In this document: positions 1-64,000 of the stretch, in pieces
Position numbering within the stretch: position 1 is the first letter of the stretch
Layout of the letters: the number at the start of each line of letters is the position of its first letter
Source: Bacillota bacterium
GTDB lineage: Bacteria; Bacillota; Clostridia; Christensenellales; SZUA-584
Reading direction: 5' to 3'
Assembly: GCA_023397655.1 (NCBI GenBank)
Contig: JAEWTW010000053.1
Coordinates: 2,836 to 66,835, forward strand
Length of the DNA: 64,000 bases
The notes under the pieces: model-generated
What the model saw: the letters and a program-made list of their open reading frames with translations, nothing else
The model's database searches: none
What the model was told of the DNA's origin: nothing
Made by a program: the position numbers and the translations under genes

Positions 1-205
1 TCTTGTACAGCCCCGTGTCGGGGGCGGAACCCGTAAGCCAATGGATGCAGCCGTCGAAGTGATATTCGCCGCGATCCCAGCCGGTGCACTCGCCGCCGGA
101 GATGGTGTGCAGCTCCAGTATCTGAGTTTCCAGCCCGCTCTTTTGCGCGTATATGCCGCAGGTCAGTCCCGCTATGCCCGCGCCGATAATGATAACCTTT
201 TTCAT
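1..205 (-). CDS. NAD(P)/FAD-dependent oxidoreductase (phytoene-desaturase-like), N-terminal fragment; gene continues past the left edge
   Basis: Not in the ORF track because there is no stop in the window. Reverse-strand translation from ATG 205-203 gives MKKVIIIGAGIAGLTCGIYAQKSGLETQILELHTISGGECTGW..., a Rossmann GxGxxG start. AAGGAG lies 7 nt upstream (complement of 213-218). Confidence 0.7.
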   Translation of the reverse strand, partial: MKKVIIIGAGIAGLTCGIYAQKSGLETQILELHTISGGECTGWDRGEYHFDGCIHWLTGSAPDTGLYK

Positions 206-318
206 ATCCTTACTCCTTTATACTACCTTTAAGGTATTTTCTATTAACCGAGGTCTGGAGGCCGCGCTCCAGCGGGTTGCAGGGCAGCGCCCTGCGGTTT
301 TGACCTTTCCCTTAATCT

Positions 319-915
319 TTAAGCACTTACCATATTGACCAGCAACTCCGGATCGGGCATCGTGAAGCCCGCCATTGTGATATTGTATATCGCGAGTCCC
401 ATGATGGCCGAGAAGAACATCACCGACATGCCCATCGTATCACCCTCGCGCACCTGCCCCGCCTGCTGCCCCTCCTGCAGCATCTTGGACATGGTGTTCA
501 GCGACACCTCCGAACCTTCGAGGCTCCTGTTCCGCTCCGGGCTCTCTTCCATCATCGCCGCGTGCGTGACAAGCAGGAAGAAATACGAGGTCTCCTGCCC
601 TGCCTGGATACCGCCCATGATGTACTTCGCCGTCTGCCGCACCTTCTCAATGGGCTCAAGCGGCAGTCCATCCACCATCAGCAGCGATTCGCCGGACACC
701 TTCACCGCTGTATGTACCAGCTCGAAGAATATCTCCTCCTTGCTGGCAAAATAGTGATACACCAGTCCGTGGCTGAGGCGGGCTTCCTTCGCGATGTCCC
801 CCACCTTGGTGGCTGCGAAGCCGCGCAGCGCGAACACCTTAAGCGCTGCCTTCAATATCTGCTCGCGCCTCTCGTCCTTGATTTGCGCGTTCTGTTCATC
901 CGTTCTCGGGCTCAT
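319..915 (-). CDS. TetR/AcrR family transcriptional regulator
   Basis: N-terminal HTH: REQILKAALKVFALRGFAATKVGDIAKEARLSHGLVYHYFASKEEIF. Start moved to the third Met (915), which has AAGGAG 6 nt upstream. Same strand as, and upstream of, the oxidoreductase at 1-205. Confidence 0.85.
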   Translation of the reverse strand: MSPRTDEQNAQIKDERREQILKAALKVFALRGFAATKVGDIAKEARLSHGLVYHYFASKEEIFFELVHTAVKVSGESLLMVDGLPLEPIEKVRQTAKYIMGGIQAGQETSYFFLLVTHAAMMEESPERNRSLEGSEVSLNTMSKMLQEGQQAGQVREGDTMGMSVMFFSAIMGLAIYNITMAGFTMPDPELLVNMVSA

Positions 916-931
916 TCGCATCTCCTTTTTG

Positions 932-949
932 ATTGACTTGTCAGTCAAT
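932..949. promoter_or_regulatory. Inverted repeat ATTGAC-N6-GTCAAT, candidate TetR operator
   Basis: 6-bp arms read directly from the sequence, 11-17 nt upstream of the tetR start. Confidence 0.3.
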
Positions 950-1258
950 ATATTATCACATGCATGCGGTTTGTCAATAGGCTTTTGGTAAATTAATGAG
1001 ATAATTTTCTAATAAATATGTTACTCATTTATAGCGCGGCCACTATGGTAGATGCCGCCGCAGAGCAACATCGCCATCAACGTCGTGGAATTTGACGACG
1101 TGGGCAGTGCGATGATATTAAGGTGTGGTTATGTGGGGCATGTGTGAGTAGGGCTTAGAGGCTTTCAATTCGATGTTCGTCTCTTTTATCATATTTAGGA
1201 AATCAATATTAACCTATAACAAGATTCAATATATACAGGTATAACTGTTACTTATTCC

Positions 1259-2056
1259 TTATTTTAAATCTAACACCTTCTCTACCTTTAATTTCTTATT
1301 AGAAATCAGCCTTAAGATGAAATCTTCATAATCTTCTTTGGGATATCTTGGGTTTTCAACTTGCTTATAATATTTACTAACAAAAGCCCTTGCATTACCA
1401 AGCGCAATCGACATAGGAGAGCCTTCATCAAACTCCTCAATTTCTTTTTCAATTTCCTCATATAGTATTTTTAGTTGCTTTAAATGCTCTTTTAAATCAA
1501 GTGTGGAGGATGATGAAAACTGAGTTTCAATTCTTAAATTTAAAATTCTTTCAATTTCAACTGCATTAGCTTTTTGACACTTGGTTCCCCTCCTTACATA
1601 AATAGTATCAGCAGAGATATTTTCAGTTTCAGATAATGATATAAAGGGTAATTTATCAGGAGTATTATGGATATGAAGTACTTGAAATTTTCTTCCTTTT
1701 AATTTTTCATATTCTGATGAGTCAAAGTTAAAATCCAATCTTTCATATTCAACACTTGATGGCACATACTTTCGTATCATATCATCAATTTTAGCATTAT
1801 CCAGAAATTCATTTATTCCTATTGGCTCAAATATACCATCATTGTTTTCTTCTACACCAAATACAATAAGGCCCCCACCAGTATTCGCCATGGAAAGCAT
1901 TATCTTGGATAGTTGCCCTTTATCAATCCATGAAGATTTAAAATCTATATTATCTTTTTCACCAGTATTGTCCAATAAAAATTTCCTGAATTCTTCTTTT
2001 GAAGGTTCTTTTAATAGCTCATACATAGAATCTTTTATTTGAGATTTGAAACTCAT
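1259..2056 (-). CDS. AlbA_2 (Schlafen-like putative DNA/RNA-binding) domain protein, 265 aa
   Basis: Pattern typical of AlbA_2: EPSKEEF...IDFKSSW...LSMANTGGGLIVFGVEENNDG...VLHIHNTPDKLPF...IYVRRGTKCQKANAVEIERIL. About 30% GC. Starts 5 nt after the stop of the upstream ORF. Confidence 0.65.
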   Translation of the reverse strand: MSFKSQIKDSMYELLKEPSKEEFRKFLLDNTGEKDNIDFKSSWIDKGQLSKIMLSMANTGGGLIVFGVEENNDGIFEPIGINEFLDNAKIDDMIRKYVPSSVEYERLDFNFDSSEYEKLKGRKFQVLHIHNTPDKLPFISLSETENISADTIYVRRGTKCQKANAVEIERILNLRIETQFSSSSTLDLKEHLKQLKILYEEIEKEIEEFDEGSPMSIALGNARAFVSKYYKQVENPRYPKEDYEDFILRLISNKKLKVEKVLDLK

Positions 2057-2061
2057 AAAAA

Positions 2062-3081
2062 TTACTCCTCAGCTTTTTTAAAAATATCCATCATATCTTT
2101 TCTATTTGGATCATTGAACAATTTATATTTAATAAATCTATTTATCCAATCCATTTCAGCATTTTCAGTTATTAATCTTATGATAGGGCCTGAATCAAAT
2201 TCTAAATCTAATTCGGCAACTAGACTATTATAATCTAAAGAAAAATAATCTTGATAGCCTTTACTTTCAAAATTGGGGAAGTTATCAATTAACTTTATAT
2301 TAAATTCTGGCTTAAAATGATTGATAAGTGCTGCTTCGAAGATATTAACAATTTGATTAAAATCATGAGCATGATCAAAAACATTGTGAAAATGTTTATC
2401 TTCTGCTACTTTATCTGCTGTTGAGTCTTGGTTAAACCCATCCATTGACATTTGGTTTAAAACATTAACCTCAAATAAAAAAACGTAAATACTATCTTCA
2501 CGTCTTTCGCATAGAAACTTGGTTAGTATTTTTTGTAGAGTAGAATGGTTGGTCAATCTTTCTTGAGCAGTCCGTTTACCGTCCTTCCCAAATGACTGCC
2601 CAATATAAAGCACCTCATAATTTTGAACTGTTTGAGTTTTTTCATAGTGCATATCCAATAGATAAGAACTTTCTATATTTATTATGAATTTTCCATCCCT
2701 AAATGCACTATTATCAAATTTAACTTGATTCTTATCAAAGACACTTCTTATATAAGCTTCTTCTGCTGTTATTCTTAGCACCTCATCATTACGCATAAGA
2801 CTATAATCCAGCATCATATAATCAATAAAGGGAATAGGCTTTAAATCATTGGCAGTTATAACCGTTGTCTTGTCATTATTTCTTAATTCTAAGTTCAGCG
2901 TAATTGATTCTTTGGCAGGAGCAAGCGAATCTGTTTGTATATATGTCCTGGGTTTACATGTAATAACATAAATATTATATACATGATCATCTCTATACTC
3001 GTAAACATATTCAAGTGGCATTATTGCTTTATGGCTTGTGTATATAACTAAACCGAATTCAGTGAAAAACTTCCTGTACAT
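2062..3081 (-). CDS. Hypothetical protein with GIY-YIG-like nuclease motifs in its C-terminal half, 339 aa
   Basis: Residues 155-261: NYEVLYIGQSFGKDGKRTAQERLTNHS ... IFEAALINHFKPEFN. This matches the ordered YIG / R..H / E...N signature of GIY-YIG nucleases. The N-terminal 150 aa carry no recognisable motif. About 30% GC. Confidence 0.45.
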   Translation of the reverse strand: MYRKFFTEFGLVIYTSHKAIMPLEYVYEYRDDHVYNIYVITCKPRTYIQTDSLAPAKESITLNLELRNNDKTTVITANDLKPIPFIDYMMLDYSLMRNDEVLRITAEEAYIRSVFDKNQVKFDNSAFRDGKFIINIESSYLLDMHYEKTQTVQNYEVLYIGQSFGKDGKRTAQERLTNHSTLQKILTKFLCERREDSIYVFLFEVNVLNQMSMDGFNQDSTADKVAEDKHFHNVFDHAHDFNQIVNIFEAALINHFKPEFNIKLIDNFPNFESKGYQDYFSLDYNSLVAELDLEFDSGPIIRLITENAEMDWINRFIKYKLFNDPNRKDMMDIFKKAEE

Positions 3082-3148
3082 AACTCCTCCTAATGATTAA
3101 GATAATTAGATTGTTGGATAATCTTTTAACTCAGTCAAAATAAAAATC

Positions 3149-3634
3149 CTACTCCCCCACCCGCTTCACGTACCCAAAGTGATACTTTCCGCCCGAGAGC
3201 ACGTCCGAGAGGCGCGCGCCGGTGTTGATGACGGTGAAATCGGCGGCGGTGAGCTCGGCAGGTTTCAGGCTGCGAATCTTCAGCCATGTGCTCCGCAGGT
3301 CGGCCCGCCATGGCTCGGGCGTCAGTTCCTCGTCGGGCGCAGGTGTGCGCTCCTTCCCTGTCGCGATGGCTGCCACCTCGGCCACGTAGTCCAGCGCCGC
3401 CGTTTTGCCCACAGACAGATACAGCTCCAGCACATAGTGGTAGTCAATCGCGTCCTGAAACTCGCAGCGGTAGCGCTCGGACATCCCCGTGGTAAGCGCC
3501 CCAGCAGAAAACCACGCCTCGCCATGCTGCGCGAGAAACACCTGGTATTCGCGTATGGTGTGCAGCCCGGACAAGCCGCTGCCCGCGCTGCTGCCCAGCC
3601 GTATGAAAATCGCGTGCTTGTAAACCTGTGCCAT
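3149..3634 (-). CDS. Hypothetical protein (161 aa), host-like GC
   Basis: Long ORF with high GC3. Start moved to MAQVYKHAIFIRLG. No family recognised. Confidence 0.55.
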   Translation of the reverse strand: MAQVYKHAIFIRLGSSAGSGLSGLHTIREYQVFLAQHGEAWFSAGALTTGMSERYRCEFQDAIDYHYVLELYLSVGKTAALDYVAEVAAIATGKERTPAPDEELTPEPWRADLRSTWLKIRSLKPAELTAADFTVINTGARLSDVLSGGKYHFGYVKRVGE

Positions 3635-3867
3635 AAAGCATCCCTCCATTGCCCGGCGAGAGCTTCATCGCCGGATACCGGGGTACCCCCAAAAGCGCAG
3701 CTGCCTGCTGGGGCCATTTACAGTTCCGCCGTCGTGTGTATATGAGTATGAATTTGCTGTGATTGGTGGTGACATGGAGAGTGACTTCAGATGCTAAAAT
3801 GATTATACCACAAGCAGCGCGTATGTTCCAATACCCCGCTGCTTTTTGAGGGTTGGGTTTTGCGTCT

Positions 3868-4506
3868 TTACAGCACGTATTTCAGCAGGTCCGACACGCG
3901 GGAGAGTCGGTACGTCGCCAGTTCGCTGTGCGCCGCATCGCCGATGCCCGCGCTGTCCATACCGCCCGCGGCAGCCGCTGCTATTCCGGCCCGCGCGTCC
4001 TCCACCACCACGCAGCTGCGCGGCAGCTCGCCCAAATATTCGCACGCTTTGAGGAACACCTCCGGATCGGGCTTGGGCTTGCTGATATTGGTACCGTCCG
4101 ACACCGCGTTAAAATACCCTTGCAAGCCGATCTTTTTCAGTATGTACCTGGTATTTTTGCTGGATGAGCCGATGGCCATTTTGATACCGTGCCGCTGCAG
4201 CTCGGCCAGCGTTTTGAGCACATCGCCGTCCACGTCAGCGGCCGTCATGTTATCCAGCAGCGCGCGGTATATATCATTCTTCCTGTCCGTGTAAGTGAGC
4301 ATATCCTCTGGGCTGAGTTGAACGTTGTTGTATCTGAGTATGATACGCAGGCTCTCCATCCGGCCCACGCCCCGCAGCTGATTGTTAACGGCTGCGTCAA
4401 AGCGCAGGTTCAGTTCCCGCGCGATTTGGCTCCACGCCTCAAAGTGATACCGGTCCGTGTGGCAAATCACGCCGTCCAAATCGAATATAACCGCCTTATA
4501 CTTCAT
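3868..4506 (-). CDS. pgmB: Beta-phosphoglucomutase (HAD superfamily)
   Basis: MKYKAVIFDLDGVICHTD ... GSSSKN ... KPKPDPEVFL ... VVEDARAGI. ATG 4506 overlaps the stop of the GH65 gene (ATGA at 4503-4506). The longer track ORF (to 4680) is an N-terminal artefact. Confidence 0.88.
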   Translation of the reverse strand: MKYKAVIFDLDGVICHTDRYHFEAWSQIARELNLRFDAAVNNQLRGVGRMESLRIILRYNNVQLSPEDMLTYTDRKNDIYRALLDNMTAADVDGDVLKTLAELQRHGIKMAIGSSSKNTRYILKKIGLQGYFNAVSDGTNISKPKPDPEVFLKACEYLGELPRSCVVVEDARAGIAAAAAGGMDSAGIGDAAHSELATYRLSRVSDLLKYVL

Positions 4507-6794
4507 CCGTCCTGCCCAATCATATCCACCGTGAGCAGATTTTCCAGCAAATACTGCTTGTCGTATACCGTCATATTGACCGCCTCCCCGTATTCCAGAT
4601 AGAATGTGCAGCTGCCGCTGCTGACCCCCACGCTGATCAGGCTGCCCCGATAGCGGATACGAAATTGATATCCCGTCCAATCAGCCGGCAGCCACGGTTC
4701 AAAGAAAATGCCCTGTTCCTTCAGCCGAAACCCGCCGAAGCCATACACGATCGCCATGTAGTTGCCGCCCATATTCGCGATGTGCAGGCCGTCCTTCGTA
4801 TTTCGCTGCAGGTCCAGCAGGTCCAGATTCAGCGAGTTTCCAAAATAGTTGAACGCTTTCTCCTTTAAGCCCAGCCGGGATGCCACAATGCTGAATATGC
4901 ACCGGGACAGTGACGAATCATGCGTGGTGATATGCTCATAGTAGTTAAACGAGTGACGGATCGTTTCGCGTGACTGGGCGTCTTCCAGTATAAAATGCGC
5001 CAGCACGGTATCCGCCTGCTTGCAGATCTGATGCCTGTATAGGTGCAGCGGGTGGTAATGCAGCAGCAGCGGGTACTTGTCCTTAGGAATCGTGGCGATA
5101 TCCCAGAATTTCTTCTGCAGAAAAGCGCCGTCCTGCGGGTTTATTTTCAGCGCTTCGTCATACAGCAGCAGCATTTTCTCCGCCGCATCCCGGAAACCTT
5201 CAACTTCTTCGGCGGTTAGCGCGATACGCTTAATCAACTGCTGAAAATCTGGCATGTCGAAGAATCGTTCATACATCTTCACAGCCCAGCTCAGGTGATA
5301 CTGCGCCAGCAGGTTGGTGTAATAGTTATTGTTCACCATACATGTATACTCATCCGGACCCGTCACATCGTTGATATGAAACTGACCGTCCTTGAAATTG
5401 CCCACATCCATCCATAAACGAGCCGTCTCAAAAATGATCTCTGCTCCTTTACTGCGGATAAATGCCTGGTCGTCGGTGGCCAGATAGTAAGCCACGATCG
5501 CATAGGCAATGTCGCCGTTGATATGGTATTGCGCCGATCCTGCCGGAAAGTAGCCCGAGCATTCCCGGCCCATGATCGTCCGCCAAGGATACAGCGCCCC
5601 CTTCTTATGCCCCAAAATACGCGCGTTGTTTTTCGCCATCTCCAGTGTCTCATAGCGGTTTGAGATAAGGTTTTTTGTTATCTCGGGGTTGGTGATGGTG
5701 AAAAATGGCTGCACATACATCTCGGAATCCCAAAAGTACTGCCCTTCGTACCCCTCGCCGCTGAGCCCCTTTGCCGCTATGTTGCCGTATTCATCCTTGC
5801 TTGCTGTCTGCACCAGCTGAAAGAGGCTGTATTTGAGAGCAATATCCAGCGCTTCATCGCCGATAATGGACACATCACCGTTCCGCCAGTATTCCGTCAG
5901 GTAATCCTCCTGATGCTGGTACAGGTCCTGAAGCGGCACGGAGAGCGCTTTCTTCATATCCGCCGCGGCATGCGCTTTGCAGTCCTGCGCCCGTATCGAG
6001 TCCGCAAACACCGAATACTTGATCAGCTTTGTGGCCTCTCCCTCATTCACCGTCGTTACCATCTGGCACATTGCCGCATTATCGCCGATAATAAACTGCC
6101 GCTCCGTCTCTCCGGAAAGGAAATTCTTCACACAGCTGCATACTTCCAGATTCGATTTCGATGTCACCGCATTGATGTACGACGCGCCGTATTGGATGTT
6201 GCAGGAGACCGGCGACAGATAATGATACGCCCGGTCTGCAGTACGCGGGTCGTCCGGGTTGAAAAAGTTCATAGCATTACCGCTGTGCTGCGACTCGATC
6301 ATGATATCACCGGTGAAATTAATCGATTTAATCTGGCATTCAATCGTAAACAGCGACAGTATATGAAACGACACCATGCGAATGATCGTGATCTCAACCT
6401 CTTTGCCCAGCGGAGACCGCCACGACACATACCGTCCCGTCACACCCCGCTCCATGTCCACCCAGCGGCGGCTCTGAAGCACCGTCCCTGTGAACATGCT
6501 GAATGGCTCCTCATCAAAATAGATGCTGACTGACTGGGTATCCGCCACATTGAGTATGGTTTGCTTTTCCTGAACCAGCCCATACAGTTTTTCTGCCTGT
6601 TTGGCTTCCGTAAAATCATAAAACCCGTTGATGTACTGGCCTCGAATCGATTTATAGCCGTCCGGGTACCCCTCCTCAAACGCCGCGCGCACACCCATAT
6701 ATCCATTGGCGTTGTGGAACAGGGACTCATGAAGCAGCAGAGTATCGTTATCCAGTTTAATATCGTTCAGTTCATATATCGTTTTTCTGATCAT
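4503..6794 (-). CDS. Glycoside hydrolase family 65 disaccharide phosphorylase (maltose/trehalose/kojibiose phosphorylase type)
   Basis: 763 aa with GH65 organisation, including the catalytic-acid context GEGYEGQYFWDSEMYVQPFF. Followed by pgmB, as is typical for beta-G1P-forming phosphorylases. Confidence 0.88.
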   Translation of the reverse strand: MIRKTIYELNDIKLDNDTLLLHESLFHNANGYMGVRAAFEEGYPDGYKSIRGQYINGFYDFTEAKQAEKLYGLVQEKQTILNVADTQSVSIYFDEEPFSMFTGTVLQSRRWVDMERGVTGRYVSWRSPLGKEVEITIIRMVSFHILSLFTIECQIKSINFTGDIMIESQHSGNAMNFFNPDDPRTADRAYHYLSPVSCNIQYGASYINAVTSKSNLEVCSCVKNFLSGETERQFIIGDNAAMCQMVTTVNEGEATKLIKYSVFADSIRAQDCKAHAAADMKKALSVPLQDLYQHQEDYLTEYWRNGDVSIIGDEALDIALKYSLFQLVQTASKDEYGNIAAKGLSGEGYEGQYFWDSEMYVQPFFTITNPEITKNLISNRYETLEMAKNNARILGHKKGALYPWRTIMGRECSGYFPAGSAQYHINGDIAYAIVAYYLATDDQAFIRSKGAEIIFETARLWMDVGNFKDGQFHINDVTGPDEYTCMVNNNYYTNLLAQYHLSWAVKMYERFFDMPDFQQLIKRIALTAEEVEGFRDAAEKMLLLYDEALKINPQDGAFLQKKFWDIATIPKDKYPLLLHYHPLHLYRHQICKQADTVLAHFILEDAQSRETIRHSFNYYEHITTHDSSLSRCIFSIVASRLGLKEKAFNYFGNSLNLDLLDLQRNTKDGLHIANMGGNYMAIVYGFGGFRLKEQGIFFEPWLPADWTGYQFRIRYRGSLISVGVSSGSCTFYLEYGEAVNMTVYDKQYLLENLLTVDMIGQDG

Positions 6795-6803
6795 TGACTT
6801 GCC

Positions 6804-8990
6804 TTAATCATTTTTGGTCAGTTCATGGAGCAGCACTCTCATCGACTTCCAAGAGTTCAAGCGGTACTTGGCCGATGTGGGATCCAAGCCTATTTTGATT
6901 GAAAACGCGTCAGACGGCAGCGCTGCGAAAAGGTCTTCATCCGTGTAATCGTCACCCACACCCAGAATAAAATCATAATCCTGATGGTGTATAAAAGTTG
7001 ATACGCTCTGGCCCTTATCGATGCGGCTGTCCTTCACCTCCAGAACCTTGTTCCCTTCCTGGATACTGAGGCTCATTGACTCAATGGCAAACGCGAGCGC
7101 AGCTCTTACCTCACCCAGTTTCACCGCGACCATGTCCGGTTCGCATTTCCGGTAGTGGAATGCCAGCGAGTAATCCTTTTCTTCGATCAGCGTACCCGGC
7201 ATGCGGTCCGCGTACAGCTGCATGATATTCTCTATTCTGTCCTTCCATTTGTTATCCAGTATGGCGGTCATATCCCATTTGCCATCCATCTCCCGCCGCC
7301 ATAATCCATGCGCTGCCAACATGTGCAGGCGGAGGTCGCCCAGCCATTCCTCCAGTGAATGCCGATCCCTGCCGGATACGATAACGACTGTGTTTTTAGG
7401 TTCCTCCACCAACCTGAAAAGCAGCGTTTTGAGCTCCGCATCTGGCTTGGCTTGATTGGGGATGGCTTTAAAGCCCACAAGCGTACCGTCATAATCCAGA
7501 AATATAATGCGTTTTTCTGCTTTTTGATAAGCATCTACGATGATCGAGCTTTTGTTTTCAATGCTGTGCGTCACTCTTTGCCGGGAATCATCTACACTCT
7601 GATTAATGGTTTTAATAAACTCCTCAGCCCAAAAGTTCACATTATAACGTTTTAACCGTTTGTGAATAACCTTATTGATCTCCACTTTTTCTTCAACTGG
7701 CATGTCAAGCGCTTTTTTAATCCCCTCGGCTATGGCATTGCAGTCGTTGGGATTAACGACCACCACTTCGCCCAATTCGCTGGCAGCGCCGGCCGTTTCA
7801 CTGATGACCACCATGCCCTGATAGTCGGTTCTTGCCGCAATGTATTCCTTGGCCACCAAATTCATGCCGTCTCGCAGCGGCGTCACCAGCAATATATCAG
7901 AATACTTATAGAGAGCTGTCAGGCTCTCCTGCGAAAAAGACTGGAAATAGAACCAGATGGGCATCCAGTCCACAGTTCCATGCTCTCCGTTTATCGCGCT
8001 GACAAGTTCCGCAATTTCACTCCGCAATGCTTCATATGTATCCACCTCAACGCGGGAAGGCGCAACAATCAAATGAAAGCGTACCTTATGTTTGTATTCA
8101 GGATATCTGCTTAGGAATTCGTTGAAGGCCCGTATTCTTTGCGGTATTCCTTTCGTGTAGTCCAAACGGTCTATCGATAGTATAATTTTCTCTCCCTGCG
8201 TGCTGCTGACGATCCGACGGACCTCCTCCTGAAATTCCGGTGTGTTGTACTCCTTTGCAAAGCGGTCATAATCGATGCCCATGGGGAACGCATCCACTTG
8301 TACATACCGGTTTTCATAGATGATCTGATTCAAATTGTGTTCGTAACCTAAAAGCCTGCGCACGCTGCTTAAAAAATGCCTGGCATATTCGTATGTATGA
8401 AACCCGATCAGATCTGCGCCCAGCAAACCGTACAATATCTCATCGCGCCACACCAGAAGACGATAAATTTCAAAGGACGGGAACGGGATATGCAGAAAAA
8501 ACCCGATTTTCGTATTGGGGAATCTTTCTTTAATCATCTCAGGCAGCAGCATGAGTTGATAGTCATGGACCCAAATCGTATCATCATCTTCTATAACTGG
8601 AATAATGCTGTCCAGAAATTTTTTGTTCGTCTGCACGTACATTTCCCAATAACACTGATCGTACTCCACATTACTTGTGAAGTAGTGAAACAGTGGCCAT
8701 ATGGTTTTATTGCAAAAATCATGATAGAAAGCGTCCACTTCAGATTTAGACATAAAAACAGGCATGCATTTATAGTTTTTATTCAGTACTTGTGCCAGGC
8801 TGTCTTTCTCCTGAACGGATAGATCATCATCGGCAATGCCCGGCCAGCCAATCCACAGACTGTCCGTGCTTTCCTGATAACTGCTCAGACCAGTTGCCAA
8901 CCCTCCAATGCTCTTCTTATACTCAAATTCATCACCATTCCTGGTGACCGTAACCGGCAGACGGTTTGATATGATGACTAATTTACCCAT
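6804..8990 (-). CDS. Bifunctional trehalose-6-phosphate synthase (GT20) / trehalose-6-phosphate phosphatase fusion
   Basis: N-terminal GT20 domain (GKLVIISNRLPVTV..., DYQLMLLP, FFLHIPFP) fused to a C-terminal HAD phosphatase (IIFLDYDGTLV). Start set at ATG 8990, preceded by AAGGAG. Confidence 0.88.
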   Translation of the reverse strand: MGKLVIISNRLPVTVTRNGDEFEYKKSIGGLATGLSSYQESTDSLWIGWPGIADDDLSVQEKDSLAQVLNKNYKCMPVFMSKSEVDAFYHDFCNKTIWPLFHYFTSNVEYDQCYWEMYVQTNKKFLDSIIPVIEDDDTIWVHDYQLMLLPEMIKERFPNTKIGFFLHIPFPSFEIYRLLVWRDEILYGLLGADLIGFHTYEYARHFLSSVRRLLGYEHNLNQIIYENRYVQVDAFPMGIDYDRFAKEYNTPEFQEEVRRIVSSTQGEKIILSIDRLDYTKGIPQRIRAFNEFLSRYPEYKHKVRFHLIVAPSRVEVDTYEALRSEIAELVSAINGEHGTVDWMPIWFYFQSFSQESLTALYKYSDILLVTPLRDGMNLVAKEYIAARTDYQGMVVISETAGAASELGEVVVVNPNDCNAIAEGIKKALDMPVEEKVEINKVIHKRLKRYNVNFWAEEFIKTINQSVDDSRQRVTHSIENKSSIIVDAYQKAEKRIIFLDYDGTLVGFKAIPNQAKPDAELKTLLFRLVEEPKNTVVIVSGRDRHSLEEWLGDLRLHMLAAHGLWRREMDGKWDMTAILDNKWKDRIENIMQLYADRMPGTLIEEKDYSLAFHYRKCEPDMVAVKLGEVRAALAFAIESMSLSIQEGNKVLEVKDSRIDKGQSVSTFIHHQDYDFILGVGDDYTDEDLFAALPSDAFSIKIGLDPTSAKYRLNSWKSMRVLLHELTKND

Positions 8991-9376
8991 ATGATCTCCT
9001 TTCTTAAGCGACTGCACATCATCGCCCGATCTGGCATCCACCCCCCACAATTGGGCATTAATATCTTAGGCTTACTTTTTATTCTACCACACTTCCCCTC
9101 TATTTTCGTGTTAAAATTGAGTATGCTTGGCTTGGGACGCATGGGCCGAATGCCCGAAACCCCCGTTGTTATGGCGTTTTCCCCTCATCGCTATGTCTAA
9201 AAATAGGTTCGTTTATCTTCCATGTTCAGTTTACAAATGCTTTATTATGCAATAATCGGTTCACAAATCATGAGCTCGAAGCCGTTGCAGCAGGAGCCCC
9301 TGATCAAGGTATTTATAGTTGCATGGAAGAAGACGATGACTTATAGTGACAATATACACGATATGGAGGACAAGCC

Positions 9377-10186
9377 ATGCAGATCACCGCCGTCATCGGC
9401 AGCTACCGCAAAGGGCGCACGTTGAAAATCGTCCAGCGCATTGAGGAGCACATGAAGCAGTTGGGCGACGTCACGTTCAACTACATCTATCTGTCGGAGG
9501 TACCGCTGGCTCGGTGCCGCGGCTGTTTCGCGTGCATCGCACGAGGCGAGGAAAAATGCCCGCTGAAGGACGGCTTTATTGATATTGAAAAGGCGCTCGC
9601 GGAATCGGACGGGGCTATTTTCGCATCACCCAACTATGCGGTGGGCGTCACCGCGCAGATGAAGCAGCTGATCGAGCGCTTTGCTTACGTCGGTCACCGC
9701 CCCAAGATTTCCGGCAAATACATGATCGCCGTGGCGACCAGCGGCGGACCGATGGGATTAAAGCAAACGCTGGACAGTCTTTGCTATTTCGAGGGCGGCG
9801 GGTTTGAGGTGGTGAGCCGTCTTGGCCTGCAGACGCCGCCCACCAAGCTGTCTCCCCGTACCGCACAAAAGCAGCAGCGGCTGATCGAAAAGAGCGCGCA
9901 GGCGCTGTTTGACGCAATATCGCAAAAGCGGCAAAGCCGCCCTACGCTGGGCAGCGTGATACAATTTGCGGCGTTTCGCGGCATGTATATGAAAAACCCC
10001 GCGCTGGGCGAGGCTGAATTCCCCGCCGACATGGCATACTGGCGGAAAATGGGCTGGCTGGACAAGAAGGCGAAATCGTTCAGCGGCGTGTACCCCGGCC
10101 CTCTCAAGCGTTTTCTGGGCTGGCTGTTCGAAAAGGTGATTGGCGCGGCGGCAAAGGGCATGAAGTCCGAACACGCCGCAGAATGA
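9377..10186 (+). CDS. Flavodoxin-fold NAD(P)H-dependent FMN reductase / iron-sulfur flavoprotein-like protein
   Basis: MQITAVIGSYRKGRT... followed by the Cys cluster CRGCFACIARGEEKCP and IFASPNYAVGV. Confidence 0.7.
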   Translation: MQITAVIGSYRKGRTLKIVQRIEEHMKQLGDVTFNYIYLSEVPLARCRGCFACIARGEEKCPLKDGFIDIEKALAESDGAIFASPNYAVGVTAQMKQLIERFAYVGHRPKISGKYMIAVATSGGPMGLKQTLDSLCYFEGGGFEVVSRLGLQTPPTKLSPRTAQKQQRLIEKSAQALFDAISQKRQSRPTLGSVIQFAAFRGMYMKNPALGEAEFPADMAYWRKMGWLDKKAKSFSGVYPGPLKRFLGWLFEKVIGAAAKGMKSEHAAE

Positions 10187-10830
10187 AAGGGATGTATACC
10201 ATGAACGCTGACAAGCTGAAAGCTGCCGAGACCGCATTCTTATCCGCCTATCCGCTTGGCTTTGAAACGCCGGAGCTTAAGGAGATGGTCAAAAAGCATC
10301 ATATGACGCGCATCACTGCCTTTGCGCAGAGCGCCCTTTCGCCCGATGCGCTGGAAGACACCGAAAAAGCCGCGGAGGATCTCGTGCGGCTGATGGGCCG
10401 TTCCACCATCGTATCGGTTTTCGAGAAAGCCAAGTTTCGCGACGCGGTGCGCAGCATGACGTACGGTGAGCGCGAGGATCTGATGGGCTTCGTCCGCGAA
10501 CTGCTTCATGGCCACGAAGCAATGGGTTTCGACGGCCTGTGCGGAATGCTCTCCCGATACGGCGCGAACAAATGGCCTGCCGTCACCGCGCCGCGCTGCT
10601 ACTATTACCCAGATACCGACCTCGTGCTCAAACCCACCACAGCCAAGAATGTGATCGCTCAATTCGAGCTTTCTGAGTTGCAGTATACGACACGGCCCAG
10701 CTTCGCGTTCTACGAAAGGTACCGTGCCGCATTGCAGGATATGCGCGCCCGCACCGCTGCACCAATGAACAGCTACGCGCTTGCGGGCTACTCCGGCTTC
10801 CTGATGATTGTGATGGGCGAACTGATGTGA
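10183..10830 (+). CDS. Hypothetical conserved protein (about 210 aa)
   Basis: ATGA overlap with the upstream stop; alternative ATG at 10201. Coding-like GC3. No family recognised. Confidence 0.55.
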   Translation: MKGMYTMNADKLKAAETAFLSAYPLGFETPELKEMVKKHHMTRITAFAQSALSPDALEDTEKAAEDLVRLMGRSTIVSVFEKAKFRDAVRSMTYGEREDLMGFVRELLHGHEAMGFDGLCGMLSRYGANKWPAVTAPRCYYYPDTDLVLKPTTAKNVIAQFELSELQYTTRPSFAFYERYRAALQDMRARTAAPMNSYALAGYSGFLMIVMGELM

Positions 10831-11339
10831 TTGCTGTACAGTTCGTCCGTTGAAAGCAACCGAACGCCTTTTTGTTCCATTTCGTCATGTAACTGACTGA
10901 CCATCTTTGCGGCGTTCTTATAGAACGTGCTGTGCGCATCGGTCACCAGCGCCACGTCATAACCGCGCTCCAGCGCCTGCAGGCAGGCATCCCTCACGCA
11001 GCCGTTGGTGATCAGACCGCAGATCAGCAGAGTTTTTATATCCCCATCCGTGAGCGTCTCTGACAAACCTGTCTCTGTAAACACACCCGGATGCTGCTTG
11101 GCGATCACAGCGTCGCCTTCGTACGGCTTCACACTGTCCACAATCCCCCAGCCCTCTGAACCGCGTTTTAAGAAGGACGCATTCTCATGCTGCATATAAA
11201 CCACCTTGACGTCATGCTCACGCGCCCACGCCGTCAGGCGCTTCAGACTGCTCAGCAACTCCGCGCTGTTATACACGGGATTCTTCAGCGTGAATATGCC
11301 TTTCTGTACATCCACCAATATCAAAGCTGTATGCAGCAT
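10788..11339 (-). CDS. Isochorismatase-family cysteine hydrolase
   Basis: ALILVDVQKG ... LLICGLITNGCVRDACLQALERGYDVALVTDAHST, with the family-typical Asp/Lys/Cys layout. Confidence 0.85.
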   Translation of the reverse strand: MLHTALILVDVQKGIFTLKNPVYNSAELLSSLKRLTAWAREHDVKVVYMQHENASFLKRGSEGWGIVDSVKPYEGDAVIAKQHPGVFTETGLSETLTDGDIKTLLICGLITNGCVRDACLQALERGYDVALVTDAHSTFYKNAAKMVSQLHDEMEQKGVRLLSTDELYSNHISSPITIIRKPE

Positions 11340-11352
11340 GTCATCACCCGCA

Positions 11353-12264
11353 TCATTCAGGCTTTTCCGGCGGTTCCGGCGGCATGGTCTCCGACGCGGC
11401 GGGCATCACTTCCTCCGGCGGTTCCTCTGACGGTGTGTACGGCGGCACATAGTCCTGACGGTATTGCTCCATCATGCGATGCCGCTCCGCCCGCCATTCC
11501 AGCTTCCTTCTCAGGCTCAGGAACAGTATCGCCCCCAGCGGTACCAGCACGTTATAAACCCGTGTGCCGTCGATATATTTCTGCAGGCTCGACAACGTCA
11601 CGTTCAGTATCCAGAAGTTGAAACGGAAGCCCGCAGGTGAAAATGCCAGTGACACGCCGGTATGCAGCAACACGATCATCACAATCCACAGCGCTTTTTT
11701 GCGCACCTTCGACTTGGCGCACGCCACAATGGCGATGATCATCAGCGCCAGCGACGCCGCGGACAGCAGAAGCATCAGCAACTGAACGACATCGAAGTTT
11801 TCAAAGCTGAAGATCGCTCCGTTGGCCTTAAAATCCTTCATGCGTATCACGTTGAAACCAATTAACTCCCATCTGTTAGCGCCCTGGATGAAGCGCGTCG
11901 ATACAACGTAACTGTCATAGTCGGTCATCACATTATAGGAGAGGTCCAGCGTGGTCGTCTGCACGCCATTATCCAGCGATTTGTTGATGTACCAGCCCGT
12001 CTTCTTGTAATCTGTCACCGTGCCTTCAATATACGCTGAGCCGGAATCCGCCATCTGTTGGATGTCATCCCCGGATATGTAGTCCTGCGACATGTACTGC
12101 GCCAGCACTTCGGTATCCCCATTTTCTACAGCGTCGAACACCATCGCCATGATTTCGTCCTGCTGCGTTGAATCCACACTGTCCACCATCGCCTGCTTAC
12201 ATCCGCCAAGCAATACCGCACATATTACGGCGGCTGCCAGAATTATGATTGCTGTCCTTTTCAT
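11353..12264 (-). CDS. Lipoprotein/membrane protein, hypothetical
   Basis: Signal peptide plus lipobox (LLGGCKQ), later TM segments, and a Pro/Glu-rich C-terminus. Confidence 0.6.
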   Translation of the reverse strand: MKRTAIIILAAAVICAVLLGGCKQAMVDSVDSTQQDEIMAMVFDAVENGDTEVLAQYMSQDYISGDDIQQMADSGSAYIEGTVTDYKKTGWYINKSLDNGVQTTTLDLSYNVMTDYDSYVVSTRFIQGANRWELIGFNVIRMKDFKANGAIFSFENFDVVQLLMLLLSAASLALMIIAIVACAKSKVRKKALWIVMIVLLHTGVSLAFSPAGFRFNFWILNVTLSSLQKYIDGTRVYNVLVPLGAILFLSLRRKLEWRAERHRMMEQYRQDYVPPYTPSEEPPEEVMPAASETMPPEPPEKPE

Positions 12265-12342
12265 AATGCCTCCTCACCTGAATTCAATAATGATGAAAAT
12301 TCCTCATATTCAACTCGATAGCCTTTTTCGCGGAGTCAGCCT

Positions 12343-12690
12343 CTACTCCCATGAGAACAACAAAACGTTATTCTTGATGCCCGCCTTCGCATCGCCCCCG
12401 TTGCAGCCTCGGGCCACTTCCTCCATGTAGATAGCCGTCACCGCCGCGCGCTTGTCTGCGTCCTCCGGCAGCGCCGCCGCCAGTGTATCGGTATACGGGC
12501 CGCCGTCGGTAAACAGCCGCGAATCATCCACATCAATCACGCTGACCTTCTTCGCCCCCACGCCGTACAGCCGAAGCACGAACTCCAGCGCTTCCGCGGT
12601 GCTTTCAAATCGGCTGGACGCGACAGCACACGGGTTGAAGTTGGTTTCCAGCCAATCCACCGCTTCCTCGTGCATGAATTCCTCGTACAT
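12343..12690 (-). CDS. Hypothetical protein, 115 aa
   Basis: Start moved to MYEEFMHEE (ATG 12690) with GGGAGG upstream. The upstream part of the track ORF is R/G-rich and looks non-coding in that frame. Confidence 0.5.
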   Translation of the reverse strand: MYEEFMHEEAVDWLETNFNPCAVASSRFESTAEALEFVLRLYGVGAKKVSVIDVDDSRLFTDGGPYTDTLAAALPEDADKRAAVTAIYMEEVARGCNGGDAKAGIKNNVLLFSWE

Positions 12691-12706
12691 CACATACCTC
12701 CCGCCG

Positions 12707-12874
12707 TTACCGGCCCGTATCCTTCCAGTTCCACCATTTGAGCTTCTCCAGCTCCCGGCCGCCCTCCGCGAAGTATACCGCCAACCGGTAGACATACAGC
12801 ACGCACCGGTCCAGCGCCGCCGTGTCGATACGTTTGACAATGTTAATACTCGGTCGTCCCTTGCCTTGCGTCAT
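12707..12874 (-). CDS. Small ORF, 55 aa (below the ORF-track cutoff)
   Basis: Own translation: MTQGKGRPSINIVKRIDTAALDRCVLYVYRLAVYFAEGGRELEKLKWWNWKDTGR*. High GC3. Its stop is 16 nt before the start of the next gene. Confidence 0.4.
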   Translation of the reverse strand: MTQGKGRPSINIVKRIDTAALDRCVLYVYRLAVYFAEGGRELEKLKWWNWKDTGR

Positions 12875-12902
12875 GTATCTTTTCCCACTCAGCAGTCACT
12901 CG

Positions 12903-13742
12903 TTATAGGCTCCGCTGCGCCAATCCCGTGCCGATGCGGGCGATTTCCTCCAGTACAGCACACCGCCGTCCGACCGCATCCATGTACTCCACCACGCTTA
13001 GCCCCGCAATCTCAAACGCATCGCTCAAGCTTTGCAACAGAAGCACCAGAACGTCAGGGTCCAGCCCGCCTGCGACAGGCAGCGGCACATACGCAAACGC
13101 CGACGGTTCCAGCACGTCGAGGTCAATGTGGACATAGATATGAGAATTCCCCTTTTCGCGGAACGCATTCACTATCGTCTGCGGATCGCGCAATGCATCC
13201 GGCGTCAGCATGTCGATGCGGCTTTCGGCGATATACTCCTGCTCCGGCTCATCCAAATCGCGCGTACCCGCCAGCATGATCTGCGAGGGGGCTAGCGGTG
13301 CGTCCAGCAGCTTGAGCAGCTTGTCATCCCCTTCCCCCAGCAGCAGGCGCAGCGGCATGCCGTGGAACAGGCCGCTCGGCGACGACTCCGGCGTGTTCAG
13401 ATCGCCGTGGGCGTCCAGCCACAACACCGTCAGTCTGCCGTCCAGCCTCGAGTTCAGATACGACACGGCAGGAGCACTCACGTCGCAGCCACCGCCCACC
13501 ATGAACAGCGTGTCGGGCTGCTCACGCTTCAGCAGACCGCAAACGTATTCAGTCTGCTTCAGTATATCTGAATAGCCGAATATGCCGTGCTCCGATACTG
13601 CATGATCCCGGCTGACAGCTATCTCTTCCACGTCCTCACCGGCAAGGTACAGTTCCCTGAACTCCATTGCTCCGCCGTACGTGGACATATCTCCGCCGCC
13701 CTGCCACTGCGGGTATATGAGGTTGATATGTTTATTCAGCAT
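12903..13742 (-). CDS. Arginase/agmatinase/formiminoglutamase-family (ureohydrolase fold) protein
   Basis: WLDAHGDLNTPE and HIDLDVLEP motifs are present. The first motif reads GGGCDVS instead of the canonical GGDHS. Start moved to MLNKHINLIY (13742). Confidence 0.75.
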   Translation of the reverse strand: MLNKHINLIYPQWQGGGDMSTYGGAMEFRELYLAGEDVEEIAVSRDHAVSEHGIFGYSDILKQTEYVCGLLKREQPDTLFMVGGGCDVSAPAVSYLNSRLDGRLTVLWLDAHGDLNTPESSPSGLFHGMPLRLLLGEGDDKLLKLLDAPLAPSQIMLAGTRDLDEPEQEYIAESRIDMLTPDALRDPQTIVNAFREKGNSHIYVHIDLDVLEPSAFAYVPLPVAGGLDPDVLVLLLQSLSDAFEIAGLSVVEYMDAVGRRCAVLEEIARIGTGLAQRSL

Positions 13743-13747
13743 TACCC

Positions 13748-14500
13748 TTACACAGCGACCAACTCGACGCGGTTGCCGTCCGGGTCCGCAACCACCGCTT
13801 CGTAATAGCCGTCGCCGGTGCGCCTTGCGGGCGAGAGGCATGCGTACCCATCCTCTGTGATGCGCGCCAGCAGCTCATGCACACCCGCTTCGCCAGGCAC
13901 GCTGAAAGCGATGTGCGACATGCCGGTGCAGGGCTGCGGCGTACCCTCGGGTACATCGTCCTGCTGCATGATCTCCAGCCGCGCGCCGCCGCCGAACGCG
14001 ATGAAATACGACCGGAACACCGCACCGGACGGCCTTTTGGCCGTGTACATATCATTGGCCGTGCCACCGAACCAGCGCACGTAAAAATCTTTCATCTCCT
14101 CGATGCGTTGCGTCCAAAGCGCCGCGTGCTCCATCATCACGGGCCGCTGTTTGGCGACTCGCTTCCCGCCGAACGCGTGCACCGACCTTGTGCCCGCTGT
14201 ACAACGCCCCCACTGCTCCGTGCCCGCGGGGACCACCACTTCGTCGCCGGGCCGCAACACGCGCTCGCCCACCGCCGTACACATCGTATATTCCCCCTCG
14301 ATGATCAGCGTCCATTCGTCAAACGGATGCGTATGCGGCTTGGATTCGCGCGCTTCATGGCATGTCCAGAACGCCATCTGCCCAGCCGCCCCTTCGAAAG
14401 CGTAGCCCTCCACGTCTGCGGTGTTTTGCTGTGTTGCGTCCACACGGTCCGCCGGGTTCTTCATGAAATCCGGAAAATCGCTCATGCTCTCCCCTTTCAT
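13748..14500 (-). CDS. Cupin domain fused to a VOC (glyoxalase/bleomycin-resistance) domain
   Basis: N-terminal half is cupin-like (PHTHPFDEWTLIIEGEY...PGDEVVVPAG). C-terminal half is VOC-like (HAALWT...GMSHIAFSV...DPDGNRVELV). Confidence 0.7.
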   Translation of the reverse strand: MKGESMSDFPDFMKNPADRVDATQQNTADVEGYAFEGAAGQMAFWTCHEARESKPHTHPFDEWTLIIEGEYTMCTAVGERVLRPGDEVVVPAGTEQWGRCTAGTRSVHAFGGKRVAKQRPVMMEHAALWTQRIEEMKDFYVRWFGGTANDMYTAKRPSGAVFRSYFIAFGGGARLEIMQQDDVPEGTPQPCTGMSHIAFSVPGEAGVHELLARITEDGYACLSPARRTGDGYYEAVVADPDGNRVELVAV

Positions 14501-14692
14501 GTATCTGTGTCCGCCATATTATACCACGCAACGTGGTTGTTGTTCCAGTCCGCCTCTGTCCTTTGGTATGATAATGTCATATAATTCTTGCATATGATGT
14601 CAGAAATCCCCCTCTTCGGTTGAATAGATAGGTGAGATGTCTCAAAACGCCCCGCTATTCGGGGCCGCATTAATCACGAAAGAGGCGATGGT

Positions 14693-15244
14693 TTGGAGAA
14701 CTCGATATTGCTGCTGAACACAAACCCGGAAAAGGGCATGGAGTTGGTGGTGCGCACGTACTCCGGCTACGTATACGCCATATGCCGTGCACGGCTGACG
14801 GGCGTCTATCCGCCGCAGGAGATAGAGGAATGCGCGGCAGAGGTGTTCGCGGAGGTGTACCGGTGCCGCGAACGGCTGGACGAGCAGAAGGGCTCGCTCA
14901 AGGCGTTCATCTGCACCGTCGCACGGAACCGCGCTTCCAACGCTTACCGGGCCGCTATACGCAGGCAGCCCTGCGTCAGTCTGGACGATGCCCGCCTGCC
15001 CGAAACCACCGACGATGCAGAAGACAGCCTATTGGCGGCGGAGACAACGGACGAGCTGATCAGCGCCATACGCAGCCTCGGCCAGCCGGACAGCGAAATA
15101 TTCATCCGCAAGTATTATTTCGGGCAAAGCACAAGAGAGATCGCCAAAGCTTTGGAGCTGAAGGAAAACACGGTGGACAAGCGCGTGTCCCGCGGCTGTG
15201 CCAAGCTCCGCAGCCTGATGAAAGGAGTTTTATACGATGAATAA
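14693..15244 (+). CDS. ECF-type RNA polymerase sigma-70 factor
   Basis: Region 2 (LVVRTYSGYVYAICRARL) and region 4 HTH (STREIAKALELKENTVDKRVSRG). TTG start with AAAGAGG upstream. Confidence 0.85.
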   Translation: MENSILLLNTNPEKGMELVVRTYSGYVYAICRARLTGVYPPQEIEECAAEVFAEVYRCRERLDEQKGSLKAFICTVARNRASNAYRAAIRRQPCVSLDDARLPETTDDAEDSLLAAETTDELISAIRSLGQPDSEIFIRKYYFGQSTREIAKALELKENTVDKRVSRGCAKLRSLMKGVLYDE

Positions 15245-16670
15245 TATCATCAAAATATTGGACAGTTTGAATGTCCGGCAGTCGGAACAATTGCTGGAAC
15301 GTGTCAGCATGGAGCCCGCGCCTGCTTCAATACAGCGGCGGCTGATGCGCAAAGCCTGCGCTAAAACCGGCCTTCGGAACAGGGCCGCGCGTCCGTTTTG
15401 GCTTATCCCCGTAGCGGCGGTGTTGCTTGCGGGCGCGGCTGTGGCGTCCATACCGGATGCGCGCGCGGCGGTAGCGCTGTTCTTCGACCGGCTGTTTCGC
15501 ATCGAGAATTATATGTCGGAGGATAAAGAGGACAGAACACAGATCGCAGAGATCGAATCGCTCATCCAAACCCCGCTTCCGGCACAAACTCTGCCCGAGG
15601 GGAACACTCAGCAGGCAGTGTTTTCCGACATCAGCCCCGACGCGCCGTTTATGAACGACATCGGCGTTGAAGTGACGGAGACGTTGTACGACGGCGAGAA
15701 GCTTATCATCGGCGCGACAGTCACCGGCGATTTCGGCTTCCTATTGGACAAGGATATGTTTCTGTCGCAGGAATACAGCATCAGTCCGAGCTGCGATCTC
15801 TGGCTGACGGATGCTGACGGGTATAATCAGTTCTTGCTGGCCACCGCGAATCTGATACCGCCGGGCGGGTTTACAGGCGTTCCGTATCAAGGTCCTGAAC
15901 CTGACAGTCTGCGGCTGACGATCACGACCGAGCCGGATATTGACGCCAGCGGGCGCACGCCCGACTTCCTCACATTGAAAGGCATGCAGGACGTCCGTTT
16001 AGAGCTCCGGTTCGCGAAGTTCATACCGGAAGATGAGAACACCGACCGTGCTGAGGCTATCGGCAGCTGCACCATTAGCTACGCTTTCGACGCAACCGCG
16101 GGCAGTAAGAGCATGAAATCGGTGTCTCCGGACCAGACCGTTGAGCTGTCCGGGAACGCACTCGTCACCGAGATGAAAACAGACGGCAGCGACATGCTCG
16201 TTAAAAACACTGAACTGCCATTGGGCGGCAGTATTGTGAAGGTGTCCACGGTGAATGTCAAGCCCACCGGCATCACCCTGAAGCTGCTGTATCGCGCTCC
16301 GTACGGCTGGACGACGCTTCAGCAGGAATCCTTTCTGCGCGGCGAAGGCACCAGCCTTTCGTTCAGGCTTCTCGTCAACGGTGAAGATACCGGAAACTTC
16401 ACGTCCAGCAGCGGGTGGTACGACGAAACCTGGCGCTATGCCCTAATCGAGATACCGCTGACAGGCGGTAAGCAGCCCGCTATTGAAACGCTGGAGGTGC
16501 TGCCGGTGGTGTACCACCTCACCAAGGTGAACGGCATCGCTGTTACAGGTGACGAACAGCGCATCCCCATCCAAACGCTGGTCAATGGGCATGTCACGGA
16601 GAGCGGTTGGTCACAAGGAGAAGACTACACAGCACTCACATGGAACCAGTTCAGTATCGATTTGCCGTAG
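15237..16670 (+). CDS. Putative anti-sigma factor, single-pass membrane protein with a large extracytoplasmic domain
   Basis: 8-nt overlap with the sigma gene. Short cytoplasmic N-terminus, one TM (FWLIPVAAVLLAGAAVASI), then about 390 aa outside. Confidence 0.65.
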   Translation: MNNIIKILDSLNVRQSEQLLERVSMEPAPASIQRRLMRKACAKTGLRNRAARPFWLIPVAAVLLAGAAVASIPDARAAVALFFDRLFRIENYMSEDKEDRTQIAEIESLIQTPLPAQTLPEGNTQQAVFSDISPDAPFMNDIGVEVTETLYDGEKLIIGATVTGDFGFLLDKDMFLSQEYSISPSCDLWLTDADGYNQFLLATANLIPPGGFTGVPYQGPEPDSLRLTITTEPDIDASGRTPDFLTLKGMQDVRLELRFAKFIPEDENTDRAEAIGSCTISYAFDATAGSKSMKSVSPDQTVELSGNALVTEMKTDGSDMLVKNTELPLGGSIVKVSTVNVKPTGITLKLLYRAPYGWTTLQQESFLRGEGTSLSFRLLVNGEDTGNFTSSSGWYDETWRYALIEIPLTGGKQPAIETLEVLPVVYHLTKVNGIAVTGDEQRIPIQTLVNGHVTESGWSQGEDYTALTWNQFSIDLP

Positions 16671-16699
16671 ACCCAACAGAACAACAGGCACATAAACAA

Positions 16700-16725
16700 G
16701 GGGCGGTTCCCAAGGCCGCCCCTTT
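16700..16725. terminator. Hairpin GGGGCGG-N9-CCGCCCC between convergent genes
   Basis: 7-bp GC stem read directly, followed by TTT. Confidence 0.55.
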
Positions 16726-16742
16726 ACCATTATTCCAAAGCT

Positions 16743-17351
16743 TCAGGTGTTAGTGTGCGTCTCCGGCATGAACCAGTAAGAATGGAAGCCGGGAAGTTGC
16801 GTGAGTGCGCTCTTGGGCACTTGCCGCGCCGCGTTGAAGGCATTCAGGAAATCACCCACGCCCAGCGTCAAACCGGTAAGCCCGAACGTGAACAGTATGG
16901 CACCCCCTATTCCGTCCGGCACGGCCAACCATATCAGCATGGGCAGCAGCCCCAGCACCGCAGCGGGCAGCAGAGAAAGCCCGATGAACCGCCGCTTGCT
17001 TACCGGATATATGGAATGAACAAATGCCATCAGGTGCTTTGGTGAAACATACATCTCTACCACTGCCTCTGCAGGGAAACAGACCGCGTGCAACAGCTCG
17101 TGCGGCAGCGCTGCGGCCAGCGCCAGCAGCAGGCCCCACAGGCTGATCGGCAGCACCCAAACGCCGGTGATCAGCGACTTTATGTACACCAGCAGCAGCG
17201 CCAGCACAACAACAGGCATCACCCATGCGCATGACTTTATGGACACCTCTGCCGGCGTCTTGGGCTCCTTGAACGGCACCGCGTCCGGCGGCAGCTCACC
17301 CTTGGGCAATTGCTCCTCGCCTTTGTATATCCCCTTCCATACCAGCTTCAT
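16743..17351 (-). CDS. DUF3267-like membrane zincin (HExxH) protein
   Basis: LPHELLHAVCFP motif plus 4-5 TM segments. ATG 17351 overlaps the stop of the DJ-1 gene (ATGA at 17348-17351). Confidence 0.7.
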   Translation of the reverse strand: MKLVWKGIYKGEEQLPKGELPPDAVPFKEPKTPAEVSIKSCAWVMPVVVLALLLVYIKSLITGVWVLPISLWGLLLALAAALPHELLHAVCFPAEAVVEMYVSPKHLMAFVHSIYPVSKRRFIGLSLLPAAVLGLLPMLIWLAVPDGIGGAILFTFGLTGLTLGVGDFLNAFNAARQVPKSALTQLPGFHSYWFMPETHTNT

Positions 17352-17929
17352 TCCGTCTCTCCCGTTGGCTGATAATACGGATAGTCCATCTGCTTCTGCA
17401 CTGCTTCGCGCGCAGCCCGCCCCGCCAGCTTTTCGCACAGATACAGCCCGAGATCCACGGCGGAGGTAACGCCCCGCGCCGTGATGAGCTGTCCGTCCTC
17501 TGTGACACGCTCATCCGTGGCCGTTGCGCCGAACCGTGGCAGGTATTCCGTCATCGACGGGTGCGTCGAGGCCGTCTTGCCTGCAAGCTGTCCTGCCGCG
17601 CCCCACAGCAGCGCGCCGCCGCACACCGCCACCTTCAGTGCGTCCGTCCGAACACCGCGCAGCCAACCGATAAAGCCGGAGTCCTTCAGCAGCGCCGTGA
17701 TACCGTTGCCGCCCGGCAAAAACACCGCATCGTATCCGCCAATGTCGGGATACACGGCATCCGCCTTGATTTCCAGACCCTCGAATGAAGTTACCGTAGC
17801 GTCAGGCGCACACACGTCGTACTCCAGACCCTTTATAAGCCCCATCGTCTTGAGCCGCGTCACCGCGTCGTACACGCCCGCGAAGTCCAGCAGAGTCACG
17901 CCGTCGTACACCACAAAAGCGAATTTCAT
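17348..17929 (-). CDS. DJ-1/PfpI family protein
   Basis: MKFAFVVYDGVTLLDFAGVYD ... nucleophile elbow VAVCGGALLWG. Confidence 0.85.
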   Translation of the reverse strand: MKFAFVVYDGVTLLDFAGVYDAVTRLKTMGLIKGLEYDVCAPDATVTSFEGLEIKADAVYPDIGGYDAVFLPGGNGITALLKDSGFIGWLRGVRTDALKVAVCGGALLWGAAGQLAGKTASTHPSMTEYLPRFGATATDERVTEDGQLITARGVTSAVDLGLYLCEKLAGRAAREAVQKQMDYPYYQPTGETE

Positions 17930-17961
17930 AACATTATCCTTCTTTCAGGTTGCTTGTCCTC

Positions 17962-18771
17962 TTATTCCCGCATCTCGCACACCAGTTTGTCGCGTACAAT
18001 CTCCCAGCCGTTCACACGCAATTCCTCATCCGTCAGGCTTATCTCCGTCTTCAGCGTTATTTCATCCTGCAGGAAGTCGATCACGTCGTAACGGCCGCTG
18101 GGGTTGAGTCCGCGGATTTTGAGCGTATCAAAAAGGCTTCTGTCCGCTCGTTCGATGATCGGTATCAATTCACCCGGCGATTCCCACCGTGCCGTTACCG
18201 CCACCCTGTTGGATTCCTGTATTAAGCCCTCCAGCCCGTGCGCCTGCGCCAGCCCCTGTCTGACCGGACCCATATCGCTGAGCACGGCGGTGACCTCCGC
18301 GCTCTTCATTGATGCCAGCCGCTGCTTCCATGTGTCCGCCAGTTCGTCCAGTATATACACTTTTGGCACAAGAACACTGTTGAAGCAGCGGGCAACCACA
18401 CGCGCAGCTTTGGGTGTGTTGCGTTTATACATTGAGACCATCAGCCCGGTGTTCACGTCGATCAGGAAATAGGTGAACTGTGCCAGTCGAAAACGGCCGG
18501 CTTCCACAGGCCGGTCGGTATGCGCATCCAGCACCAGTATGGTGGCGTCCATATCCGCGGCGGCGCTGACGATACCGAACAGATAAGTGTTGTTATAGCT
18601 CAGGAAACGAACGCTCGCATTCTCCGCTTCCACGAATACCGGTGCCATGAATTCGTCCGTAAACAGCAGCTTGTTCTCCAGATCCGTCTTGAAGTCTACG
18701 GTCGTAGAAAGCATGTCGTCCTCAATATAGATGCGGTGGCGGCACACCGCTCTTACGGAATCCCTGCCCAT
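17962..18771 (-). CDS. Hypothetical protein (269 aa; alternative start 18714)
   Basis: Long high-GC3 ORF. No recognisable motif. Confidence 0.55.
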   Translation of the reverse strand: MGRDSVRAVCRHRIYIEDDMLSTTVDFKTDLENKLLFTDEFMAPVFVEAENASVRFLSYNNTYLFGIVSAAADMDATILVLDAHTDRPVEAGRFRLAQFTYFLIDVNTGLMVSMYKRNTPKAARVVARCFNSVLVPKVYILDELADTWKQRLASMKSAEVTAVLSDMGPVRQGLAQAHGLEGLIQESNRVAVTARWESPGELIPIIERADRSLFDTLKIRGLNPSGRYDVIDFLQDEITLKTEISLTDEELRVNGWEIVRDKLVCEMRE

Positions 18772-19017
18772 TACCCCTCCGCCGTTTTTTGACTGTTTAT
18801 AATTATATTATACACCTATGGCATATTAAGACAACAGCCTGAGCAGGCAGATAAGCAAAAAAGAGGCCTGTACTGGTTTTTATCGTTCAGGCTAACGCCA
18901 AGTCGTTCAGCTCCCTAACTGTACCCGTCTCAAATAGCCGGGCAAACATCGTGATTGTGGTTTGCATATAATAAGATGATATCACTATCACCATTAAGAC
19001 GAAAGGAAGTGCAGAAT

Positions 19018-19872
19018 ATGGAGATGCGCCGTAGCAACAGCCACAACTCTGCGGAGCCGCCCAAACCGATGGGGCCGCCCGCAGGAACCGGCCGCGCCAA
19101 TCTTACGGTCAAGCCGATTCCGGCGAACCAGGGCAGCCGGCCAATGCAAACTATGCCTCATGAAAACAAGCCGGTGCAGCCCGCAGCCATGCCGAACACG
19201 GGCAATATGAGCAGCCGCAGTCTGGGCAACGGCAGAGCACAGAGCCCGTTATCCATGCCGGGTGCCACAAACATGGGCAGTCCATATAATAACCGCGGGC
19301 CGATGAACGCACCTGTCCATACCAACATGAACAGGCCGGCGTCCAGTCCCATGGCCGCGCCCAATGCGAACCCGTCTCAGGGTCCGATGAACGCGCCGAA
19401 CGCGGGCAGCTCGAACAGCCGATACAACAACCGCGGGATGATGAACGCTCCTGACCGCAGCAATACGAACAGGCCAATGTCCAGCCCGATGGCTGCGCCG
19501 AATGCGAACACATCTCAGGGGCCGATGAATGCTGCGGGCGCGGGGACCGCCAACAGACGTTACGGCAATCGCGGAATGATGAACGCTCCTGCTGCCGTCA
19601 ATACGAACAGGCCAATGTCAAGCCCGATGGCCGCGCCTAACGCGAACACGACGCAGCGGCCAATGAACGCTCCGAACGCAGGCAGCGCAAACAACCGCTA
19701 CAACAATCGCGGAATGATGAATGCGCCTGCCCATACCAATACGAACAGGCCGATGCAGCACCCGATGGCCGCACCCAATGCCAACCCATCTCATGGACCG
19801 ATGAACACGGGAGGTTCGGGGAATATGAACAGCCGCTTCAGCAATAACCGGGGCCCCAATCCGCGTTACTGA
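19018..19872 (+). CDS. Low-complexity Asn/Pro/Met/Ala-rich tandem-repeat protein (284 aa)
   Basis: Starts MEMRRSNSHNS. Four full 46-aa repeats (..YNNRGMMNAP...NTNRPMSSPMAAPNAN.SQGPMNA..AG..N) plus a partial fifth. Confidence 0.6.
   Translation: MEMRRSNSHNSAEPPKPMGPPAGTGRANLTVKPIPANQGSRPMQTMPHENKPVQPAAMPNTGNMSSRSLGNGRAQSPLSMPGATNMGSPYNNRGPMNAPVHTNMNRPASSPMAAPNANPSQGPMNAPNAGSSNSRYNNRGMMNAPDRSNTNRPMSSPMAAPNANTSQGPMNAAGAGTANRRYGNRGMMNAPAAVNTNRPMSSPMAAPNANTTQRPMNAPNAGSANNRYNNRGMMNAPAHTNTNRPMQHPMAAPNANPSHGPMNTGGSGNMNSRFSNNRGPNPRY
19279..19869 (+). repeat. Tandem repeat, period 138 bp, about 4.3 copies, in-frame within the CDS
   Basis: The anchor CGCGG(G/A)ATGATGAA recurs at 19432, 19570 and 19708. 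A diverged copy CGCGGGCCGATGAA lies at 19294, and a further partial copy starts near 19846. Confidence 0.85.
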
Positions 19873-20042
19873 CTGCAGTGATGCATTGATGTGCGAGACC
19901 CAGCCAGGGCGGGTTGGGTCTACATAGAGAGCAGGCCTGAATCCCAAATAAAAGTCCGAAACAGCCCACAAAAAAAGAGCCCTTCATACGGCCCTTTTTT
20001 ATTTCGCCTATGAGCAAAGCCCCGGCATCGCTTTAGACTGTG

Positions 20043-20291
20043 TTACCAGCTTTTTCTTCCGCCGCCGCCGCCAAAACCGCTGCCGCCACGTCCGCCGCCG
20101 CCAAAGCCGCCGCTGCCGCCGCGTCCGCCGCCGCCATTACCGCCGCCGCGCTGTTGTTTTTTCGCCCTGCGGCAATCCGGGCAACGCTGTGGCTCGTTAT
20201 CGAAGCCTTTTTCCTTGTAAAACGCTTGCTCGCCCTCGGTGAAGACGAATTCCTTGTGACAGTCCTTGCATACCAGGTTTTTGTCGGGCAT
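20043..20291 (-). CDS. Zinc-ribbon (CxxC...CxxC) protein with C-terminal RGG/Gly-rich tail, 82 aa
   Basis: MPDKNLVCKDCHKEFVFTEGEQAFYKEKGFDNEPQRCPDCRRAKK followed by QQRGGGNGGGGRGGSGGFGGGGRGGSGFGGGGGRKSW. Confidence 0.75.
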   Translation of the reverse strand: MPDKNLVCKDCHKEFVFTEGEQAFYKEKGFDNEPQRCPDCRRAKKQQRGGGNGGGGRGGSGGFGGGGRGGSGFGGGGGRKSW

Positions 20292-20476
20292 AAATTTTCT
20301 CCCTCGCTATTCTTTGGCATTAAGCCTTAGACTCTGTATATCACAATCGCCGGATAATAGCAACTGCGTTTTTTATTCAGCTGTGATTATGGGCTGTCTT
20401 CCCCTTATACCGGAGGTGTGATATGATGACATCATCATTCCGGTGTTTAATTTCATTACGGTCGGAGGGCAGTAAT

Positions 20477-21544
20477 ATGCGGCGCTACGGTTTTGACTGG
20501 CTGCGTGTCTTCGTGATTTTTCTGTTGTTTCCGTTCCATACCGCGCGTGTGTTCGACGCATGGGAACCCAACTACGTCAAAGGAGCCATAAACGGCTTTT
20601 CCACATGGTTCGTGGCGGCTCTGGGCTTTTGGATCATGCCGCTGCTGTTCATCATCGCGGGGTATTCCGCTTACATTGCACTGGCCAAGCGCACTACAAG
20701 ACAGTACCTCAAGGAGCGTGTGCTGCGCCTGCTGATACCGTTCCTGTTCGGCTTGCTGCTGATCGTCCCGCCTCAGGCCTACATCGCGCGGCTGGAGATG
20801 GGTTACACTGGCAGCTGCCTGCAGTTTCTCGGCACATACTTCATTGACTTCTCCGACCTTTCGGGCTATACCGGTGGATTCACACCCGCCCATCTGTGGT
20901 TCATACTCTACCTGTTCGTCATCAGCTGCGCGCTGCTGCCGCTGTTGGTCAGCATGCGCAAGCGCCCAGAGAAGCTGCGGTGGGTGTCCAAACCTTGGGT
21001 GATGCTGCTTTGCGTATTCCCCATCACGCTGATGCAGGCATTGCCCGACATCGGCGGCAAGAACCCATTCTACTATGGTTTCCTGTTTCTGCTGGGCGCG
21101 GTATTTGCCACGTCCGACGTGTTTATGGACAGACTGCGCCGGTATAAATGGCTGATGCTGGGAGGCGGCCTGCTGGCTAGTACAGCTTATCTTGTGATTG
21201 CAGCCCTGTATGGCTGGCCGGAGGGCTGGAACGCTGCAGGCATCAGCTACGCCATACTGCGCAACGTGGCCGTATGGCTGTTGTCGCTGGGCGTGATGGG
21301 CGTCGCAGATGCGTACCTGAACAAGCCAACCAAGGCGCTCTCCTACCTTGGGAGAGCCTCGTACCCTGTGTACCTCGTGCACCAAACGCTGCTCGTGGTG
21401 ATCGCTTACTTTGTAGTGCGCAGCAGCCTCCCCGCTGCACCGCAGTATATCATCATCATGCTGGGTTCGCTCGCGGCGTCGGTGGCCTGCTTCGAGATAT
21501 GCCGCCATTTCAAAGCGACGCGGTTCGTGCTGGGAATTAAGTAA
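20477..21544 (+). CDS. Acyltransferase family 3 (OafA/OpgC-like) integral membrane protein
   Basis: MRRYGFDWLRVFVIFLLFPFHTARVF start and about 10 TM segments. Confidence 0.75.
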   Translation: MRRYGFDWLRVFVIFLLFPFHTARVFDAWEPNYVKGAINGFSTWFVAALGFWIMPLLFIIAGYSAYIALAKRTTRQYLKERVLRLLIPFLFGLLLIVPPQAYIARLEMGYTGSCLQFLGTYFIDFSDLSGYTGGFTPAHLWFILYLFVISCALLPLLVSMRKRPEKLRWVSKPWVMLLCVFPITLMQALPDIGGKNPFYYGFLFLLGAVFATSDVFMDRLRRYKWLMLGGGLLASTAYLVIAALYGWPEGWNAAGISYAILRNVAVWLLSLGVMGVADAYLNKPTKALSYLGRASYPVYLVHQTLLVVIAYFVVRSSLPAAPQYIIIMLGSLAASVACFEICRHFKATRFVLGIK

Positions 21545-22082
21545 ACAGATAAGCCCCGAAGTACGTCACGGTGTTCTGTCCGTTGATGTAGTTCAGGCCG
21601 CAGAGCCCGGCCAGCTTTGCTACATAGATGCCGTAAGCTTCCAGCGACGCGAGCGCGCGGTCGGGAAACGGGCAGGGCTGCTTGTCGATGCCGGCGCACC
21701 GCTCGCAGACGGGGCATCCCCCGGCTGAAAGCTGCAGTATGGAGCCTGAAACACGATCTTTGATGTATTGGGTGATGTCATCGGTGACAGCAACATGCTT
21801 TTGAAGCGCCGCCACCATGCCCTCGTAGTCAAACGAATCCTCCAGCGTCCCCACCGTCTGATAAACCAGCGCCGTATCATACTGCTTCGCCCTGGCAATC
21901 AGCTCGTCGATATCCCCCACCAGCGGCGGACATGTCCAGTTCTTGCCGTAATGGCCGCAGTAGTTGGCCTCACATGCCTTGCGCAGCTCCCGATCAAACG
22001 GTATTTTACTGACCGGTACGATTCCGGCATTGAATGCGCCCAAAGCCTTGACTTGCTCTATGAGTTGTTCCATGTCTGCCAT
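21537..22082 (-). CDS. DUF2284-like predicted metal-binding protein
   Basis: CEANYCGHYGKNWTCPP and CPVCERCAGIDKQPCPFP cysteine motifs. Start moved to MADMEQL (22082). Confidence 0.7.
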   Translation of the reverse strand: MADMEQLIEQVKALGAFNAGIVPVSKIPFDRELRKACEANYCGHYGKNWTCPPLVGDIDELIARAKQYDTALVYQTVGTLEDSFDYEGMVAALQKHVAVTDDITQYIKDRVSGSILQLSAGGCPVCERCAGIDKQPCPFPDRALASLEAYGIYVAKLAGLCGLNYINGQNTVTYFGAYLFT

Positions 22083-22192
22083 ACCCTGCCCCTCTTTCCA
22101 ACTGTATTGTCTATAGCATATTACAGCTCTACCCAAGAATCAATGGATTATATCGTCCGATATTCTGCAATACGGGAAACTTACTGAAATGG

Positions 22193-22226
22193 AAAAGCCG
22201 GGGCGCATAGTGGTTCACTCCCCGGC
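22193..22226 (-). terminator. Rho-independent terminator downstream of putP
   Basis: GCCGGGG-N16-CCCCGGC stem, followed by TTTT on the minus strand. Confidence 0.55.
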
Positions 22227-22253
22227 TTTGTTGATGTTTTAGTGCGCAGATTC

Positions 22254-23792
22254 TTAGTCCAGCTGATAGGTCTTCGCCGCTTCGTATTCCGCAACGATCT
22301 CGTCGGAAGGCTTTTTGGTGAGCAGGCTCACCACCACGATAACGATGCATGCCAGTATGAATGCCGGCAGCAGCTCGTAGACGCTGAATATGCCGCCCTT
22401 CGGGTTGAGCAGCTCTTTCCAGACGATGACCGTCGCGCCACCTGTGATCATACCGGCCAGCGCGCCCGGCAGCGTCATGCGCTTCCAGAACAGCGAGAAC
22501 AGTATCACCGGGCCGAATGCCGCGCCGAAGCCGCCCCACGCGTATTTGACGAGGCCGAATATCGTCGTGGTGTTGTTCAGCACCATGATAACAGCGCCGA
22601 TAGCCACAAGTATCACGACAATACGCCCCACCCACATCACTTCTTTGCTGGAGGCCTTTTTGCGGATGAAGCTCTTGTAGAAGTCGTCAGCCACGGCGGA
22701 CGATGTCACCAACAGCTGCGAATCGGACGTACTCATCGTCGCCGCGAGTATGCCCGAAAGCATCACGCCAGCCACGATAGCAGGCGTCAGTTTAACCGCC
22801 ATCTGGATGAACACCGTTTCCTGCAGGCCGTTCTCCAGCATAGAGCCATCCAAGAGTTTTCCTTCCATCATTGCACGCCCCACGATTCCGATCATGACGG
22901 CTGCAAACAGTGAGATAAGCACCCAGCTGATGGCGATGCGGCGTGAACGTTTCAGCTCGCGCGATGAACGGATAGCCATGAAACGCACCAGAACGTGCGG
23001 CATACCGAAGTAGCCGAGGCCCCACGCCAAGTTGGAAATGATGTCGAGAGCGGAATACGGTGCAAATGCACCGGCCTTTTGAACCCCCATTACGTTGAAG
23101 AACCCATCCATACCGCTGAGGTTCCCACCAATTTGAGTGAAACCACCGACAGCAGCAACGCCCAGTACCAATACGATGATCAGGGAGAAGAACATCAGAA
23201 TACCCTGAATCAGGTCTGTCACGCTCACCGCCATAAAGCCGCCGATCGTGGTATACAGCACAATGATCAGCGCGCTTAGTATGACCATCCAGGCATAGCC
23301 CGTCTGATCAAGACCGAATATAGTCTGAAACAGCGTTCCCACCGCTTTAAAGCCCGTCGCCGTATAGATCATAAAAAATACGACAATAAAAAGGCCTGCG
23401 AATATCTTTAATAATTTGTGCTTATCATGAAATCTATTGGAAAAATAATCAGGCAGCGTAATTGAATCCTTTGCCACCTTGGTATAATTGCGCAGCCGCC
23501 TTGCAACCAGCAGCCAGTTCAGATATGTCCCCAGAGCCAGGCCCACCGCCGTCCAGAACGCTTCACCGATACCGATGGCAAACGCCACGCCGGGCAGCCC
23601 CATCAGCAGCCAGCCGGACATATCCGACGCCTCGGCGCTCATCGCGCATACCCACGGACCCAATTTGCGCCCGCCCAGGAAGTAATCATCCGCCCCCTTG
23701 TTGCGTTTATAGTACACAATGCCGATAGCAACCATTGCCGACACGTATACGATCATCGCAATCAGGATCTGGATTTGAACCCCTTCAACCAT
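22254..23792 (-). CDS. putP: Sodium/proline symporter (SSF family)
   Basis: 512 aa, about 13 TM. DYFLGGRKLGPWVCAMSAEASDMSGWLLMGLPG is typical of PutP. Confidence 0.88.
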   Translation of the reverse strand: MVEGVQIQILIAMIVYVSAMVAIGIVYYKRNKGADDYFLGGRKLGPWVCAMSAEASDMSGWLLMGLPGVAFAIGIGEAFWTAVGLALGTYLNWLLVARRLRNYTKVAKDSITLPDYFSNRFHDKHKLLKIFAGLFIVVFFMIYTATGFKAVGTLFQTIFGLDQTGYAWMVILSALIIVLYTTIGGFMAVSVTDLIQGILMFFSLIIVLVLGVAAVGGFTQIGGNLSGMDGFFNVMGVQKAGAFAPYSALDIISNLAWGLGYFGMPHVLVRFMAIRSSRELKRSRRIAISWVLISLFAAVMIGIVGRAMMEGKLLDGSMLENGLQETVFIQMAVKLTPAIVAGVMLSGILAATMSTSDSQLLVTSSAVADDFYKSFIRKKASSKEVMWVGRIVVILVAIGAVIMVLNNTTTIFGLVKYAWGGFGAAFGPVILFSLFWKRMTLPGALAGMITGGATVIVWKELLNPKGGIFSVYELLPAFILACIVIVVVSLLTKKPSDEIVAEYEAAKTYQLD

Positions 23793-24056
23793 ATAAACCC
23801 TCCTCGATTATTTCTCATTATTCAGGCAAACAGAAATAGATCATTGCAATTTAGCATGTTATTTTATTACTGCATGAATAATGGCTTTTTCGTCATTATA
23901 CTTGATCAAAAACTATATGGCTATTATTTTCTCACAACTATTAACCGCTTGGAATAGAATGGCTGACAACAGTTTTTAATTCGCCATATAATTCTGAAAT
24001 ATCATTCGTGCTGCTAGGATATACTATTTTCAATATGAATTGAAAAAGGCGGCAAT

Positions 24057-24560
24057 ATGATCACAATCACTTTGTCAGTACTTTACGCCGCGGCCTGCTA
24101 TAAGTGGGGCGCGTGGCGCAGATGGCGGGAATACTATCCTACTATCCTCTATGCGATCATCGGAGACTTCGCTTATAATTTCGTCTTTCATGATCACACG
24201 CTGTGGCTCTACGACGGACTTTTCAATCATACGACAATGGATATCATAGCGACGTTTTTTCTGTTTCCCTCCATCATCATATTATTTCTGACACATTGGC
24301 CTGCAACATGGTTTAAAAAGGCACTGTATGTGCTGGCCTGGGCAGCGGGCAACACACTGTTTGAATATTTAAGCGTGCTGCTCGACATATTTCATTACGA
24401 TCATGGCTGGAGTATTTTGTGGTCGTTTACGCTACTGGTGGGCGCTTTCATCATGCTTCGCGTGCATTACAAAAAGCCGCTGGTTGCCTGGCCGATTTCA
24501 ATCGCACTGGGTGCAGCTACGGCGCTCATGTTTGCTCTGCCGTTTGAAAGTTTGAAGTAG
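24057..24560 (+). CDS. Integral membrane protein, family A (shortest, most divergent member; resembles the 'CBO0543 family', name from memory)
   Basis: 167 aa, 4-5 TM. Shares the ...LW.Y... core layout with the ORFs at 25685, 27973, 28542, 30087 and 30692. Confidence 0.6.
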   Translation: MITITLSVLYAAACYKWGAWRRWREYYPTILYAIIGDFAYNFVFHDHTLWLYDGLFNHTTMDIIATFFLFPSIIILFLTHWPATWFKKALYVLAWAAGNTLFEYLSVLLDIFHYDHGWSILWSFTLLVGAFIMLRVHYKKPLVAWPISIALGAATALMFALPFESLK

Positions 24561-24563
24561 TCG

Positions 24564-25451
24564 TCATTTATCCGGCTTGTGCAGCTGCAGCCCCGGAATG
24601 CCCCCCAGCCCGTACAGCCTGTCCATCAATGCGATGGACGCATATGTCCCTAATAAGACGGAGGCAGACACCGGCAGAAACCAACCGGAGCGTATTTGCA
24701 TCCACCCCAGACGGTATACCACAAATAGGAATGCTTCAAGCCCCGCAAATACCAGAGCCTTAAAACGCCATTTCATGCCGGAAAAATAGACCCATATCAG
24801 CGTCGTGCTGCACACAATATGCAAGCCCACGGTAAGACCGTAACGGCTGATCTGCGGGTCGCCCAGCAGCCTTTCGCTGACTGAAATGATATCAGCCAAC
24901 CTAAAACCCCACCACAGTGTAATGACGACAAGCGCGAACAGCGAGAAAGCCACGTAAGCGTAGTAATATATGGGCCTTAGACCTTCGCACAGACGGTCAT
25001 GCATCCTCCTTGCGAGCAGAAACGCAAACGGAAGCAGCAATACGGTATACCAGGTCCGGTACCAGTATTGCTCATAAATGCCAAGCGCAACAAACAAAGT
25101 TTCGACAGCACCGTATGCCAGCGCCAAAACGATATACCAGCGGAACTTTAGCCTCATTACGGCTACCATCAGCGTGGACGCCGCGACGGAAAATTGTGAA
25201 AACAGGTTGCCGGCCAATACGTCGTCATACCAATGGGCAGGATCGTTAATGATTTTTGGATAGTAGGTGTACGATTTGAAAAATATCAGCAGCAGCGTTT
25301 CCAGCCACAGCGTCATGCCTGCCAGCGTCAAATAAAACGCCACGGCCTGACGGCGATTCTCTGCGCGGCGCAGCGTTATAACCAGCTCAATAACGATCGT
25401 GAAGCCCAACAATATATACCATACGGTGTTCGTCCAGAAAGAAGATGCCAT
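24564..25451 (-). CDS. Integral membrane protein, family B (paralog of 29152-30021)
   Basis: MASSFWTNTVWYILLG...FKSYTYYPKIINDP...VLAGNLFSQFSVAAST aligns with MNSSFWTNTIWYIALA...LNAYTYYPMITPDD...VLGNVFSQVSVSST. Confidence 0.7.
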   Translation of the reverse strand: MASSFWTNTVWYILLGFTIVIELVITLRRAENRRQAVAFYLTLAGMTLWLETLLLIFFKSYTYYPKIINDPAHWYDDVLAGNLFSQFSVAASTLMVAVMRLKFRWYIVLALAYGAVETLFVALGIYEQYWYRTWYTVLLLPFAFLLARRMHDRLCEGLRPIYYYAYVAFSLFALVVITLWWGFRLADIISVSERLLGDPQISRYGLTVGLHIVCSTTLIWVYFSGMKWRFKALVFAGLEAFLFVVYRLGWMQIRSGWFLPVSASVLLGTYASIALMDRLYGLGGIPGLQLHKPDK

Positions 25452-25684
25452 ACGACTGTCCCATCAAGAAATATACAATTTCATGGTCTCTGTATCATTT
25501 TCGCGCGATACTTTGCTTATACGAAGGCCGCTGCCCGGATGGTGGGTTCCACTACCGGGCATTAACTTGTTTCAACGTCTCCACTATGATTTAACGTTTT
25601 ATATGCGAAATACAACTCAACCATAATACTAGTGTGTTTCAAATTTGGTCAGAATAAGCCTATAAATTTTGAAAGCAGGTGCTT

Positions 25685-26260
25685 ATGCCTCAAACAACCC
25701 CATGGTGGAGCCACCTTGTAGAATCAGCCAACGAAAAATACCATCAGGCTTTTCTTGAAATGGCCAAAATATGGCGTGACTATATGCTGTTCGGGTGGCG
25801 CTGGTGGCTGGATCTCGCTTTATCCATACTCCCGTGGGTGTTGTGGTTTATTGTGCGGGATAAAAAGAGAACACACAACCTGCTTTATGCCGGTCTGGTC
25901 ATTCTGGTTCTTTCCTCCATGTCCGATATGATCGGGATGTCATTTGGTTTATGGGGTTATCATTCCCGGGTCGTCCCCTTCTTCCCCGCCTACGTTCCCT
26001 GGGACTTCTCAGTGATCCCCGTTACGGCAATGCTGTTCTATCAGTTTCTCCCTAAAATCAAACCCTTCTATAAGGGTCTTATTTTTTCCGCCTTTGGCTC
26101 ATTTGTCGTCCAGCCAGTGTTTGCATGGCTCGGCACCTATGACCCTAAGGTCTGGCGTCACTATTACTCCTTCCCCATCGTGCTGATTTTTTACCTCATT
26201 GGCTACTGCTTCTATAAAAGAAGCCTGTCAAACAGTGTATTGAACGGGAATACTGATTAA
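25685..26260 (+). CDS. Integral membrane protein, family A paralog
   Basis: WRWWLDLALSILPWVLWFIVRDKKRTHNLLYAGL...GLWGYHSRVVPFFPAYVPWDFSVIPVTAMLFYQFLPKIKP; very close to 30692-31255. Confidence 0.75.
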   Translation: MPQTTPWWSHLVESANEKYHQAFLEMAKIWRDYMLFGWRWWLDLALSILPWVLWFIVRDKKRTHNLLYAGLVILVLSSMSDMIGMSFGLWGYHSRVVPFFPAYVPWDFSVIPVTAMLFYQFLPKIKPFYKGLIFSAFGSFVVQPVFAWLGTYDPKVWRHYYSFPIVLIFYLIGYCFYKRSLSNSVLNGNTD

Positions 26261-26380
26261 CCACAATTAAGAGAATTTATCTTGTCGGTACAAATCCAAG
26301 TCGTAACAGTTTATATAGCCTTAAGAAGCGCTTACATTTTTTTGTCTTTCTCGGCAATAATAAGGCTCAGGAGATTACCT

Positions 26381-27166
26381 ATGAAACATCAACCGCCATC
26401 GACCGTGCGACGAAAACGTGCCCTTGTCTGCATTTTGGGCACCACGCAGCTGCATTTACGAAGCCCAATCGTGGTTGCGCTCTGGTCCGCGATTTTTCCA
26501 GGAATGGGTCATATGATGTTGTCGCTGTACATACGCGGCTGCATTTTGTTCATTTGGGAAGTGGTGGTCAACCTGAATTCCCAGCTCAACCTCGCTATTT
26601 TCTATACATTTACCGGACAGTATGAATTGGCTAAATCGGTGTTGGATATGCGCTGGATTATGTTCTACATCCCCGTTTACCTTTTCGCGATTTGGGACAG
26701 CCACCGCATCGCTGTGAAGCTTAACAACCAGTTTGTGTTGGCTGCGCGTGAAGACGCGGCTGTTACCCCATTTATAATTCATCCGTTGGGCATCAACTAT
26801 CTGGACAGGGGTTCACCTTGTATGGCCATTATCTGGTCGATAATTGCGCCCGGGACAGGTCATCTTATTAACCACAGGTTGGTTCTGGCCTTTTTCCTGA
26901 TATCGTGGTGGGCGGCGATACTCTATTTCTCCCATGTGCTGGCAGCCATTCACTTTACGCTGTATGGTATGTTCGAGGAAGCCAAAAATGTCGTTTCAAT
27001 TCAATGGTTACTGAATATCCCATCGGTCTACTTTTTCTGTATCTTCGACTCATACGTGGTTACTGTGGAAGGAAACAAACTGTTTAAATGGGAGCAAGAC
27101 AAATTTCTGCGGCAGCAGTATCAGCCAGAGTCCTTTCCAATGCCGTTTGACAGGGAGGCCACATAA
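26381..27166 (+). CDS. Integral membrane protein built from two internal repeats (PG.GH motif)
   Basis: LWSAIFPGMGHMM...AKSVLDMRWIMFYIPVYLFAIWDSH versus IWSIIAPGTGHLI...AKNVVSIQWLLNIPSVYFFCIFDSY. Start moved to MKHQPPS, which has AGGAG upstream. Confidence 0.65.
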   Translation: MKHQPPSTVRRKRALVCILGTTQLHLRSPIVVALWSAIFPGMGHMMLSLYIRGCILFIWEVVVNLNSQLNLAIFYTFTGQYELAKSVLDMRWIMFYIPVYLFAIWDSHRIAVKLNNQFVLAAREDAAVTPFIIHPLGINYLDRGSPCMAIIWSIIAPGTGHLINHRLVLAFFLISWWAAILYFSHVLAAIHFTLYGMFEEAKNVVSIQWLLNIPSVYFFCIFDSYVVTVEGNKLFKWEQDKFLRQQYQPESFPMPFDREAT

Positions 27167-27618
27167 TGTATGTCGTATCCACATTTGAACAATCAGTCAA
27201 AATTGAAATGGCTCTGACATCAATACAGATGAAGGGGATACCCAAAGACCACATACTGGCAGTGCCGTTGGATACGCGCGCGCCGGTGCCGATGCTGTTC
27301 GACCGGCTTCATTCTACCGACAGCCGCAGCATGTTGGACATTCCCATCATTCTGGCGGCTCTGTTTGCGCTTTTCGGGCTGATATATGGCTTTCTGCTGA
27401 CGTGGGGGCCGGTGATGTGGGCGCTCATCGGAACCGGATTTGGCTTTGGGCTGGGCCTTATCATCAAGCTCCTCACCATCAAAAGGGAAGAAAAAAAGCA
27501 GACCAAGAAGCTCTCCACTGTGGTGATCATGGTGTGCTGCCGCGACGATCAGCTGCAGATGGTGCAGGACGCAATGTGGGCACATTCGGCACTGGGCGTC
27601 GCGAAGCTGGACCTCTGA
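27166..27618 (+). CDS. Small membrane protein with an N-terminal soluble domain (YflT/general-stress-like by eye) and 2 TM
   Basis: TAATG overlap with the upstream gene. MYVVSTFEQSVKIEMALTSIQMKGIPKDHILAV, then Gly-rich TM segments. Confidence 0.55.
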   Translation: MYVVSTFEQSVKIEMALTSIQMKGIPKDHILAVPLDTRAPVPMLFDRLHSTDSRSMLDIPIILAALFALFGLIYGFLLTWGPVMWALIGTGFGFGLGLIIKLLTIKREEKKQTKKLSTVVIMVCCRDDQLQMVQDAMWAHSALGVAKLDL

Positions 27619-27691
27619 GAAGCGAAGCCGTTACATAATACGGGCGGCTGCCGCACATGCTATTGCTATAAAAGCCAGAAAGGACAAGCAT

Positions 27692-27934
27692 ATGAAAGAC
27701 AGGCACAATATCGATTGGGACGCGGATTATGCACCGCGCAATATCGCGTCCACGACCGACTGCACCGGCATGATGTACAAGCCCCCCGTCACGGAAGAGG
27801 AAACGGAAGCGTATGGTGATATCTATTCCATGCCGCAGCAGACAGACATTAACGGACAAACAGCGAGCACCCCACGGAAACAGGCCAAAATCAGCTCGGT
27901 ACGCAAGGGCCGCGATAACAATCATATCCGGTGA
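27692..27934 (+). CDS. Small hydrophilic protein, 80 aa
   Basis: ATG preceded by GAAAGGA at 7 nt. No TM, acidic centre. Uncertain. Confidence 0.4.
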   Translation: MKDRHNIDWDADYAPRNIASTTDCTGMMYKPPVTEEETEAYGDIYSMPQQTDINGQTASTPRKQAKISSVRKGRDNNHIR

Positions 27935-27972
27935 GCCGGTATCCGCTCTCACATTTGGAATGAGATAATACG

Positions 27973-28539
27973 ATGCCGCAAGCGAGTGCACTGCCGCAAA
28001 GCGTAGAAATGCAGATCAGACTGACACACGACCATATCGATCAGTGGCTGGCCGAGGACTTTCTGCACGTCCGATGGTGGGCACTGATCGTTTTGTACAT
28101 GGTCTGCGCCGTGGTGTGGTGGAAGCTGCTGGACAAACGGCGGCTCAAAGAGACATTACTTTTCACAGCTTTGGCCTATATTGCCGTGCTGACCATCAAC
28201 GAGTACGGGCAGGAGCTGATACTGTGGGATTATCCGACGGACGTGATACCGGTATTTCCTCCTTTGAGCTCAGTAAACCTGCTGCTGCTGCCGCTGATCT
28301 ATTCGTTGGCTTATCAATACTTCTCCTCGCCCCGCATGTACGGCTCGGCTGTACTGGTCATTTCGGCAGCGTTCTGCTTTCTTGTCGAACCGCTGCTAAC
28401 CTGGAGCGGTTTGTTTGAGCTGCTCAACTGGCAGTACTGGATGAGCTTCCCGCTGTATATCGCAATGGCGCTGCTCGTCCGCTTCCTCACATCCGTTCTG
28501 CTCAAAATCACATCCCGCGCGCGCAGCGAAGGAGGTTGA
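27973..28539 (+). CDS. Integral membrane protein, family A paralog
   Basis: VRWWALIVLYMVCAVVWWKLLDKRRLKETLLF...ILWDYPTDVIPVFPP... Pairs with the next gene. Confidence 0.7.
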   Translation: MPQASALPQSVEMQIRLTHDHIDQWLAEDFLHVRWWALIVLYMVCAVVWWKLLDKRRLKETLLFTALAYIAVLTINEYGQELILWDYPTDVIPVFPPLSSVNLLLLPLIYSLAYQYFSSPRMYGSAVLVISAAFCFLVEPLLTWSGLFELLNWQYWMSFPLYIAMALLVRFLTSVLLKITSRARSEGG

Positions 28540-28541
28540 TT

Positions 28542-29108
28542 ATGCCCATATCCGCAGCCGGGCTGGCGCAGGCCGTACAGGACCAATGGCAACTGACGCT
28601 CACCCGAATAGATGAGTGGAAAAATGAACTGTTCAGCTTTAACTGGTGGTTGCTGCTGGTGCTGTTCCTGATCAACTTCTTTCTGTGGATTAAGCTGGCA
28701 GATAAACGCCGCTTAAGTGAGTTGGCACTGCACACGGCGCTTATCATCATATGGGTCATCGTTCTGGACGAATTGGGTGAAGAGGCCTACTTATGGTATT
28801 ACACGGCAGATATCATTCCTCTGTTCCCGCCCATTACGGCGATCGACATTACCTGTCTGCCTTTGCTCTATATGCTGATCTACCAGTACACCAGGAGATG
28901 GCCAAGCTTTCTGGTCGCCACCGCCGTGATGTCCGTGGTGTTCTGCTTCGTTTTCGAGCCGATATTCGTTTGGAGCGGCATTTATAAGATGATTACGTGG
29001 AAGAGCTGGTACGGACTGCCCATTTATTTCTTCATAGGAGTCGCGAGTCGTTTCATTATACGGCGTATCATGGCTGTCAGGCTGAAAGCCCAGGGAATAC
29101 CGGACTAA
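28542..29108 (+). CDS. Integral membrane protein, family A paralog
   Basis: FNWWLLLVLFLINFFLWIKLADKRRLSELAL...YLWYYTADIIPLFPP... GGAGG lies 6 nt upstream of ATG 28542. Confidence 0.7.
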   Translation: MPISAAGLAQAVQDQWQLTLTRIDEWKNELFSFNWWLLLVLFLINFFLWIKLADKRRLSELALHTALIIIWVIVLDELGEEAYLWYYTADIIPLFPPITAIDITCLPLLYMLIYQYTRRWPSFLVATAVMSVVFCFVFEPIFVWSGIYKMITWKSWYGLPIYFFIGVASRFIIRRIMAVRLKAQGIPD

Positions 29109-29151
29109 CCAGACAGGCATATACGATGCGGTTTCGCGGCAGAATATTTCT

Positions 29152-30021
29152 ATGAACAGTTCATTTTGGACAAACACGATTTGGTATATCGCACTGGCAG
29201 TCACCAGCGTTGCCGTACTCATCATATTGTTCTTCAAAGCGCGTGATCGTAAAAGGCTGTTTGCGTTCTGGTTTGCAGTGCTGGGGTTTGCTTATCTTCT
29301 CGAAGTCTCCATAATGCTGCTGCTAAACGCATACACTTATTACCCGATGATAACGCCGGATGATCCGTTTTTCGACGCGGTACTCGGCAATGTCTTTTCC
29401 CAAGTTTCCGTTTCATCCACCGCTGTGCTGATCTGTGTACTGGGCCTGTCAAACTGGTGGCTGGCCGGTTTTTCTGTGGCTTATTTTCTGATCGATATAC
29501 TGTTTGTGCAGCTCGGAATCTATGAGCACTTCTGGTACCGTTCCGTGTTTACTATTGGCGGCTTCCTCATTTACGGTCTGATCGTCAAATACTGGTACAA
29601 ACGGTTCTTTATCAACTCACCGTCAAAGCGCCTTTATTATCCGATGCTTTTTTTAAGCTCATGGTCTGTGTCAGCGAATCTGGTTGGCACTCTTTTCAAG
29701 CTGCTCGGCATAAGGGTGTTTCAATGCACCTTTTATACCGACCCTTCCAGAAACCATACTTCGGCGGCACTGATATACATACCTGTCATGATTATCATCA
29801 TGATCGCCCTTTATAAATGGAGATCGCCGTGGTGGCAGAAGGCTTTCGTACTCCTGCTGCTGCTGGTTTGCCAGTTGGGGCTTATCCAATCCGGGGTTAT
29901 GGTGATCAGGCCGGGTTGGGAGATCGCCGTGCTGTTGTTCGACTTGGCTGCATTCTATGGATGGACGGCTAACATGGACAGCAGTCTGCAGGGCAGGCAA
30001 AAACCGAATTTGTCCAGTTGA
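29152..30021 (+). CDS. Integral membrane protein, family B (paralog of 24564-25451)
   Basis: See 24564-25451. 289 aa, about 8 TM. Confidence 0.7.
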   Translation: MNSSFWTNTIWYIALAVTSVAVLIILFFKARDRKRLFAFWFAVLGFAYLLEVSIMLLLNAYTYYPMITPDDPFFDAVLGNVFSQVSVSSTAVLICVLGLSNWWLAGFSVAYFLIDILFVQLGIYEHFWYRSVFTIGGFLIYGLIVKYWYKRFFINSPSKRLYYPMLFLSSWSVSANLVGTLFKLLGIRVFQCTFYTDPSRNHTSAALIYIPVMIIIMIALYKWRSPWWQKAFVLLLLLVCQLGLIQSGVMVIRPGWEIAVLLFDLAAFYGWTANMDSSLQGRQKPNLSS

Positions 30022-30086
30022 TCGGAGCGGGTATACTTCGCGTATTTGCACAAACTAAAGTCAAAACGTATTAAGGTGAATTTAAT

Positions 30087-30692
30087 ATGGACCCTAATCT
30101 GATCGAGGAAATCAACAGCATCAACGACAGCTTTGTGGGCGTGCACGACTGGATCAAGCAGGTGTGGCTGTCGAAAGTACTGTTCTCGTGGCACTGGTGG
30201 GTGGACGTGGCGCTGGCTGTGCTGCCGTGGGGTTTCTGGCTCCTCGTGCGGCGGCGGGATCTTCAGCGGCGGCTGCTGTTTGCCGGTCTGGTCACGGCGC
30301 TGCTGGCGACATACTTGGATATTATCGGCATGTCTCAAGGGTGGTGGACGTATTACACATGGGTACTGCCGCTGATGCCCGAATACCTGCCGTGGGATCT
30401 CGCTGTTATGCCCGTCACCGCGATGCTGTTCTACCAGTACAAACAAAACTGGAACCCGTGGCTGAAAGCGGCCATATTCGGGGTCGTCGGCGCGTTCGTA
30501 TCCGAGCCTCTGTTCGAATGGATCGGGATATACAAGCGCATTACATGGCAATATTGGTATTCGCTGCCTATATACATCGCCGTGTATATGGCAGGTTATG
30601 CCGTATTCACGCGCGGGCGCAGACTCAAAGCCGCCGCAGTTTACAAAAAACCGCCAGTTCTGCATAGCAGGACGAAAAAGGAGATAAGCTGA
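30087..30692 (+). CDS. Integral membrane protein, family A paralog
   Basis: WHWWVDVALAVLPWGFWLLVRRRDLQRRLLFAGL...MPEYLPWDLAVMPVTAMLFYQY. Confidence 0.75.
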   Translation: MDPNLIEEINSINDSFVGVHDWIKQVWLSKVLFSWHWWVDVALAVLPWGFWLLVRRRDLQRRLLFAGLVTALLATYLDIIGMSQGWWTYYTWVLPLMPEYLPWDLAVMPVTAMLFYQYKQNWNPWLKAAIFGVVGAFVSEPLFEWIGIYKRITWQYWYSLPIYIAVYMAGYAVFTRGRRLKAAAVYKKPPVLHSRTKKEIS

Positions 30693-31255
30693 TGTACGAT
30701 CCGGATCTGCTTGAAGCAGTGGACCGCGTAACTGAGCAGTATAATGCGATACACGACGAGATAGAGCGTATATGGGCTCAGCAGATGGTGTTTACGTGGC
30801 ACTGGTGGATAGACCTTGGACTGGCGGTGCTGCCGTGGGTGCTGTGGCTCATCGTTCGGGACAGGAAAAACACACACCGGCTGCTGTACGCCGGACTTTT
30901 TTCCGCGTTCGTCGCGACAGTGCTTTGCATGATCGGCGTGTCGCAAGGCGGCTGGAATTACAACACGTGGCTGCTGCCTTACTTTCCCGAATATCTGCCT
31001 TGGGACTGGACGATCATGCCCGTCACGGCGATGCTGTTCTATCAGTTTCTCCCCAAAATCAATCCATGGCTTAAGGGGCTGGCTTTCGGCGTAATCGCGG
31101 CTTATGTGGTGGAGCCCATATTCATCTGGCTGGGTTTCTACGAGCCGTCCGGGTGGGAGCACCATTACTCGCTGCCCATTTACTTCGTCATCTACATGGC
31201 AGGCTACTGGCTGTATACACGCCGCTTTGGAGAACACGTCAGGGCGCGACGATGA
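30692..31255 (+). CDS. Integral membrane protein, family A paralog
   Basis: Start overlaps the upstream stop (TGATG). WHWWIDLGLAVLPWVLWLIVRDRKNTHRLLYAGL...FPEYLPWDWTIMPVTAMLFYQFLPKINP. Confidence 0.75.
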   Translation: MYDPDLLEAVDRVTEQYNAIHDEIERIWAQQMVFTWHWWIDLGLAVLPWVLWLIVRDRKNTHRLLYAGLFSAFVATVLCMIGVSQGGWNYNTWLLPYFPEYLPWDWTIMPVTAMLFYQFLPKINPWLKGLAFGVIAAYVVEPIFIWLGFYEPSGWEHHYSLPIYFVIYMAGYWLYTRRFGEHVRARR

Positions 31256-31265
31256 CACCCGCCCG

Positions 31266-31862
31266 TCAGCTTGCCGGGTACCCATCGCGCACCGCCTTCA
31301 AAAAGCCAGCCGCTTCCCCGTACGGGTTAGCGATTTCCGTGGCCTCTTCAACATACCAGGGGTATTCGAGATCGTGCACGATAATGGGCACGCGCCTGCC
31401 CGCCGTACGCTCCGCAACACCTTCCGTCTGCAGCCTTTTGGCTACGTTGGACACAGCGCAGAGCAATTCATAGTATCCCACTGGGCCTTTCCCAATAAAA
31501 GCGCCTGTCTCATCATAGGCTGTATCCCAATCCTCACGGCCGACGCCCTCAATACCGTTTTCTTTGTACCACTGAAACAGTATTTTCATGCCTTCATCAT
31601 CGTCTACCGGGTCGATGATATGTGTCATATCCTGCCGCCAGTACGCAAAGTTCCAGCGCTCCTCGCTGTAAGCGGAAGCGCTCCCGCAATCCTCCTCTGT
31701 ATTGTATCCGATTGAAAACTCACTGACGTTGGACACGCCGTGGTATACATATGCTTCATTCGAATACACAAAAAAGGATATTGCGTATATGCCCGGCTCG
31801 TCCCATTGTTCCATGATCGGTTTCACCCGATCATACAGATACTGTTCTAAATCCACTGCCAT
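31266..31862 (-). CDS. Hypothetical acidic cytoplasmic protein (possibly DUF4303-like; weak recollection)
   Basis: 198-aa ORF with coding-like composition. No catalytic motif recognised. Confidence 0.55.
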   Translation of the reverse strand: MAVDLEQYLYDRVKPIMEQWDEPGIYAISFFVYSNEAYVYHGVSNVSEFSIGYNTEEDCGSASAYSEERWNFAYWRQDMTHIIDPVDDDEGMKILFQWYKENGIEGVGREDWDTAYDETGAFIGKGPVGYYELLCAVSNVAKRLQTEGVAERTAGRRVPIIVHDLEYPWYVEEATEIANPYGEAAGFLKAVRDGYPAS

Positions 31863-31881
31863 AGCCTTATCCTTGTTCCCT

Positions 31882-32196
31882 TCATTGCTTCTTGAGCCTT
31901 TTGCCGGTATTCAGCCAAATGATGCCGGCCAGAGCCACGATTCCGAGTATTATGAACCCAATCAGCGCTGCCGTTTCCGACTCGCCGGTGAGCGTCTGCG
32001 CTGTAGCCGTTAAAGCAAGCACCCCTGCCAGTACAAACACGAAATTACCCACATAACAGCACAGCTTTTCCGGGTCATACTCTTCCTTTTTCTTTTTGGA
32101 TGATGTGTTGTAGCCGGATATCAGCCATGTCACTTTTTTAAACCTGATCAGCCAGCCGATAATCAGCAGCAAAGCCGCGGGAATGAAAAGTATCAT
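31882..32196 (-). CDS. DUF3784-like small membrane protein
   Basis: TM - WLISGYNTSSKKKKEEYDPEKL - 2 TM, the layout typical of DUF3784. Confidence 0.65.
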   Translation of the reverse strand: MILFIPAALLLIIGWLIRFKKVTWLISGYNTSSKKKKEEYDPEKLCCYVGNFVFVLAGVLALTATAQTLTGESETAALIGFIILGIVALAGIIWLNTGKRLKKQ

Positions 32197-32319
32197 GATG
32201 CCCTCCGTTTCTTGGCCGTCTGTTAAGTTTTCCGGACTTGAGTATCAGACTTCTGCACGCAACCGCTGTATTCCTCTTTCTCAAGTGTCTGTCGTTCCGC
32301 TGAAAATCAAACACTCGCT

Positions 32320-32847
32320 TTACAGGTGCTCCCATTCACCCGGATATAACGTGCCCTCCCGGTCAAAATACACGAGTCTTGCCGAGAGCGTCTCCCCTGT
32401 CTCGATCACGCCATAGGAGAAAAACGGACTGCGGCGCCTATCCGTGGGCGAACCGGGGTTCAGCAGCAGCGTGCCGTCGTGACGCCCGAGGTAAGGAATG
32501 TGGCTGTGACCGAACACCACCATATTCGCCCCTGCCCCTTCAAACGCGGCTATGGCACGCTGAAGCGTGGAGCCCTTGCTTCCATGCCCGTGACATATGC
32601 CGATTGCAAAACCGCAGAGCCGCAGCAGCTTCTTTTCGCTCAGCGCGTCACGAAGCTCCGGCGGATCGATGTTGCCCGCCACAGCCGCCACCGGGGCGTA
32701 TGCAGCCAGTGTATCCAGCACCTCCAACGCAGTGATGTCGCCCGCATGAATAATATAATCTGTGTCCGCCAGCGCCGCACGAACCGGCTGCGGCAGCTCC
32801 TTTGCCCGGCGCGGCATATGCGTATCCGACAGTGCGACGATTCTCAT
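32320..32847 (-). CDS. YfcE/MJ0936-type metallophosphoesterase
   Basis: MRIVALSDTHMP ... IIHAGDI ... AGNID ... GHSH motifs in canonical order. Confidence 0.85.
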   Translation of the reverse strand: MRIVALSDTHMPRRAKELPQPVRAALADTDYIIHAGDITALEVLDTLAAYAPVAAVAGNIDPPELRDALSEKKLLRLCGFAIGICHGHGSKGSTLQRAIAAFEGAGANMVVFGHSHIPYLGRHDGTLLLNPGSPTDRRRSPFFSYGVIETGETLSARLVYFDREGTLYPGEWEHL

Positions 32848-33013
32848 ATCGATTTCCCTTTCGCTTATGTGATAATATTCCCCGAAAAGATCGCTGTTTC
32901 CCCTGAAAAAGTGATCTCAAACAAAAAATATTTGACAAATTGATCTGCCGGGAACTAATGTGTTTATATGTGCGTCATTACAATGAAACGCTGCAACTAT
33001 GGAGACTTTGTGA

Positions 33014-33997
33014 ATGAAATTGAAAAGCTTATTTATACTCATGCTCGCTGCGGCCATACTGTTTTCCGGTTGTGCCGCTCAGCCGACATTGGTCGTCGGC
33101 ACACCTTCGCCCGCTGAAACAACAGCGCCCACGCCTTCACCCACACCGGAACCGACACCGGAGCCCACGCCTGAGCCGACGCCGGAGCCCACACCGGAAC
33201 CCACGCCGGACCCTTACTTTCCTGATAAGGAAGAGGTGTCGGCAGACGCAGAGGGTGGTTATTGGCTGTACCGTTCCCCCACGTTATTCGTGGAGGTGCA
33301 CCGTTATTCCAACGATGTGCCGCAAACTTGGTTTGTGGCGGATGTACGTTACAAGGAGCCCGAGCGTGACCGGGGCGGTTTTTCCACCCCCAGCAGACCG
33401 GGCGGCAAGTCCGCTGCGCTTTTCACCATCGCTCAATACTATAAGGCGGTAATCGCCGTGAACGGCGATTTTCTGGATCACCATCCCGAGGACCCCAAGG
33501 GCGTGATCATCCGCGACGGACAGGTGTTCGTGGACGACGACGAAAATCAGACGATGGCGATCTACCCGGACGGCACAATGCGCACGTTTGATGCGGGCGA
33601 AACCAATGCCGACGCGCTGCTGGCGGATGGCGTCATGAACGCGTTTTCGTTCGGCCCCACGCTGGTGAAGGACGGCGCGGTTCAGCCCGGAATCATGGAT
33701 TCGAAAATCGCCGACAGGAAGCCGCGCAACGCCGTGGGCATGATTGAGCCCTACCATTTTATAATGGTGGTGGTGGACGGGCGTCAGAGCAAATGGAGCA
33801 AAGGCATGACGTTTGACGAGCTGGCCGCTCTGATGGCGTCGTACGGCTGTGAGATCGCATACAATCTGGATGGCGGCCAGTCGGCCACGATGACTTTCAT
33901 GGGCGAAAACATAAACCAGTACGACTACTCAACCACCGGCCAGAGGCCCGTGCCGGATGCCCTGATGTTCGGCACCTCCGATCTGGTGAGTGAATAA
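33014..33997 (+). CDS. Phosphodiester glycosidase (DUF2233/NAGPA-like) lipoprotein
   Basis: Lipobox LFSGCAAQP, a (TPEP)n linker, AVNGDF and NLDGGQSATM motifs. Confidence 0.8.
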   Translation: MKLKSLFILMLAAAILFSGCAAQPTLVVGTPSPAETTAPTPSPTPEPTPEPTPEPTPEPTPEPTPDPYFPDKEEVSADAEGGYWLYRSPTLFVEVHRYSNDVPQTWFVADVRYKEPERDRGGFSTPSRPGGKSAALFTIAQYYKAVIAVNGDFLDHHPEDPKGVIIRDGQVFVDDDENQTMAIYPDGTMRTFDAGETNADALLADGVMNAFSFGPTLVKDGAVQPGIMDSKIADRKPRNAVGMIEPYHFIMVVVDGRQSKWSKGMTFDELAALMASYGCEIAYNLDGGQSATMTFMGENINQYDYSTTGQRPVPDALMFGTSDLVSE

Positions 33998-34154
33998 TCT
34001 GCTCCAATAACATCGTAAAGAAACAAAGCGCCGATAAAGGCGTTTTTTGTCGGGTAATTATCTGTTTTACTGAAAATTAGTTTGACAAGCTCATACCGGC
34101 AACCTTAATGTAAGTCTTGTGCGCACATAGTATCACAAAACGGAGTACTTCAAA

Positions 34155-35144
34155 ATGCATATGAAAAGAATGTTGCTGCTGTTCATCGCAGCGGCCTTGC
34201 TGCTGTCAGGCTGCACTGCCGTATCGGCAGAACCTGTAATAACGCCCACGCCCACACCCGTCATGACGCCGGTGCCGACGCCCGAACCGACGGCCACGCC
34301 CGTCGTGACGCCGGAACCCACGCCTGAACCGACACCGGAGCCCACGCCCGATCCCTATTTCCCCGCGAAAGAGGAAGTAACGGCGGATGCAGAGGGCGGT
34401 TACTGGCTCTACCGTTCCCCCACGCTGTTTGTGGAAGTCAAACGTTACACCAACGATGTGCCGCAGACCTGGTTTGTGGCGGAAATTCGTATGAAGGAAT
34501 CCGAAAAGGAGATCGCCGGATTTGCGAAACCGGAGACACCCGGCCGCTCCACCAAGGATCTGTACAAGATTGCGCAGGCATACAAGGCTGTCATCGCGGT
34601 GAACGGTGATTATATGGATCGCGTGTCCAGCGACCCCAAGGGTTTTATCATTCGCGACAGCGAAGTCTACGTGGCCGACGACGCAGCGGACACACTGGCC
34701 TTCTATCCCGACGGAACGATGAGCGTATTCCATCCCGGCGAAACATTTGCCGAGCAGCTGCTGGACCAGGGTGTGAGAAACTCCTTTTCTTTCGGCCCCA
34801 CCCTGATACGTGACGGCGTGGTGGAGCCGGACCTGATGGACAAGCGGCTGTCCAGCCGCAAGCCGCGCACAGCCGTGGGCATGATTGAGCCTTACCACTT
34901 CCTGCTGGTGGTGGTGGACGGCCGCTCCAGCAAATACAGCAAGGGCATGACATACGACGAACTGGTCGCTGTGTTTGAGCCGTACGGCTGCGAGGTGGCA
35001 TACAATCTGGACGGCGGCGCTTCGGCGACGATGACGTTTATGGGCAAGAACATCAGCAAATACCAGGGCTCCTTCACTGGTCAGCGCAGCATTCCTGACG
35101 CGCTGATGTTCGGATATTCCGAGCTGGTGGGCGCCGAGGAATAG
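34155..35144 (+). CDS. Phosphodiester glycosidase (DUF2233/NAGPA-like) lipoprotein, tandem paralog
   Basis: Collinear with 33014-33997 (GGYWLYRSPTLFVEV.RY.NDVPQTWFVA...NLDGGASATM). Lipobox LLSGCTAV. Confidence 0.8.
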   Translation: MHMKRMLLLFIAAALLLSGCTAVSAEPVITPTPTPVMTPVPTPEPTATPVVTPEPTPEPTPEPTPDPYFPAKEEVTADAEGGYWLYRSPTLFVEVKRYTNDVPQTWFVAEIRMKESEKEIAGFAKPETPGRSTKDLYKIAQAYKAVIAVNGDYMDRVSSDPKGFIIRDSEVYVADDAADTLAFYPDGTMSVFHPGETFAEQLLDQGVRNSFSFGPTLIRDGVVEPDLMDKRLSSRKPRTAVGMIEPYHFLLVVVDGRSSKYSKGMTYDELVAVFEPYGCEVAYNLDGGASATMTFMGKNISKYQGSFTGQRSIPDALMFGYSELVGAEE

Positions 35145-35163
35145 ATCAGTCAAAGCAGAGCAT

Positions 35164-35190
35164 AGCGCCGGCAGCCCCGGCGCTATTTTA
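35164..35190 (+). terminator. Rho-independent terminator
   Basis: AGCGCCGG-CAGCC-CCGGCGCT followed by ATTTTATT, 20 nt after the stop. Confidence 0.7.
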
Positions 35191-35467
35191 TTGTGACTTT
35201 GGACCTGCTGTACTCCATATGCTGTCCCAAATACAGCAAATTACGGCCCTCTGTCATGATTTCGGTCGGTTTCGTGCGATAAAATATCTCCTGCCGACGC
35301 ATACCCTCGCATACTCACGCATACCCATGCATACCCACGAGCGCGCAGCCGCAATTCATTCATTGGATGAGTCCCGCCTATACCGGCAGATTTCAGCGGA
35401 TAGCGCAGCTGTCCAAAACCGTGAAAACCATGTATAATCATCGCTGGTGTCTTAAGGAGGTTTTAAC

Positions 35468-36412
35468 TTGAGCAACGTCAATGCAACCGCAACAAGGCAG
35501 CGCGCCTTTGCAAACGGATATCTACTCGTGCAGACAATGATGTGGGGTCTGTCTTTTATTTGGACCAAAAATATCAATTCCGAAATGCCGACGCTGGCTT
35601 ACCTTGCGCTGCGCTTTGGCGTGGCCGCGCTGGTGGTGCTGCCCTTCCTTATTCGCAAGCTGAAGGCTGCATTCTCGCCAGCGTTTCTGCGCGCGTCGCT
35701 GGTGCTCGGCGGACTGCTGTTCGTCTCGATGGCGCTGCAGATATTCGGCCTCAATTACACCTCTGTCACCAACTCGTCGTTCATCACCAGCACCACCGTG
35801 CTGATCGTTCCTATACTGGAGCGGCTGCTGTTCAAGAAAAAGCTTTCCCCTGCGCTGTGGGTCGGCTGCATCATCGCATTCGGCGGTGTGGGCGTACTCT
35901 CGGGCGGCCTGTCGATGAAGCCAAATCTGGGCGACGTGCTCACCCTGCTGTGCGCTGTGGGCTTCTCACTGCAGATACTTTACTGCGCCAAATACGGCGC
36001 GGAACACCCCGCCGACGCGCTGGGCTCTGCGCATATCGTTGTTGCAGCGCTGCTGTTCGTCGCACTGTGGGGCGTCTTCGGCTTTGACATGACCGGCTTT
36101 AAACCTTCCTTCATATTCGGCATCGTGTTTATGGGCGTCGTCAACACGTCCGCCGGTTTCATGGGCCAGGTTATCGCGCTTAAATACACGCGTCCCACGG
36201 TCGCCGGGCTGATATACACGCTGGAGCCGATATTCGCGACGATGTTCGCGCTGATCATACCCGGCACGAACGGGCAGGTGGAGACCATATCGATGAAAAC
36301 AGCCTTCGGCGTGCTGGCCGTGCTGACGGGCGTCGTCATCGCACTGGTGGACTCGTTCCGGCCCCGGCGTACGGCGGTACTAGTCCAGGCTGAACCGGAA
36401 GCGGTCGAATAA
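35468..36412 (+). CDS. DMT superfamily (EamA-like) transporter
   Basis: 10-TM, two-repeat layout. TTG start with AAGGAGG 7 nt upstream. Confidence 0.75.
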   Translation: MSNVNATATRQRAFANGYLLVQTMMWGLSFIWTKNINSEMPTLAYLALRFGVAALVVLPFLIRKLKAAFSPAFLRASLVLGGLLFVSMALQIFGLNYTSVTNSSFITSTTVLIVPILERLLFKKKLSPALWVGCIIAFGGVGVLSGGLSMKPNLGDVLTLLCAVGFSLQILYCAKYGAEHPADALGSAHIVVAALLFVALWGVFGFDMTGFKPSFIFGIVFMGVVNTSAGFMGQVIALKYTRPTVAGLIYTLEPIFATMFALIIPGTNGQVETISMKTAFGVLAVLTGVVIALVDSFRPRRTAVLVQAEPEAVE

Positions 36413-36434
36413 GCAATCAGGAGAACAAAAAACA

Positions 36435-36668
36435 ATGAAAAAAAGCACAATGAAAACAACGAAAATCGCATTGGTTATCTCGTCGGTATCCATATTGATC
36501 GCCGCCGCCAATCTGCTGATCTGCGCGCTGAACGACTTGCCAATGTGGCCGGCCATCACACTGATGTTCTGCATGATCACGATATTCTTTGCCAATCTGT
36601 CGTTGTATAGTAAACGTAAAAAGGAAGAAGCGTCGGCCGAAAAGCAGCCCGGCATCGGCATACAGTAA
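36435..36668 (+). CDS. Small membrane protein, 77 aa
   Basis: Two TM segments and a charged C-terminus. Confidence 0.45.
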   Translation: MKKSTMKTTKIALVISSVSILIAAANLLICALNDLPMWPAITLMFCMITIFFANLSLYSKRKKEEASAEKQPGIGIQ

Positions 36669-36878
36669 TACCCATTGTATTCACACAGCGTATTCACGTA
36701 ATCGCACTGGCCGCGTCCGACGGCGGCGCAGTCCCCTTAACGCTGATTAACGTATACTGCACATATCCATTCACAATCAAATATCTAGAAATTCACTGCC
36801 GCATAATTTGCAGGATAATACAAACAATAAATAAGGCATTATTTACTCTTGCCGTATACTCTTGAAAGGAGAGAATTC

Positions 36879-37238
36879 ATGTCTGAAAGTAAGTTTTTAC
36901 TCAAGGAAACCAGCCTGCTGATGGTGATATACGGCGTGATCGCCTCCGTCATATCCGTGGTGGCGCTGGTGAACGCGGATGGCAGTGCGACATACTGGGC
37001 GACAGGTCTGGTGCTGCTGCTGATTGCCAGCCTGCTCGAGCTGATATTTGGCGCACTGGGCTTTCGCAGAAGCGACGACAACGGCCGGTCCGGCTTCTTT
37101 GTGTTCGCCGGCATCATAGCGGCGGTCGTGATGCTGATTCTCCTCATCATGGACTTCTCGGTGTGGAGCCTGATCGGCTTTGTTCTTCCGGTGCTCTACA
37201 TCATCGGCGGCGCCATGCTGAGCCGAAGAACGGACTGA
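36879..37238 (+). CDS. Small membrane protein, 119 aa
   Basis: Start moved to MSESKFLL, with GAAAGGAGAG upstream. 4 TM. Confidence 0.55.
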   Translation: MSESKFLLKETSLLMVIYGVIASVISVVALVNADGSATYWATGLVLLLIASLLELIFGALGFRRSDDNGRSGFFVFAGIIAAVVMLILLIMDFSVWSLIGFVLPVLYIIGGAMLSRRTD

Positions 37239-37353
37239 CAGCGTTCCATCGCACCACACAAGCCCCGTCTGCACTATTGTGCTTCGGGGCTTTTTAATAA
37301 ACAACCCCATAAGCCGTCTGTGCTTTACTGTGACAGGCCTAACATGAACTGAA

Positions 37354-37767
37354 TTACCATTTTTCTTTAATGGCATCCGGCGCGAGCTGAATACTGGATT
37401 CATCAGCGTGTTCTTTTTTCCATGTGCCGTTTTCGCGCCGCCACAAAAAAGCACCGACATCCCCGCTGTATATCCAGAGAGTATCATTTTCTCCCCAGTC
37501 GATAAGCGTGGTAAATCTGACGTAGAATTTTTCATCAGTGATAAATGAGTCGGCTCCGTCAATTGATTCTATAGCAACCCGGACATAGCGAGCCCGATCG
37601 TATCCGTAAATCTGCTCATATGTGTATTCGCCCGATGGGGACAGCTTCGGTTCGGCAAACATCCCGGCTTCTCCCTCCGCTATGCCAATCAAATATCCGA
37701 TATACCCGGCAATGACAAGTCCCACTATACCCACCAATAAAATGATGACGATTGCTTTTTTCTTCAC
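37354..37767 (-). CDS. Membrane-anchored hypothetical protein, 137 aa
   Basis: N-terminal TM (IVIILLVGIVGLVIAGYIGYLIG), then a soluble domain. Confidence 0.55.
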   Translation of the reverse strand: MKKKAIVIILLVGIVGLVIAGYIGYLIGIAEGEAGMFAEPKLSPSGEYTYEQIYGYDRARYVRVAIESIDGADSFITDEKFYVRFTTLIDWGENDTLWIYSGDVGAFLWRRENGTWKKEHADESSIQLAPDAIKEKW

Positions 37768-37792
37768 TCGGTTTATTTATAGGCTTTTATGC

Positions 37793-38443
37793 TCAGCCTT
37801 CTCCCTCCAGCTGTATTTTTAATGCCCGGTACGCAAGGCTGATTTCGGACGGCAGCGGCTCCTCCCGTATGTAGCCCAGCAGTGCGTATTTCACCAGCCG
37901 CTCAATCTCGCCCGCCAGCAGAGCGTCCAGCGACTGTTCCTTGCCCGCGAACAGCGCCCGCTGCACCTCATACGAGGACACCGGCGGCGCGTTGATCACC
38001 TCGATGTCCGGATACAGCTGATTCAGCGTAAGCATCACACGACGCTGCCGGTACGGCGATGCCACCGCGATCACACGGCAGATGCCGCGCTCGAAGCAAA
38101 ACTCCGCGTCCGCTGCACGCAGCAAAGCTGCGCTCATCGTCACATTTTCACCGGTGTTGGTGGAGGCGTATTCCACCGTCACATGCGCGTCCGGTATGCC
38201 GGGGAACGTGCGCCGCAGTTCCTCCCTGAACGCTATCCCCTCCGGCTGCCCAAGGTCTGCCGTACCCGCCCCGACGCCGCCAGTCAGCAGTATATGGCGC
38301 GCGAAGCCTGCCTGATACAGCCGCCCGCACTGCCTCGGTATCTCCATATCGAAGTGTCCGAAGCCGATGATGATGTCCGCTGCACGCGGCTCATCCGTTA
38401 TGGCGAGGTATCGGAAGAGGATTTCGGCTGGAGATGGGGTCAT
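37793..38443 (-). CDS. YdcF/DUF218 family protein
   Basis: ADIIIGFGHFD ... ILLTGGVG ... STNTGEN pattern. Confidence 0.7.
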   Translation of the reverse strand: MTPSPAEILFRYLAITDEPRAADIIIGFGHFDMEIPRQCGRLYQAGFARHILLTGGVGAGTADLGQPEGIAFREELRRTFPGIPDAHVTVEYASTNTGENVTMSAALLRAADAEFCFERGICRVIAVASPYRQRRVMLTLNQLYPDIEVINAPPVSSYEVQRALFAGKEQSLDALLAGEIERLVKYALLGYIREEPLPSEISLAYRALKIQLEGEG

Positions 38444-38478
38444 GTGGGGGTGCCTCCTTTTGGGGGAATATACATATT

Positions 38479-38739
38479 CTACTCTGCTTTAACAAAGATA
38501 ATCTTTTTTTCTTTATATGTGTCTGAAACACATTCCGTTTCATAACCTGCCTCAAGCCACGAAATTGCTTGCGAATGATCTTTGTTATTTGACCACCATG
38601 CTTCAGCATGTCTAATTGAGGAATCTGGCAAAGAATCCCCAATTATTCTTTCAATCTCATCGAAAGAAAGTATTACTCTTGGTAGATTTAATTTTTCAAG
38701 ATACTTGCTAAGATTAATGTACTTATCACCTTTTGGCAT
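38479..38739 (-). CDS. Small hypothetical protein, 86 aa (AT-rich cassette 2)
   Basis: MPKGDKYINLSKYLEKLNLPRVILSFDEIERIIGDSLPDSSIRHAEAWWSNNKDHSQAISWLEAGY. GAGGAG upstream. I recall this KY..L..YL / LSF.EIE.I.G..LP.S / WW.N layout as a widespread small domain but cannot name it reliably. Confidence 0.55.
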   Translation of the reverse strand: MPKGDKYINLSKYLEKLNLPRVILSFDEIERIIGDSLPDSSIRHAEAWWSNNKDHSQAISWLEAGYETECVSDTYKEKKIIFVKAE

Positions 38740-38752
38740 AGTATTCTCCTCA

Positions 38753-39388
38753 TTACTTATTTGTTGTTCTAAATGAAACATTAAACAATCTTTTTATCAT
38801 CAATATTTTATTCTCATATTGAGTTGAAATTAAATTAATATTTCGTAACCGCTCTAAAGCACGAGTAAGTGATACTTCTGTAATATTGAGCTTATCTAAT
38901 AGCTCATTAAAAGAGATGTCCCCTTCATTTACTAAAATTCTCATTATTTCTTTTTCAGGGGAAGAACTTAATGTTATATTAGTTAATTTAGTATAATCAT
39001 TTTGCGTTTCTTCTAGTTTTCTTCTTATTCTATCTAATTTTTCATCTATTGTTTTTTCAATACTCTCATCACTATTATCTCTTACTTCCTTACCAATATT
39101 TGTTAGCATGGCTTGTATTTCATCAAAATTTCTATATGCTTTTGTTACAATTTTAATAAAATTATCTTCATTTTGATAATCGCTTGGCGAGTATAGAACT
39201 GAAGGATTAAAATTCCAAGTTATAAAAAACAGTAGAACAAGAAGAATTGGGAATAACATAACATACCAAATAAAGATTTGTTGCAAATTCGGCGTTAGGA
39301 AAGTGATTACACTAGTTCCAGCTATTTCTGCAATTCCTGCAAATATTCCAACGACAGTCAAAGGATTAGATATTTTCTCTCGTTTCAT
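38753..39388 (-). CDS. Membrane-anchored protein with coiled-coil and C-terminal winged-helix DNA-binding-like domain (AT-rich cassette 2)
   Basis: 2 N-terminal TM, a charged helical middle, and C-terminal EIMRILVNEGDISFNELLDKLNITEVSLTRALERLRNINLIS. About 28% GC. Confidence 0.55.
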   Translation of the reverse strand: MKREKISNPLTVVGIFAGIAEIAGTSVITFLTPNLQQIFIWYVMLFPILLVLLFFITWNFNPSVLYSPSDYQNEDNFIKIVTKAYRNFDEIQAMLTNIGKEVRDNSDESIEKTIDEKLDRIRRKLEETQNDYTKLTNITLSSSPEKEIMRILVNEGDISFNELLDKLNITEVSLTRALERLRNINLISTQYENKILMIKRLFNVSFRTTNK

Positions 39389-39606
39389 GTAAAATACCTC
39401 AAAGTTTTTTATATTATATCACACCCCTCGCCATAAACATACATATCAGGACAAATTCGGTGCAAACCGGAAAATCTTGAAGAGAACAGCCTTGATCGTT
39501 CCACTGACAGCACCGCATATATAGTCTCACATATGGCAAAGAACGGTTGTCAGGCTTTAGAAGACGTAGTATGATGGAATAAATTTGTACACAGTGAGGG
39601 TGGGCA

Positions 39607-40086
39607 TTGAAGAACGAGCATTTTGGCAGCATATTCAGGGAATCGCGCATGGCGCATGCGGACGGAGACGGCAAACCGCTTTCGATGCAAAGGGCGGCTG
39701 ACGAGCTCTATATCGACTACAAAACGCTGTCGCGGTATGAGCTGGGCGAGCAGCTACCGTCGCATGAAATGGTCTGCCGTATGAGCCGGCTTTATGTTGA
39801 CCCCGCACTCCGCCGCATATTCTGTGCGGAGATGTGCGATATCGGCAAGCTGGACAACGCATTCTCGAGGCCGCGCAGCCTGTTCTCGTCCGGCTACAAG
39901 CTGATCCATGCCAGCGAGCAGCTGGAGTGCGTCAAAAACGCGCTGTTTTCCATATTGTCGGACGGTGTGGTGGAAGAGGATGAACTGCAGGTTCTGAACG
40001 AAGTCATCCCCCAGCAGATCAGGGGCATCAAGAAGATACTGAACGAAATTGAAGTCGAGATCGAGCGGCAGGGCTTTTTGGAATAG
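39607..40086 (+). CDS. XRE-family helix-turn-helix protein
   Basis: LSMQRAADELYIDYKTLSRYELGEQLPSHEMVCRMSRLY. TTG start; alternative ATG at 39649. Confidence 0.65.
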   Translation: MKNEHFGSIFRESRMAHADGDGKPLSMQRAADELYIDYKTLSRYELGEQLPSHEMVCRMSRLYVDPALRRIFCAEMCDIGKLDNAFSRPRSLFSSGYKLIHASEQLECVKNALFSILSDGVVEEDELQVLNEVIPQQIRGIKKILNEIEVEIERQGFLE

Positions 40087-40430
40087 CCTTTCAATGCTGC
40101 TCGGGCCTGTCAATGGAGAATTGGCGGGCTTTTTTGTTTGCTTTGGGGCAAAGAATGGGACATCGGCAGTCAAAAACGGACATCAAACACGAACTTTCAT
40201 CCGGTAGTCGGATGTGAGCCGCAGTCGTATGTCCTCGGGACGGCACTGCCCAAGGACACAACTTGTCAATGAAACGACAAAAACAGACAAAGGTTGACGA
40301 GATACGCGCAGTTATATGGGTTATAGTATATATGTCAGTCGGCATTGCCGGTGTATGAAAGCCAGAGAGAGGCGGCGCATCCGTGCAGCCGCCAATACAT
40401 AAAAACGGTAGCAAGTTTCCCACTCAAAAA

Positions 40431-40485
40431 CAGCAGGACCCGAAGCCCGTGAGCAAAACACGAATCGGGTCCTTGCTGTTATTTT
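40431..40485. terminator. Long imperfect hairpin flanked by A-run and T-run (bidirectional terminator-like)
   Basis: CAGCAGGACCCG-N23-CGGGTCCTTGCTG, then TTATTTT; AAAAA precedes it. Confidence 0.5.
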
Positions 40486-40582
40486 CAGCGGTCAGCACAC
40501 AGCGGATCACGAATGACTCTTGAATTGCATGCCATGGTTGCGATAGAATAACAGCAATAACGCAAATTTCGAGGTGACAAAA

Positions 40583-41065
40583 ATGAACCACACCCTATCC
40601 TTTCGCGACGCAACGCCCGAGGACGCTGGCCTGATACTCTATTTCATTAAAGCGCTGGCGGACTACGAAAAAATGAACAGCGATGTGCAGGCTACCGAAG
40701 AGCTGCTGCGCGAGTGGATATTCGAGAAGCGTAAGGCGGAGGTGTTCTTTGCGCTGGCGGACGGGAAGGAAGTTGGCTTTGCGCTGTTCTTCCATAACTT
40801 TTCGACGTTTTTAGGACGAGCGGGTATCTATCTGGAAGACCTGTATGTGCTGCCTGAATACCGCGGAAAGGGAATCGGCAAAGCGATCTTAAGGCGGCTG
40901 GCGCAGCTCACGCGGGAGCGCGGCTGCGGGCGTTTGGAATGGGCGTGCCTTAACTGGAACCAGCCCAGCATCGACTTCTATCTGTCGCTGGGCGCTCAGC
41001 CGATGAGCGACTGGACGGTGTACCGGCTGTCCGGGGATGCGATGGAAAAGCTGGCGGAAGGGTGA
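40583..41065 (+). CDS. GNAT family N-acetyltransferase (diamine/spermidine acetyltransferase-like)
   Basis: YVLPEYRGKGIGKAILRRLAQL acetyl-CoA motif; size about 160 aa. Confidence 0.8.
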   Translation: MNHTLSFRDATPEDAGLILYFIKALADYEKMNSDVQATEELLREWIFEKRKAEVFFALADGKEVGFALFFHNFSTFLGRAGIYLEDLYVLPEYRGKGIGKAILRRLAQLTRERGCGRLEWACLNWNQPSIDFYLSLGAQPMSDWTVYRLSGDAMEKLAEG

Positions 41066-41163
41066 AAAGACCGGTATCCAACGGTTTATGCCCGCTCTAC
41101 TCAGTATCGCCGTTTTGGTAATCGAGAGTCGATCATGCTTCTGTTACAGGTGTTCATACAAGG

Positions 41164-41793
41164 CTAGACACCCTTGTGTGCTTGCAATCCTTCTAGGAGC
41201 AGCTTCAGGTGCGCTCTTGACTGTGCTTTGTAATCGAAGTCCGGCTGGCGGATGCACCACTCGTAGGTGAGCCCGCGGATAGCCATCATCAGGTGCCGCG
41301 TCAGCGTGTCCGCCGTCATATCCGTCCTGATCTCCCCGGATGCGATCCCTCGTTCCAGCACACGCCGATAGATAACATATATATCCCTGTTATAATTTGA
41401 CACAGCGCCGATGCCCGCATTGCCCGACAACTGAGTTTTATAAACGGCTGTCATTTTCTCAACGCCGATTTCTGCCGTCAGTATCTCCGATATCTTATCC
41501 ATCAACGACAATATCACTTCTTCCACAGCCATATCCTCCGGAAGCGTGTCTATGAAGCTTTGATATTTGGCGTCCACAATGGTCACCTCATCGTTGACCA
41601 GCTCCATCAATAATGCATCCTTGGAGGCGAAGTGTACATAGAAAGAACCTTTGGACACGCCCGCCGCCTTGACGATGGAGTCCACACTTACTGTGTCCGG
41701 CTCATTCTCTGTAAATAGCCGCTCCGCGCTCCTATAAATCCTGTTCCTCGTCTCCTCAGCCAACCTACGCCTGTTGCTTCCGTCATATGTCAT
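41164..41793 (-). CDS. TetR/AcrR family transcriptional regulator
   Basis: RNRIYRSAERLFTENEPDTVSVDSIVKAAGVSKGSFYVHFASKDALL. Start moved to MTYDG, with GGAG 7 nt upstream. Confidence 0.85.
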   Translation of the reverse strand: MTYDGSNRRRLAEETRNRIYRSAERLFTENEPDTVSVDSIVKAAGVSKGSFYVHFASKDALLMELVNDEVTIVDAKYQSFIDTLPEDMAVEEVILSLMDKISEILTAEIGVEKMTAVYKTQLSGNAGIGAVSNYNRDIYVIYRRVLERGIASGEIRTDMTADTLTRHLMMAIRGLTYEWCIRQPDFDYKAQSRAHLKLLLEGLQAHKGV

Positions 41794-41822
41794 CACATTC
41801 TCCAAAATTGGTAAAATAATTG

Positions 41823-41836
41823 GTGACCACAGTCAC
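41823..41836. promoter_or_regulatory. Inverted repeat GTGAC-N4-GTCAC, candidate TetR operator among TATAAT hexamers (41846-41851, 41857-41862)
   Basis: Read directly. Lies 30 nt upstream of the tetR start. Confidence 0.4.
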
Positions 41837-41994
41837 TTAATACTGTATAATCTGATTATAATGTTATCCTCACCGGAAATCAATCGACGGGAATCGCAAA
41901 CCCCGCCCGGAGCGCCGCTGACGGCATGCGCGATTACGGCGAGGCTGCTGGCTCCACCTCAAAGCAGAAAAACTTCAGGGCGGCATGAACTGAT

Positions 41995-42018
41995 ATAAAA
42001 AGCGGCGCATTAGCCGCT
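41995..42018 (-). terminator. Terminator-like hairpin downstream of the ketopantoate-reductase-family gene
   Basis: AGCGGC-N6-GCCGCT with a T-run on the minus strand. Confidence 0.5.
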
Positions 42019-42046
42019 ATGCAATACATACGGACACATCTCCCTA

Positions 42047-42071
42047 AGCGGCGGCAGGCCGCTTCTTTTTT
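42047..42071 (+). terminator. Plus-strand rho-independent terminator with no annotated plus-strand gene upstream
   Basis: AGCGGC-GGCAG-GCCGCT followed by TCTTTTTT. Confidence 0.55.
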
Positions 42072-42095
42072 GGGCACCGTTCCGCCGCAATCCGG

Positions 42096-43034
42096 CTAGA
42101 TTTGCGGCATATACACCCCGAGCTTTTCCCATGCGGGCGCTGCGATATCCGCTTGCTGCCGGAGCGCCTCAAAGTCGTCAAACAGCCGCCGCATTTCATC
42201 CTTGGCGTTCATCGCGTGATCGCTGGCAGTCAATCGGCCTATCGGTGTTCCTGCGAGGAATTTGATAAGCCGGTAGCACTTCCGGCGCTGACCGCGCACA
42301 AAGCCGGTGTCCTCCGGCGGCACAGGCACGCCGCAGGTCTCCAGCACGCGGTAACCGTCATCCATCGCGTCAATCGCCAGGTTCAGCAGCGCTTTATCCC
42401 GCGCAGCCCGCCTCAGCTTACCGTCCACAGCGTAGCACACCATGGCGAGCGGCAGTACAAACGCGGCATGGCTTTTAAGCCAGACGTCCATGTCGCCTCG
42501 AGGGACCAGCTTCATGCGCGTTCCGTCCAGCGCCTGCAGCAGCAACATGACCTCGGCTTTGCCGCCGTCGATACTGCCTGCCGTTAGTTTGCCGCCGCCC
42601 ACGTGGATGCTGACGATGCGCCCGTTCTCTCTGCGCCCGCCCGACATCTGGAACGCAAACGCCACGCGTTTAGGCTCCTTGCTGTGCGTGTTGATATACC
42701 GCTCCGTTCCGGCAGCATCCATGTTATTGCCCACCAACACAATCAGCGGGTCTCCCTCATTCGCGGCCAGCGCGAGCAGTACTTCACCCAGCTGGTTCGT
42801 ACGCATGACCACAAAAATGATATCATACGCATCGTCCGGAAGAAGCGCATCCGTCAGGCTTACGGTATCGCGCGTGGTTCTGCACTGCAGCCAGTGTTGT
42901 ATTACCAGACCCTTCTGCTTCAGCTCCTCAAGCCTCTGCCCCCGGGCAAGCAGCGTCACGATATGGCCGTTTCGGTGCAGCGTGTGCGCAAGCAGGCTGC
43001 CCAGCACCCCCGCCCCGTATACCAGTATGTTCAC
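42096..43034 (-). CDS. Ketopantoate reductase (ApbA/PanE) family oxidoreductase
   Basis: MNILVYGAGVLGSLLAHTL Rossmann start; size 312 aa. Confidence 0.75.
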   Translation of the reverse strand: MNILVYGAGVLGSLLAHTLHRNGHIVTLLARGQRLEELKQKGLVIQHWLQCRTTRDTVSLTDALLPDDAYDIIFVVMRTNQLGEVLLALAANEGDPLIVLVGNNMDAAGTERYINTHSKEPKRVAFAFQMSGGRRENGRIVSIHVGGGKLTAGSIDGGKAEVMLLLQALDGTRMKLVPRGDMDVWLKSHAAFVLPLAMVCYAVDGKLRRAARDKALLNLAIDAMDDGYRVLETCGVPVPPEDTGFVRGQRRKCYRLIKFLAGTPIGRLTASDHAMNAKDEMRRLFDDFEALRQQADIAAPAWEKLGVYMPQI

Positions 43035-43170
43035 ATCGGATTCCTCCCAGGCTGCATAGTCAGATTTTGCTGAGTTATACTTTTTCCAGCGGACTCAGCT
43101 TATATCTCCATTATGCGCTCACATAGGATGTATTATCACCAAACAGTTTGAAGAGAACACCGGACTAATG

Positions 43171-43614
43171 TTAGCCGCTACAGCTTTTCTGCAATCCGAT
43201 GATGCACAGCCAGCGTATCACCAGAGCCTGCCCGGCAGGCGTGTTCCAGTCAGATTCCAGCGCGGAATGGCACCTGACCCCCATCCCCTGACGTTCGTGG
43301 TGACAGAAGCGGCATTCCAGCGGCTCCAGCCCCGTCCCGAACAGCGTACACAAGCCATGCTTCAAGAACGTGCAGCCGTTACGGTCATACTGCGCTACGC
43401 CGCCCTCGCAGCCCCGCAGCGCCGGAGACAACACGCCGAACCGAAGCTCCGGCGACAGTTCAAGCATCATGCGGCCTGCCAGACCGGCTTCCAGAGCGCG
43501 CTGCGCCTCCTGCACCGTCCACCAGCCGGGACGCGCGCAGTAAGACGTACATACTTCGCAGCTGCATGGCTCCGAGGGTGCAAATCTCTCCGAGAGCGAC
43601 CGTCTATTTCCCAT
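43171..43614 (-). CDS. Cys-rich hypothetical protein, 147 aa
   Basis: Start moved to MGNRRSL, with GGGAGG 7 nt upstream. CSCEVCTSYC, CEGG, CTFLKHGLC and CRFCHH clusters. Confidence 0.55.
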   Translation of the reverse strand: MGNRRSLSERFAPSEPCSCEVCTSYCARPGWWTVQEAQRALEAGLAGRMMLELSPELRFGVLSPALRGCEGGVAQYDRNGCTFLKHGLCTLFGTGLEPLECRFCHHERQGMGVRCHSALESDWNTPAGQALVIRWLCIIGLQKSCSG

Positions 43615-43837
43615 AACGCCGCCTCCCATACGTTGCCGCCAGGTATTCTCCCGGCACGGCAGACCGGCTACACCATTACGTACGTATTCAACCAGATTAT
43701 ATATCCGCATGTATATATTGTAAATATGGGTTTTTTCATACGAATGCCTCGCTTTATAATAATCCGTCTGCTTTGTGCATAGTATGTATCGGACTCTTTG
43801 AGTTACTATGGTTTCCACCGAATAATCTCATTTATTG

Positions 43838-43869
43838 TCCGCCGCCCCTGATCGGGCGGTTATTTTTTT
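43838..43869 (+). terminator. Terminator-like element, copy 1 of an identical 32-nt sequence
   Basis: TCCGCCGCCCCTGATCGGGCGGTTATTTTTTT (stem CCGCCC/GGGCGG plus T-run). Identical to 45812-45843. Confidence 0.6.
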
Positions 43870-43992
43870 GCGGTCGCACAACAGAATCGCCATCTCAAGC
43901 ATTGTTAAATCTTAATATATAATGTATAATTTCATCAAATATACGAATTTATATTCTCATTTTCAATAAATAATGCTTCATTGGGAGGATCT

Positions 43993-44169
43993 ATGAAAGC
44001 TCACAAACCCGTGTTGTTTACGTTGATCTGCTGTACCGTATTCATCGCTTTGCTTGCCCTATACGCGCTCGTGCTCTTCGACGCGATGATGCCCAGGGGG
44101 GAAACCTACGAAGACCCGTATCACCATCGCTTTGCCGGGAGGCTGGTATCAAAGCTCGACGATGGATGA
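43993..44169 (+). CDS. Small membrane protein, 58 aa
   Basis: GGGAGG RBS. One TM (VLFTLICCTVFIALLALYALVLF). Overlaps the next gene by 8 nt. Confidence 0.5.
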   Translation: MKAHKPVLFTLICCTVFIALLALYALVLFDAMMPRGETYEDPYHHRFAGRLVSKLDDG

Positions 44170-44806
44170 CGGCACAATATATTTTAACAAGGGTGATGAT
44201 ACCTTCGTCGCCTATGAATGGGTTGATTATTGGAGTGCTCAGGAACTGAGCGTTCCGCGCGAATCAGTTGATAATTCATTTTTTTCCAGCGAAGAACGCC
44301 GGGAAATGTTCGGCCAAGGAAATCGCCCGGCAGTCTTAAACGGCAATGAGTATTATATATTGTCTGTCTACGGCGAAGAAGAGACCCTAGTGGAAGCCTT
44401 CCGGTTCCATAACGGCATTTGGTACCGCTTTTCAATACTTGCCGAAGACACGCTTCAGGAACGCAATTTTTATCGATTTCTGGGTGAGGTAAGCTATCCG
44501 GATAACTGGGATAATTACCAGCTGCGCGGCTCGTTTGAAACCGTCAGTTCATCGGCAAATCCAATAAAGGCTATTCTGGAGATGAGCGACAGGAGCGACG
44601 ACGCCGAATGGACAGCAAATGGGGTCTATTGGCTGAATCTGCTGTCTGTCTTGATCCTCTTTTTAATCCCATTTGTTATCAGCCGCAGCATCTTCCTCAG
44701 ATACCGGCTCAGCCGCAAGCAGGCCTTGCTGATATCGTTGATTGCCGCCGCAGTGGCAGCAGGCGGGCTGCTGTTTGGGCTGTATTGGGTGGGCATCAGC
44801 CAGTAG
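44162..44806 (+). CDS. Hypothetical membrane protein ending at an in-frame TAG (possibly truncated)
   Basis: Soluble N-terminal domain, then 2 TM. The frame stays open and coding-like for 39 more codons after TAG 44804-44806. Confidence 0.55.
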   Translation: MDDGTIYFNKGDDTFVAYEWVDYWSAQELSVPRESVDNSFFSSEERREMFGQGNRPAVLNGNEYYILSVYGEEETLVEAFRFHNGIWYRFSILAEDTLQERNFYRFLGEVSYPDNWDNYQLRGSFETVSSSANPIKAILEMSDRSDDAEWTANGVYWLNLLSVLILFLIPFVISRSIFLRYRLSRKQALLISLIAAAVAAGGLLFGLYWVGISQ

Positions 44807-44942
44807 TTCGCGCTGGAGTCCATAGCGCTGGGGCTCATCGCACTCAAGGTGCTGACGACGGGCATGGAAATGCCTGTCTTGCCGGAGCCGCCCAACGCTG
44901 ATATTTCAAGCGCTCAGCCATCGTAACAGAAAGGAATTTCCA

Positions 44943-45803
44943 ATGAGAAAAACGTTTGCACTCCTCAGTTTAATGCTAATATTGCTGCTGGGCAGCTGCT
45001 CAAACCCCGTCAGCCTGCTGCCGACACCTCTTCCCGAAGCTGCTGAAGAAAACGCCGTCAAAGCTGAACCGAAAACAGAAATCCCGACAGAAACGCCCTC
45101 CAATATCACAACTCAGGCCGATCTTTCTGGTATCGTACAATTCTCCCGCGAGGAGAGATATCTGGTGAAGTCTCTCTGGCCGCTGGAGACATATACACCG
45201 TCGGATATGGGCGAACTTATCTCAATCGATATGATGACCTTCGGCGACTATTATATGATGACGATGAGTTTCTCTTCGGATACGCCCTTTGAGGAACTGC
45301 GCGAAACGTTGACAGGCTATATCAGCGGGGAGTGGCTGGAAGGTGACGGAAGGATCTATACGTTTGACGGAGTCGCGGAAGGCAAAAAAATACTCAGCTC
45401 TATGGAAGAGAATGGTGCGGCCTGCACAATCGAACTCACCTTTTCTCTTGATACGCGCTACAGTGAAGCGGAGTCAATGGTGTCAAGCCACTGGCCGGAA
45501 GGCGCCATCGAGCTGCCAGAGGAGTTGGCTGAAGCGAAACCCGACAGTCTGTCCTTTCTTGTCAGCGAGGAGAAAAGCAGCGTATCGCGCTCCTGGACAA
45601 TATCCGGCTATGACGATGTCATGGATTGGTTTTCAGAACGTTACAGCAGCGCTGATAACTATACCTTTAAAGAAGATCCGGACTTAAGCTCCCAAACCAT
45701 CACGTTTACGGTCAGCGGGCTTGAGGTCAAGATTGACCGCACTGGCATATTTAATTCAATTTTTGTAAATTTCTCAGCACCCACCAAAGATCCTGTCATA
45801 TAG
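44943..45803 (+). CDS. Lipoprotein, hypothetical
   Basis: MRKTFALLSLMLILLLGSCSNP lipobox. Confidence 0.65.
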   Translation: MRKTFALLSLMLILLLGSCSNPVSLLPTPLPEAAEENAVKAEPKTEIPTETPSNITTQADLSGIVQFSREERYLVKSLWPLETYTPSDMGELISIDMMTFGDYYMMTMSFSSDTPFEELRETLTGYISGEWLEGDGRIYTFDGVAEGKKILSSMEENGAACTIELTFSLDTRYSEAESMVSSHWPEGAIELPEELAEAKPDSLSFLVSEEKSSVSRSWTISGYDDVMDWFSERYSSADNYTFKEDPDLSSQTITFTVSGLEVKIDRTGIFNSIFVNFSAPTKDPVI

Positions 45804-45811
45804 CGCTGTCA

Positions 45812-45843
45812 TCCGCCGCCCCTGATCGGGCGGTTATTTTTTT
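45812..45843 (+). terminator. Rho-independent terminator, copy 2 of the identical 32-nt sequence
   Basis: Same 32 nt as 43838-43869, starting 9 nt after the lipoprotein stop. Confidence 0.75.
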
Positions 45844-45889
45844 TGAGTCTGCGGATATTAAACACTAACATCATAAGGAGGAAGCAGGC

Positions 45890-46540
45890 ATGAAGAGACT
45901 GCTGTACATATCCGCAAACACCAAGCCGGAGGAAATGTCCACCAGTAAAACGGTGGCGCGTATGCTGGTGAACCGGATGCTCGCCAAATCACAGGACTTG
46001 GCGGTGGAGGAACTGGACCTGTATCAGTCGCATATACCACAGCTGAAGCATGCGTATCTGGCGGGACGCAACGCGCTGGTCGATGATGAAGCAAAGAAGA
46101 AATTAAGCCCCGAGGAGCAAAGGGAGATCGACCGCATCAACGCGTTGTGCGACCAGTTCCGTGCCGCCGACGTGTATGTACTGGCCGCGCCGATGTGGAG
46201 CCTGTCGTTTCCGCCGCCCGTCAAGGAATATCTGGACTGCGTCATACAGGCGGGCAAGACCATCGCGTTCGACAAGGGCAACAAGCCTCACGGTCTTTTG
46301 GGCGATAAGGCCCGCTCATTCGTATATGTGCAGTCGTCCGGCGGGCACATACCGTGGCTGGTACGCCCGGCGCTGAATAAAGGGCTGAACTATGTGCACG
46401 ACATTATGCGTTTTCTGGGCGTCAGCGTATTTGAGGAGCTGCTGGTGGACGGCACAGGCACCACGGAAGAGGAGCGGCAGGAAGCCATAGAAAAAGCAGC
46501 CGGTAAAATTGACGACGTTCTGGCCGGCATACTGTATTAG
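45890..46540 (+). CDS. azoR: FMN-dependent NADH-azoreductase family protein
   Basis: MKRLLYISANTKPEEMSTSK ... ADVYVLAAPMWSLSFPPPVKEYLDCVIQAGKTIAF. Confidence 0.75.
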   Translation: MKRLLYISANTKPEEMSTSKTVARMLVNRMLAKSQDLAVEELDLYQSHIPQLKHAYLAGRNALVDDEAKKKLSPEEQREIDRINALCDQFRAADVYVLAAPMWSLSFPPPVKEYLDCVIQAGKTIAFDKGNKPHGLLGDKARSFVYVQSSGGHIPWLVRPALNKGLNYVHDIMRFLGVSVFEELLVDGTGTTEEERQEAIEKAAGKIDDVLAGILY

Positions 46541-46905
46541 CGCGCCATGGCAGACACGGCACCTGATATGAAGGGCACCAACCACACCGCCCACACCACG
46601 ATGCTGAAACGGTGAAAGTGCGCCTTTACTTCAGCGCTGCCCCGCGAGAGCACCCATGAGGCCCATATCGCATGCACCAGCATCAGCGCGATGGCCAGCA
46701 CACCGGTGATGCCGTGAAGGTTGAGCCGTAACCCGTCGCGCGCGAGCTCCGTCATCAGAGTGGTGCCGGTGGTATCGAACGCAAAACCGGCCCAGAACAT
46801 CGCCAGATGCCAGCCTTTGAGCGTCCGTTGTATCCTCTCGCCCCACACGCCGACGGTATAGAACACCAGCGCCAGTGTGATGGTGACAACAGCAAAAATC
46901 AGCAT
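46537..46905 (-). CDS. HsmA/TIGR03987-like small membrane protein
   Basis: 4 TM, conserved His residues; size 122 aa. Confidence 0.6.
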   Translation of the reverse strand: MLIFAVVTITLALVFYTVGVWGERIQRTLKGWHLAMFWAGFAFDTTGTTLMTELARDGLRLNLHGITGVLAIALMLVHAIWASWVLSRGSAEVKAHFHRFSIVVWAVWLVPFISGAVSAMAR

Positions 46906-46923
46906 GAATCCGTCTTCTCTCTT

Positions 46924-47115
46924 TCAGCGGATTTCCTTTACCCGGCCCACGATGCCGCCCTCCAGCATCACTTTGATGCCATGCGGATGCGTGGGTGAGT
47001 TGGTGAGCAGGCGCTCCACGACGCCTTCCGTCAGCCGTCCGGTGCGCTGGTCCTGCTTTTGCACCACCGCCACCGTCATACCCGGCTTTATGTCGCTCCG
47101 TTTGGTTCCATCCAT
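46924..47115 (-). CDS. ywbE: YwbE family protein (DUF2196)
   Basis: MDGTKRSDIKPGMTVAVVQKQDQRTGRLTEGVVERLLTNSPTHPHGIKVMLEGGIVGRVKEI is near-canonical for YwbE. Confidence 0.85.
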   Translation of the reverse strand: MDGTKRSDIKPGMTVAVVQKQDQRTGRLTEGVVERLLTNSPTHPHGIKVMLEGGIVGRVKEIR

Positions 47116-47261
47116 CGTATCTATCCTTTCCGTTTACGCATATTCTACTCCCCTGCAGCGCCACCGCGCAACAGCCAAAGCGTCTTTACCAAAACCTGAT
47201 GGATGAAACGTCTCCGAATGTGTTATAATGCGCTGTATAATCCATTATAAGGAGATTCCCG

Positions 47262-47876
47262 ATGAGAAAAATCGTTGTGATAATATCCCTGTTGCTGTGC
47301 ATTGCCCTGCTGCCCGCCTGCGCCCAGCACGCACCCGAGGCGGACCTCACCAAACCGCATGTAACCGTGTCACTGAGCTACGCGGACGGTCTCAAATACG
47401 CACCGTCGTTCGCGGTGTGGGTGGAGGATGAAGCAGGCAACACCGCCACGCTGTTCGCCACGGACAAGGTGGCCACCGGACTGAAGAACCGCCCCCAGAC
47501 GCTGCCCGTCTGGACGGGCCTGCGCGAAGCGGATGCGGCTTCCGGCGCGACGCCCAGTGATAAAGCAGAGCTGACGCTGAACATACCCGACGAATTCGCG
47601 GGCAAGAAGCTCAAAGTATTCGTCGAAGCTAACGCATCCTACGACTTCAACGACTTTTACGCCGAGGGGCTGGAGGAAGGCGCCGAGGGCTACAGCGATG
47701 TGAACGGTCAGCCTTCCGCGATATGGACCGCCGACATGGACACGGCGCAGTCCGGCTCAGCCACACTGGAGATGACCGCCGTGGGCGATGTGCTGGGTGC
47801 GGACCATGATCTGCACGGCACGACGAACATCACCGCGCCGGTACTGACGACTGTTAAGGTGACGTGGGAGGTGTAA
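47262..47876 (+). CDS. Lipoprotein (DUF2271-like by eye)
   Basis: Lipobox LLPACAQ. YAPSFAVWVEDEAGN motif. Confidence 0.6.
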   Translation: MRKIVVIISLLLCIALLPACAQHAPEADLTKPHVTVSLSYADGLKYAPSFAVWVEDEAGNTATLFATDKVATGLKNRPQTLPVWTGLREADAASGATPSDKAELTLNIPDEFAGKKLKVFVEANASYDFNDFYAEGLEEGAEGYSDVNGQPSAIWTADMDTAQSGSATLEMTAVGDVLGADHDLHGTTNITAPVLTTVKVTWEV

Positions 47877-47883
47877 GTAAACA

Positions 47884-50220
47884 TCATACCGGATTACAAT
47901 TTGCTAATGTGCCAGTTTCAAGCGAATAATTGAGGCAGGATGAGGGTCCATGCAAATTATTCCCTAAAATAATTACTCTATACTTCGCTCTTGAACAACA
48001 CAAATATAATTGATTTAATGCGGTGTAACGAAGATAATTAGCTGAAATATCACTAGTTCCACTAGTTTGAGGTACTCGACCTTCATCTACACCAACTAGA
48101 ATTACACATTTAAATTCTAATCCATTAACATTATACGGTGATGATAATATGTAGTTATTGTTTCTTTTTACCTCTCCATTCAAGCCGCTAGCGTTTCTAC
48201 TTTTCAGATAAAAAAAATCTCTCCCTATTTTATCTTGAGCTATGTCATCATTAAGTAACTCATCAACAAATGAAATAACTGCTATTTCATAATTATTACA
48301 ATCTGAACCGAACTCTTTTTTAATGCCACTTATATGCTTTCTAATTGAAGCTATCATTGCATCATCATTTGCATACATATATAACTCTGGAGTTTTACAA
48401 TAATGCATTTCTTTTTGGCTCAAACCACTTACGGACACTCTATATGGATTATTAAAACCGGATTCAAACACATGTGTCCCCGAAGCTATTATCGATGTAC
48501 AAAAATCTGTTATCTCTTGAGAGCTGCGAAATACGGTTTGATAAGTTTGTTTATATGCACCGTTTGCAATTTCATTCTCTATATAGTCACTGAACACATC
48601 ACCTCTATCTCCAATGGCTTGACTATAATCAAGAGCAAAACAAATAGGAACTTTTGTTTGATAAATATCTTTGGTTAAATAGTGAAAAGCATATTGTTCG
48701 TTTGCATTAAATAAATGCATTTCATCAACAAATATATAATCATATCCAAGCTTTGCTCTTTCTCTTCTCCAAAAGGGTGCATTTAATCTTGATATGGCTT
48801 CTATTACAACATCATCTGTATCGTATTGATTAACTTCATCCAGATAATTTTGGTAATCTCGATAAATATCAAAAATAAACTCCTTATCTTTTTCATGGGT
48901 AACTGGCAATCCATTTGGAATTGAATTTAATTTTTTATATTCTTTTAGGTTGCTATTTGCACGTCCTTTTATTTGTATACTAAATTCATGTTGGAGCATA
49001 TACTCAAGGCTTGTAGAAAAGGTGTCATCTACTGGAAGAAGAATTTCTTGTAATTTTTTAGATAAATGGGGAGCATATGTTGAATAATCTCTTTTGTAAC
49101 ATTTTTCATAGGCATCATGAATAAGAAGTCGTTGATATTCTTTTGCCATAGATGCATCAAGGTCAGTTAATTGGATATCAGTAAATCCTACATAATTTTT
49201 ACACCATTCAAGCAGTGTCGTTATTATAATTTTTTGTGCTGATTTATTGCCGCCCTCTTCTAGAAATAAATCAGCATCTTCATTCATTTTAAATGTTTCT
49301 TCAATTTCATACCTAGTTGATTCGCTATGAGCAAAGAATACTATACTAAAATATTTCCCACTTTTCTTTGCCTCATAAAGGAGTTTATAAGCTCTTAATA
49401 TTAATGACATTGTTTTTCCTGTCCCAGCAGGTCCATCTACTCTAATTGGTATACTAATATCAGAATTTTGAACTATTTTCTTCTGATATTCAGTTAACTG
49501 TAATAATTTTTGTTCAAATTGCATATATTTAAATCCTTCATTCTTTAAGCAGGTATCCTCTACAATATAATTTTCAAATGGTTTTTTTTGTACAATCTCT
49601 TTTATCTTTTTTTTATTATCCTTTTTTTTAAGTCCCGATTGCAGTATCGAAAGAAAAATAACACTTGCATCTTCTAAAATATTAATATCAGCAACTTCAT
49701 TTGTTCCTTCCGGTACATCTTCATCGTTATATTTATAGGCTAAAAGGGGACGATTAATACCAAACTCTGTCAACCTTCTTGCTCCAGGTTGCCTTTCAAG
49801 TACTAGCCTTTTATTTTGTTTTCCATTCATATTGTATTTAAATGGAAATATAATAAGTTTTGTGTGAACAACTCGCTCAGAGGAAGTAAATGGTTGATAT
49901 CTCCAAAATCGAATTGCTGCCCTAAATGATTTTTGTAAAACGATGTGCACATTTTCAAGTGTATCATGTTCTGCTGTAATAAGATTACATTGTTCTAAGT
50001 CAAATATTAGAAATTGTTTTTCATCATGTTTATTTCCAATAAAGAAAAGCCCCCCATCTCTATTTATTGAAAACACCTCTTCTATTTCATAAGGACGACC
50101 ATCACAAATACTTTTAATAAATTCATGAGCTTGCTCAAACTCATAGCTTTGGAGTTCTTGAGTTCTTATCATTGCTTCAATAGCAGACATTTCAAAGAGT
50201 AAAAATTTTATATTTGACAT
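47884..50220 (-). CDS. P-loop SF1-like helicase with DExH-type Walker B and an unrecognised N-terminal ~255 aa (AT-rich cassette 3)
   Basis: Walker A GPAGTGKT (49411-49434), Walker B VDEMH (48715-48729), FRSSQEI, GLEFKCVILVGVDEGRVP, LYLCCSRAKYRVIILG. About 30% GC. ATG 50220 (GTG 50223) lies 2-5 nt after the upstream stop. Confidence 0.75.
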   Translation of the reverse strand: MSNIKFLLFEMSAIEAMIRTQELQSYEFEQAHEFIKSICDGRPYEIEEVFSINRDGGLFFIGNKHDEKQFLIFDLEQCNLITAEHDTLENVHIVLQKSFRAAIRFWRYQPFTSSERVVHTKLIIFPFKYNMNGKQNKRLVLERQPGARRLTEFGINRPLLAYKYNDEDVPEGTNEVADINILEDASVIFLSILQSGLKKKDNKKKIKEIVQKKPFENYIVEDTCLKNEGFKYMQFEQKLLQLTEYQKKIVQNSDISIPIRVDGPAGTGKTMSLILRAYKLLYEAKKSGKYFSIVFFAHSESTRYEIEETFKMNEDADLFLEEGGNKSAQKIIITTLLEWCKNYVGFTDIQLTDLDASMAKEYQRLLIHDAYEKCYKRDYSTYAPHLSKKLQEILLPVDDTFSTSLEYMLQHEFSIQIKGRANSNLKEYKKLNSIPNGLPVTHEKDKEFIFDIYRDYQNYLDEVNQYDTDDVVIEAISRLNAPFWRRERAKLGYDYIFVDEMHLFNANEQYAFHYLTKDIYQTKVPICFALDYSQAIGDRGDVFSDYIENEIANGAYKQTYQTVFRSSQEITDFCTSIIASGTHVFESGFNNPYRVSVSGLSQKEMHYCKTPELYMYANDDAMIASIRKHISGIKKEFGSDCNNYEIAVISFVDELLNDDIAQDKIGRDFFYLKSRNASGLNGEVKRNNNYILSSPYNVNGLEFKCVILVGVDEGRVPQTSGTSDISANYLRYTALNQLYLCCSRAKYRVIILGNNLHGPSSCLNYSLETGTLANCNPV

Positions 50221-50225
50221 CACAT

Positions 50226-51053
50226 TTAATCCTCAATTCCATATTTTTTGAATAATATATCAATATCATCATCTGATGGTTTATCAATACCAATTCGTAT
50301 AAATGAAAAGGAAAATTTCTGCATTAACCACTCAATACATGGAGATTTTATTTGGCCTATTACTGTTATAAAATCAGTTTCATCCTCGAGAAAAGTTGAC
50401 TTATTGAAACTAATACGTTCTTCAGGTTTTAAAATCAAATAATCAAGCTCATCTTTCTCTAATCTTTCCACAAGTTCCATAGGAAATTGATATAAATCTA
50501 ACAAGTCAACAATGATTCCTTCTTTGCTACTTGAAGTATTATTATACTCAGATACTGATATATAACAAAAATGAGTATTCTTTTCATTGGATATTTCTTT
50601 AAGTTTATCTCTTGCTTTTAGTAATATTTTTTTATAGTATGCATGTTCAGTAATAATAGCTTTATTATTTAGCATCTTTTTATATTCAAGATATTCTTCC
50701 CATTTTTTATATAATAAATCTTGATTTTTTATCTTTATCTCTTTGTCTTTAATATTTTTTATAATTTCTTCTAAAGAAAAATCTTCTATTATATGGAAGT
50801 TTATATTATGTTTTAATGACCAGTCTTTTAAATAATTACTTTTTGTTTTAATTAATTCTTCTATAGCTAAATTTAAACCGATTTGATTTACCCATTCTTC
50901 GACGTTTAAAGCAGAGATAACATATGCTCTTGAAATTTTACAATTAGCCAAATCACATCTTGCTGATATAATTATACCATAGCATGGTATGTTTGGATAT
51001 TTTTCAGAACGAAGACCATAAATAAGTGTTCCTTGGGTAATTGTGTTATGCAT
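50226..51053 (-). CDS. Hypothetical protein, 275 aa, no recognisable motif (AT-rich cassette 3)
   Basis: ATG 51053 with GGAG 7 nt upstream. Starts MHNTITQGTLIYGLRSEKYPNIPCYGIIISARCDLANCK. Lys/Glu/Ile-rich, about 27% GC. Confidence 0.6.
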   Translation of the reverse strand: MHNTITQGTLIYGLRSEKYPNIPCYGIIISARCDLANCKISRAYVISALNVEEWVNQIGLNLAIEELIKTKSNYLKDWSLKHNINFHIIEDFSLEEIIKNIKDKEIKIKNQDLLYKKWEEYLEYKKMLNNKAIITEHAYYKKILLKARDKLKEISNEKNTHFCYISVSEYNNTSSSKEGIIVDLLDLYQFPMELVERLEKDELDYLILKPEERISFNKSTFLEDETDFITVIGQIKSPCIEWLMQKFSFSFIRIGIDKPSDDDIDILFKKYGIED

Positions 51054-51140
51054 ATAAATCTCCAAAATATTAAAGAGAATAATTATTACTAATTAGCATT
51101 ATACTACACACTTACCAACTAAAATACAACAGCAAAGTAC

Positions 51141-51170
51141 AAAAAACCCATGTCGCTTTCGACATGGGTT
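51141..51170 (-). terminator. Rho-independent terminator of the DUF434-like gene
   Basis: AACCCATGTCG-CTTT-CGACATGGGTT, followed on the minus strand by TTTTTT. Confidence 0.8.
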
Positions 51171-51247
51171 CTTACAGCGGGGTCTGAGGCTGAACCTCCA
51201 GCGGAGCGCGAGGCAGCGCCTCCCAACCGAATCCCTTCAATCTCGAA

Positions 51248-51973
51248 CTACCAATCCAACGAATCCCCCATCACGTCCACGATCCACACGTCCGAAACCT
51301 CGGGTATCAGAATCCCGTTTAGGTTCAGCCACGAAGGGCATCGGTCGAGTATAGCGCTGTCGCTGGTGACGGCGTTGGGGAGATCGTACAGCACCGCGTC
51401 CACGTTGGACACCAGCTCGATGCCCACGGGCAGGCCCGCCTCCTCCGCCAGCTCCGCGATACGTACCTTGAGCCGTCCGGAGTTGGATACCGGCGCGTCC
51501 AGCCAGAACACCGCGCGCGATACGGCGAGCGATTGCAGGCGTGAGATCACGGCGCGGATGGCAGCGTCTGTTCTGCCGATTAGCCGGTAGGTACCGCGCA
51601 GCCCGGCGAGGTCGCGGAACGTGCCGTCCATACAGCGCAATACGGGTGAGCCGGACATCGCCACCTCCAGCGTGATGATCAGGTTGAAGCCGTCGATGTG
51701 CACCTCCGCGCCCGCAACGGCTTCGGGAGCAAGCTGCTTGGAACGGCGCACGGCGATGTCTTCCCGCGCCGCGACGACGCGTGTGAGCGCCACGCGCTGC
51801 CGCTCGGACAGCAGATAATGGTTGCCCACGAACGTGGACGCGCCCTTGATGGGGTAGCCGCGGTTCAACAGAAAATACAGCTCGTCCCCCGCGCGCCGAA
51901 GCTTTGGGAGCGCCTCGCCCGAAAAATCCCGTTTGTCGTCCGGCGAATAACCACGTCTTGTGGAATCGGACAT
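51248..51973 (-). CDS. DUF434-domain protein (N-terminal DUF434, C-terminal nuclease-like domain)
   Basis: LRRAGDELYFLLNRGYPIKGASTFVGNHYLLSERQRVALTR matches my memory of DUF434. Confidence 0.55.
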   Translation of the reverse strand: MSDSTRRGYSPDDKRDFSGEALPKLRRAGDELYFLLNRGYPIKGASTFVGNHYLLSERQRVALTRVVAAREDIAVRRSKQLAPEAVAGAEVHIDGFNLIITLEVAMSGSPVLRCMDGTFRDLAGLRGTYRLIGRTDAAIRAVISRLQSLAVSRAVFWLDAPVSNSGRLKVRIAELAEEAGLPVGIELVSNVDAVLYDLPNAVTSDSAILDRCPSWLNLNGILIPEVSDVWIVDVMGDSLDW

Positions 51974-52051
51974 TGGCAGCTTTCCTTTCGTTCATTTACC
52001 TCTATTTTACCATAAGGTGCACGGCTTGTCCCGCCTGCGTCAGCGGAGTTG

Positions 52052-52351
52052 TCAACTGCTGTTCAAGTCGTCCCGCGAGGCCTTGTAGGATATCATCGTG
52101 CCGACCGACGCGACGAAGTTACCAAGTATGTTCTCCTGAGTGGGCGTCAAGCCCTCCGTCATGATGTTGGTGAGTATGGCCGCGAGTATTGTGCCCATCT
52201 GCGATGGCAGCACCTCCAGCCATATCTTAGGCGCAAACTGGCTGCACAGATCGTCGATGTCGTCCTGGGTGACATCGCACTCGGCGAGAACGTCTGAATC
52301 GGCGGAAGCCTCGGTGTTTTGGCCCGTATCTTTGCCTTCTTGTTCGCTCAT
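52052..52351 (-). CDS. Hypothetical acidic protein, 99 aa
   Basis: Start moved to MSEQEGKD. Coding-like GC3. Confidence 0.45.
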   Translation of the reverse strand: MSEQEGKDTGQNTEASADSDVLAECDVTQDDIDDLCSQFAPKIWLEVLPSQMGTILAAILTNIMTEGLTPTQENILGNFVASVGTMISYKASRDDLNSS

Positions 52352-52457
52352 CGCACCAACCCTTTCAACCGATATCAACCCCCGGTACGCGGGTCTATAG
52401 CTATTGTATTCGAAACCCGGCCAAGTGTCCCAGCGCCAACGTTAATGCAAGCTGTTA

Positions 52458-52505
52458 TTATTAACAGTTTGTTCATGCCTTCGTCACAGCCTGTTCGACA
52501 TTTCC
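52458..52505 (+). repeat. Copy 1 of a ~48-nt upstream element shared by two small lipoprotein genes
   Basis: TTATTAACAGTTTGTTCATG is identical in both copies. The next ~28 nt are about 65% identical, ending in TTTCC. Confidence 0.6.
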
Positions 52506-52585
52506 GTTATCCCTTCAGGTAAAATAATACCATCATAGGTATTTGATGATATTTGTATCCGGCCTCTGCCGGGGAAAGGATCTGT

Positions 52586-52996
52586 ATGAATCGTCACACG
52601 TATGGAAAAACACTGTTGATAACGGCTCTATCTGTATTGCTTATCGCTGTACTTGCCGTCGGATGTTCGGCTCCAAAACCTGCTGCCATCATCGTGACGC
52701 CGTCGCCCGCGGCAGCCAAGGAACTGCCCGCTTCTCCGACGCCTGCGGAGACCAGTCTACAGACGCCGCCCGCTAAAACCCCGGAACCAACCGCAGATGC
52801 CACAGCCAGCGCGACAGCCCCCGCTGCTCAGTCTTCCGGCGCAGACGTGACTTCCGGTGCGACACTACCCGGCGGAGATACGCCCGCAGCCACTGCCCCC
52901 AGCCAAAGTAGCGGCGCTGACGTGACCTCAGGCGCCACCTTACCGGGTAATCATGGTTCCGGCGAGGACGACGAGGACGATGATGACGACGACTGA
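52586..52996 (+). CDS. Low-complexity secreted lipoprotein with poly-Asp/Glu tail
   Basis: Lipobox LAVGCSAP. Internal duplicate SSGADVTSGATLPG x2. Ends GEDDEDDDDDD. Confidence 0.6.
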   Translation: MNRHTYGKTLLITALSVLLIAVLAVGCSAPKPAAIIVTPSPAAAKELPASPTPAETSLQTPPAKTPEPTADATASATAPAAQSSGADVTSGATLPGGDTPAATAPSQSSGADVTSGATLPGNHGSGEDDEDDDDDD

Positions 52997-53056
52997 AATG
53001 TATAAACAATTCCCCGGTAATCCACCCTTATCAGAGCGGCTGTTTTTCAGCTTTCT

Positions 53057-53105
53057 TTATTAACAGTTTGTTCATGTTAGTGTTACAGCATGTATCACAT
53101 TTTCC
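53057..53105 (+). repeat. Copy 2 of the shared upstream element
   Basis: See 52458-52505. Confidence 0.6.
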
Positions 53106-53185
53106 AACGCCGCTGTGCTAATATACTTTTGTCGAAGATGACACGAAACTAGAAGCGAGATGACATAAAAAGTGACTCTGAAAGG

Positions 53186-53410
53186 ATGGAAATGTCGGCA
53201 ACGATGCGCTTCAATCTGATTATACTGGCAGCCGTCGCATTGGTGCTGGTTGCGGCGCTGTCCGCGGGGTGCGGTCCCACCAGAACGGTGGTCAGCTCAA
53301 CGCCTGCGCCCTCGGCCACAGCCGCCTTAAGCGGTTCGGCGGTGATATTGCCCATTGAAAGTCTGCCGCCGCTGCCGGGTGCAATGTCCGGCGAGGCTTC
53401 GCAGCCATAA
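53186..53410 (+). CDS. Small lipoprotein, about 70 aa
   Basis: AAVALVLVAALSAGCGP lipobox. Alternative starts at 53192 and 53204. Confidence 0.5.
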   Translation: MEMSATMRFNLIILAAVALVLVAALSAGCGPTRTVVSSTPAPSATAALSGSAVILPIESLPPLPGAMSGEASQP

Positions 53411-53661
53411 GCAAGCGAAGCCTCACGGCGGGCAGCGCTGTTCTATTGCTAATTCCATGACCATATAGCCCTTTTTCTATCTTGGCCGCCAGAGCCCTCC
53501 GGCGGCAAACAGTCTCCGCCGATCTGCGGATGGTCCCGCAACCTGTTTCCGTCAGACCGGCGGGGCATCGTTTTTTTAAGCAGCCAGATGGCTTCTTCTG
53601 CACAGTTAAAATGCATCAGCTTGGACAGCGGCATATCGCGGCTCTTTTTTTTCGCCGAATG

Positions 53662-53690
53662 TTGACAATCTGTTTTCCACGCAGTATGAT
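53662..53690 (+). promoter_or_regulatory. Sigma-70-type promoter TTGACA-17-TATGAT for tetR
   Basis: TTGACA 53662-53667, 17-nt spacer, TATGAT 53685-53690. Confidence 0.65.
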
Positions 53691-53706
53691 TCTAACGTAC
53701 GTTAGA
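53691..53706. promoter_or_regulatory. Perfect 16-bp palindrome TCTAACGTACGTTAGA, candidate TetR operator
   Basis: Abuts the -10 hexamer. A near-identical site lies at 54338-54353. Confidence 0.65.
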
Positions 53707-53727
53707 TATAACTCAAAGGATCATCCG

Positions 53728-54279
53728 ATGACGCAGGAGTTCAAGAACAGCATCAAGCAGGTAGCCGTGCGCCAGTTCCACCGCGACGGCTTTCACGGCA
53801 CCACCATACGCAATATCGCGCGGGAAGCGGGCTGCTCGCTGCCCATGGTGTATTACTACTACCAGAGCAAGCAGGCGTTGTTCCACGAAATTATCTCTGA
53901 GGACTACTTCGCGCTGATCACCCGGCTGGCACGGCAGCGCACCGAGTCGGACGCGCTGGACTTCTACACGCATTTCGTGCTCAGCGCCATGGATCTGTCC
54001 GAACACGACCGCATGATCTACCGCCTCGGCATTAAGGTATACCTCGGCTTCGACGGCGATGAAACGCTGTACGCGATGATGGACGAGTGGGAGCGCTCAA
54101 TACTCCCCCGCCACTACGAGCGTCTGCTCCCCGCGCTGGAAGGCCGACAAAATCCCGAAGCCGTGGTACGCGCGCTGGTGCACCTGCTGGAAAACCTGAT
54201 CGAGAGCGTCGTCGTCAAGCAGCGCCCGCTGTCCGAAACACAGATACGTGAGGAGCTGGCCGTGATACTGAAACCCTGA
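53728..54279 (+). CDS. TetR/AcrR family transcriptional regulator
   Basis: IKQVAVRQFHRDGFHGTTIRNIAREAGCSLPMVYYYYQSKQALF. Start moved to MTQEFKN. Confidence 0.85.
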   Translation: MTQEFKNSIKQVAVRQFHRDGFHGTTIRNIAREAGCSLPMVYYYYQSKQALFHEIISEDYFALITRLARQRTESDALDFYTHFVLSAMDLSEHDRMIYRLGIKVYLGFDGDETLYAMMDEWERSILPRHYERLLPALEGRQNPEAVVRALVHLLENLIESVVVKQRPLSETQIREELAVILKP

Positions 54280-54337
54280 CGCATGACACTAGTAACGATA
54301 ATCAGCCGCCTCAGTGCGGCTTAAAAAATCATTCAAA

Positions 54338-54353
54338 TCTAACGAACGTTAGA
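54338..54353. promoter_or_regulatory. Second operator-like palindrome TCTAACGAACGTTAGA
   Basis: 15/16 identical to 53691-53706. Lies 15 nt upstream of the next gene. Confidence 0.6.
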
Positions 54354-54367
54354 GAAAGGGAACAATC

Positions 54368-54808
54368 ATGGAAACGGATAAGAAACTGTCCATTATGCAG
54401 AACACCTACGCCGCCGTGCTGGCGGAAACCGCCAACACCTATCAGCGTCTGGGCGCGCTGGATAAAGTGGTGGCTGCGAAGGCGCAGCGACAGGCGCAGA
54501 CTGCCCCGATGATGAACGCCCAGCTGGGCATCACCTCCGTGCCTGAAGTATTCACTGTGATGGCCGGCGTGTTCGGCTGCGCCAACTGGACGGTGGAACA
54601 GACGGCGGAGGGCTATGCCGCACGAGCCACAGCGTGCAAGCTCTGCGCACTTTCCAAAATGCTGGGCGGTGCAAACGCATGCAACGGCTGGTGTCTTGAC
54701 CCGATGCGCGCGATGGTACAGGCGGTGGACGGCAGCGTCACCGGCTTTATGGTACACAGCACGCTGATGGACGGCGACTGCTGCAGCGTCTCCATCAAAA
54801 CGACCTGA
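54368..54808 (+). CDS. Cys-rich hypothetical protein, 146 aa
   Basis: GAAAGGGAAC RBS. Cys pattern CANW...CKLC...CNGWC...CC. Confidence 0.55.
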   Translation: METDKKLSIMQNTYAAVLAETANTYQRLGALDKVVAAKAQRQAQTAPMMNAQLGITSVPEVFTVMAGVFGCANWTVEQTAEGYAARATACKLCALSKMLGGANACNGWCLDPMRAMVQAVDGSVTGFMVHSTLMDGDCCSVSIKTT

Positions 54809-54910
54809 ACCCGGCAAAAACCCCTGCCGTGCCCCCTGTGCAGCCACTGTGGTTCGTAATAACATGACAGAAAACAGCATTCGTGCCCCTTATTTGAAAG
54901 GTGTGTTTCC

Positions 54911-56446
54911 ATGCTAAAAAAACGCCTCACTTCAGACATCGCGCTGCTCATCTATATCGCGATCGCGGCGTCCGCCGGACATCTGGCCGTCGCCGGCAAC
55001 TACGGATTCTTCCTTGACGAACTCTATACCATCGCCTGCAGCCAGCACCTGAGCCTGGCGTTCGTGGACATCCCCCCCGTCGCACCCGCGTTGCTCGCTC
55101 TCAACACGCTGGTGTTCGGAGACTCGCTGTTCGCGCTGCACATACTGCCTTCGCTTTTCTCCGGCGCGGTGGTGGTGCTGACCGGCCTGATGGCGAGGGA
55201 ACTGGGCGGCGGCAAATTTGCCGTGGTGTTCGCGGGTGTTGCGGCGGCGTTCGTGCCCGTCTGGATGGCAGTAGGGTCGCTGTACACCTACGACTTTCTG
55301 GACCAGTTGGTCATCGTGTCGCTGTTTTACGCGCTGCTGCGGCTGATCAAGCGCGAGAACCCCAAAACATGGCTGTGGATCGGCGGCATCGCGGGCTTCG
55401 GGCTGATGGTCAAGCCTTCTATGGTATTCTTCATTGCGGCTCTCGTCATCGGTCTGCTGCTCACCCAACACCGCCGCGCATTTAAAACACGCTGGCCGTG
55501 GCTGGGCGCGCTGATCGGCTTCGTCATCATACTTCCTGCCCTCATCTGGCAGATATCCAACAGCTTTCCCGTTGCGGAATATTGGGGCGCGTATGCCACC
55601 GGCAAAACGGTGAATGCGGGGCCTGCGGAATTCATACTGATGCAGGTCGTGGGTATGAACCCGTTCCTGCTGCCCGTTTGGGTCACCGGACTTATATACG
55701 TGCTTTTAAACAAGGAGGGCAAAAAGTACCGGCTGCTCGGCGTCATATTCGCGGTGCTGTTCGCGGTGTTCCTCACTACCGGCGCAAAGATGTATATGCT
55801 GATCCCTGCCTACTCAGTGCTGCTGGCGGCCGGCGCGCTCTCTATCGAGCGGTTCGCCGCGAAGCTATGGAAGAAAGCGCTTATGATCGCCTACGCCTGC
55901 GTGATCGTGCTCACCGGTCTGGTGATGGCACCCAACTTCATGCCGGTGCTGCCGGTGGACAGCCTCATCACCTACTACGACACCATGGGCGGGCTGGTCG
56001 GCGCGAAGTCCATCCGTCTGGACAACGGTGCGCGCGTGGAACTGCCGCAGTATTTTTACGACCGTTTCGAATGGGACGTGCTGGTGGCCGACGTGGCGGA
56101 GGTGTACAAATCGCTGCCCGAGGAAGAACGCGCAGACACCGCGGTCGTGTCGCAGAACTACGGCTGGGCGGGCGCGGTGGACAAATTGGGCAGCGCGTAC
56201 GGCCTGCCCAATGCGATGTGCGGCCAGCTCAACTACTACTTCTTCAGTCTGGACGACATCGGCAAACCGACATGGATCATGATCGGCGAGGACCAGCAGA
56301 GTCTGGAGGCGGTTTTCGGCAGTGTCACGCTGGCGAAAGTGTCCGAGACTGTATACCGGCAGCCCCACAAGACCCCGATATATATCTGCCGCGAGCCCAA
56401 ATTTACGCCGGAGGAGGGCGCCGTCGGCATCAAGAAGTTCCAATAA
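54911..56446 (+). CDS. GT39 / ArnT-like (PMT_2) membrane glycosyltransferase
   Basis: N-terminal loop FFLDELYTIA (DE motif), about 11 TM, then a C-terminal soluble domain. 511 aa. Confidence 0.75.
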   Translation: MLKKRLTSDIALLIYIAIAASAGHLAVAGNYGFFLDELYTIACSQHLSLAFVDIPPVAPALLALNTLVFGDSLFALHILPSLFSGAVVVLTGLMARELGGGKFAVVFAGVAAAFVPVWMAVGSLYTYDFLDQLVIVSLFYALLRLIKRENPKTWLWIGGIAGFGLMVKPSMVFFIAALVIGLLLTQHRRAFKTRWPWLGALIGFVIILPALIWQISNSFPVAEYWGAYATGKTVNAGPAEFILMQVVGMNPFLLPVWVTGLIYVLLNKEGKKYRLLGVIFAVLFAVFLTTGAKMYMLIPAYSVLLAAGALSIERFAAKLWKKALMIAYACVIVLTGLVMAPNFMPVLPVDSLITYYDTMGGLVGAKSIRLDNGARVELPQYFYDRFEWDVLVADVAEVYKSLPEEERADTAVVSQNYGWAGAVDKLGSAYGLPNAMCGQLNYYFFSLDDIGKPTWIMIGEDQQSLEAVFGSVTLAKVSETVYRQPHKTPIYICREPKFTPEEGAVGIKKFQ

Positions 56447-56549
56447 TGCAACGAATTATAAAAACATTAACAGTATTGGTGCATTCTGCATTGTGTCATA
56501 AGGCTGCTCTATGTATAATGGCGATATATGTCATAGCAGGAGGGCATCA

Positions 56550-57272
56550 ATGAAGGACCGTGCAGAGATCAAACAGACAGCCAAGGCATTGTTTCACTCC
56601 CGGTACGGCTTATGCATCGCCGCATTCACAGTATTCACGCTGATCACATCCACCGTTTCTGTCATCCATGATGTGGCGGACAGAGAGCAGACCATATGGC
56701 GGCTCATCGGATGGTCGCTGCACGTTGACCGGGCGGGTATGCTGTGGCTTGCCATTGTATCCATGCTGATTGCCCTGTTTATCGCGCCCCCGATGATTGT
56801 GGGATATAAGAGCTTCTGTCTGCGCGTCTGGCGCGGCGGGCATGCCAATGTGGGTGGCATTTTCCGCGACGGCTTCTCTGAAAGCTATGGGCGTAACGTT
56901 GGCAGCATATTCATGATGAATCTGTTCATCTCACTTTGGTCGCTTCTGCTCATCATCCCCGGCATCATCGCGGCGCTTTCCTATTTTATGACGCCCTACA
57001 TACTGGCTGAATACCCGCGCATAGGAGCCAGCGAAGCGATTGCACTGTCCAAACGCATGACGAAAGGCTATAAGGGTGAGATTTTCGTAGCGCAGCTCAG
57101 CTTCATCGGTTGGTGGCTGCTCAGCCTGCTCACGCTGGGGCTGGCGGAAATGCTGTATGTGGGACCATATTACGAAACCAGCATGGCGGGGCTCTACGAC
57201 GAGCTCAAACGCAACGCGTTCGAATCCGGCAAAGTATCTGATAACGAACTGCCTAGCAACATTTCCATGTAA
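56550..57272 (+). CDS. DUF975 family membrane protein
   Basis: MKDRAEIKQTAKALFHSRYG start plus 4-5 TM, typical of DUF975. Confidence 0.65.
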   Translation: MKDRAEIKQTAKALFHSRYGLCIAAFTVFTLITSTVSVIHDVADREQTIWRLIGWSLHVDRAGMLWLAIVSMLIALFIAPPMIVGYKSFCLRVWRGGHANVGGIFRDGFSESYGRNVGSIFMMNLFISLWSLLLIIPGIIAALSYFMTPYILAEYPRIGASEAIALSKRMTKGYKGEIFVAQLSFIGWWLLSLLTLGLAEMLYVGPYYETSMAGLYDELKRNAFESGKVSDNELPSNISM

Positions 57273-57698
57273 AATCTGCCGCATATCTGTTGTAACATTT
57301 TATCAAAAACATAAAAATTAAACTGTTGTACTATATCCTTTGTATTGAAGTAAAGTTTAATGTAACTGCCTGCAGATATCAAACCGCGGCTAAGAAACGC
57401 TTTGCCGCGTAGTACGGCGTGTCGGTAGGTGCACGGCGCTGGTCATGGTCATCTCGTCGGTACTGTCGGATATACAGCATCATCACCGCCGATACCCTCG
57501 CCCACAACTATTTGGTGATGTTAACTGGCAACGGCTATATTCTCCTCTATGCGCCAGGCGCGCAGCTCATCAGCTTTCTGATATCTTTGGTCTACACATC
57601 CGTTGAACTGCCGCTCACAGTCCTTTTGTTTTTGCTGCCTCCCAAAATCATATACATCTTCCTGTATGCATAAAACGTAACAAAGGAGGTTTAACAAG

Positions 57699-58211
57699 AT
57701 GAGCTACACCAATCCATTTGGCCTGCCCCAGGGAGAACCCGTTCAATTTACGAATATACTGCGCGAGCTCCTCGTTGCGGAAATCGTCGCAATCAATGGC
57801 TACCAGCAACATATCGCAGACTCAAACATGGAGGACATCAACAATGTCTGGCACAAGATCATGGTGGACGAGAAGAAGCACTACGGTTGGCTGCTGAAAC
57901 TACTACGAAAATATGATCCCGCGGAGGAACTGGCATATCAGCGGCACTTGAACATAGGATTGGGGCCTGGATCTCCCATGCAGATTTATAAGCCGGATTA
58001 CGACCGGCAGATAATACTCAATAATCTGCGGCAGGATATCAAGGGCGAGCTGGAAGCTGTGGTGCTGTATGAGCAGGAACTGCAGCAGATGCCTTATGTC
58101 GACCTCCGCCAGACGCTGATGAACATCATCGACGAGGAAAAGGGGCACACAGAGCACCTCACCAGCGTGGTGCTTAAGTACGATCCGGATCCATACAACG
58201 GGTTAGTATAG
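57699..58211 (+). CDS. Ferritin-like (rubrerythrin-type di-iron) domain protein
   Basis: Two E...ExxH units: LVAEIVAINGY...DEKKHYGW and ELEAVVLYE...EEKGHTEH. AAGGAGG RBS. Confidence 0.7.
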   Translation: MSYTNPFGLPQGEPVQFTNILRELLVAEIVAINGYQQHIADSNMEDINNVWHKIMVDEKKHYGWLLKLLRKYDPAEELAYQRHLNIGLGPGSPMQIYKPDYDRQIILNNLRQDIKGELEAVVLYEQELQQMPYVDLRQTLMNIIDEEKGHTEHLTSVVLKYDPDPYNGLV

Positions 58212-58223
58212 CCACTGAAATTT

Positions 58224-58628
58224 ATGTACTTCAGCGGCGAATACTCCGGCGGCGATTGCTTTGCCGCCCGATACAGTCGCGGGAAGCTGCGGCTCATGTA
58301 CCATGTCAAAAATGTCGGCAACCGGGACGGATATGATATCAATATGCTTTACGTCAGGGTTGCCGCTGGCGAGGATGGAAAAGTTGTTGTCCGTTATACC
58401 CCCGGCAAACCGGTTGCCTTTACCGTCATAATGATCGTATGGAACATTATGACGGTTCCCATATTTGTTTATACGGTTTGGGGCGCTCTGCGGAATGGGC
58501 ACGCGGATATCCCCGGTATGGCAATCACCGGCGTACTCAGCGCTGTCGGATTGTTTCTGCTGTTCGTCCGTTCCAAAAAGAGTATCTCCCAGCTTGAAAA
58601 CAGGCTCCGTCGGATATGCAGAGTCTGA
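58224..58628 (+). CDS. Small membrane protein (start uncertain; alternative ATG 58296)
   Basis: Preferred over the antisense 158-aa ORF on GC3 and its two clear TM segments. No good RBS at 58224. Confidence 0.4.
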   Translation: MYFSGEYSGGDCFAARYSRGKLRLMYHVKNVGNRDGYDINMLYVRVAAGEDGKVVVRYTPGKPVAFTVIMIVWNIMTVPIFVYTVWGALRNGHADIPGMAITGVLSAVGLFLLFVRSKKSISQLENRLRRICRV

Positions 58629-58653
58629 ATCAGAGATAGATTTCAAATAAAAT

Positions 58654-58693
58654 AGCGCCCGGACTTTCATCGAAGCCACAGGCGCTTTTTTTG
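58654..58693. terminator. Hairpin AGCGCC-N21-GGCGCT plus T7 between convergent genes
   Basis: Read directly. The long loop lowers confidence. Confidence 0.4.
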
Positions 58694-58705
58694 TTACAAA
58701 TATTA

Positions 58706-59506
58706 TCAGTTCTTGACCAGCAGCATGCGGTCGTTGTCCAGCTCACCCCCGCCGCGCTGCGAAAACAGCTCCATCAGACGGGCGACCGTCATCTCCTCGC
58801 GCTCCTTGCCGGATATGTTGAGTATGATTTTGCCGCGGTCCAGCATGATGGTGCGCGTGCCCGTCTCCAATGCGGCCTTGATGTTGTGCGTGATCATCAT
58901 CGTGGTCAGCTTCTGCTCCGCCACCACACTTTTGGTGATACGCATGATCTTCTTCGCCGCTTCGGGGTCCAGCGCCGCCGTATGTTCGTCCAGCAGCAGC
59001 AACAAAGGCCTGCCGATGGTGGACATCATCAGCGACAGCGCCTGACGCTGGCCGCCGGAGAGCAGCCCCACTTTGGTCTTCATGCGGGTCTCCAGCTCCA
59101 TGTCCAGCTGGGCCAGCTGCTCACGGAATATTGCGACGTCGCGGCGGTGCACGCCCAGCCGCAAGCCGCTCTTGCCCCGGCGGTTATAGGCCAGTGCAAG
59201 GTTCTCCTCAATCGTCATGTCCGGCGCGGTACCTCTGGCGGGGTCCTGAAAAAGCCGCCCGATCACCGCTGCCCGTTTGTGCTCCGCCTTGTAGGTGATA
59301 TCCTCGCCGTTCAGCAGCACACGGCCCGAATCCAGCTGGAAGGTACCGCCTATGGCGTTGAACAGTGTGGATTTGCCCGCGCCGTTGGAGCCGATGACGG
59401 TGACGAACTCACCCGCCTCCAGCATGAGGCTCACGCCGCTCAGCGCGACGTGCTCATTGGGCGTATTTTTCAAAAAGGTTTTACTCGCTTTGCGTATCGT
59501 CAGCAT
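58706..59506 (-). CDS. ABC transporter ATP-binding protein (COG1101-type)
   Basis: Walker A GSNGAGKST, signature LSGGQRQ, Walker B LLLLDEHTAALD. Confidence 0.9.
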   Translation of the reverse strand: MLTIRKASKTFLKNTPNEHVALSGVSLMLEAGEFVTVIGSNGAGKSTLFNAIGGTFQLDSGRVLLNGEDITYKAEHKRAAVIGRLFQDPARGTAPDMTIEENLALAYNRRGKSGLRLGVHRRDVAIFREQLAQLDMELETRMKTKVGLLSGGQRQALSLMMSTIGRPLLLLLDEHTAALDPEAAKKIMRITKSVVAEQKLTTMMITHNIKAALETGTRTIMLDRGKIILNISGKEREEMTVARLMELFSQRGGGELDNDRMLLVKN

Positions 59507-60401
59507 CTCTGCGGGCCCTCGTTTTCATGTTACTAAGCTGTATCTGCCGCTTCACGACGGGTATGGCCAGCGCGATCACCACGATCACCGCCGACACGAT
59601 GCGCAGCGCAAAGGCGGGAAAAACGTCCGACCGCAGCGCCGTCGCAATGATAAAGCGATACAGCAGTGCGCCGAACACCGCCGATATGAGCCCCAGCGTC
59701 ACTGAGCGCCTGCCGAACACGGCTTCACCGATGATGGCAGACGCGAGGCCCACCACCACGATGCCGATGCCGGAGCTGATGTCGGCGTAACCCTGGTACT
59801 GTGCGAGCACCGCACCGGACAACGCGACGCACGCGTTGGATATACCGAGTGCAATAAGCTTCATCGCGTCCACGTTGATGGACGATGCCCGTACCATGTC
59901 CTCGTTGTTGCCCGTGGCGCGTATGCACAGGCCGAGGTGCGTTTTGAAAAACCAGATCAGTATGCCCACGCACGCCGCGCAGAACAACAGCGGTATCAGC
60001 GTTTTGACGAGCTCCTTATCCACCGGCAGCCACTTTTGCATCAGGTTGAACAGGCTGTCCGCGCCGATCAGCGATACGTTGGAGCGGCTGCCCAGCACAA
60101 ATAGGTTCACACTGTAAAGGCTGCTCATCGTGAGTATGCCCGCCAGTATCGGGTGTATGTGTATTTTGGTCTGCAGCAGCCCTGTGACGACGCCCGCCAC
60201 GGCGCCCGTCAGCAGCGCGGCCAGCAAACCGAGGAACGGGTGCCCCGCAACCGTCAGTGACGCGGAAACGGACAGCCCCAATGTGAAGCTGCCGTCTGCG
60301 GTCAGGTCGGGTATACCCAGTATTCGAAATGAAATGTATATGCCCAGCGCCAGCATTCCGTAGATGAGCCCGAGCTGGACGGAACCGATGACCAGCGTCA
60401 T
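59481..60401 (-). CDS. ABC transporter permease (COG4120-type)
   Basis: 306 aa, about 9 TM. Overlaps the ATPase gene by 26 nt. Confidence 0.8.
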   Translation of the reverse strand: MTLVIGSVQLGLIYGMLALGIYISFRILGIPDLTADGSFTLGLSVSASLTVAGHPFLGLLAALLTGAVAGVVTGLLQTKIHIHPILAGILTMSSLYSVNLFVLGSRSNVSLIGADSLFNLMQKWLPVDKELVKTLIPLLFCAACVGILIWFFKTHLGLCIRATGNNEDMVRASSINVDAMKLIALGISNACVALSGAVLAQYQGYADISSGIGIVVVGLASAIIGEAVFGRRSVTLGLISAVFGALLYRFIIATALRSDVFPAFALRIVSAVIVVIALAIPVVKRQIQLSNMKTRARRDADDTQSE

Positions 60402-60423
60402 GCCTGCCGCCTCCCGCCTTGCG

Positions 60424-61446
60424 TTACTCGATTATTTTGGCGCTGTCCAGCACATCCTGCGAGACTTCCACGCCGATGGCCGCCGCCGTGGTCTTGTTGA
60501 TGACGGTGACGAAATCCGATACCGTGATAGCCGGAATATCCTTGATGGCCTTGCCCTTGAGGAACTGGTCGGCCATGTCCGCTGTCATGCTGCCGATGGT
60601 GATATCGTCGATGCTGATGGTCGCAAACGCGCCGGATGCCACCATCACCGCGGAACTGCCGTACACGGGGATCTTCGCGTCCATAGCAGCCTCGGCCACC
60701 TGCGGCATCGCGCTCTGTACCATGCTGTCGTTGGGAATGAAGAACGCGTCCACCTGGTCCGCCAGCGATTGGGCCGCCTGCTGCACCTCGGACGACGCGG
60801 TCACCACCGCTTCCTTATAGCTGAGGCCGTTTTCATCCATGTACTTCTTTGCATTTTCCACCGTCGTTACGGAGTTGATCTCGCCCGTGTTGTAGATGAG
60901 ACCATAGGTCTCGCAGCCCGGCGTCAGCTGGTCCGAGAGCTTGAACATCTCGCTCACGGGGATGGCGTTGGATGTGCCTGTCGCGTTTTTGTCGGGCATG
61001 CTCATATCCGTGATGATACCCGCCCCTACGGGGTTGCCCACCGATATGAAGAACACCGGTATGCCGCTGTCCATGTTGACAATGGCCTGCGACGGCGGGG
61101 TCGCGATGGATACGATAATGTCCTTCTTGGCGTCCACCATCGCCTGGCAGATGGAATTCAGCGTGCCCGTGTCGCCGTTGGCGTTCTGGTAATCGAATTT
61201 CATCTTGTCTTCGGAGTATCCGAGCTCCCGCATGCGGGCGATAAAGCCCTCGCGCATGTCGGTGAAGGCGCCGTTGTCAGCCAGCTGAATGATACCCACC
61301 TCAATCACTTCGGACACTACTGCGGGAGCGCTCTGCTCCGCGTTCTGTCCTGCGCTCTGCCCGCCGCAACCGGCGGCTGCCAGCAGCAGCATGACGGCCA
61401 AACCCAAAACAACTACTCTCATCATTCTCTTGGTCCTGTTTCTCAT
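60424..61446 (-). CDS. ABC transporter substrate-binding lipoprotein (COG2984 / ABC_sub_bind-type)
   Basis: Lipobox LLAAAGCGG. GIIQLADNGAFTD ... family layout. Confidence 0.8.
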   Translation of the reverse strand: MRNRTKRMMRVVVLGLAVMLLLAAAGCGGQSAGQNAEQSAPAVVSEVIEVGIIQLADNGAFTDMREGFIARMRELGYSEDKMKFDYQNANGDTGTLNSICQAMVDAKKDIIVSIATPPSQAIVNMDSGIPVFFISVGNPVGAGIITDMSMPDKNATGTSNAIPVSEMFKLSDQLTPGCETYGLIYNTGEINSVTTVENAKKYMDENGLSYKEAVVTASSEVQQAAQSLADQVDAFFIPNDSMVQSAMPQVAEAAMDAKIPVYGSSAVMVASGAFATISIDDITIGSMTADMADQFLKGKAIKDIPAITVSDFVTVINKTTAAAIGVEVSQDVLDSAKIIE

Positions 61447-61500
61447 CTTTCTCTTCTCACCTTTCTAATTTTGTTGGCCGCCATTCGGCTGCCGGATTGA

Positions 61501-61806
61501 TTTAAAAAAAGCCTATCCTCGAAATACGCAACAGCGTATGCAAGGACAGACTTCGTCTGCGGTGCCACCTTGTTTGGTTTTCCGAAAAGCCGAACTGAAA
61601 GGCTAACGGAAAGAACCCATCTCATCAGAACGCTAACACGCTCTTAACCCGATAACGCTGGTATGCGTCGCGTATACTGGGAGCTCATCGCCCCGTTCCC
61701 CGCGCCCTCCGCAGTCCATTTGCCACATCGCTTACTGCTGGTTTCCAGCTGCCCCGGCTCTCTCTAAAGTGCGCTTGCGGTTTGATCTCTGCATCAGCGG
61801 TTTATT
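61501..61806 (-). promoter_or_regulatory. T-box riboswitch leader, candidate Trp (UGG) specifier
   Basis: On the minus strand: AGAGAGAG box, AGUA S-turn, AAAUGGA (UGG = complement of 61716-61718), T-box AAGGUGGCACCGCAG (61557-61575), then a terminator hairpin plus U7 (61501-61550). Confidence 0.75.
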
Positions 61807-61813
61807 GTCTCCA

Positions 61814-61842
61814 AAGATAACATGACATATTTAATTTGTCAA
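61814..61842 (-). promoter_or_regulatory. Promoter TTGACA-17-TATCTT for the T-box leader
   Basis: TTGACA = complement of 61837-61842; TATCTT = complement of 61814-61819. Confidence 0.6.
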
Positions 61843-61963
61843 CAGTTACGATTTACATTTTATTGTCCGAACGCTGCCACTTATAAAAGGCTTGCGCTTG
61901 CGCTGCGTCTGCTGGCTAATATATGCGGTGCGCTCCGGTTATGTTCGAGCATCCATTTAACGC

Positions 61964-63250
61964 TTATTCAGTTTTTTCCTCCAGGTAAGGCACTGTATAC
62001 CCGCCGTAAGGCATCACGTATATATCCTTGCCGCTAAAATCCACTTCTTCGAGCAGGCTGGCGATGTCTGAGAACACGCGTGCGCCCATGCCGTCCAGCG
62101 TTTCGGGGGCAATCTGCGTCAGCATCAGCACCTCCGTTTTAACCATCACCTCGCATGACGCGTAGAAGATATACCCCGCAATGGTGAAGTTCGCGCGCAG
62201 ATCCGCATCCAGTGTGCCCGCCCGCAACGGTTTGATCCAATCGAAGTAGTCCGGCGCGCCGCCGCCTTCGCGGCACTCGGCCAAAAATACGATCTGCCCG
62301 CCGGGCTTCACCGCCTCCGCCGCGTTGATCAGCGACTTGACGCCCTGATACAGGTTGATATCCTTGGGGTACCCGCCGCAGCTGACCACCACGATATCCG
62401 CAGCCTTAGCGATAGGAATGCCCATCATGTCCTGTGCCTCACGGCAGCTCTGCTCCCACGCGCGGAAAAAGTCGCCGCAAATCAGCCGGCTGCCGCCCGT
62501 CTGCGTGTCCATAATGACATTGATGCCAAAGGTGGGCGACGCCATGGCCGCCGCTTCGTTCATATCCTCGTTCAGCGGGTTATCGGAGAGCTGACCCATG
62601 CCGATCAGCGGATTGGAGCGTGGCTCGGTGGGCGACAGCGAATGAATGTGATTCTGGTTGATCGTGGTTTTGCCGCTGATACCGGGGAGTATGCTCTTGC
62701 GCCCGCCGCCGTACCCGGCCATCAGGTGATGAAGCGTCCCGCTCACCACGATCAGCTTGCGCCCTACCGCCAGCGGATTGACACAAACCTGCGTCCCCCA
62801 AGACGTTGTGCCTATGTGAACGAGGTCTTCCGCCATGCAGTCGTGGTTGACCACCCGCACACGTTCAAAGATCTCGTCCGTCACCAGCATCCGAAGTTCT
62901 GCTTCCGTCTGCGGCCGGTGCGTACCCAGCGCGATGAGTATGACGATGTTCGCGTATTCCACGCCCAGCGTATCGTGCAGATACGGTATTAGCTGCGCGC
63001 ACACCCTGTCCTGCCGCATCCAAAAGCGTGTGATGTCGCTAATCACCACAGTGACCTTATCGTCCGGCGAAACGAGCGCACTGAGCGGCGGCGACGCGAT
63101 GCAGCCGGAGCCCACAGCGTCCAGAAACGCCTGCGCTTCATCCGCGGCGGGCGGCAGGCTTTTACCCTGCAGCACACGTACCGATCGCGCGCCGTCAAAA
63201 GCCATATCGATATGCGTATCGCCGTATGCCAGAGACATTTTATCCTTCAT
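61964..63250 (-). CDS. LarA-like (nickel-dependent lactate racemase family, DUF2088) protein
   Basis: VVISDITRFW, ALGTHRP and HHLMAGYGGGRKSILPG motifs in canonical order. 428 aa. Confidence 0.8.
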   Translation of the reverse strand: MKDKMSLAYGDTHIDMAFDGARSVRVLQGKSLPPAADEAQAFLDAVGSGCIASPPLSALVSPDDKVTVVISDITRFWMRQDRVCAQLIPYLHDTLGVEYANIVILIALGTHRPQTEAELRMLVTDEIFERVRVVNHDCMAEDLVHIGTTSWGTQVCVNPLAVGRKLIVVSGTLHHLMAGYGGGRKSILPGISGKTTINQNHIHSLSPTEPRSNPLIGMGQLSDNPLNEDMNEAAAMASPTFGINVIMDTQTGGSRLICGDFFRAWEQSCREAQDMMGIPIAKAADIVVVSCGGYPKDINLYQGVKSLINAAEAVKPGGQIVFLAECREGGGAPDYFDWIKPLRAGTLDADLRANFTIAGYIFYASCEVMVKTEVLMLTQIAPETLDGMGARVFSDIASLLEEVDFSGKDIYVMPYGGYTVPYLEEKTE

Positions 63251-63426
63251 GCGTTTCTCCCGTGTGTTTGTCTGGCTTAACGTTCACCAGCGCGTACTAA
63301 GAATATCTTAGCACACATAGCGCCGTTTGAGCGACTTCCCTGATAATTCGCGATTATAGCACAAGCGGCGAAAAAGAGAAAGCGCTCCTCCGTGACAGAG
63401 GTGGACAAAGGCTTAAATTTGCGGAC

Positions 63427-63462
63427 ATAAAAACGCTGGATGGGCATTCAAGCCCATCCAGC
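63427..63462 (-). terminator. Perfect 11-bp hairpin terminator on the minus strand
   Basis: GCTGGATGGGC-ATTCAA-GCCCATCCAGC followed on the minus strand by GTTTTTAT. Confidence 0.7.
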
Positions 63463-63658
63463 TTCCCAGTCACCTGGACCATTATACTTCACCTTGGTAT
63501 CCAGGCGCTGCTCGGGGTTGTCAAGTCGGTGCCAATTTAACACGTCCTTCACCACCTCAAAGCTTATTATATCCGCAGCTCCTGGCTTTATTCAGACAAG
63601 TTCCTTTCTTTTTTTCATAGCCTATACTGCTGGCTCCATTTCAGCCAATATACGAAAT

Positions 63659-63687
63659 TTGACATCTTTCATCCGTCATGATAGATT
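63659..63687 (+). promoter_or_regulatory. Promoter-like TTGACA-17-TAGATT
   Basis: TTGACA 63659-63664; TAGATT 63682-63687. Lies 43 nt upstream of ATG 63730. Confidence 0.45.
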
Positions 63688-63729
63688 TGATCGTGTAGTA
63701 TCATTTCCAGAAAGAATGAGGTTTTTGCT

Positions 63730-64000
63730 ATGGGCAGAGGCGGCTTTGGCGGTGGCGGCAGCAGGGGATTCTCCGGCGGCGGCGGTCGCGGCTTTTCCGG
63801 TCGCAGCAGCTTTGGCGGCAGCCGGAGCGGCAGTTCGGGAGGCGGATTCAGCTTTGGCGGGGGAAGCAAGCGCGGCGGTAATACCGGCAGCAGCAGAGGG
63901 TTCTCCGGCGGCGGCGAGCACGGCTTCTCCGGACGCGGCAGCTTTGACGACGGCAGAAACAACAATAGCAGCAGCTTCGGAGGCTTCGGTGGTTTTGGAC
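63730..64000 (+). CDS. Gly/Arg/Ser/Phe-rich low-complexity protein, N-terminal part (runs off the right edge)
   Basis: Own translation: MGRGGFGGGGSRGFSGGGGRGFSGRSSFGGSRSGSSGGGFSFGGGSKRGGNTGSSRGFSGGGEHGFSGRGSFDDGRNNNSSSFGGFGGFG... Preferred over the antisense Pro-rich ORF because of the promoter and start context. Confidence 0.5.
   Translation, partial: MGRGGFGGGGSRGFSGGGGRGFSGRSSFGGSRSGSSGGGFSFGGGSKRGGNTGSSRGFSGGGEHGFSGRGSFDDGRNNNSSSFGGFGGFG

Follow-up and report, generated by a model that had tools for sequence, protein, structure and literature searches.

The AT-rich DNA that separates a TetR-family regulator gene from a host gene of ordinary composition is probably, although our confidence is only moderate, a horizontally acquired mini defence islet which holds two independent nuclease modules of one gene each, probably co-transcribed. 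One gene codes for a protein of 339 aa, from an unannotated family whose catalytic residues are of the GIY-YIG type, the other for a 265-aa prokaryotic Schlafen (AlbA_2) protein. The islet occupies a slot which differs between strains, and the association of the two genes is not conserved elsewhere. The nuclease activities of the two proteins, their substrates, their triggers and a role in defence are what we infer from these observations and from comparisons with characterised systems.

An AT-rich islet in a strain-variable slot

The window (the whole stretch of DNA that was analysed, 64 kb) consists of housekeeping genes apart from the islet. The first-pass annotation had described two minus-strand ORFs at about 30% GC, separated by 5 nt, and these coordinates are reproduced: the stop codon of the 339-aa gene is at 2062–2064, the ATG of the 265-aa gene at 2056, and the gap spans 2057–2061. 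The GC content is 0.25–0.33 over positions 1200–3150, versus 0.57–0.60 on the tetR side and 0.61–0.66 at 3150–3750; overall, the flanks are at 55–64% GC.

The extent of the cargo was defined by blastn against the equivalent locus of a sister strain (L175), which is 97–98% identical to the window up to position 3149 and from position 1103 on, with no homology in between. Since homology ends at 3148/3149 and restarts at 1103/1104, the cargo covers 1104–3148; the cassette had previously been placed at 1150–3148, of which the end at 3148 stands and the other has to be moved. On the side of the left-flank host gene (Table 1), the break in homology falls exactly at the stop codon of that gene, which ends 67 nt before the start of the 339-aa ORF, the same spacing as had been annotated.

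Table 1. Features of the islet and of its flanks (positions in the window)
Feature	Position	Strand	Basis and remarks
Strain-variable AT-rich cargo (islet)	1104..3148	.	blastn against sister-strain locus L175, GC profile
339-aa protein, unannotated family, GIY-YIG-type catalytic set	2062..3081	-	ORF, family alignment, weak clan matches
265-aa short prokaryotic Schlafen (AlbA_2)	1259..2056	-	Pfam PF04326 E=4.2e-14, family alignment
Promoter-like site TTGACT-17-AACAAT	3110..3138	-	Consensus scan, 9/12 matches; upstream of the 339-aa gene; weak
Shine-Dalgarno AGGAGG, 339-aa gene	3086..3091	-	4 nt upstream of the ATG (3081)
Shine-Dalgarno GAGGAG, Schlafen gene	2065..2070	-	8 nt upstream of the ATG (2056)
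Left-flank host gene	3149..3649	-	161/166 aa, GC 0.64; present with both slot alleles; outside the cargo
Right-flank host gene, TetR-family regulator	319..948	-	Pfam TetR_N E=3.5e-17; outside the cargo

Strains whose TetR protein is identical carry another AT-rich gene in the same slot. This alternative allele consists of one gene, coding for 294 aa, and no third allele has been encountered to date. The slot between the 161-aa gene and tetR is a strain-variable hotspot. In this respect it resembles the hotspots of P2 and P4 (PMC9122126), where conserved flanks also enclose alternative, unrelated low-GC cargo; another likeness is that the cargo proteins have relatives in (pro)phage families, the only matches in PHROGs being to families of unknown function (phrog_15714 and phrog_26326). 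Unlike the P2 and P4 hotspots, the slot is chromosomal and lies between housekeeping genes, with two known alleles and a defence function that is putative.

No direct or inverted repeats were found flanking the cargo, the tRNA and Rfam searches returned nothing at the cargo, and the 64-kb window contains no integrase, phage, conjugation or restriction–modification (R-M) genes. A prophage or ICE remnant, which the first-pass annotation had named as a possible alternative, is rejected on the grounds that the window has neither integrase nor phage genes nor att-like repeats. The 166-aa gene upstream of the islet was also considered as a third component and rejected: it accompanies both alleles, its GC content differs from that of the cargo, and its only profile matches (Pua-like and DS9) are below threshold.

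Regarding expression, the ribosome-binding site of the Schlafen gene falls within the final two codons of the 339-aa gene, which suggests that the two genes are co-transcribed and possibly translationally coupled. No terminator-like site was seen between them.

The short Schlafen protein

The 265-aa protein is a genuine member of the AlbA_2/Schlafen group, as had been annotated: PF04326 matches residues 33–164 over the full length of the model, with 53.5 bits versus a cut-off of 25.3. The motifs listed earlier for both proteins are all found at the residues given, those of this one being IDFKSSW, ANTGGGLIVFGV and IYVRRG. The catalytic E-x4-D-x-K motif reads E33-KDNI-D38-F-K40; among 48 relatives neither E33 nor K40 varies, D38 is conserved in at least 90%, and N58, G61 and G62 of the Schlafen box (SMANTGGG) are likewise invariant. 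The C-terminal domain, of about 100 aa, has no annotation, and the architecture of the family is uniformly stand-alone.

Prokaryotic Schlafen domains (pSlfns) are tRNA-cleaving effectors whose sensors are fused in cis (PMC13056530; bioRxiv 10.1101/2025.07.24.666596), and 17% of them are fused to unannotated domains (Taboada et al., Nat Microbiol 2026, PMC13056530). The 265-aa protein is like these tRNases in that PF04326 is above threshold, the E-x4-(E/D)-x-K motif is present together with a SAFAN-like box, the accessory domain has no Pfam annotation and the neighbourhoods are rich in defence genes. It is unlike them in that it is very short, its C-terminal domain is uncharacterised, its tRNase activity is a prediction, and the typical home of its family is the type I R-M operon, a context for short Schlafens of which we found no mention in PMC13056530.

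By analogy, we predict that the 265-aa protein is a tRNase-type effector. As in the bacterial Schlafens that have been characterised, it would be dormant as long as its accessory domain detects no infection, and the activated enzyme would then cut tRNA, so that translation stops (abortive infection). The AlbA_2 protein had been annotated as the sensor of a sensor-plus-nuclease pair; the catalytic motif is kept and pSlfns are effectors (PMC13056530), hence the roles were probably inverted.

In about half of its loci, the gene of this family is embedded in a type I R-M operon, with hsdS on one side and hsdR on the other. HsdS is directly upstream in 31 of 61 loci, parts of a type I R-M system are present in 15 of the 26 loci with wide flanks, and the genes embedded in R-M operons overlap their neighbours by 4 nt or are separated from them by 9–18 nt. 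About half of the loci have no R-M genes nearby, and the copy in the window is not between hsdS and hsdR. The hsdS–hsdR position is, in the prr locus (EcoprrI, a type Ic R-M system), that of the anticodon nuclease PrrC, which combines an ABC-ATPase and an anticodon-nuclease domain; the predicted tRNase is thus found where such an R-M system has its latent back-up effector. The fold of the 265-aa family differs from that of PrrC, being that of a Schlafen, and a guarding function is hypothetical. Nonetheless, the hsdS–hsdR home of short Schlafens suggests that Schlafen tRNases may back up type I restriction, as PrrC does.

An explanation of the islet can be built on this likeness, in which the short Schlafen is a back-up that watches a restriction-type nuclease and fires when a phage inhibits it; the guarded nuclease would usually be a type I R-M enzyme and, in the window and in one other locus (L010, described below), a GIY-like one. 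We consider it unlikely. The PrrC-type position, the existence of two independent tandems of a GIY-like and a Schlafen gene, and reports that Schlafen RNases serve BREX loci as a back-up (PMC12839542) speak in its favour. However, it does not account for the half of the Schlafen loci that have no R-M genes nearby; of about 103 GIY-like loci, only 2 have an AlbA_2 gene of any kind as a neighbour; the cognate methylase is absent and nothing marks the GIY-like protein as a restriction enzyme; and the accessory regions of the Schlafen proteins of the two tandems differ.

The 339-aa protein and its GIY-YIG-like residues

The family of the 339-aa protein is large, with about 1,280 clusters (50% identity) and occurrences in 134 species; its members are typically about 320 aa long and uniformly stand-alone. 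They occur in Bacillota, Bacteroidota, Pseudomonadota, Cyanobacteriota and in a Methanococcus. Neither this protein nor the 265-aa one is covered by a model of PADLOC or NCBIfam.

The motif VLYIGQS is at residues 157–163 and is followed by R170, R175, H179, E249 and N261. The YIG strand (Y159-I-G161) and then R175, with H179 four residues on, are conserved in 224–225 of 225 relatives: Y159 in 224/225, R175 and H179 in 225/225. E249 is found in 224/224 and N261 in 224/225. The R-x3-H spacing is that of I-TevI, and the 12 residues from E249 to N261 match the distance between E76 and N88 of UvrC. No conserved tyrosine is found in the 20 residues that precede YIG, and a near-invariant [H/N]-I-Y38 motif (Y38 in 221/222) lies about 120 residues upstream of it; this motif probably supplies the "GIY" tyrosine. 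A divergent subfamily, which adjoins rep genes on 28 Priestia plasmids, has R175E and H179D.

Profile searches point to the same clan, below threshold. No Pfam model of the GIY-YIG clan reaches its gathering score on the 339-aa protein: on this protein and its relatives GIY_YIG_2 scores 13.7–16 bits versus a cut-off of 22.4 (weak matches in 10 of 39 members), and RE_Eco29kI 14.2 bits versus 30.8 (5 of 39 members). These sub-threshold matches to two clan families fall at colinear positions. When the family profile was searched against the PDB (177,635 sequences), the top matches were Eco29kI and the N-domain of UvrC from two species, UvrC being the best match with E=0.02–0.05. When hhalign was used to compare the family with the PF01541 alignment, local P values of 6e-5 to 3e-4 were obtained, the significant similarity covering about 21 columns only, around the Glu...Asn helix; Y159, R175, H179, E249 and N261 pair with Y29, R39, Y43, E76 and N88 of UvrC only in relaxed or global alignments. 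Removing residues 49–150 in a splice test, which places [H/N]-I-Y beside YIG, improved the HMMER/Pfam E-values at best two- to four-fold: GIY_YIG_2 stayed sub-threshold, RE_Eco29kI went up or down depending on the member, and the aligned region gained no length.

The AlphaFold2 (AF2) model of the full protein has a pLDDT of 89.8, and its secondary-structure order according to DSSP, beta-alpha-alpha-beta-(insert)-alpha-N, fits a GIY-YIG core. A Foldseek search of this model against the PDB and BFVD gave no match at E<=1e-3; the first 50 entries include no GIY-YIG protein, and the top ones, lipocalins and spike proteins with a TM of about 0.1, are noise. When the core (residues 148–275) is modelled in isolation, the pLDDT drops to 58 and the strands are lost, so that it was left out of the fold search. 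The earlier assignment to GIY-YIG is thus supported by the motifs and the weak profile matches; the Pfam thresholds and Foldseek do not bear it out, and membership at the level of the fold is not proven.

The comparison with the UvrC N-domain (1YCZ/1YD6) and with R.Eco29kI (3NIC) illustrates both sides. The order of the YIG tyrosine, arginine, histidine or tyrosine, glutamate and asparagine is common to all, as is the beta-alpha-alpha-beta-alpha order, and the E-x11-N spacing is shared with UvrC. Contrary to these enzymes, the 339-aa protein lacks the first tyrosine of "GIY" at the canonical spot, has two insertions (about 6 and about 25 residues long) and large beta-rich N- and C-terminal parts, without which the modelled core does not fold, has no partner methylase or UvrB-type partner, and gives no Foldseek match.

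We predict from the conserved residues that the 339-aa protein is a DNA endonuclease, usually encoded by a solitary gene. It would be metal-dependent and work alone, either in the way of a restriction enzyme or by an abortive mechanism, and the beta-rich N- and C-terminal parts particular to the family would provide the trigger or the specificity. If the family is a defence nuclease, then a widespread unannotated family with an unusual GIY-YIG-type architecture joins the immune repertoire. A bolder version, which we regard as doubtful, is that these proteins are a new class of single-protein defence nucleases with a "split" GIY-YIG site, the GIY tyrosine coming from a strand about 120 residues upstream in a fold that has no solved relative, and that short Schlafens are PrrC-like guards, usually of type I R-M enzymes and occasionally, here and in L010, of a GIY-like one.

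It may also be that the protein is not a GIY-YIG enzyme at all, the motif having arisen by convergence in a novel fold with another activity. In its favour, the Foldseek search with a model of pLDDT 90 retrieves no GIY-YIG structure, the profiles are significantly similar over about 21 columns only, AF2 does not fold the "core" by itself, and the Priestia subfamily tolerates substitutions at two of the putative catalytic positions. Even so, we find this quite improbable, considering that the five catalytic positions are colinear, identically spaced and essentially invariant, that three independent top matches in the PDB are all GIY-YIG enzymes, and that the secondary-structure order is compatible with such a core.

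Neighbourhoods and the question of pairing

The two genes had been proposed to form one sensor-plus-nuclease system, a proposal which the distribution of the two families does not support. The 265-aa Schlafen family is found beside the GIY-like gene in none of 80 genome loci and none of 22 viral loci, and the GIY-like gene is found in none of 80 loci of the Schlafen family. The nearest relatives of either protein are unpaired wherever the contig permits a check. Away from the window the two genes are essentially never adjacent: the single exception, 1 of the 80 loci, is L010, in which a GIY-like gene and an AlbA_2 gene are 22 nt apart, likewise in an AT-rich islet; that AlbA_2 protein is unrelated to the 265-aa one, with which it shares only the Schlafen box, their accessory regions being different.

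An obligate two-gene system, in which AlbA_2 is the nucleic-acid sensor that permits the GIY-YIG nuclease to act, or vice versa, is for these reasons a poor candidate. The tight 5-nt spacing and the shared low GC would indicate that the genes were acquired and are expressed together, and the tandem of L010 is a second case. Against this, the pair is missing from the 80 genome and 22 viral GIY-like loci and from the 80 Schlafen loci, both families are uniformly stand-alone, including the closest relatives, the L010 protein is not a homologue beyond its box, and Schlafen domains are effectors which carry their sensors in cis (PMC13056530). A toxin–antitoxin pair was rejected because neither family requires the other. 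From the sequence comparisons, we conclude that the 339-aa and 265-aa genes are independent modules side by side and not a conserved sensor-plus-nuclease system. The lesson is that tight tandem spacing in one genome is no evidence of a system, since a hotspot stacks modules.

All-against-all clustering of 1,368 ORFs that neighbour GIY-like loci of 80 species revealed no recurrent neighbour. Direct neighbours of the 339-aa family elsewhere include GajB, Old, SduA, Drt2, LmuB, mad3, PDC-S02 and PDC-S06, as well as integrases, and many GIY-like loci are surrounded by plain housekeeping genes. The defence-type role suggested by the first-pass annotation is plausible in view of these known defence genes and of the strain-variable hotspot. 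No DNA methyltransferase was found in the cargo or in the window, and none is recurrent beside the 339-aa family in the 80 loci; an Eco29kI-like type II R-M system was rejected because there is no cognate methylase. Relatives of the 339-aa protein are present in 22 IMG/VR viral contigs and in phrog_15714, and a tblastn search against 50,697 phage genomes gave no match. The GIY-like gene is single-copy, in variable chromosomal contexts, and is a target or fusion point of serine-recombinase elements.

That the islet has nothing to do with immunity and is selfish or mobile baggage (for example a free-standing homing-type GIY-YIG gene, a function that maintains a plasmid or prophage, or a remnant in decay) is very unlikely: homing endonucleases do occur among GIY-YIG enzymes, relatives are found in prophages and on the Priestia plasmids, and serine-recombinase elements target the gene, but both ORFs are intact and strongly conserved with invariant catalytic residues, there is no intron, intein, phage context, integrase or repeat here, the phage genomes gave no match, and the gene has the single-copy, variable chromosomal contexts and the defence neighbours just described.

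As a side observation on the arrangement of the two genes, the 5-nt spacing, the ribosome-binding site located within the upstream gene and the tandem of L010 hint at a possible functional coupling.

Organization of the islet and of its chromosomal slot

The ORF list and the GC profile bear out the first description of the islet: the genes encoding the 339-aa and 265-aa proteins are separated by 5 nt, and the GC content is 0.25–0.33 over about 1200–3150 of the window, versus 0.57–0.60 in tetR and 0.61–0.66 in the 166-aa gene. Each of the two genes is preceded by a strong Shine–Dalgarno sequence, that of the 265-aa gene lying inside the final codons of the 339-aa gene. No terminator-like site was found between them, and a consensus scan detected a weak promoter-like site. 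The two genes are probably co-transcribed in this islet.

Features of the islet and of the compared loci
Feature	Locus	Positions	Strand	Remarks
339-aa ORF (GIY-like)	window	2062–3081	-	ORF list
265-aa ORF (Schlafen)	window	1259–2056	-	ORF list
166-aa flank ORF	window	3149–3649	-	ends at 3149, 67 nt upstream of the 339-aa ORF
Weak promoter-like site	window	3138–3110	-	consensus scan
Alternative allele, 294-aa gene	L175 (also L180)	4870–5754		slot equivalent to window 1104–3148
hsdS–Schlafen–hsdR	L088	6907–12137		4-nt overlap, then 18-nt gap
AT-rich islet with GIY-like, AlbA_2 and CapP-like/PDC-S04-like genes	L010	4400–9200		Lachnospiraceae MAG
Divergent GIY-like gene	L181	4313–5182		plasmid pBM400
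TIR-effector-like gene	L172	790–1584		directly upstream of the gene for P0097

Sister-strain loci were found via contigs that encode a TetR protein identical to that of the window. In L175 and L180 the flanks are the same and the cargo is different, since it consists of a single 294-aa gene. According to blastn, L175 is 97–98% identical to the window up to 3149, precisely where the 161/166-aa gene has its stop codon. The homology resumes from 1103, with no shared sequence between the two blocks; the foreign segment therefore corresponds to 1104–3148 and occupies a strain-variable slot. The alternative cargo is likewise AT-rich (GC 0.27–0.40). Its product matches phrog_26326 (2e-61) and has no match in Pfam or PADLOC; its Cys-rich N-terminus (CALCG...SHIIPKF...LCGNCEG) looks HNH-like by eye.

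No direct or inverted repeats were found at the cargo borders, no tRNA anywhere in the window, and no Rfam RNA within or adjoining the cargo. The remaining 59 large ORFs in the window have housekeeping functions; none is a restriction–modification (R-M), integrase or phage gene. The 161/166-aa flank gene is conserved and has an unusually high GC content (0.64); the sole matches of its product, both sub-threshold, are a PUA-like family in Pfam (E=0.065) and the NCBIfam model "DS9_1 anti-phage phosphoesterase" (E=0.009).

The 339-aa protein, a putative GIY-YIG enzyme

The 93 homologues retrieved with a word index are all named "hypothetical", and none of them has a Pfam domain. In an exhaustive profile search, the family comprises 1,284 clusters at 50% identity, of which 960 reach E<=1e-10; almost all are 300–340 aa long and match end to end; the relatives occur in 134 GTDB species from many phyla, plus Methanococcus. 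They are also present in 22 IMG/VR viral contigs and in phrog_15714, and absent from 50,697 deposited phage genomes. Among 225 diverse members, R175 and H179 are invariant (225/225), and Y159 (224/225), N261 (224/225), E249 (224/224) and Y38 (221/222) nearly or fully so.

The motifs quoted in the first-pass annotation were all found at the residues it assigned, and its proposal that this protein is a GIY-YIG nuclease is supported in part. Two families of the GIY-YIG clan give colinear sub-threshold Pfam matches, GIY_YIG_2 (residues 143–180) and RE_Eco29kI (residues 242–270), seen again in 5/39 and 10/39 family members. When the family profile is compared with all PDB sequences, the top matches are the GIY-YIG domains of UvrC from two species and R.Eco29kI (E=0.02–0.5). 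Comparison with an alignment of 37 PF01541 proteins using hhalign matches the Glu...Asn helix locally (P=3e-4 with the full protein, 6e-5 with the core); under a relaxed setting the alignment extends colinearly, so that Y159/R175/H179/E249/N261 face UvrC Y29/R39/Y43/E76/N88. In the AF2 model, which is of high confidence (m99af808463d8; pLDDT 89.8, pTM 0.88), the predicted order of elements (strand 152–162, helices 172–177 and 180–191, strand 196–213, an insert, helix 241–256) fits a GIY-YIG core.

On the other hand, the Pfam GIY-YIG models do not reach their thresholds, and Foldseek returns no match to the model at E<=1e-3 among 350,542 PDB chains and in BFVD. The family lacks the canonical first tyrosine. 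Its place may be taken by the invariant [H/N]-I-Y38, located on the other side of an insertion of about 110 aa; a splice test joining this motif to the YIG region did not raise the scores. The isolated core (residues 148–275) does not fold in AF2 (pLDDT 58), so the site forms part of a larger fold specific to this family. Taken together, we consider it quite probable that the protein is a GIY-YIG-type nuclease.

In two relatives (P0051 and P0052, 562–565 aa), a large serine recombinase and the 3' half of the GIY-like gene form an in-frame fusion, with the join directly after the YIGQ motif (query residue 165). This suggests that, in some gut bacteria, the gene serves as an integration site for an element bearing such a recombinase. 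A divergent subfamily is found in 28 Priestia plasmid records, including pBM400 and pBM500 (L182), two genes past the gene for plasmid replication. Its members retain YIG, Glu and Asn, with R175 replaced by E and H179 by D, and in pBM500 the gene is interrupted by an in-frame stop. This branch may have lost catalysis or acquired another role.

The short Schlafen protein and its contexts

Pfam SLFN_AlbA_2 aligns along its whole length with residues 33–164 of the 265-aa protein (E=4.2e-14, 53.5 bits, cut-off 25.3), in agreement with the earlier AlbA_2 assignment. Across 48 aligned relatives, no substitution occurs at G32, E33, K40, N58, G61 or G62, and conservation of D38 is at least 90%. The protein thus has E33-x4-D38-x-K40 and an SMANTGGG box, which correspond to the catalytic motif and the Schlafen box known from bacterial and human Schlafens.

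Published work shows that prokaryotic Schlafens act against phages as tRNase effectors whose sensor domains are fused in cis; in about 17% of them, the accessory domains lack annotation (bioRxiv 10.1101/2025.07.24.666596; Nat Microbiol 2026, PMC13056530). The C-terminal ~100 aa of the 265-aa protein are an unannotated region of this kind. The role of sensor first attributed to this protein is therefore unlikely: by analogy, it is most probably a self-contained effector that carries its own sensor.

We clustered the neighbours in 80 metagenomic loci (L086–L165) encoding relatives with 39–53% identity. HsdS (Methylase_S) is encoded directly upstream of the Schlafen gene in 35 loci, often with an overlap of 4–8 nt, HsdM (N6_Mtase and HsdM_N) is found in 29 loci and HsdR (HSDR_N, ResIII, EcoEI_R_C) in 32. 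Where the flanks suffice, HsdS is upstream in 31/61 loci and R-M parts are present in 15/26. In about half of the loci, the gene lies inside a type I R-M operon, with hsdS on one side and hsdR on the other; the prr locus has its anticodon nuclease, PrrC, in this very position. The contexts of the other half differ, which makes the family a portable module.

Large serine recombinases are encoded just upstream in 17 of the 78 loci with a called anchor gene (L104, L111, L117 and L119 among them), 7 of which also have type I R-M parts; this suggests that the gene is carried on recombinase-mobilised elements. Next to the gene for P0097, one of the three closest relatives (56% identity), lies a gene with a TIR-effector-like PADLOC match (4e-8).

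Stand-alone modules or a two-gene system

The first-pass annotation regarded the two genes as a sensor and nuclease pair. This is not supported by their contexts elsewhere, in which they are essentially never adjacent: an HMM of the Schlafen family has no strong match in 80 GIY-like genome loci and no match in the 22 viral-contig loci, and the GIY-like gene occurs in 0/80 Schlafen-family loci. The closest relatives of both proteins are unpaired wherever the contig permits checking. Nor does the GIY-like gene have any recurrent neighbour across the 80 genome loci: when the 1,368 ORFs located within 5 kb are clustered all against all, no cluster covers more than 3 loci, and each Pfam family among 129 immediate neighbours occurs in at most 3 loci. 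Some of these neighbours strongly match the defence proteins GajB, Old, SduA, Drt2, LmuB, mad3, PDC-S02 and PDC-S06, others are integrases, AbiEii-like ATPases, YhcG and DUF3732 proteins, and many of the rest are housekeeping genes.

The best reading is that of a small islet, acquired by horizontal transfer and located in a strain-variable hotspot, which would stack two stand-alone nuclease modules: a putative enzyme of the GIY-YIG type, from an uncharacterised family, and a putative short Schlafen RNase. For both proteins we infer the nuclease activities, substrates, triggers and immune role.

The lone exception is L010: 22 nt downstream of its GIY-like gene, likewise in an AT-rich islet, is a gene encoding a 386-aa AlbA_2 protein, which has the Schlafen box alone in common with the 265-aa protein. 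Two independent tandems in about 103 loci give a weak hint of a link, and are compatible with the mere co-residence of defence genes. Short Schlafens may be PrrC-like guards of restriction-type nucleases, this GIY-like enzyme included. In L010, the AlbA_2 gene is followed by that of a 453-aa protein, which is CapP-like at its N-terminus and PDC-S04-like at its C-terminus.

Follow-up and report, generated by a model that had tools for sequence, protein, structure and literature searches.

The question raised by this locus is what two adjacent genes, encoding a helicase and a smaller partner protein, do in an AT-rich islet of the DNA analysed here (a stretch of 64,000 nucleotides, hereafter the window). 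An original prediction, made from the sequence alone, held that they form an immunity cassette built around a helicase, acquired by horizontal transfer and not assignable to a named system, with Hachiman and Gabija as analogues. The present analysis indicates that the pair most probably belongs to the GajC-GajB family, also called Liu-DS1 or type II Gabija, as a two-gene anti-phage operon gained by horizontal transfer.

Composition, boundaries and gene layout of the islet

The host is a gut Clostridia-type genome of about 53% GC. Over the 3.26 kb of the islet, the GC content is 0.294, compared to 0.532 in the remainder of the window, and the GC3 is 0.17-0.19 in both islet genes, compared to 0.77-0.80 in both flanking genes. 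The GC drop across positions 47,877 to 51,140 was thereby confirmed, as were two other elements of the original prediction: the presence of two minus-strand ORFs lying 2-5 nt apart, of 275 and 778 aa, and that of an AT-rich upstream spacer proper to them, next to a host terminator. The latter, formed on the minus strand (51173..51142) by a 14-bp stem and a T-run, is the sole terminator-like site in the region. The islet holds these two ORFs only, with no third one. A second AT-rich islet occurs in the window at 1.2-3.1 kb.

The helicase gene starts either at ATG 50220 or at GTG 50223, that is 5 or 2 nt past the TAA of the partner gene, and a GAGGA sequence for it sits within the 3' end of the partner gene; the two genes are translationally coupled. 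Upstream of them, a scan for consensus promoters gave a number of sites no higher than in shuffled sequence, and the TATAAT of the leader was not called. In public records, the two proteins are labelled only as 'hypothetical' or 'UvrD-helicase domain-containing'. The coordinates of all these features, together with those of the protein motifs discussed below, are collected in Table 1.

Table 1. Position of the islet, its two genes and their notable segments in the window
Feature	Coordinates	Strand	Remarks
AT-rich islet	47877..51140	.	between host lipoprotein gene and host DUF434 gene
gajB-like gene	47884..50220	-	778 aa; UvrD-like SF1 helicase with extra N-terminal domain
SF1 motifs V (GLEF) and VI (SRAKY)	47962..48123	-	GLEFKCVILVGVDEGRVP at 48070-48123; LYLCCSRAKYRVIILG at 47962-48009
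Motif II VDEMH	48715..48729	-	DExH form kept family-wide; DETH in E. coli
Walker A GPAGTGKT (K269/T270)	49411..49434	-	equivalent to K252/T253 in the E. coli homologue
Helicase N-terminal domain, ~aa 1-210	49591..50220	-	AF2 pLDDT 87.6
gajC-like gene	50226..51053	-	275 aa; ATG at 51053, GGAG at 51063-51060 ahead; putative effector
GajC C-terminal signature SPxxExxMQxFxxxFxRIG, residues 237-255	50289..50345	-	P238, Q245, R253, G255 invariant
GajC five-helix insertion, residues 51-155	50589..50903	-	helices 51-81, 86-89, 94-104, 108-130, 140-155; poorly conserved
GajC 'ARCDxxxxK' signature, residues 31-39	50937..50963	-	C33, K39 invariant; A31, D34 >=90%; Clostridia and Proteobacteria
GajC beta1-beta2 loop, residues 15-23 (RSEKYPNIP)	50985..51011	-	Y19 conserved in >=90% of family
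AT-rich leader	51054..51140	-	SD GGAG 51063-51060; perfect TATAAT 51103-51098; good -35 absent
Intrinsic terminator of upstream host DUF434 gene	51142..51173	-	14-bp stem and T-run; islet boundary, outside the system

Regarding the origin of the islet, no integrase is carried between 47877 and 51140, no direct or inverted repeats were found flanking it, and neither the Rfam scan nor the tRNA scan returned anything in the window. When the flanking DUF434 protein was looked up by exact sequence as an empty-site test, every contig found also had the cassette. Horizontal acquisition of the GajC-GajB islet is supported, because its composition is extremely foreign and because the same pair occurs in varied sites and elements.

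Homology to an anti-phage pair from E. coli plasmids

The identity of the pair is indicated by its comparison with the E. coli IncF plasmid pJJ1887-5, in which the gene of a 262-aa hypothetical protein is followed by that of a 754-aa UvrD-domain protein (WP_224053116.1 and, for the helicase, WP_039052447.1). The window partner displays 28% identity with the E. coli partner (E 2e-15), and the hhalign comparison of the partner profile gives a probability of 99.8% with an E of 1.7e-27. In the same line, BLASTP aligns the window helicase with WP_039052447.1 over residues 4-772, thus including the N-terminal domain, at 26% identity (E 8e-80). Judged from these alignments, both window proteins are clearly full-length homologues of the E. 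coli pair, which itself is present in 113 out of 5426 complete E. coli genomes (2.1%).

In December 2025 and April 2026, an E. coli anti-phage system made of a MazF-like protein and a UvrD-like helicase was reported as Liu-DS1 or "type II Gabija" (GajC-GajB; PMC13069673, NAR 2026; bioRxiv 10.64898/2025.12.08.692795), Liu-DS1-1 being GajC and Liu-DS1-2 being GajB (PMC13069673). Found in more than 1.5% of E. coli, it protects against 20 out of 70 phages with an abortive-infection behaviour, and this defence needs both the Walker A motif of GajB, as seen with a K252A-T253A mutant, and the beta1-beta2 loop of GajC (PMC13069673). The pJJ1887-5 pair matches Liu-DS1 through its features, namely the Walker A residues K252/T253, the gene order, the architecture and the prevalence, and not through a sequence match.

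Like type II Gabija, the window pair has gajC preceding gajB, both on one strand, a GajC with a split MazF-like barrel and a five-helix insertion, and a UvrD-like SF1 helicase as its GajB, whose N-terminal domain is of similar length and whose Walker A is intact (Lys 269 here, 252 in E. coli). It differs in that its proteins are only 26-28% identical to those of E. coli, in that the beta1-beta2 loop reads RSEKYPNIP instead of YNSSYPDDE, and in that it is a chromosomal and solitary copy from a gut Clostridia-type host, as opposed to an IncF plasmid copy. The phylum-level figures published for type II Gabija concern Thermodesulfobacteriota only, Bacillota being unmentioned (PMC13069673).

The immune role of the window pair is supported by the homology that both proteins show, over their full length, to an E. 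coli pair matching the phage-tested Liu-DS1. The pair is best regarded as a new member, divergent to the extent of this 26-28% identity, of a known and experimentally validated family, rather than as a new kind of system. The acquired immunity cassette of the original prediction is upheld by the foreign composition, the varied sites and the homology to the E. coli pair. Its description as uncharacterised and unassignable, on the contrary, is outdated by the two recent reports on the family: the pair can be named as GajC-GajB, type II Gabija. An unannotated gene pair is now assigned to an experimentally validated defence family, and the clostridial copy may conceivably be active.

The proposed analogy to Hachiman and canonical Gabija did not stand. 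Parts of the window helicase match the PADLOC GajB models (best E 3.3e-14) and the layout, a small partner and then a helicase, is that of these systems; canonical Gabija also combines a UvrD-like helicase with a putative effector, and Hachiman, which acts by abortive infection, likewise consists of two genes in an operon, one for a small partner and one for a helicase. However, the partner has no PADLOC match, and thus no likeness to GajA or HamA, and no Pfam TOPRIM, AAA or DUF1837. The pair is not canonical Gabija because it has no GajA, the ABC-type ATPase with a TOPRIM nuclease; besides, its helicase has an extra N-terminal domain and, in a profile search, does not lie nearer to solved GajB than it does to PcrA or Rep. 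Nor is it Hachiman, because it has no DUF1837 and its helicase is of the UvrD-like SF1 type, whereas HamB belongs to SF2 and HamA is a DUF1837 nuclease, neither being matched by the window pair in Pfam or PADLOC. Both identities, refuted by the Pfam and PADLOC results, have a negligible probability.

Architecture of the helicase and of its partner

In the helicase, Pfam recognizes UvrD-helicase at aa 243-505 (1.9e-10), and all the SF1 motifs are intact and conserved; the positions initially given for Walker A, VDEMH, GLEFKCVILVGVDEGRVP and LYLCCSRAKYRVIILG were all correct. The nearest solved relatives in the profile search are PcrA (E 4e-7) and Rep (2e-6), with no GajB chain at E<=10, and a single-sequence PDB search gave no match. 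Type II GajB itself is reported to superimpose on GajB 8SM3 with an RMSD of 6.8 A over 136 residues only (PMC13069673). The proximity to PcrA and Rep, and not to GajB, would be expected from a non-immune DNA-metabolism module, such as a helicase accessory to repair or replication and its cofactor. Such a role is very improbable in view of the foreign composition, patchy distribution and mobile-element carriage of the pair, which shows no consistent linkage to relaxases or replication genes and whose homologue has an experimental defence phenotype (PMC13069673).

As regards the family-specific N-terminal domain of this putative GajB, residues D74, R100, W106, E115, Y162, and Y164 are invariant in the clostridial clade (alignment A2). 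Foldseek against the PDB detected no solved fold relative for it, the best match having an E of 0.13 and a probability of 0.11; glyoxalase and CorA, at a probability <=0.13, were dropped as noise.

The partner matches nothing in Pfam, NCBIfam, PHROGs, PADLOC (no match in PADLOC-DB v2) or in a PDB profile search. The initial statement that neither the partner nor the helicase N-terminus contains a nameable feature thus holds as far as sequence is concerned, both being blank in Pfam, NCBIfam, PHROGs and PADLOC. AF2 models the partner with confidence (pLDDT 91.3, pTM 0.83), showing N- and C-terminal strands and five helices at residues 51-155. Its top Foldseek matches in the PDB are nearly all MazF/PemK proteins, 5ckd_A coming first, with weak E values (0.17-2), and the TMt of 0.63-0.67 obtained with the S. 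aureus MazF 4mzp over about 252 alignment columns fits a split barrel. According to this model, the partner is a predicted MazF-like beta-barrel, split by the insertion of five helices; the likeness exists at fold level only and is statistically weak. The PD-(D/E)xK, DUF1837 or NERD fold that had been proposed for the partner is replaced by a MazF-like one, and Foldseek found none of the three folds in either the partner or the N-terminus of the helicase. In addition, a BFVD search returned one marginal unnamed match (E 1.8e-3, TM 0.24-0.26) and weak PemK-like phage proteins.

While the window GajC shares with the MazF/PemK endoribonuclease toxins a similar beta-barrel core fold (TMt up to 0.67), it differs from them by the 105-residue helical insertion that breaks its barrel and by the lack of both sequence similarity and a MazE partner. 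None of 62 GajC family members matches Pfam PemK_toxin at E<=1, and when the family profile is compared with E. coli MazF by hhalign, the probability is 0.1%. The catalytic pair of MazF consists of an Arg and a Thr, to which the GajC invariants C33, K39, Q245, and R253 do not correspond. From Clostridia to E. coli, the complete set of invariants comprises Q7, G8, C33, K39, P238, Q245, R253, and G255, while D34 and E241 are conserved at >=90%. In the beta1-beta2 loop, R15 and K18 are conserved in the clostridial clade only. Since these two residues are clade-restricted and the family-wide invariants C33, K39, Q245, and R253 lie outside the loop, a MazF-type RNase mechanism is not established. 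The cross-phylum alignment makes the 'ARCD...K' and SPxxExxMQxFxxxFxRIG signatures stronger candidates for the active site of GajC than the loop, whose sequence is variable. GajC might, speculatively, be a nuclease. As its invariants and the residues D34 and E241 match no MazF catalytic pair, a different active site is tentatively proposed: the family could use a non-MazF, undescribed one on a MazF-like scaffold, the helicase N-terminal domain could be an infection sensor or the docking site of GajC, and the large gut-Clostridia clade, the window pair included, could be one branch of an effector system licensed by a helicase and new in its mechanism, a possibility that we regard as rather doubtful.

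Distribution, genomic contexts and possible mode of action

With a peptide motif of the partner only, 31 GTDB genome loci were retrieved from Clostridia, Alpha- and Gammaproteobacteria, Seleniivibrio and one acidobacterium, and in all 31 the very next gene downstream, in the same orientation, encodes a helicase homologue, full-length in 29 of them and shortened in the other two (L043, L050). The gajC-gajB order is identical in these 31 loci, in E. coli and in Azoarcus, and the two genes diverge in a correlated manner (Spearman 0.79, n=25). The pair is strictly co-conserved; the co-occurrence in other genomes that the original prediction named as a check is thus observed.

The pair occupies at least three unrelated chromosomal sites, and is also found in ICE-like elements and plasmids. 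The pair is often borne by mobile elements: some relatives lie in ICE-like elements that also encode serine recombinases, an integrase and Fic, others on IncF plasmids between IS elements, and their neighbours match Mrr_cat, SoFic, MADS, DruE, and several PDC candidate models. These contexts fit a mobile defence module. The vicinity of defence genes, also considered at the outset, is thus seen among the relatives but not for the window islet, whose neighbours are ordinary genes forming no defence island.

Mobile-element carriage also bears on another explanation, namely a toxin-antitoxin-like addiction or stabilisation module in which the helicase would restrain a MazF-like toxin and whose main role would be plasmid or ICE maintenance instead of phage defence. 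The E. coli copies are all plasmid-borne and none is chromosomal (113/113), the P0049 clade resides within ICE-like elements, and the partner has a MazF-like fold, as this explanation would have it. It is nevertheless unlikely, given that neither the window copy nor its two closest relatives are accompanied by mobile-element genes, all three being bare islets in a chromosome, that no MazE/PemI-type antitoxin gene is found next to the pair in its two-ORF islet, and that the E. coli homologue confers the phage protection mentioned above (PMC13069673). Addiction and defence roles are not mutually exclusive.

For the preferred anti-phage function, a mode of action can be borrowed from the E. coli homologue: the GajB-like helicase, as a putative sensor, would license the GajC effector, and licensed GajC would lead the infected cell to stop growing or to die before phage release, that is, to abortive infection.

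Finally, the family is now shown to have a sizeable clade in gut Clostridia, including a variant borne by ICE-like elements that is found on at least 315 metagenomic contigs.

Probable assignment of the cassette to type II Gabija

The minus-strand gene pair of the AT-rich islet, coding for a GajC-like partner and a GajB-like UvrD-type SF1 helicase, is very likely a divergent GajC-GajB member of an already described family, the member itself being new and its activity putative. This family was described from E. coli as "type II Gabija", or Liu-DS1 (PMC13069673, NAR 2026; preprint December 2025), and a full-text literature search retrieved these names in no other paper. Liu-DS1 blocks 20 of 70 phages, an effect confined to low MOI and therefore indicative of abortive infection; this defence is abolished by the GajB K252A-T253A mutations or by glycines replacing the GajC beta1-beta2 loop, and the system's frequency among E. 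coli genomes exceeds 1.5% (PMC13069673).

Homology was tested by a plasmid search with the helicase N-terminal domain alone as query, which returned 86 plasmid records, 77 from E. coli (most of them conjugative plasmids), with Azoarcus, Rhizobium and Paraburkholderia named among the remaining hosts. The E. coli plasmid pJJ1887-5 encodes, between IS elements, a 262-aa hypothetical protein (WP_224053116.1) followed by a 754-aa "UvrD-helicase domain-containing protein" (WP_039052447.1). The window partner aligns end-to-end with the former (28% identity, E 2e-15; partner-family profile, hhalign probability 99.8%, E 1.7e-27), and residues 4-772 of the window helicase, N-terminal domain included, align with the latter (26% identity, E 8e-80). 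Besides, the Walker A Lys-Thr of the pJJ1887-5 helicase are residues 252 and 253, those mutated in Liu-DS1 GajB. The E. coli pair occurs in 113 of 5426 complete E. coli genomes (2.1%), plasmid-borne in 113/113 places and never chromosomal, a prevalence that fits the published >1.5% (PMC13069673). From these matching features, the pJJ1887-5 pair is very likely Liu-DS1. The match to the E. coli pair is broken into two parts in at least two plasmids (H31 and H32), where the annotation places an IS1A transposase under it.

The window cassette has the architecture of type II Gabija and is homologous to the pJJ1887-5 pair. The original prediction had reasoned soundly, from exact facts, towards an acquired helicase-based immunity cassette, but its statement that no named system could be assigned no longer stands; the family had been described only shortly before and is absent from PADLOC-DB v2. 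Canonical Gabija was rejected since GajA, its defining feature, is absent. Hachiman was likewise rejected, the helicase being SF1 rather than SF2 and DUF1837, which had been proposed as a possible fold of the partner, being absent.

Composition and gene layout of the islet

The composition profile of the window shows a GC drop from about 0.58-0.63 to 0.21-0.34 at about 47.9-51.1 kb, the islet having a GC of 0.294 versus 0.532 for the remaining window. Third-position GC is 0.19 in the helicase gene and 0.17 in the partner gene; in the two flanking genes it is 0.77 and 0.80. The AT-rich drop, the two ORFs filling it and the host terminator upstream are all confirmed as originally described, this terminator closing the upstream DUF434 gene. 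GGAG lies six bases upstream of the partner ATG, and the helicase starts 5 nt (ATG) or 2 nt (GTG) past the partner TAA. Given this spacing and a GAGGA within the 3' end of the partner gene, the two genes are probably translationally coupled. No terminator-like structure was detected where the host lipoprotein and helicase genes converge, and the islet contains neither a mobility gene nor flanking repeats.

Coordinates of features in the window and at related loci
Feature	Position	Strand	Remark
AT-rich islet, window	47877-51140		Holds the pair
Partner gene, window	50226..51053	minus	275 aa, counted from ATG
Helicase gene, window	47884..50220	minus	778 aa
Terminator, window	51173..51142		Hairpin plus T-run; sole terminator-like site in region
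Lipoprotein/helicase convergence, window	47874-47886		Stop codons only 7 nt apart
Second AT-rich islet, window	1000-3100	minus	GC 0.30-0.33; two adjacent genes
Second-islet ORF, window	2062..3081	minus	339 aa
Second-islet ORF, window	1259..2056	minus	265 aa
Fic-domain gene, loci L001-L006	8745-9731	plus	Precedes the pair
Neighbours of the pair, locus L005	15670-20846		AAA_14/DUF6788, ORC-CDC6-like and PRTase-CE genes
Patatin-like phospholipase gene, locus L020	8916-10862		After the pair, same strand

The helicase and the GajC-like partner

Pfam searches of the helicase hit UvrD-helicase (E 1.9e-10, aa 243-505) as well as ResIII, and PADLOC GajB models match it in part (best E 3.3e-14). Its SF1 motifs are all intact and conserved (Walker A, DExH motif II, a "DYSQAIG" motif III-like element, FRSS, GLEF and SRAKY), the four quoted in the original prediction lying exactly where it had placed them. 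The "Gabija" label of the GajC-GajB family is nominal: the solved proteins nearest to the helicase-family profile are PcrA and Rep, no GajB chain appears in this search even at E<=10, and the published superposition of Liu-DS1 GajB on GajB gives only an RMSD of 6.8 Å over 136 residues (PMC13069673). Nothing was found for the first ~240 residues by Pfam, NCBIfam, PHROGs or PADLOC searches; this N-terminal domain (aa 1-240) is modelled well (pLDDT 87.6), but the PDB offers no structure credibly related to it (Foldseek best E 0.13, probability 0.11).

Searches of the partner against Pfam, NCBIfam, PHROGs and PADLOC, and with a profile against the PDB, gave no match. Both proteins belong to unnamed families (116 clusters for the partner, at least 290 for the helicase), whose members come largely from gut metagenomes and from MAGs of Clostridia such as Oscillibacter and Intestinimonas. 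Among 1.84 billion representatives, a profile search picked out 803 relatives of the partner at E<=1e-3; of the 150 best, most are stand-alone proteins of ~270-290 aa, alongside shorter fragments. With 58 homologues as input, AlphaFold2 modelled the partner confidently (pLDDT 91.3, pTM 0.83), with strands at 9-50, five helices within 51-155, strands at 162-234 and C-terminal helices. MazF/PemK toxins dominate the Foldseek list of this model against the PDB, with 5ckd_A first and no significant E-value, and a BFVD search gives weak PemK-like phage proteins. S. aureus MazF (4mzp) aligns over ~252 columns with a TM of 0.63-0.67 normalised to MazF, as expected of a MazF barrel that an insertion interrupts. 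The predicted structure thus shows a MazF-like core.

This analogy is tempered by the residue pattern across phyla. In the cross-phylum alignment, Q7, G8, C33, K39, P238, Q245, R253 and G255 are invariant from Clostridia to E. coli, and Y19, G26, I29, A31, D34, W54, S237, E241, F247, F251 and I254 are conserved in at least 90%, whereas R15 and K18 of the beta1-beta2 loop are conserved solely in the clostridial clade. Sequence similarity to MazF is absent from the family, as seen from PemK_toxin matches (0 of 62 members) and from hhalign against E. coli MazF (probability 0.1%). Since MazF sequence similarity is lacking, the "ARCD...K" and C-terminal "E..MQ.F...F.RIG" elements, rather than a MazF-type site, may form the GajC active site.

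A probably coupled operon, intact SF1 motifs and a modelled MazF-like core are what the window cassette displays. By analogy with the E. coli system (PMC13069673), both proteins would be required for defence, with abortive infection as the putative outcome. The cassette remains of value for its gut-Clostridia clade, for the chemistry of its GajC and for what the N-terminal domain of its helicase does.

Co-conservation and genomic contexts

Co-occurrence of the two genes elsewhere, a check called for by the original prediction, was scanned in one genome per GTDB species with a partner peptide motif as sole query. A helicase homologue lies directly downstream, on the same strand, in 31/31 loci; it is complete in 29 and truncated in the other two (L043 and L050). 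Host taxa comprise Clostridia (Oscillospiraceae, Lachnospiraceae, Eubacteriales), Alpha- and Gammaproteobacteria, Seleniivibrio and one acidobacterium, and the similarities of partner and helicase to the window copies co-vary (Spearman 0.79, n=25).

The pair occupies unrelated genomic places. DUF434 and lipoprotein genes flank it in the window and in 100%-identical copies; its neighbours in 52-55% identical relatives are PEMT and Tex, or amidohydrolase and CGGC-domain genes; and in the abundant P0049 clade (at least 315 contigs) it lies inside ICE-like elements, beside Fic, tyrosine integrase and serine recombinases. An exact look-up of the flanking DUF434 protein gave only cassette-bearing contigs, no strain with an empty site being found. 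Azoarcus pAZKH (L020) carries the same two-gene pair, there followed by a patatin-like phospholipase gene. A Fic-domain gene stands just ahead of the pair, on its strand, throughout the P0049 clade (L001-L006); it may be a defence gene travelling along or, in this clade, a third component. The genes beside the pair in one ICE variant (L005) suggest a small defence cluster on the element.

A tally of 148 flanking ORFs of family loci gave integrases, recombinases, transposases, Fic/SoFic and Mrr_cat as families that recur, and PDC-S24, PDC-S01, PDC-S04, MADS mad3/mad8 and DruE as recurrent PADLOC models; three flanking ORFs match the SoFic model. The vicinity of defence genes, also raised originally, is suggested for family loci by the SoFic-, Mrr_cat-, MADS- and DruE-type matches; in the window, the neighbours of the islet are ordinary genes.

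Neither tRNA genes nor Rfam matches at gathering threshold were detected in the whole 64 kb. Milder GC dips (0.37-0.46) occur at 8000-9000, 38000-40000 and 43600-44200. In the second AT-rich islet, the larger protein (339 aa) is without Pfam or PADLOC matches, and the 265-aa one contains a Schlafen AlbA_2 domain (PF04326, E 4e-14); this islet looks like another acquired two-gene cassette and is a possible defence candidate.
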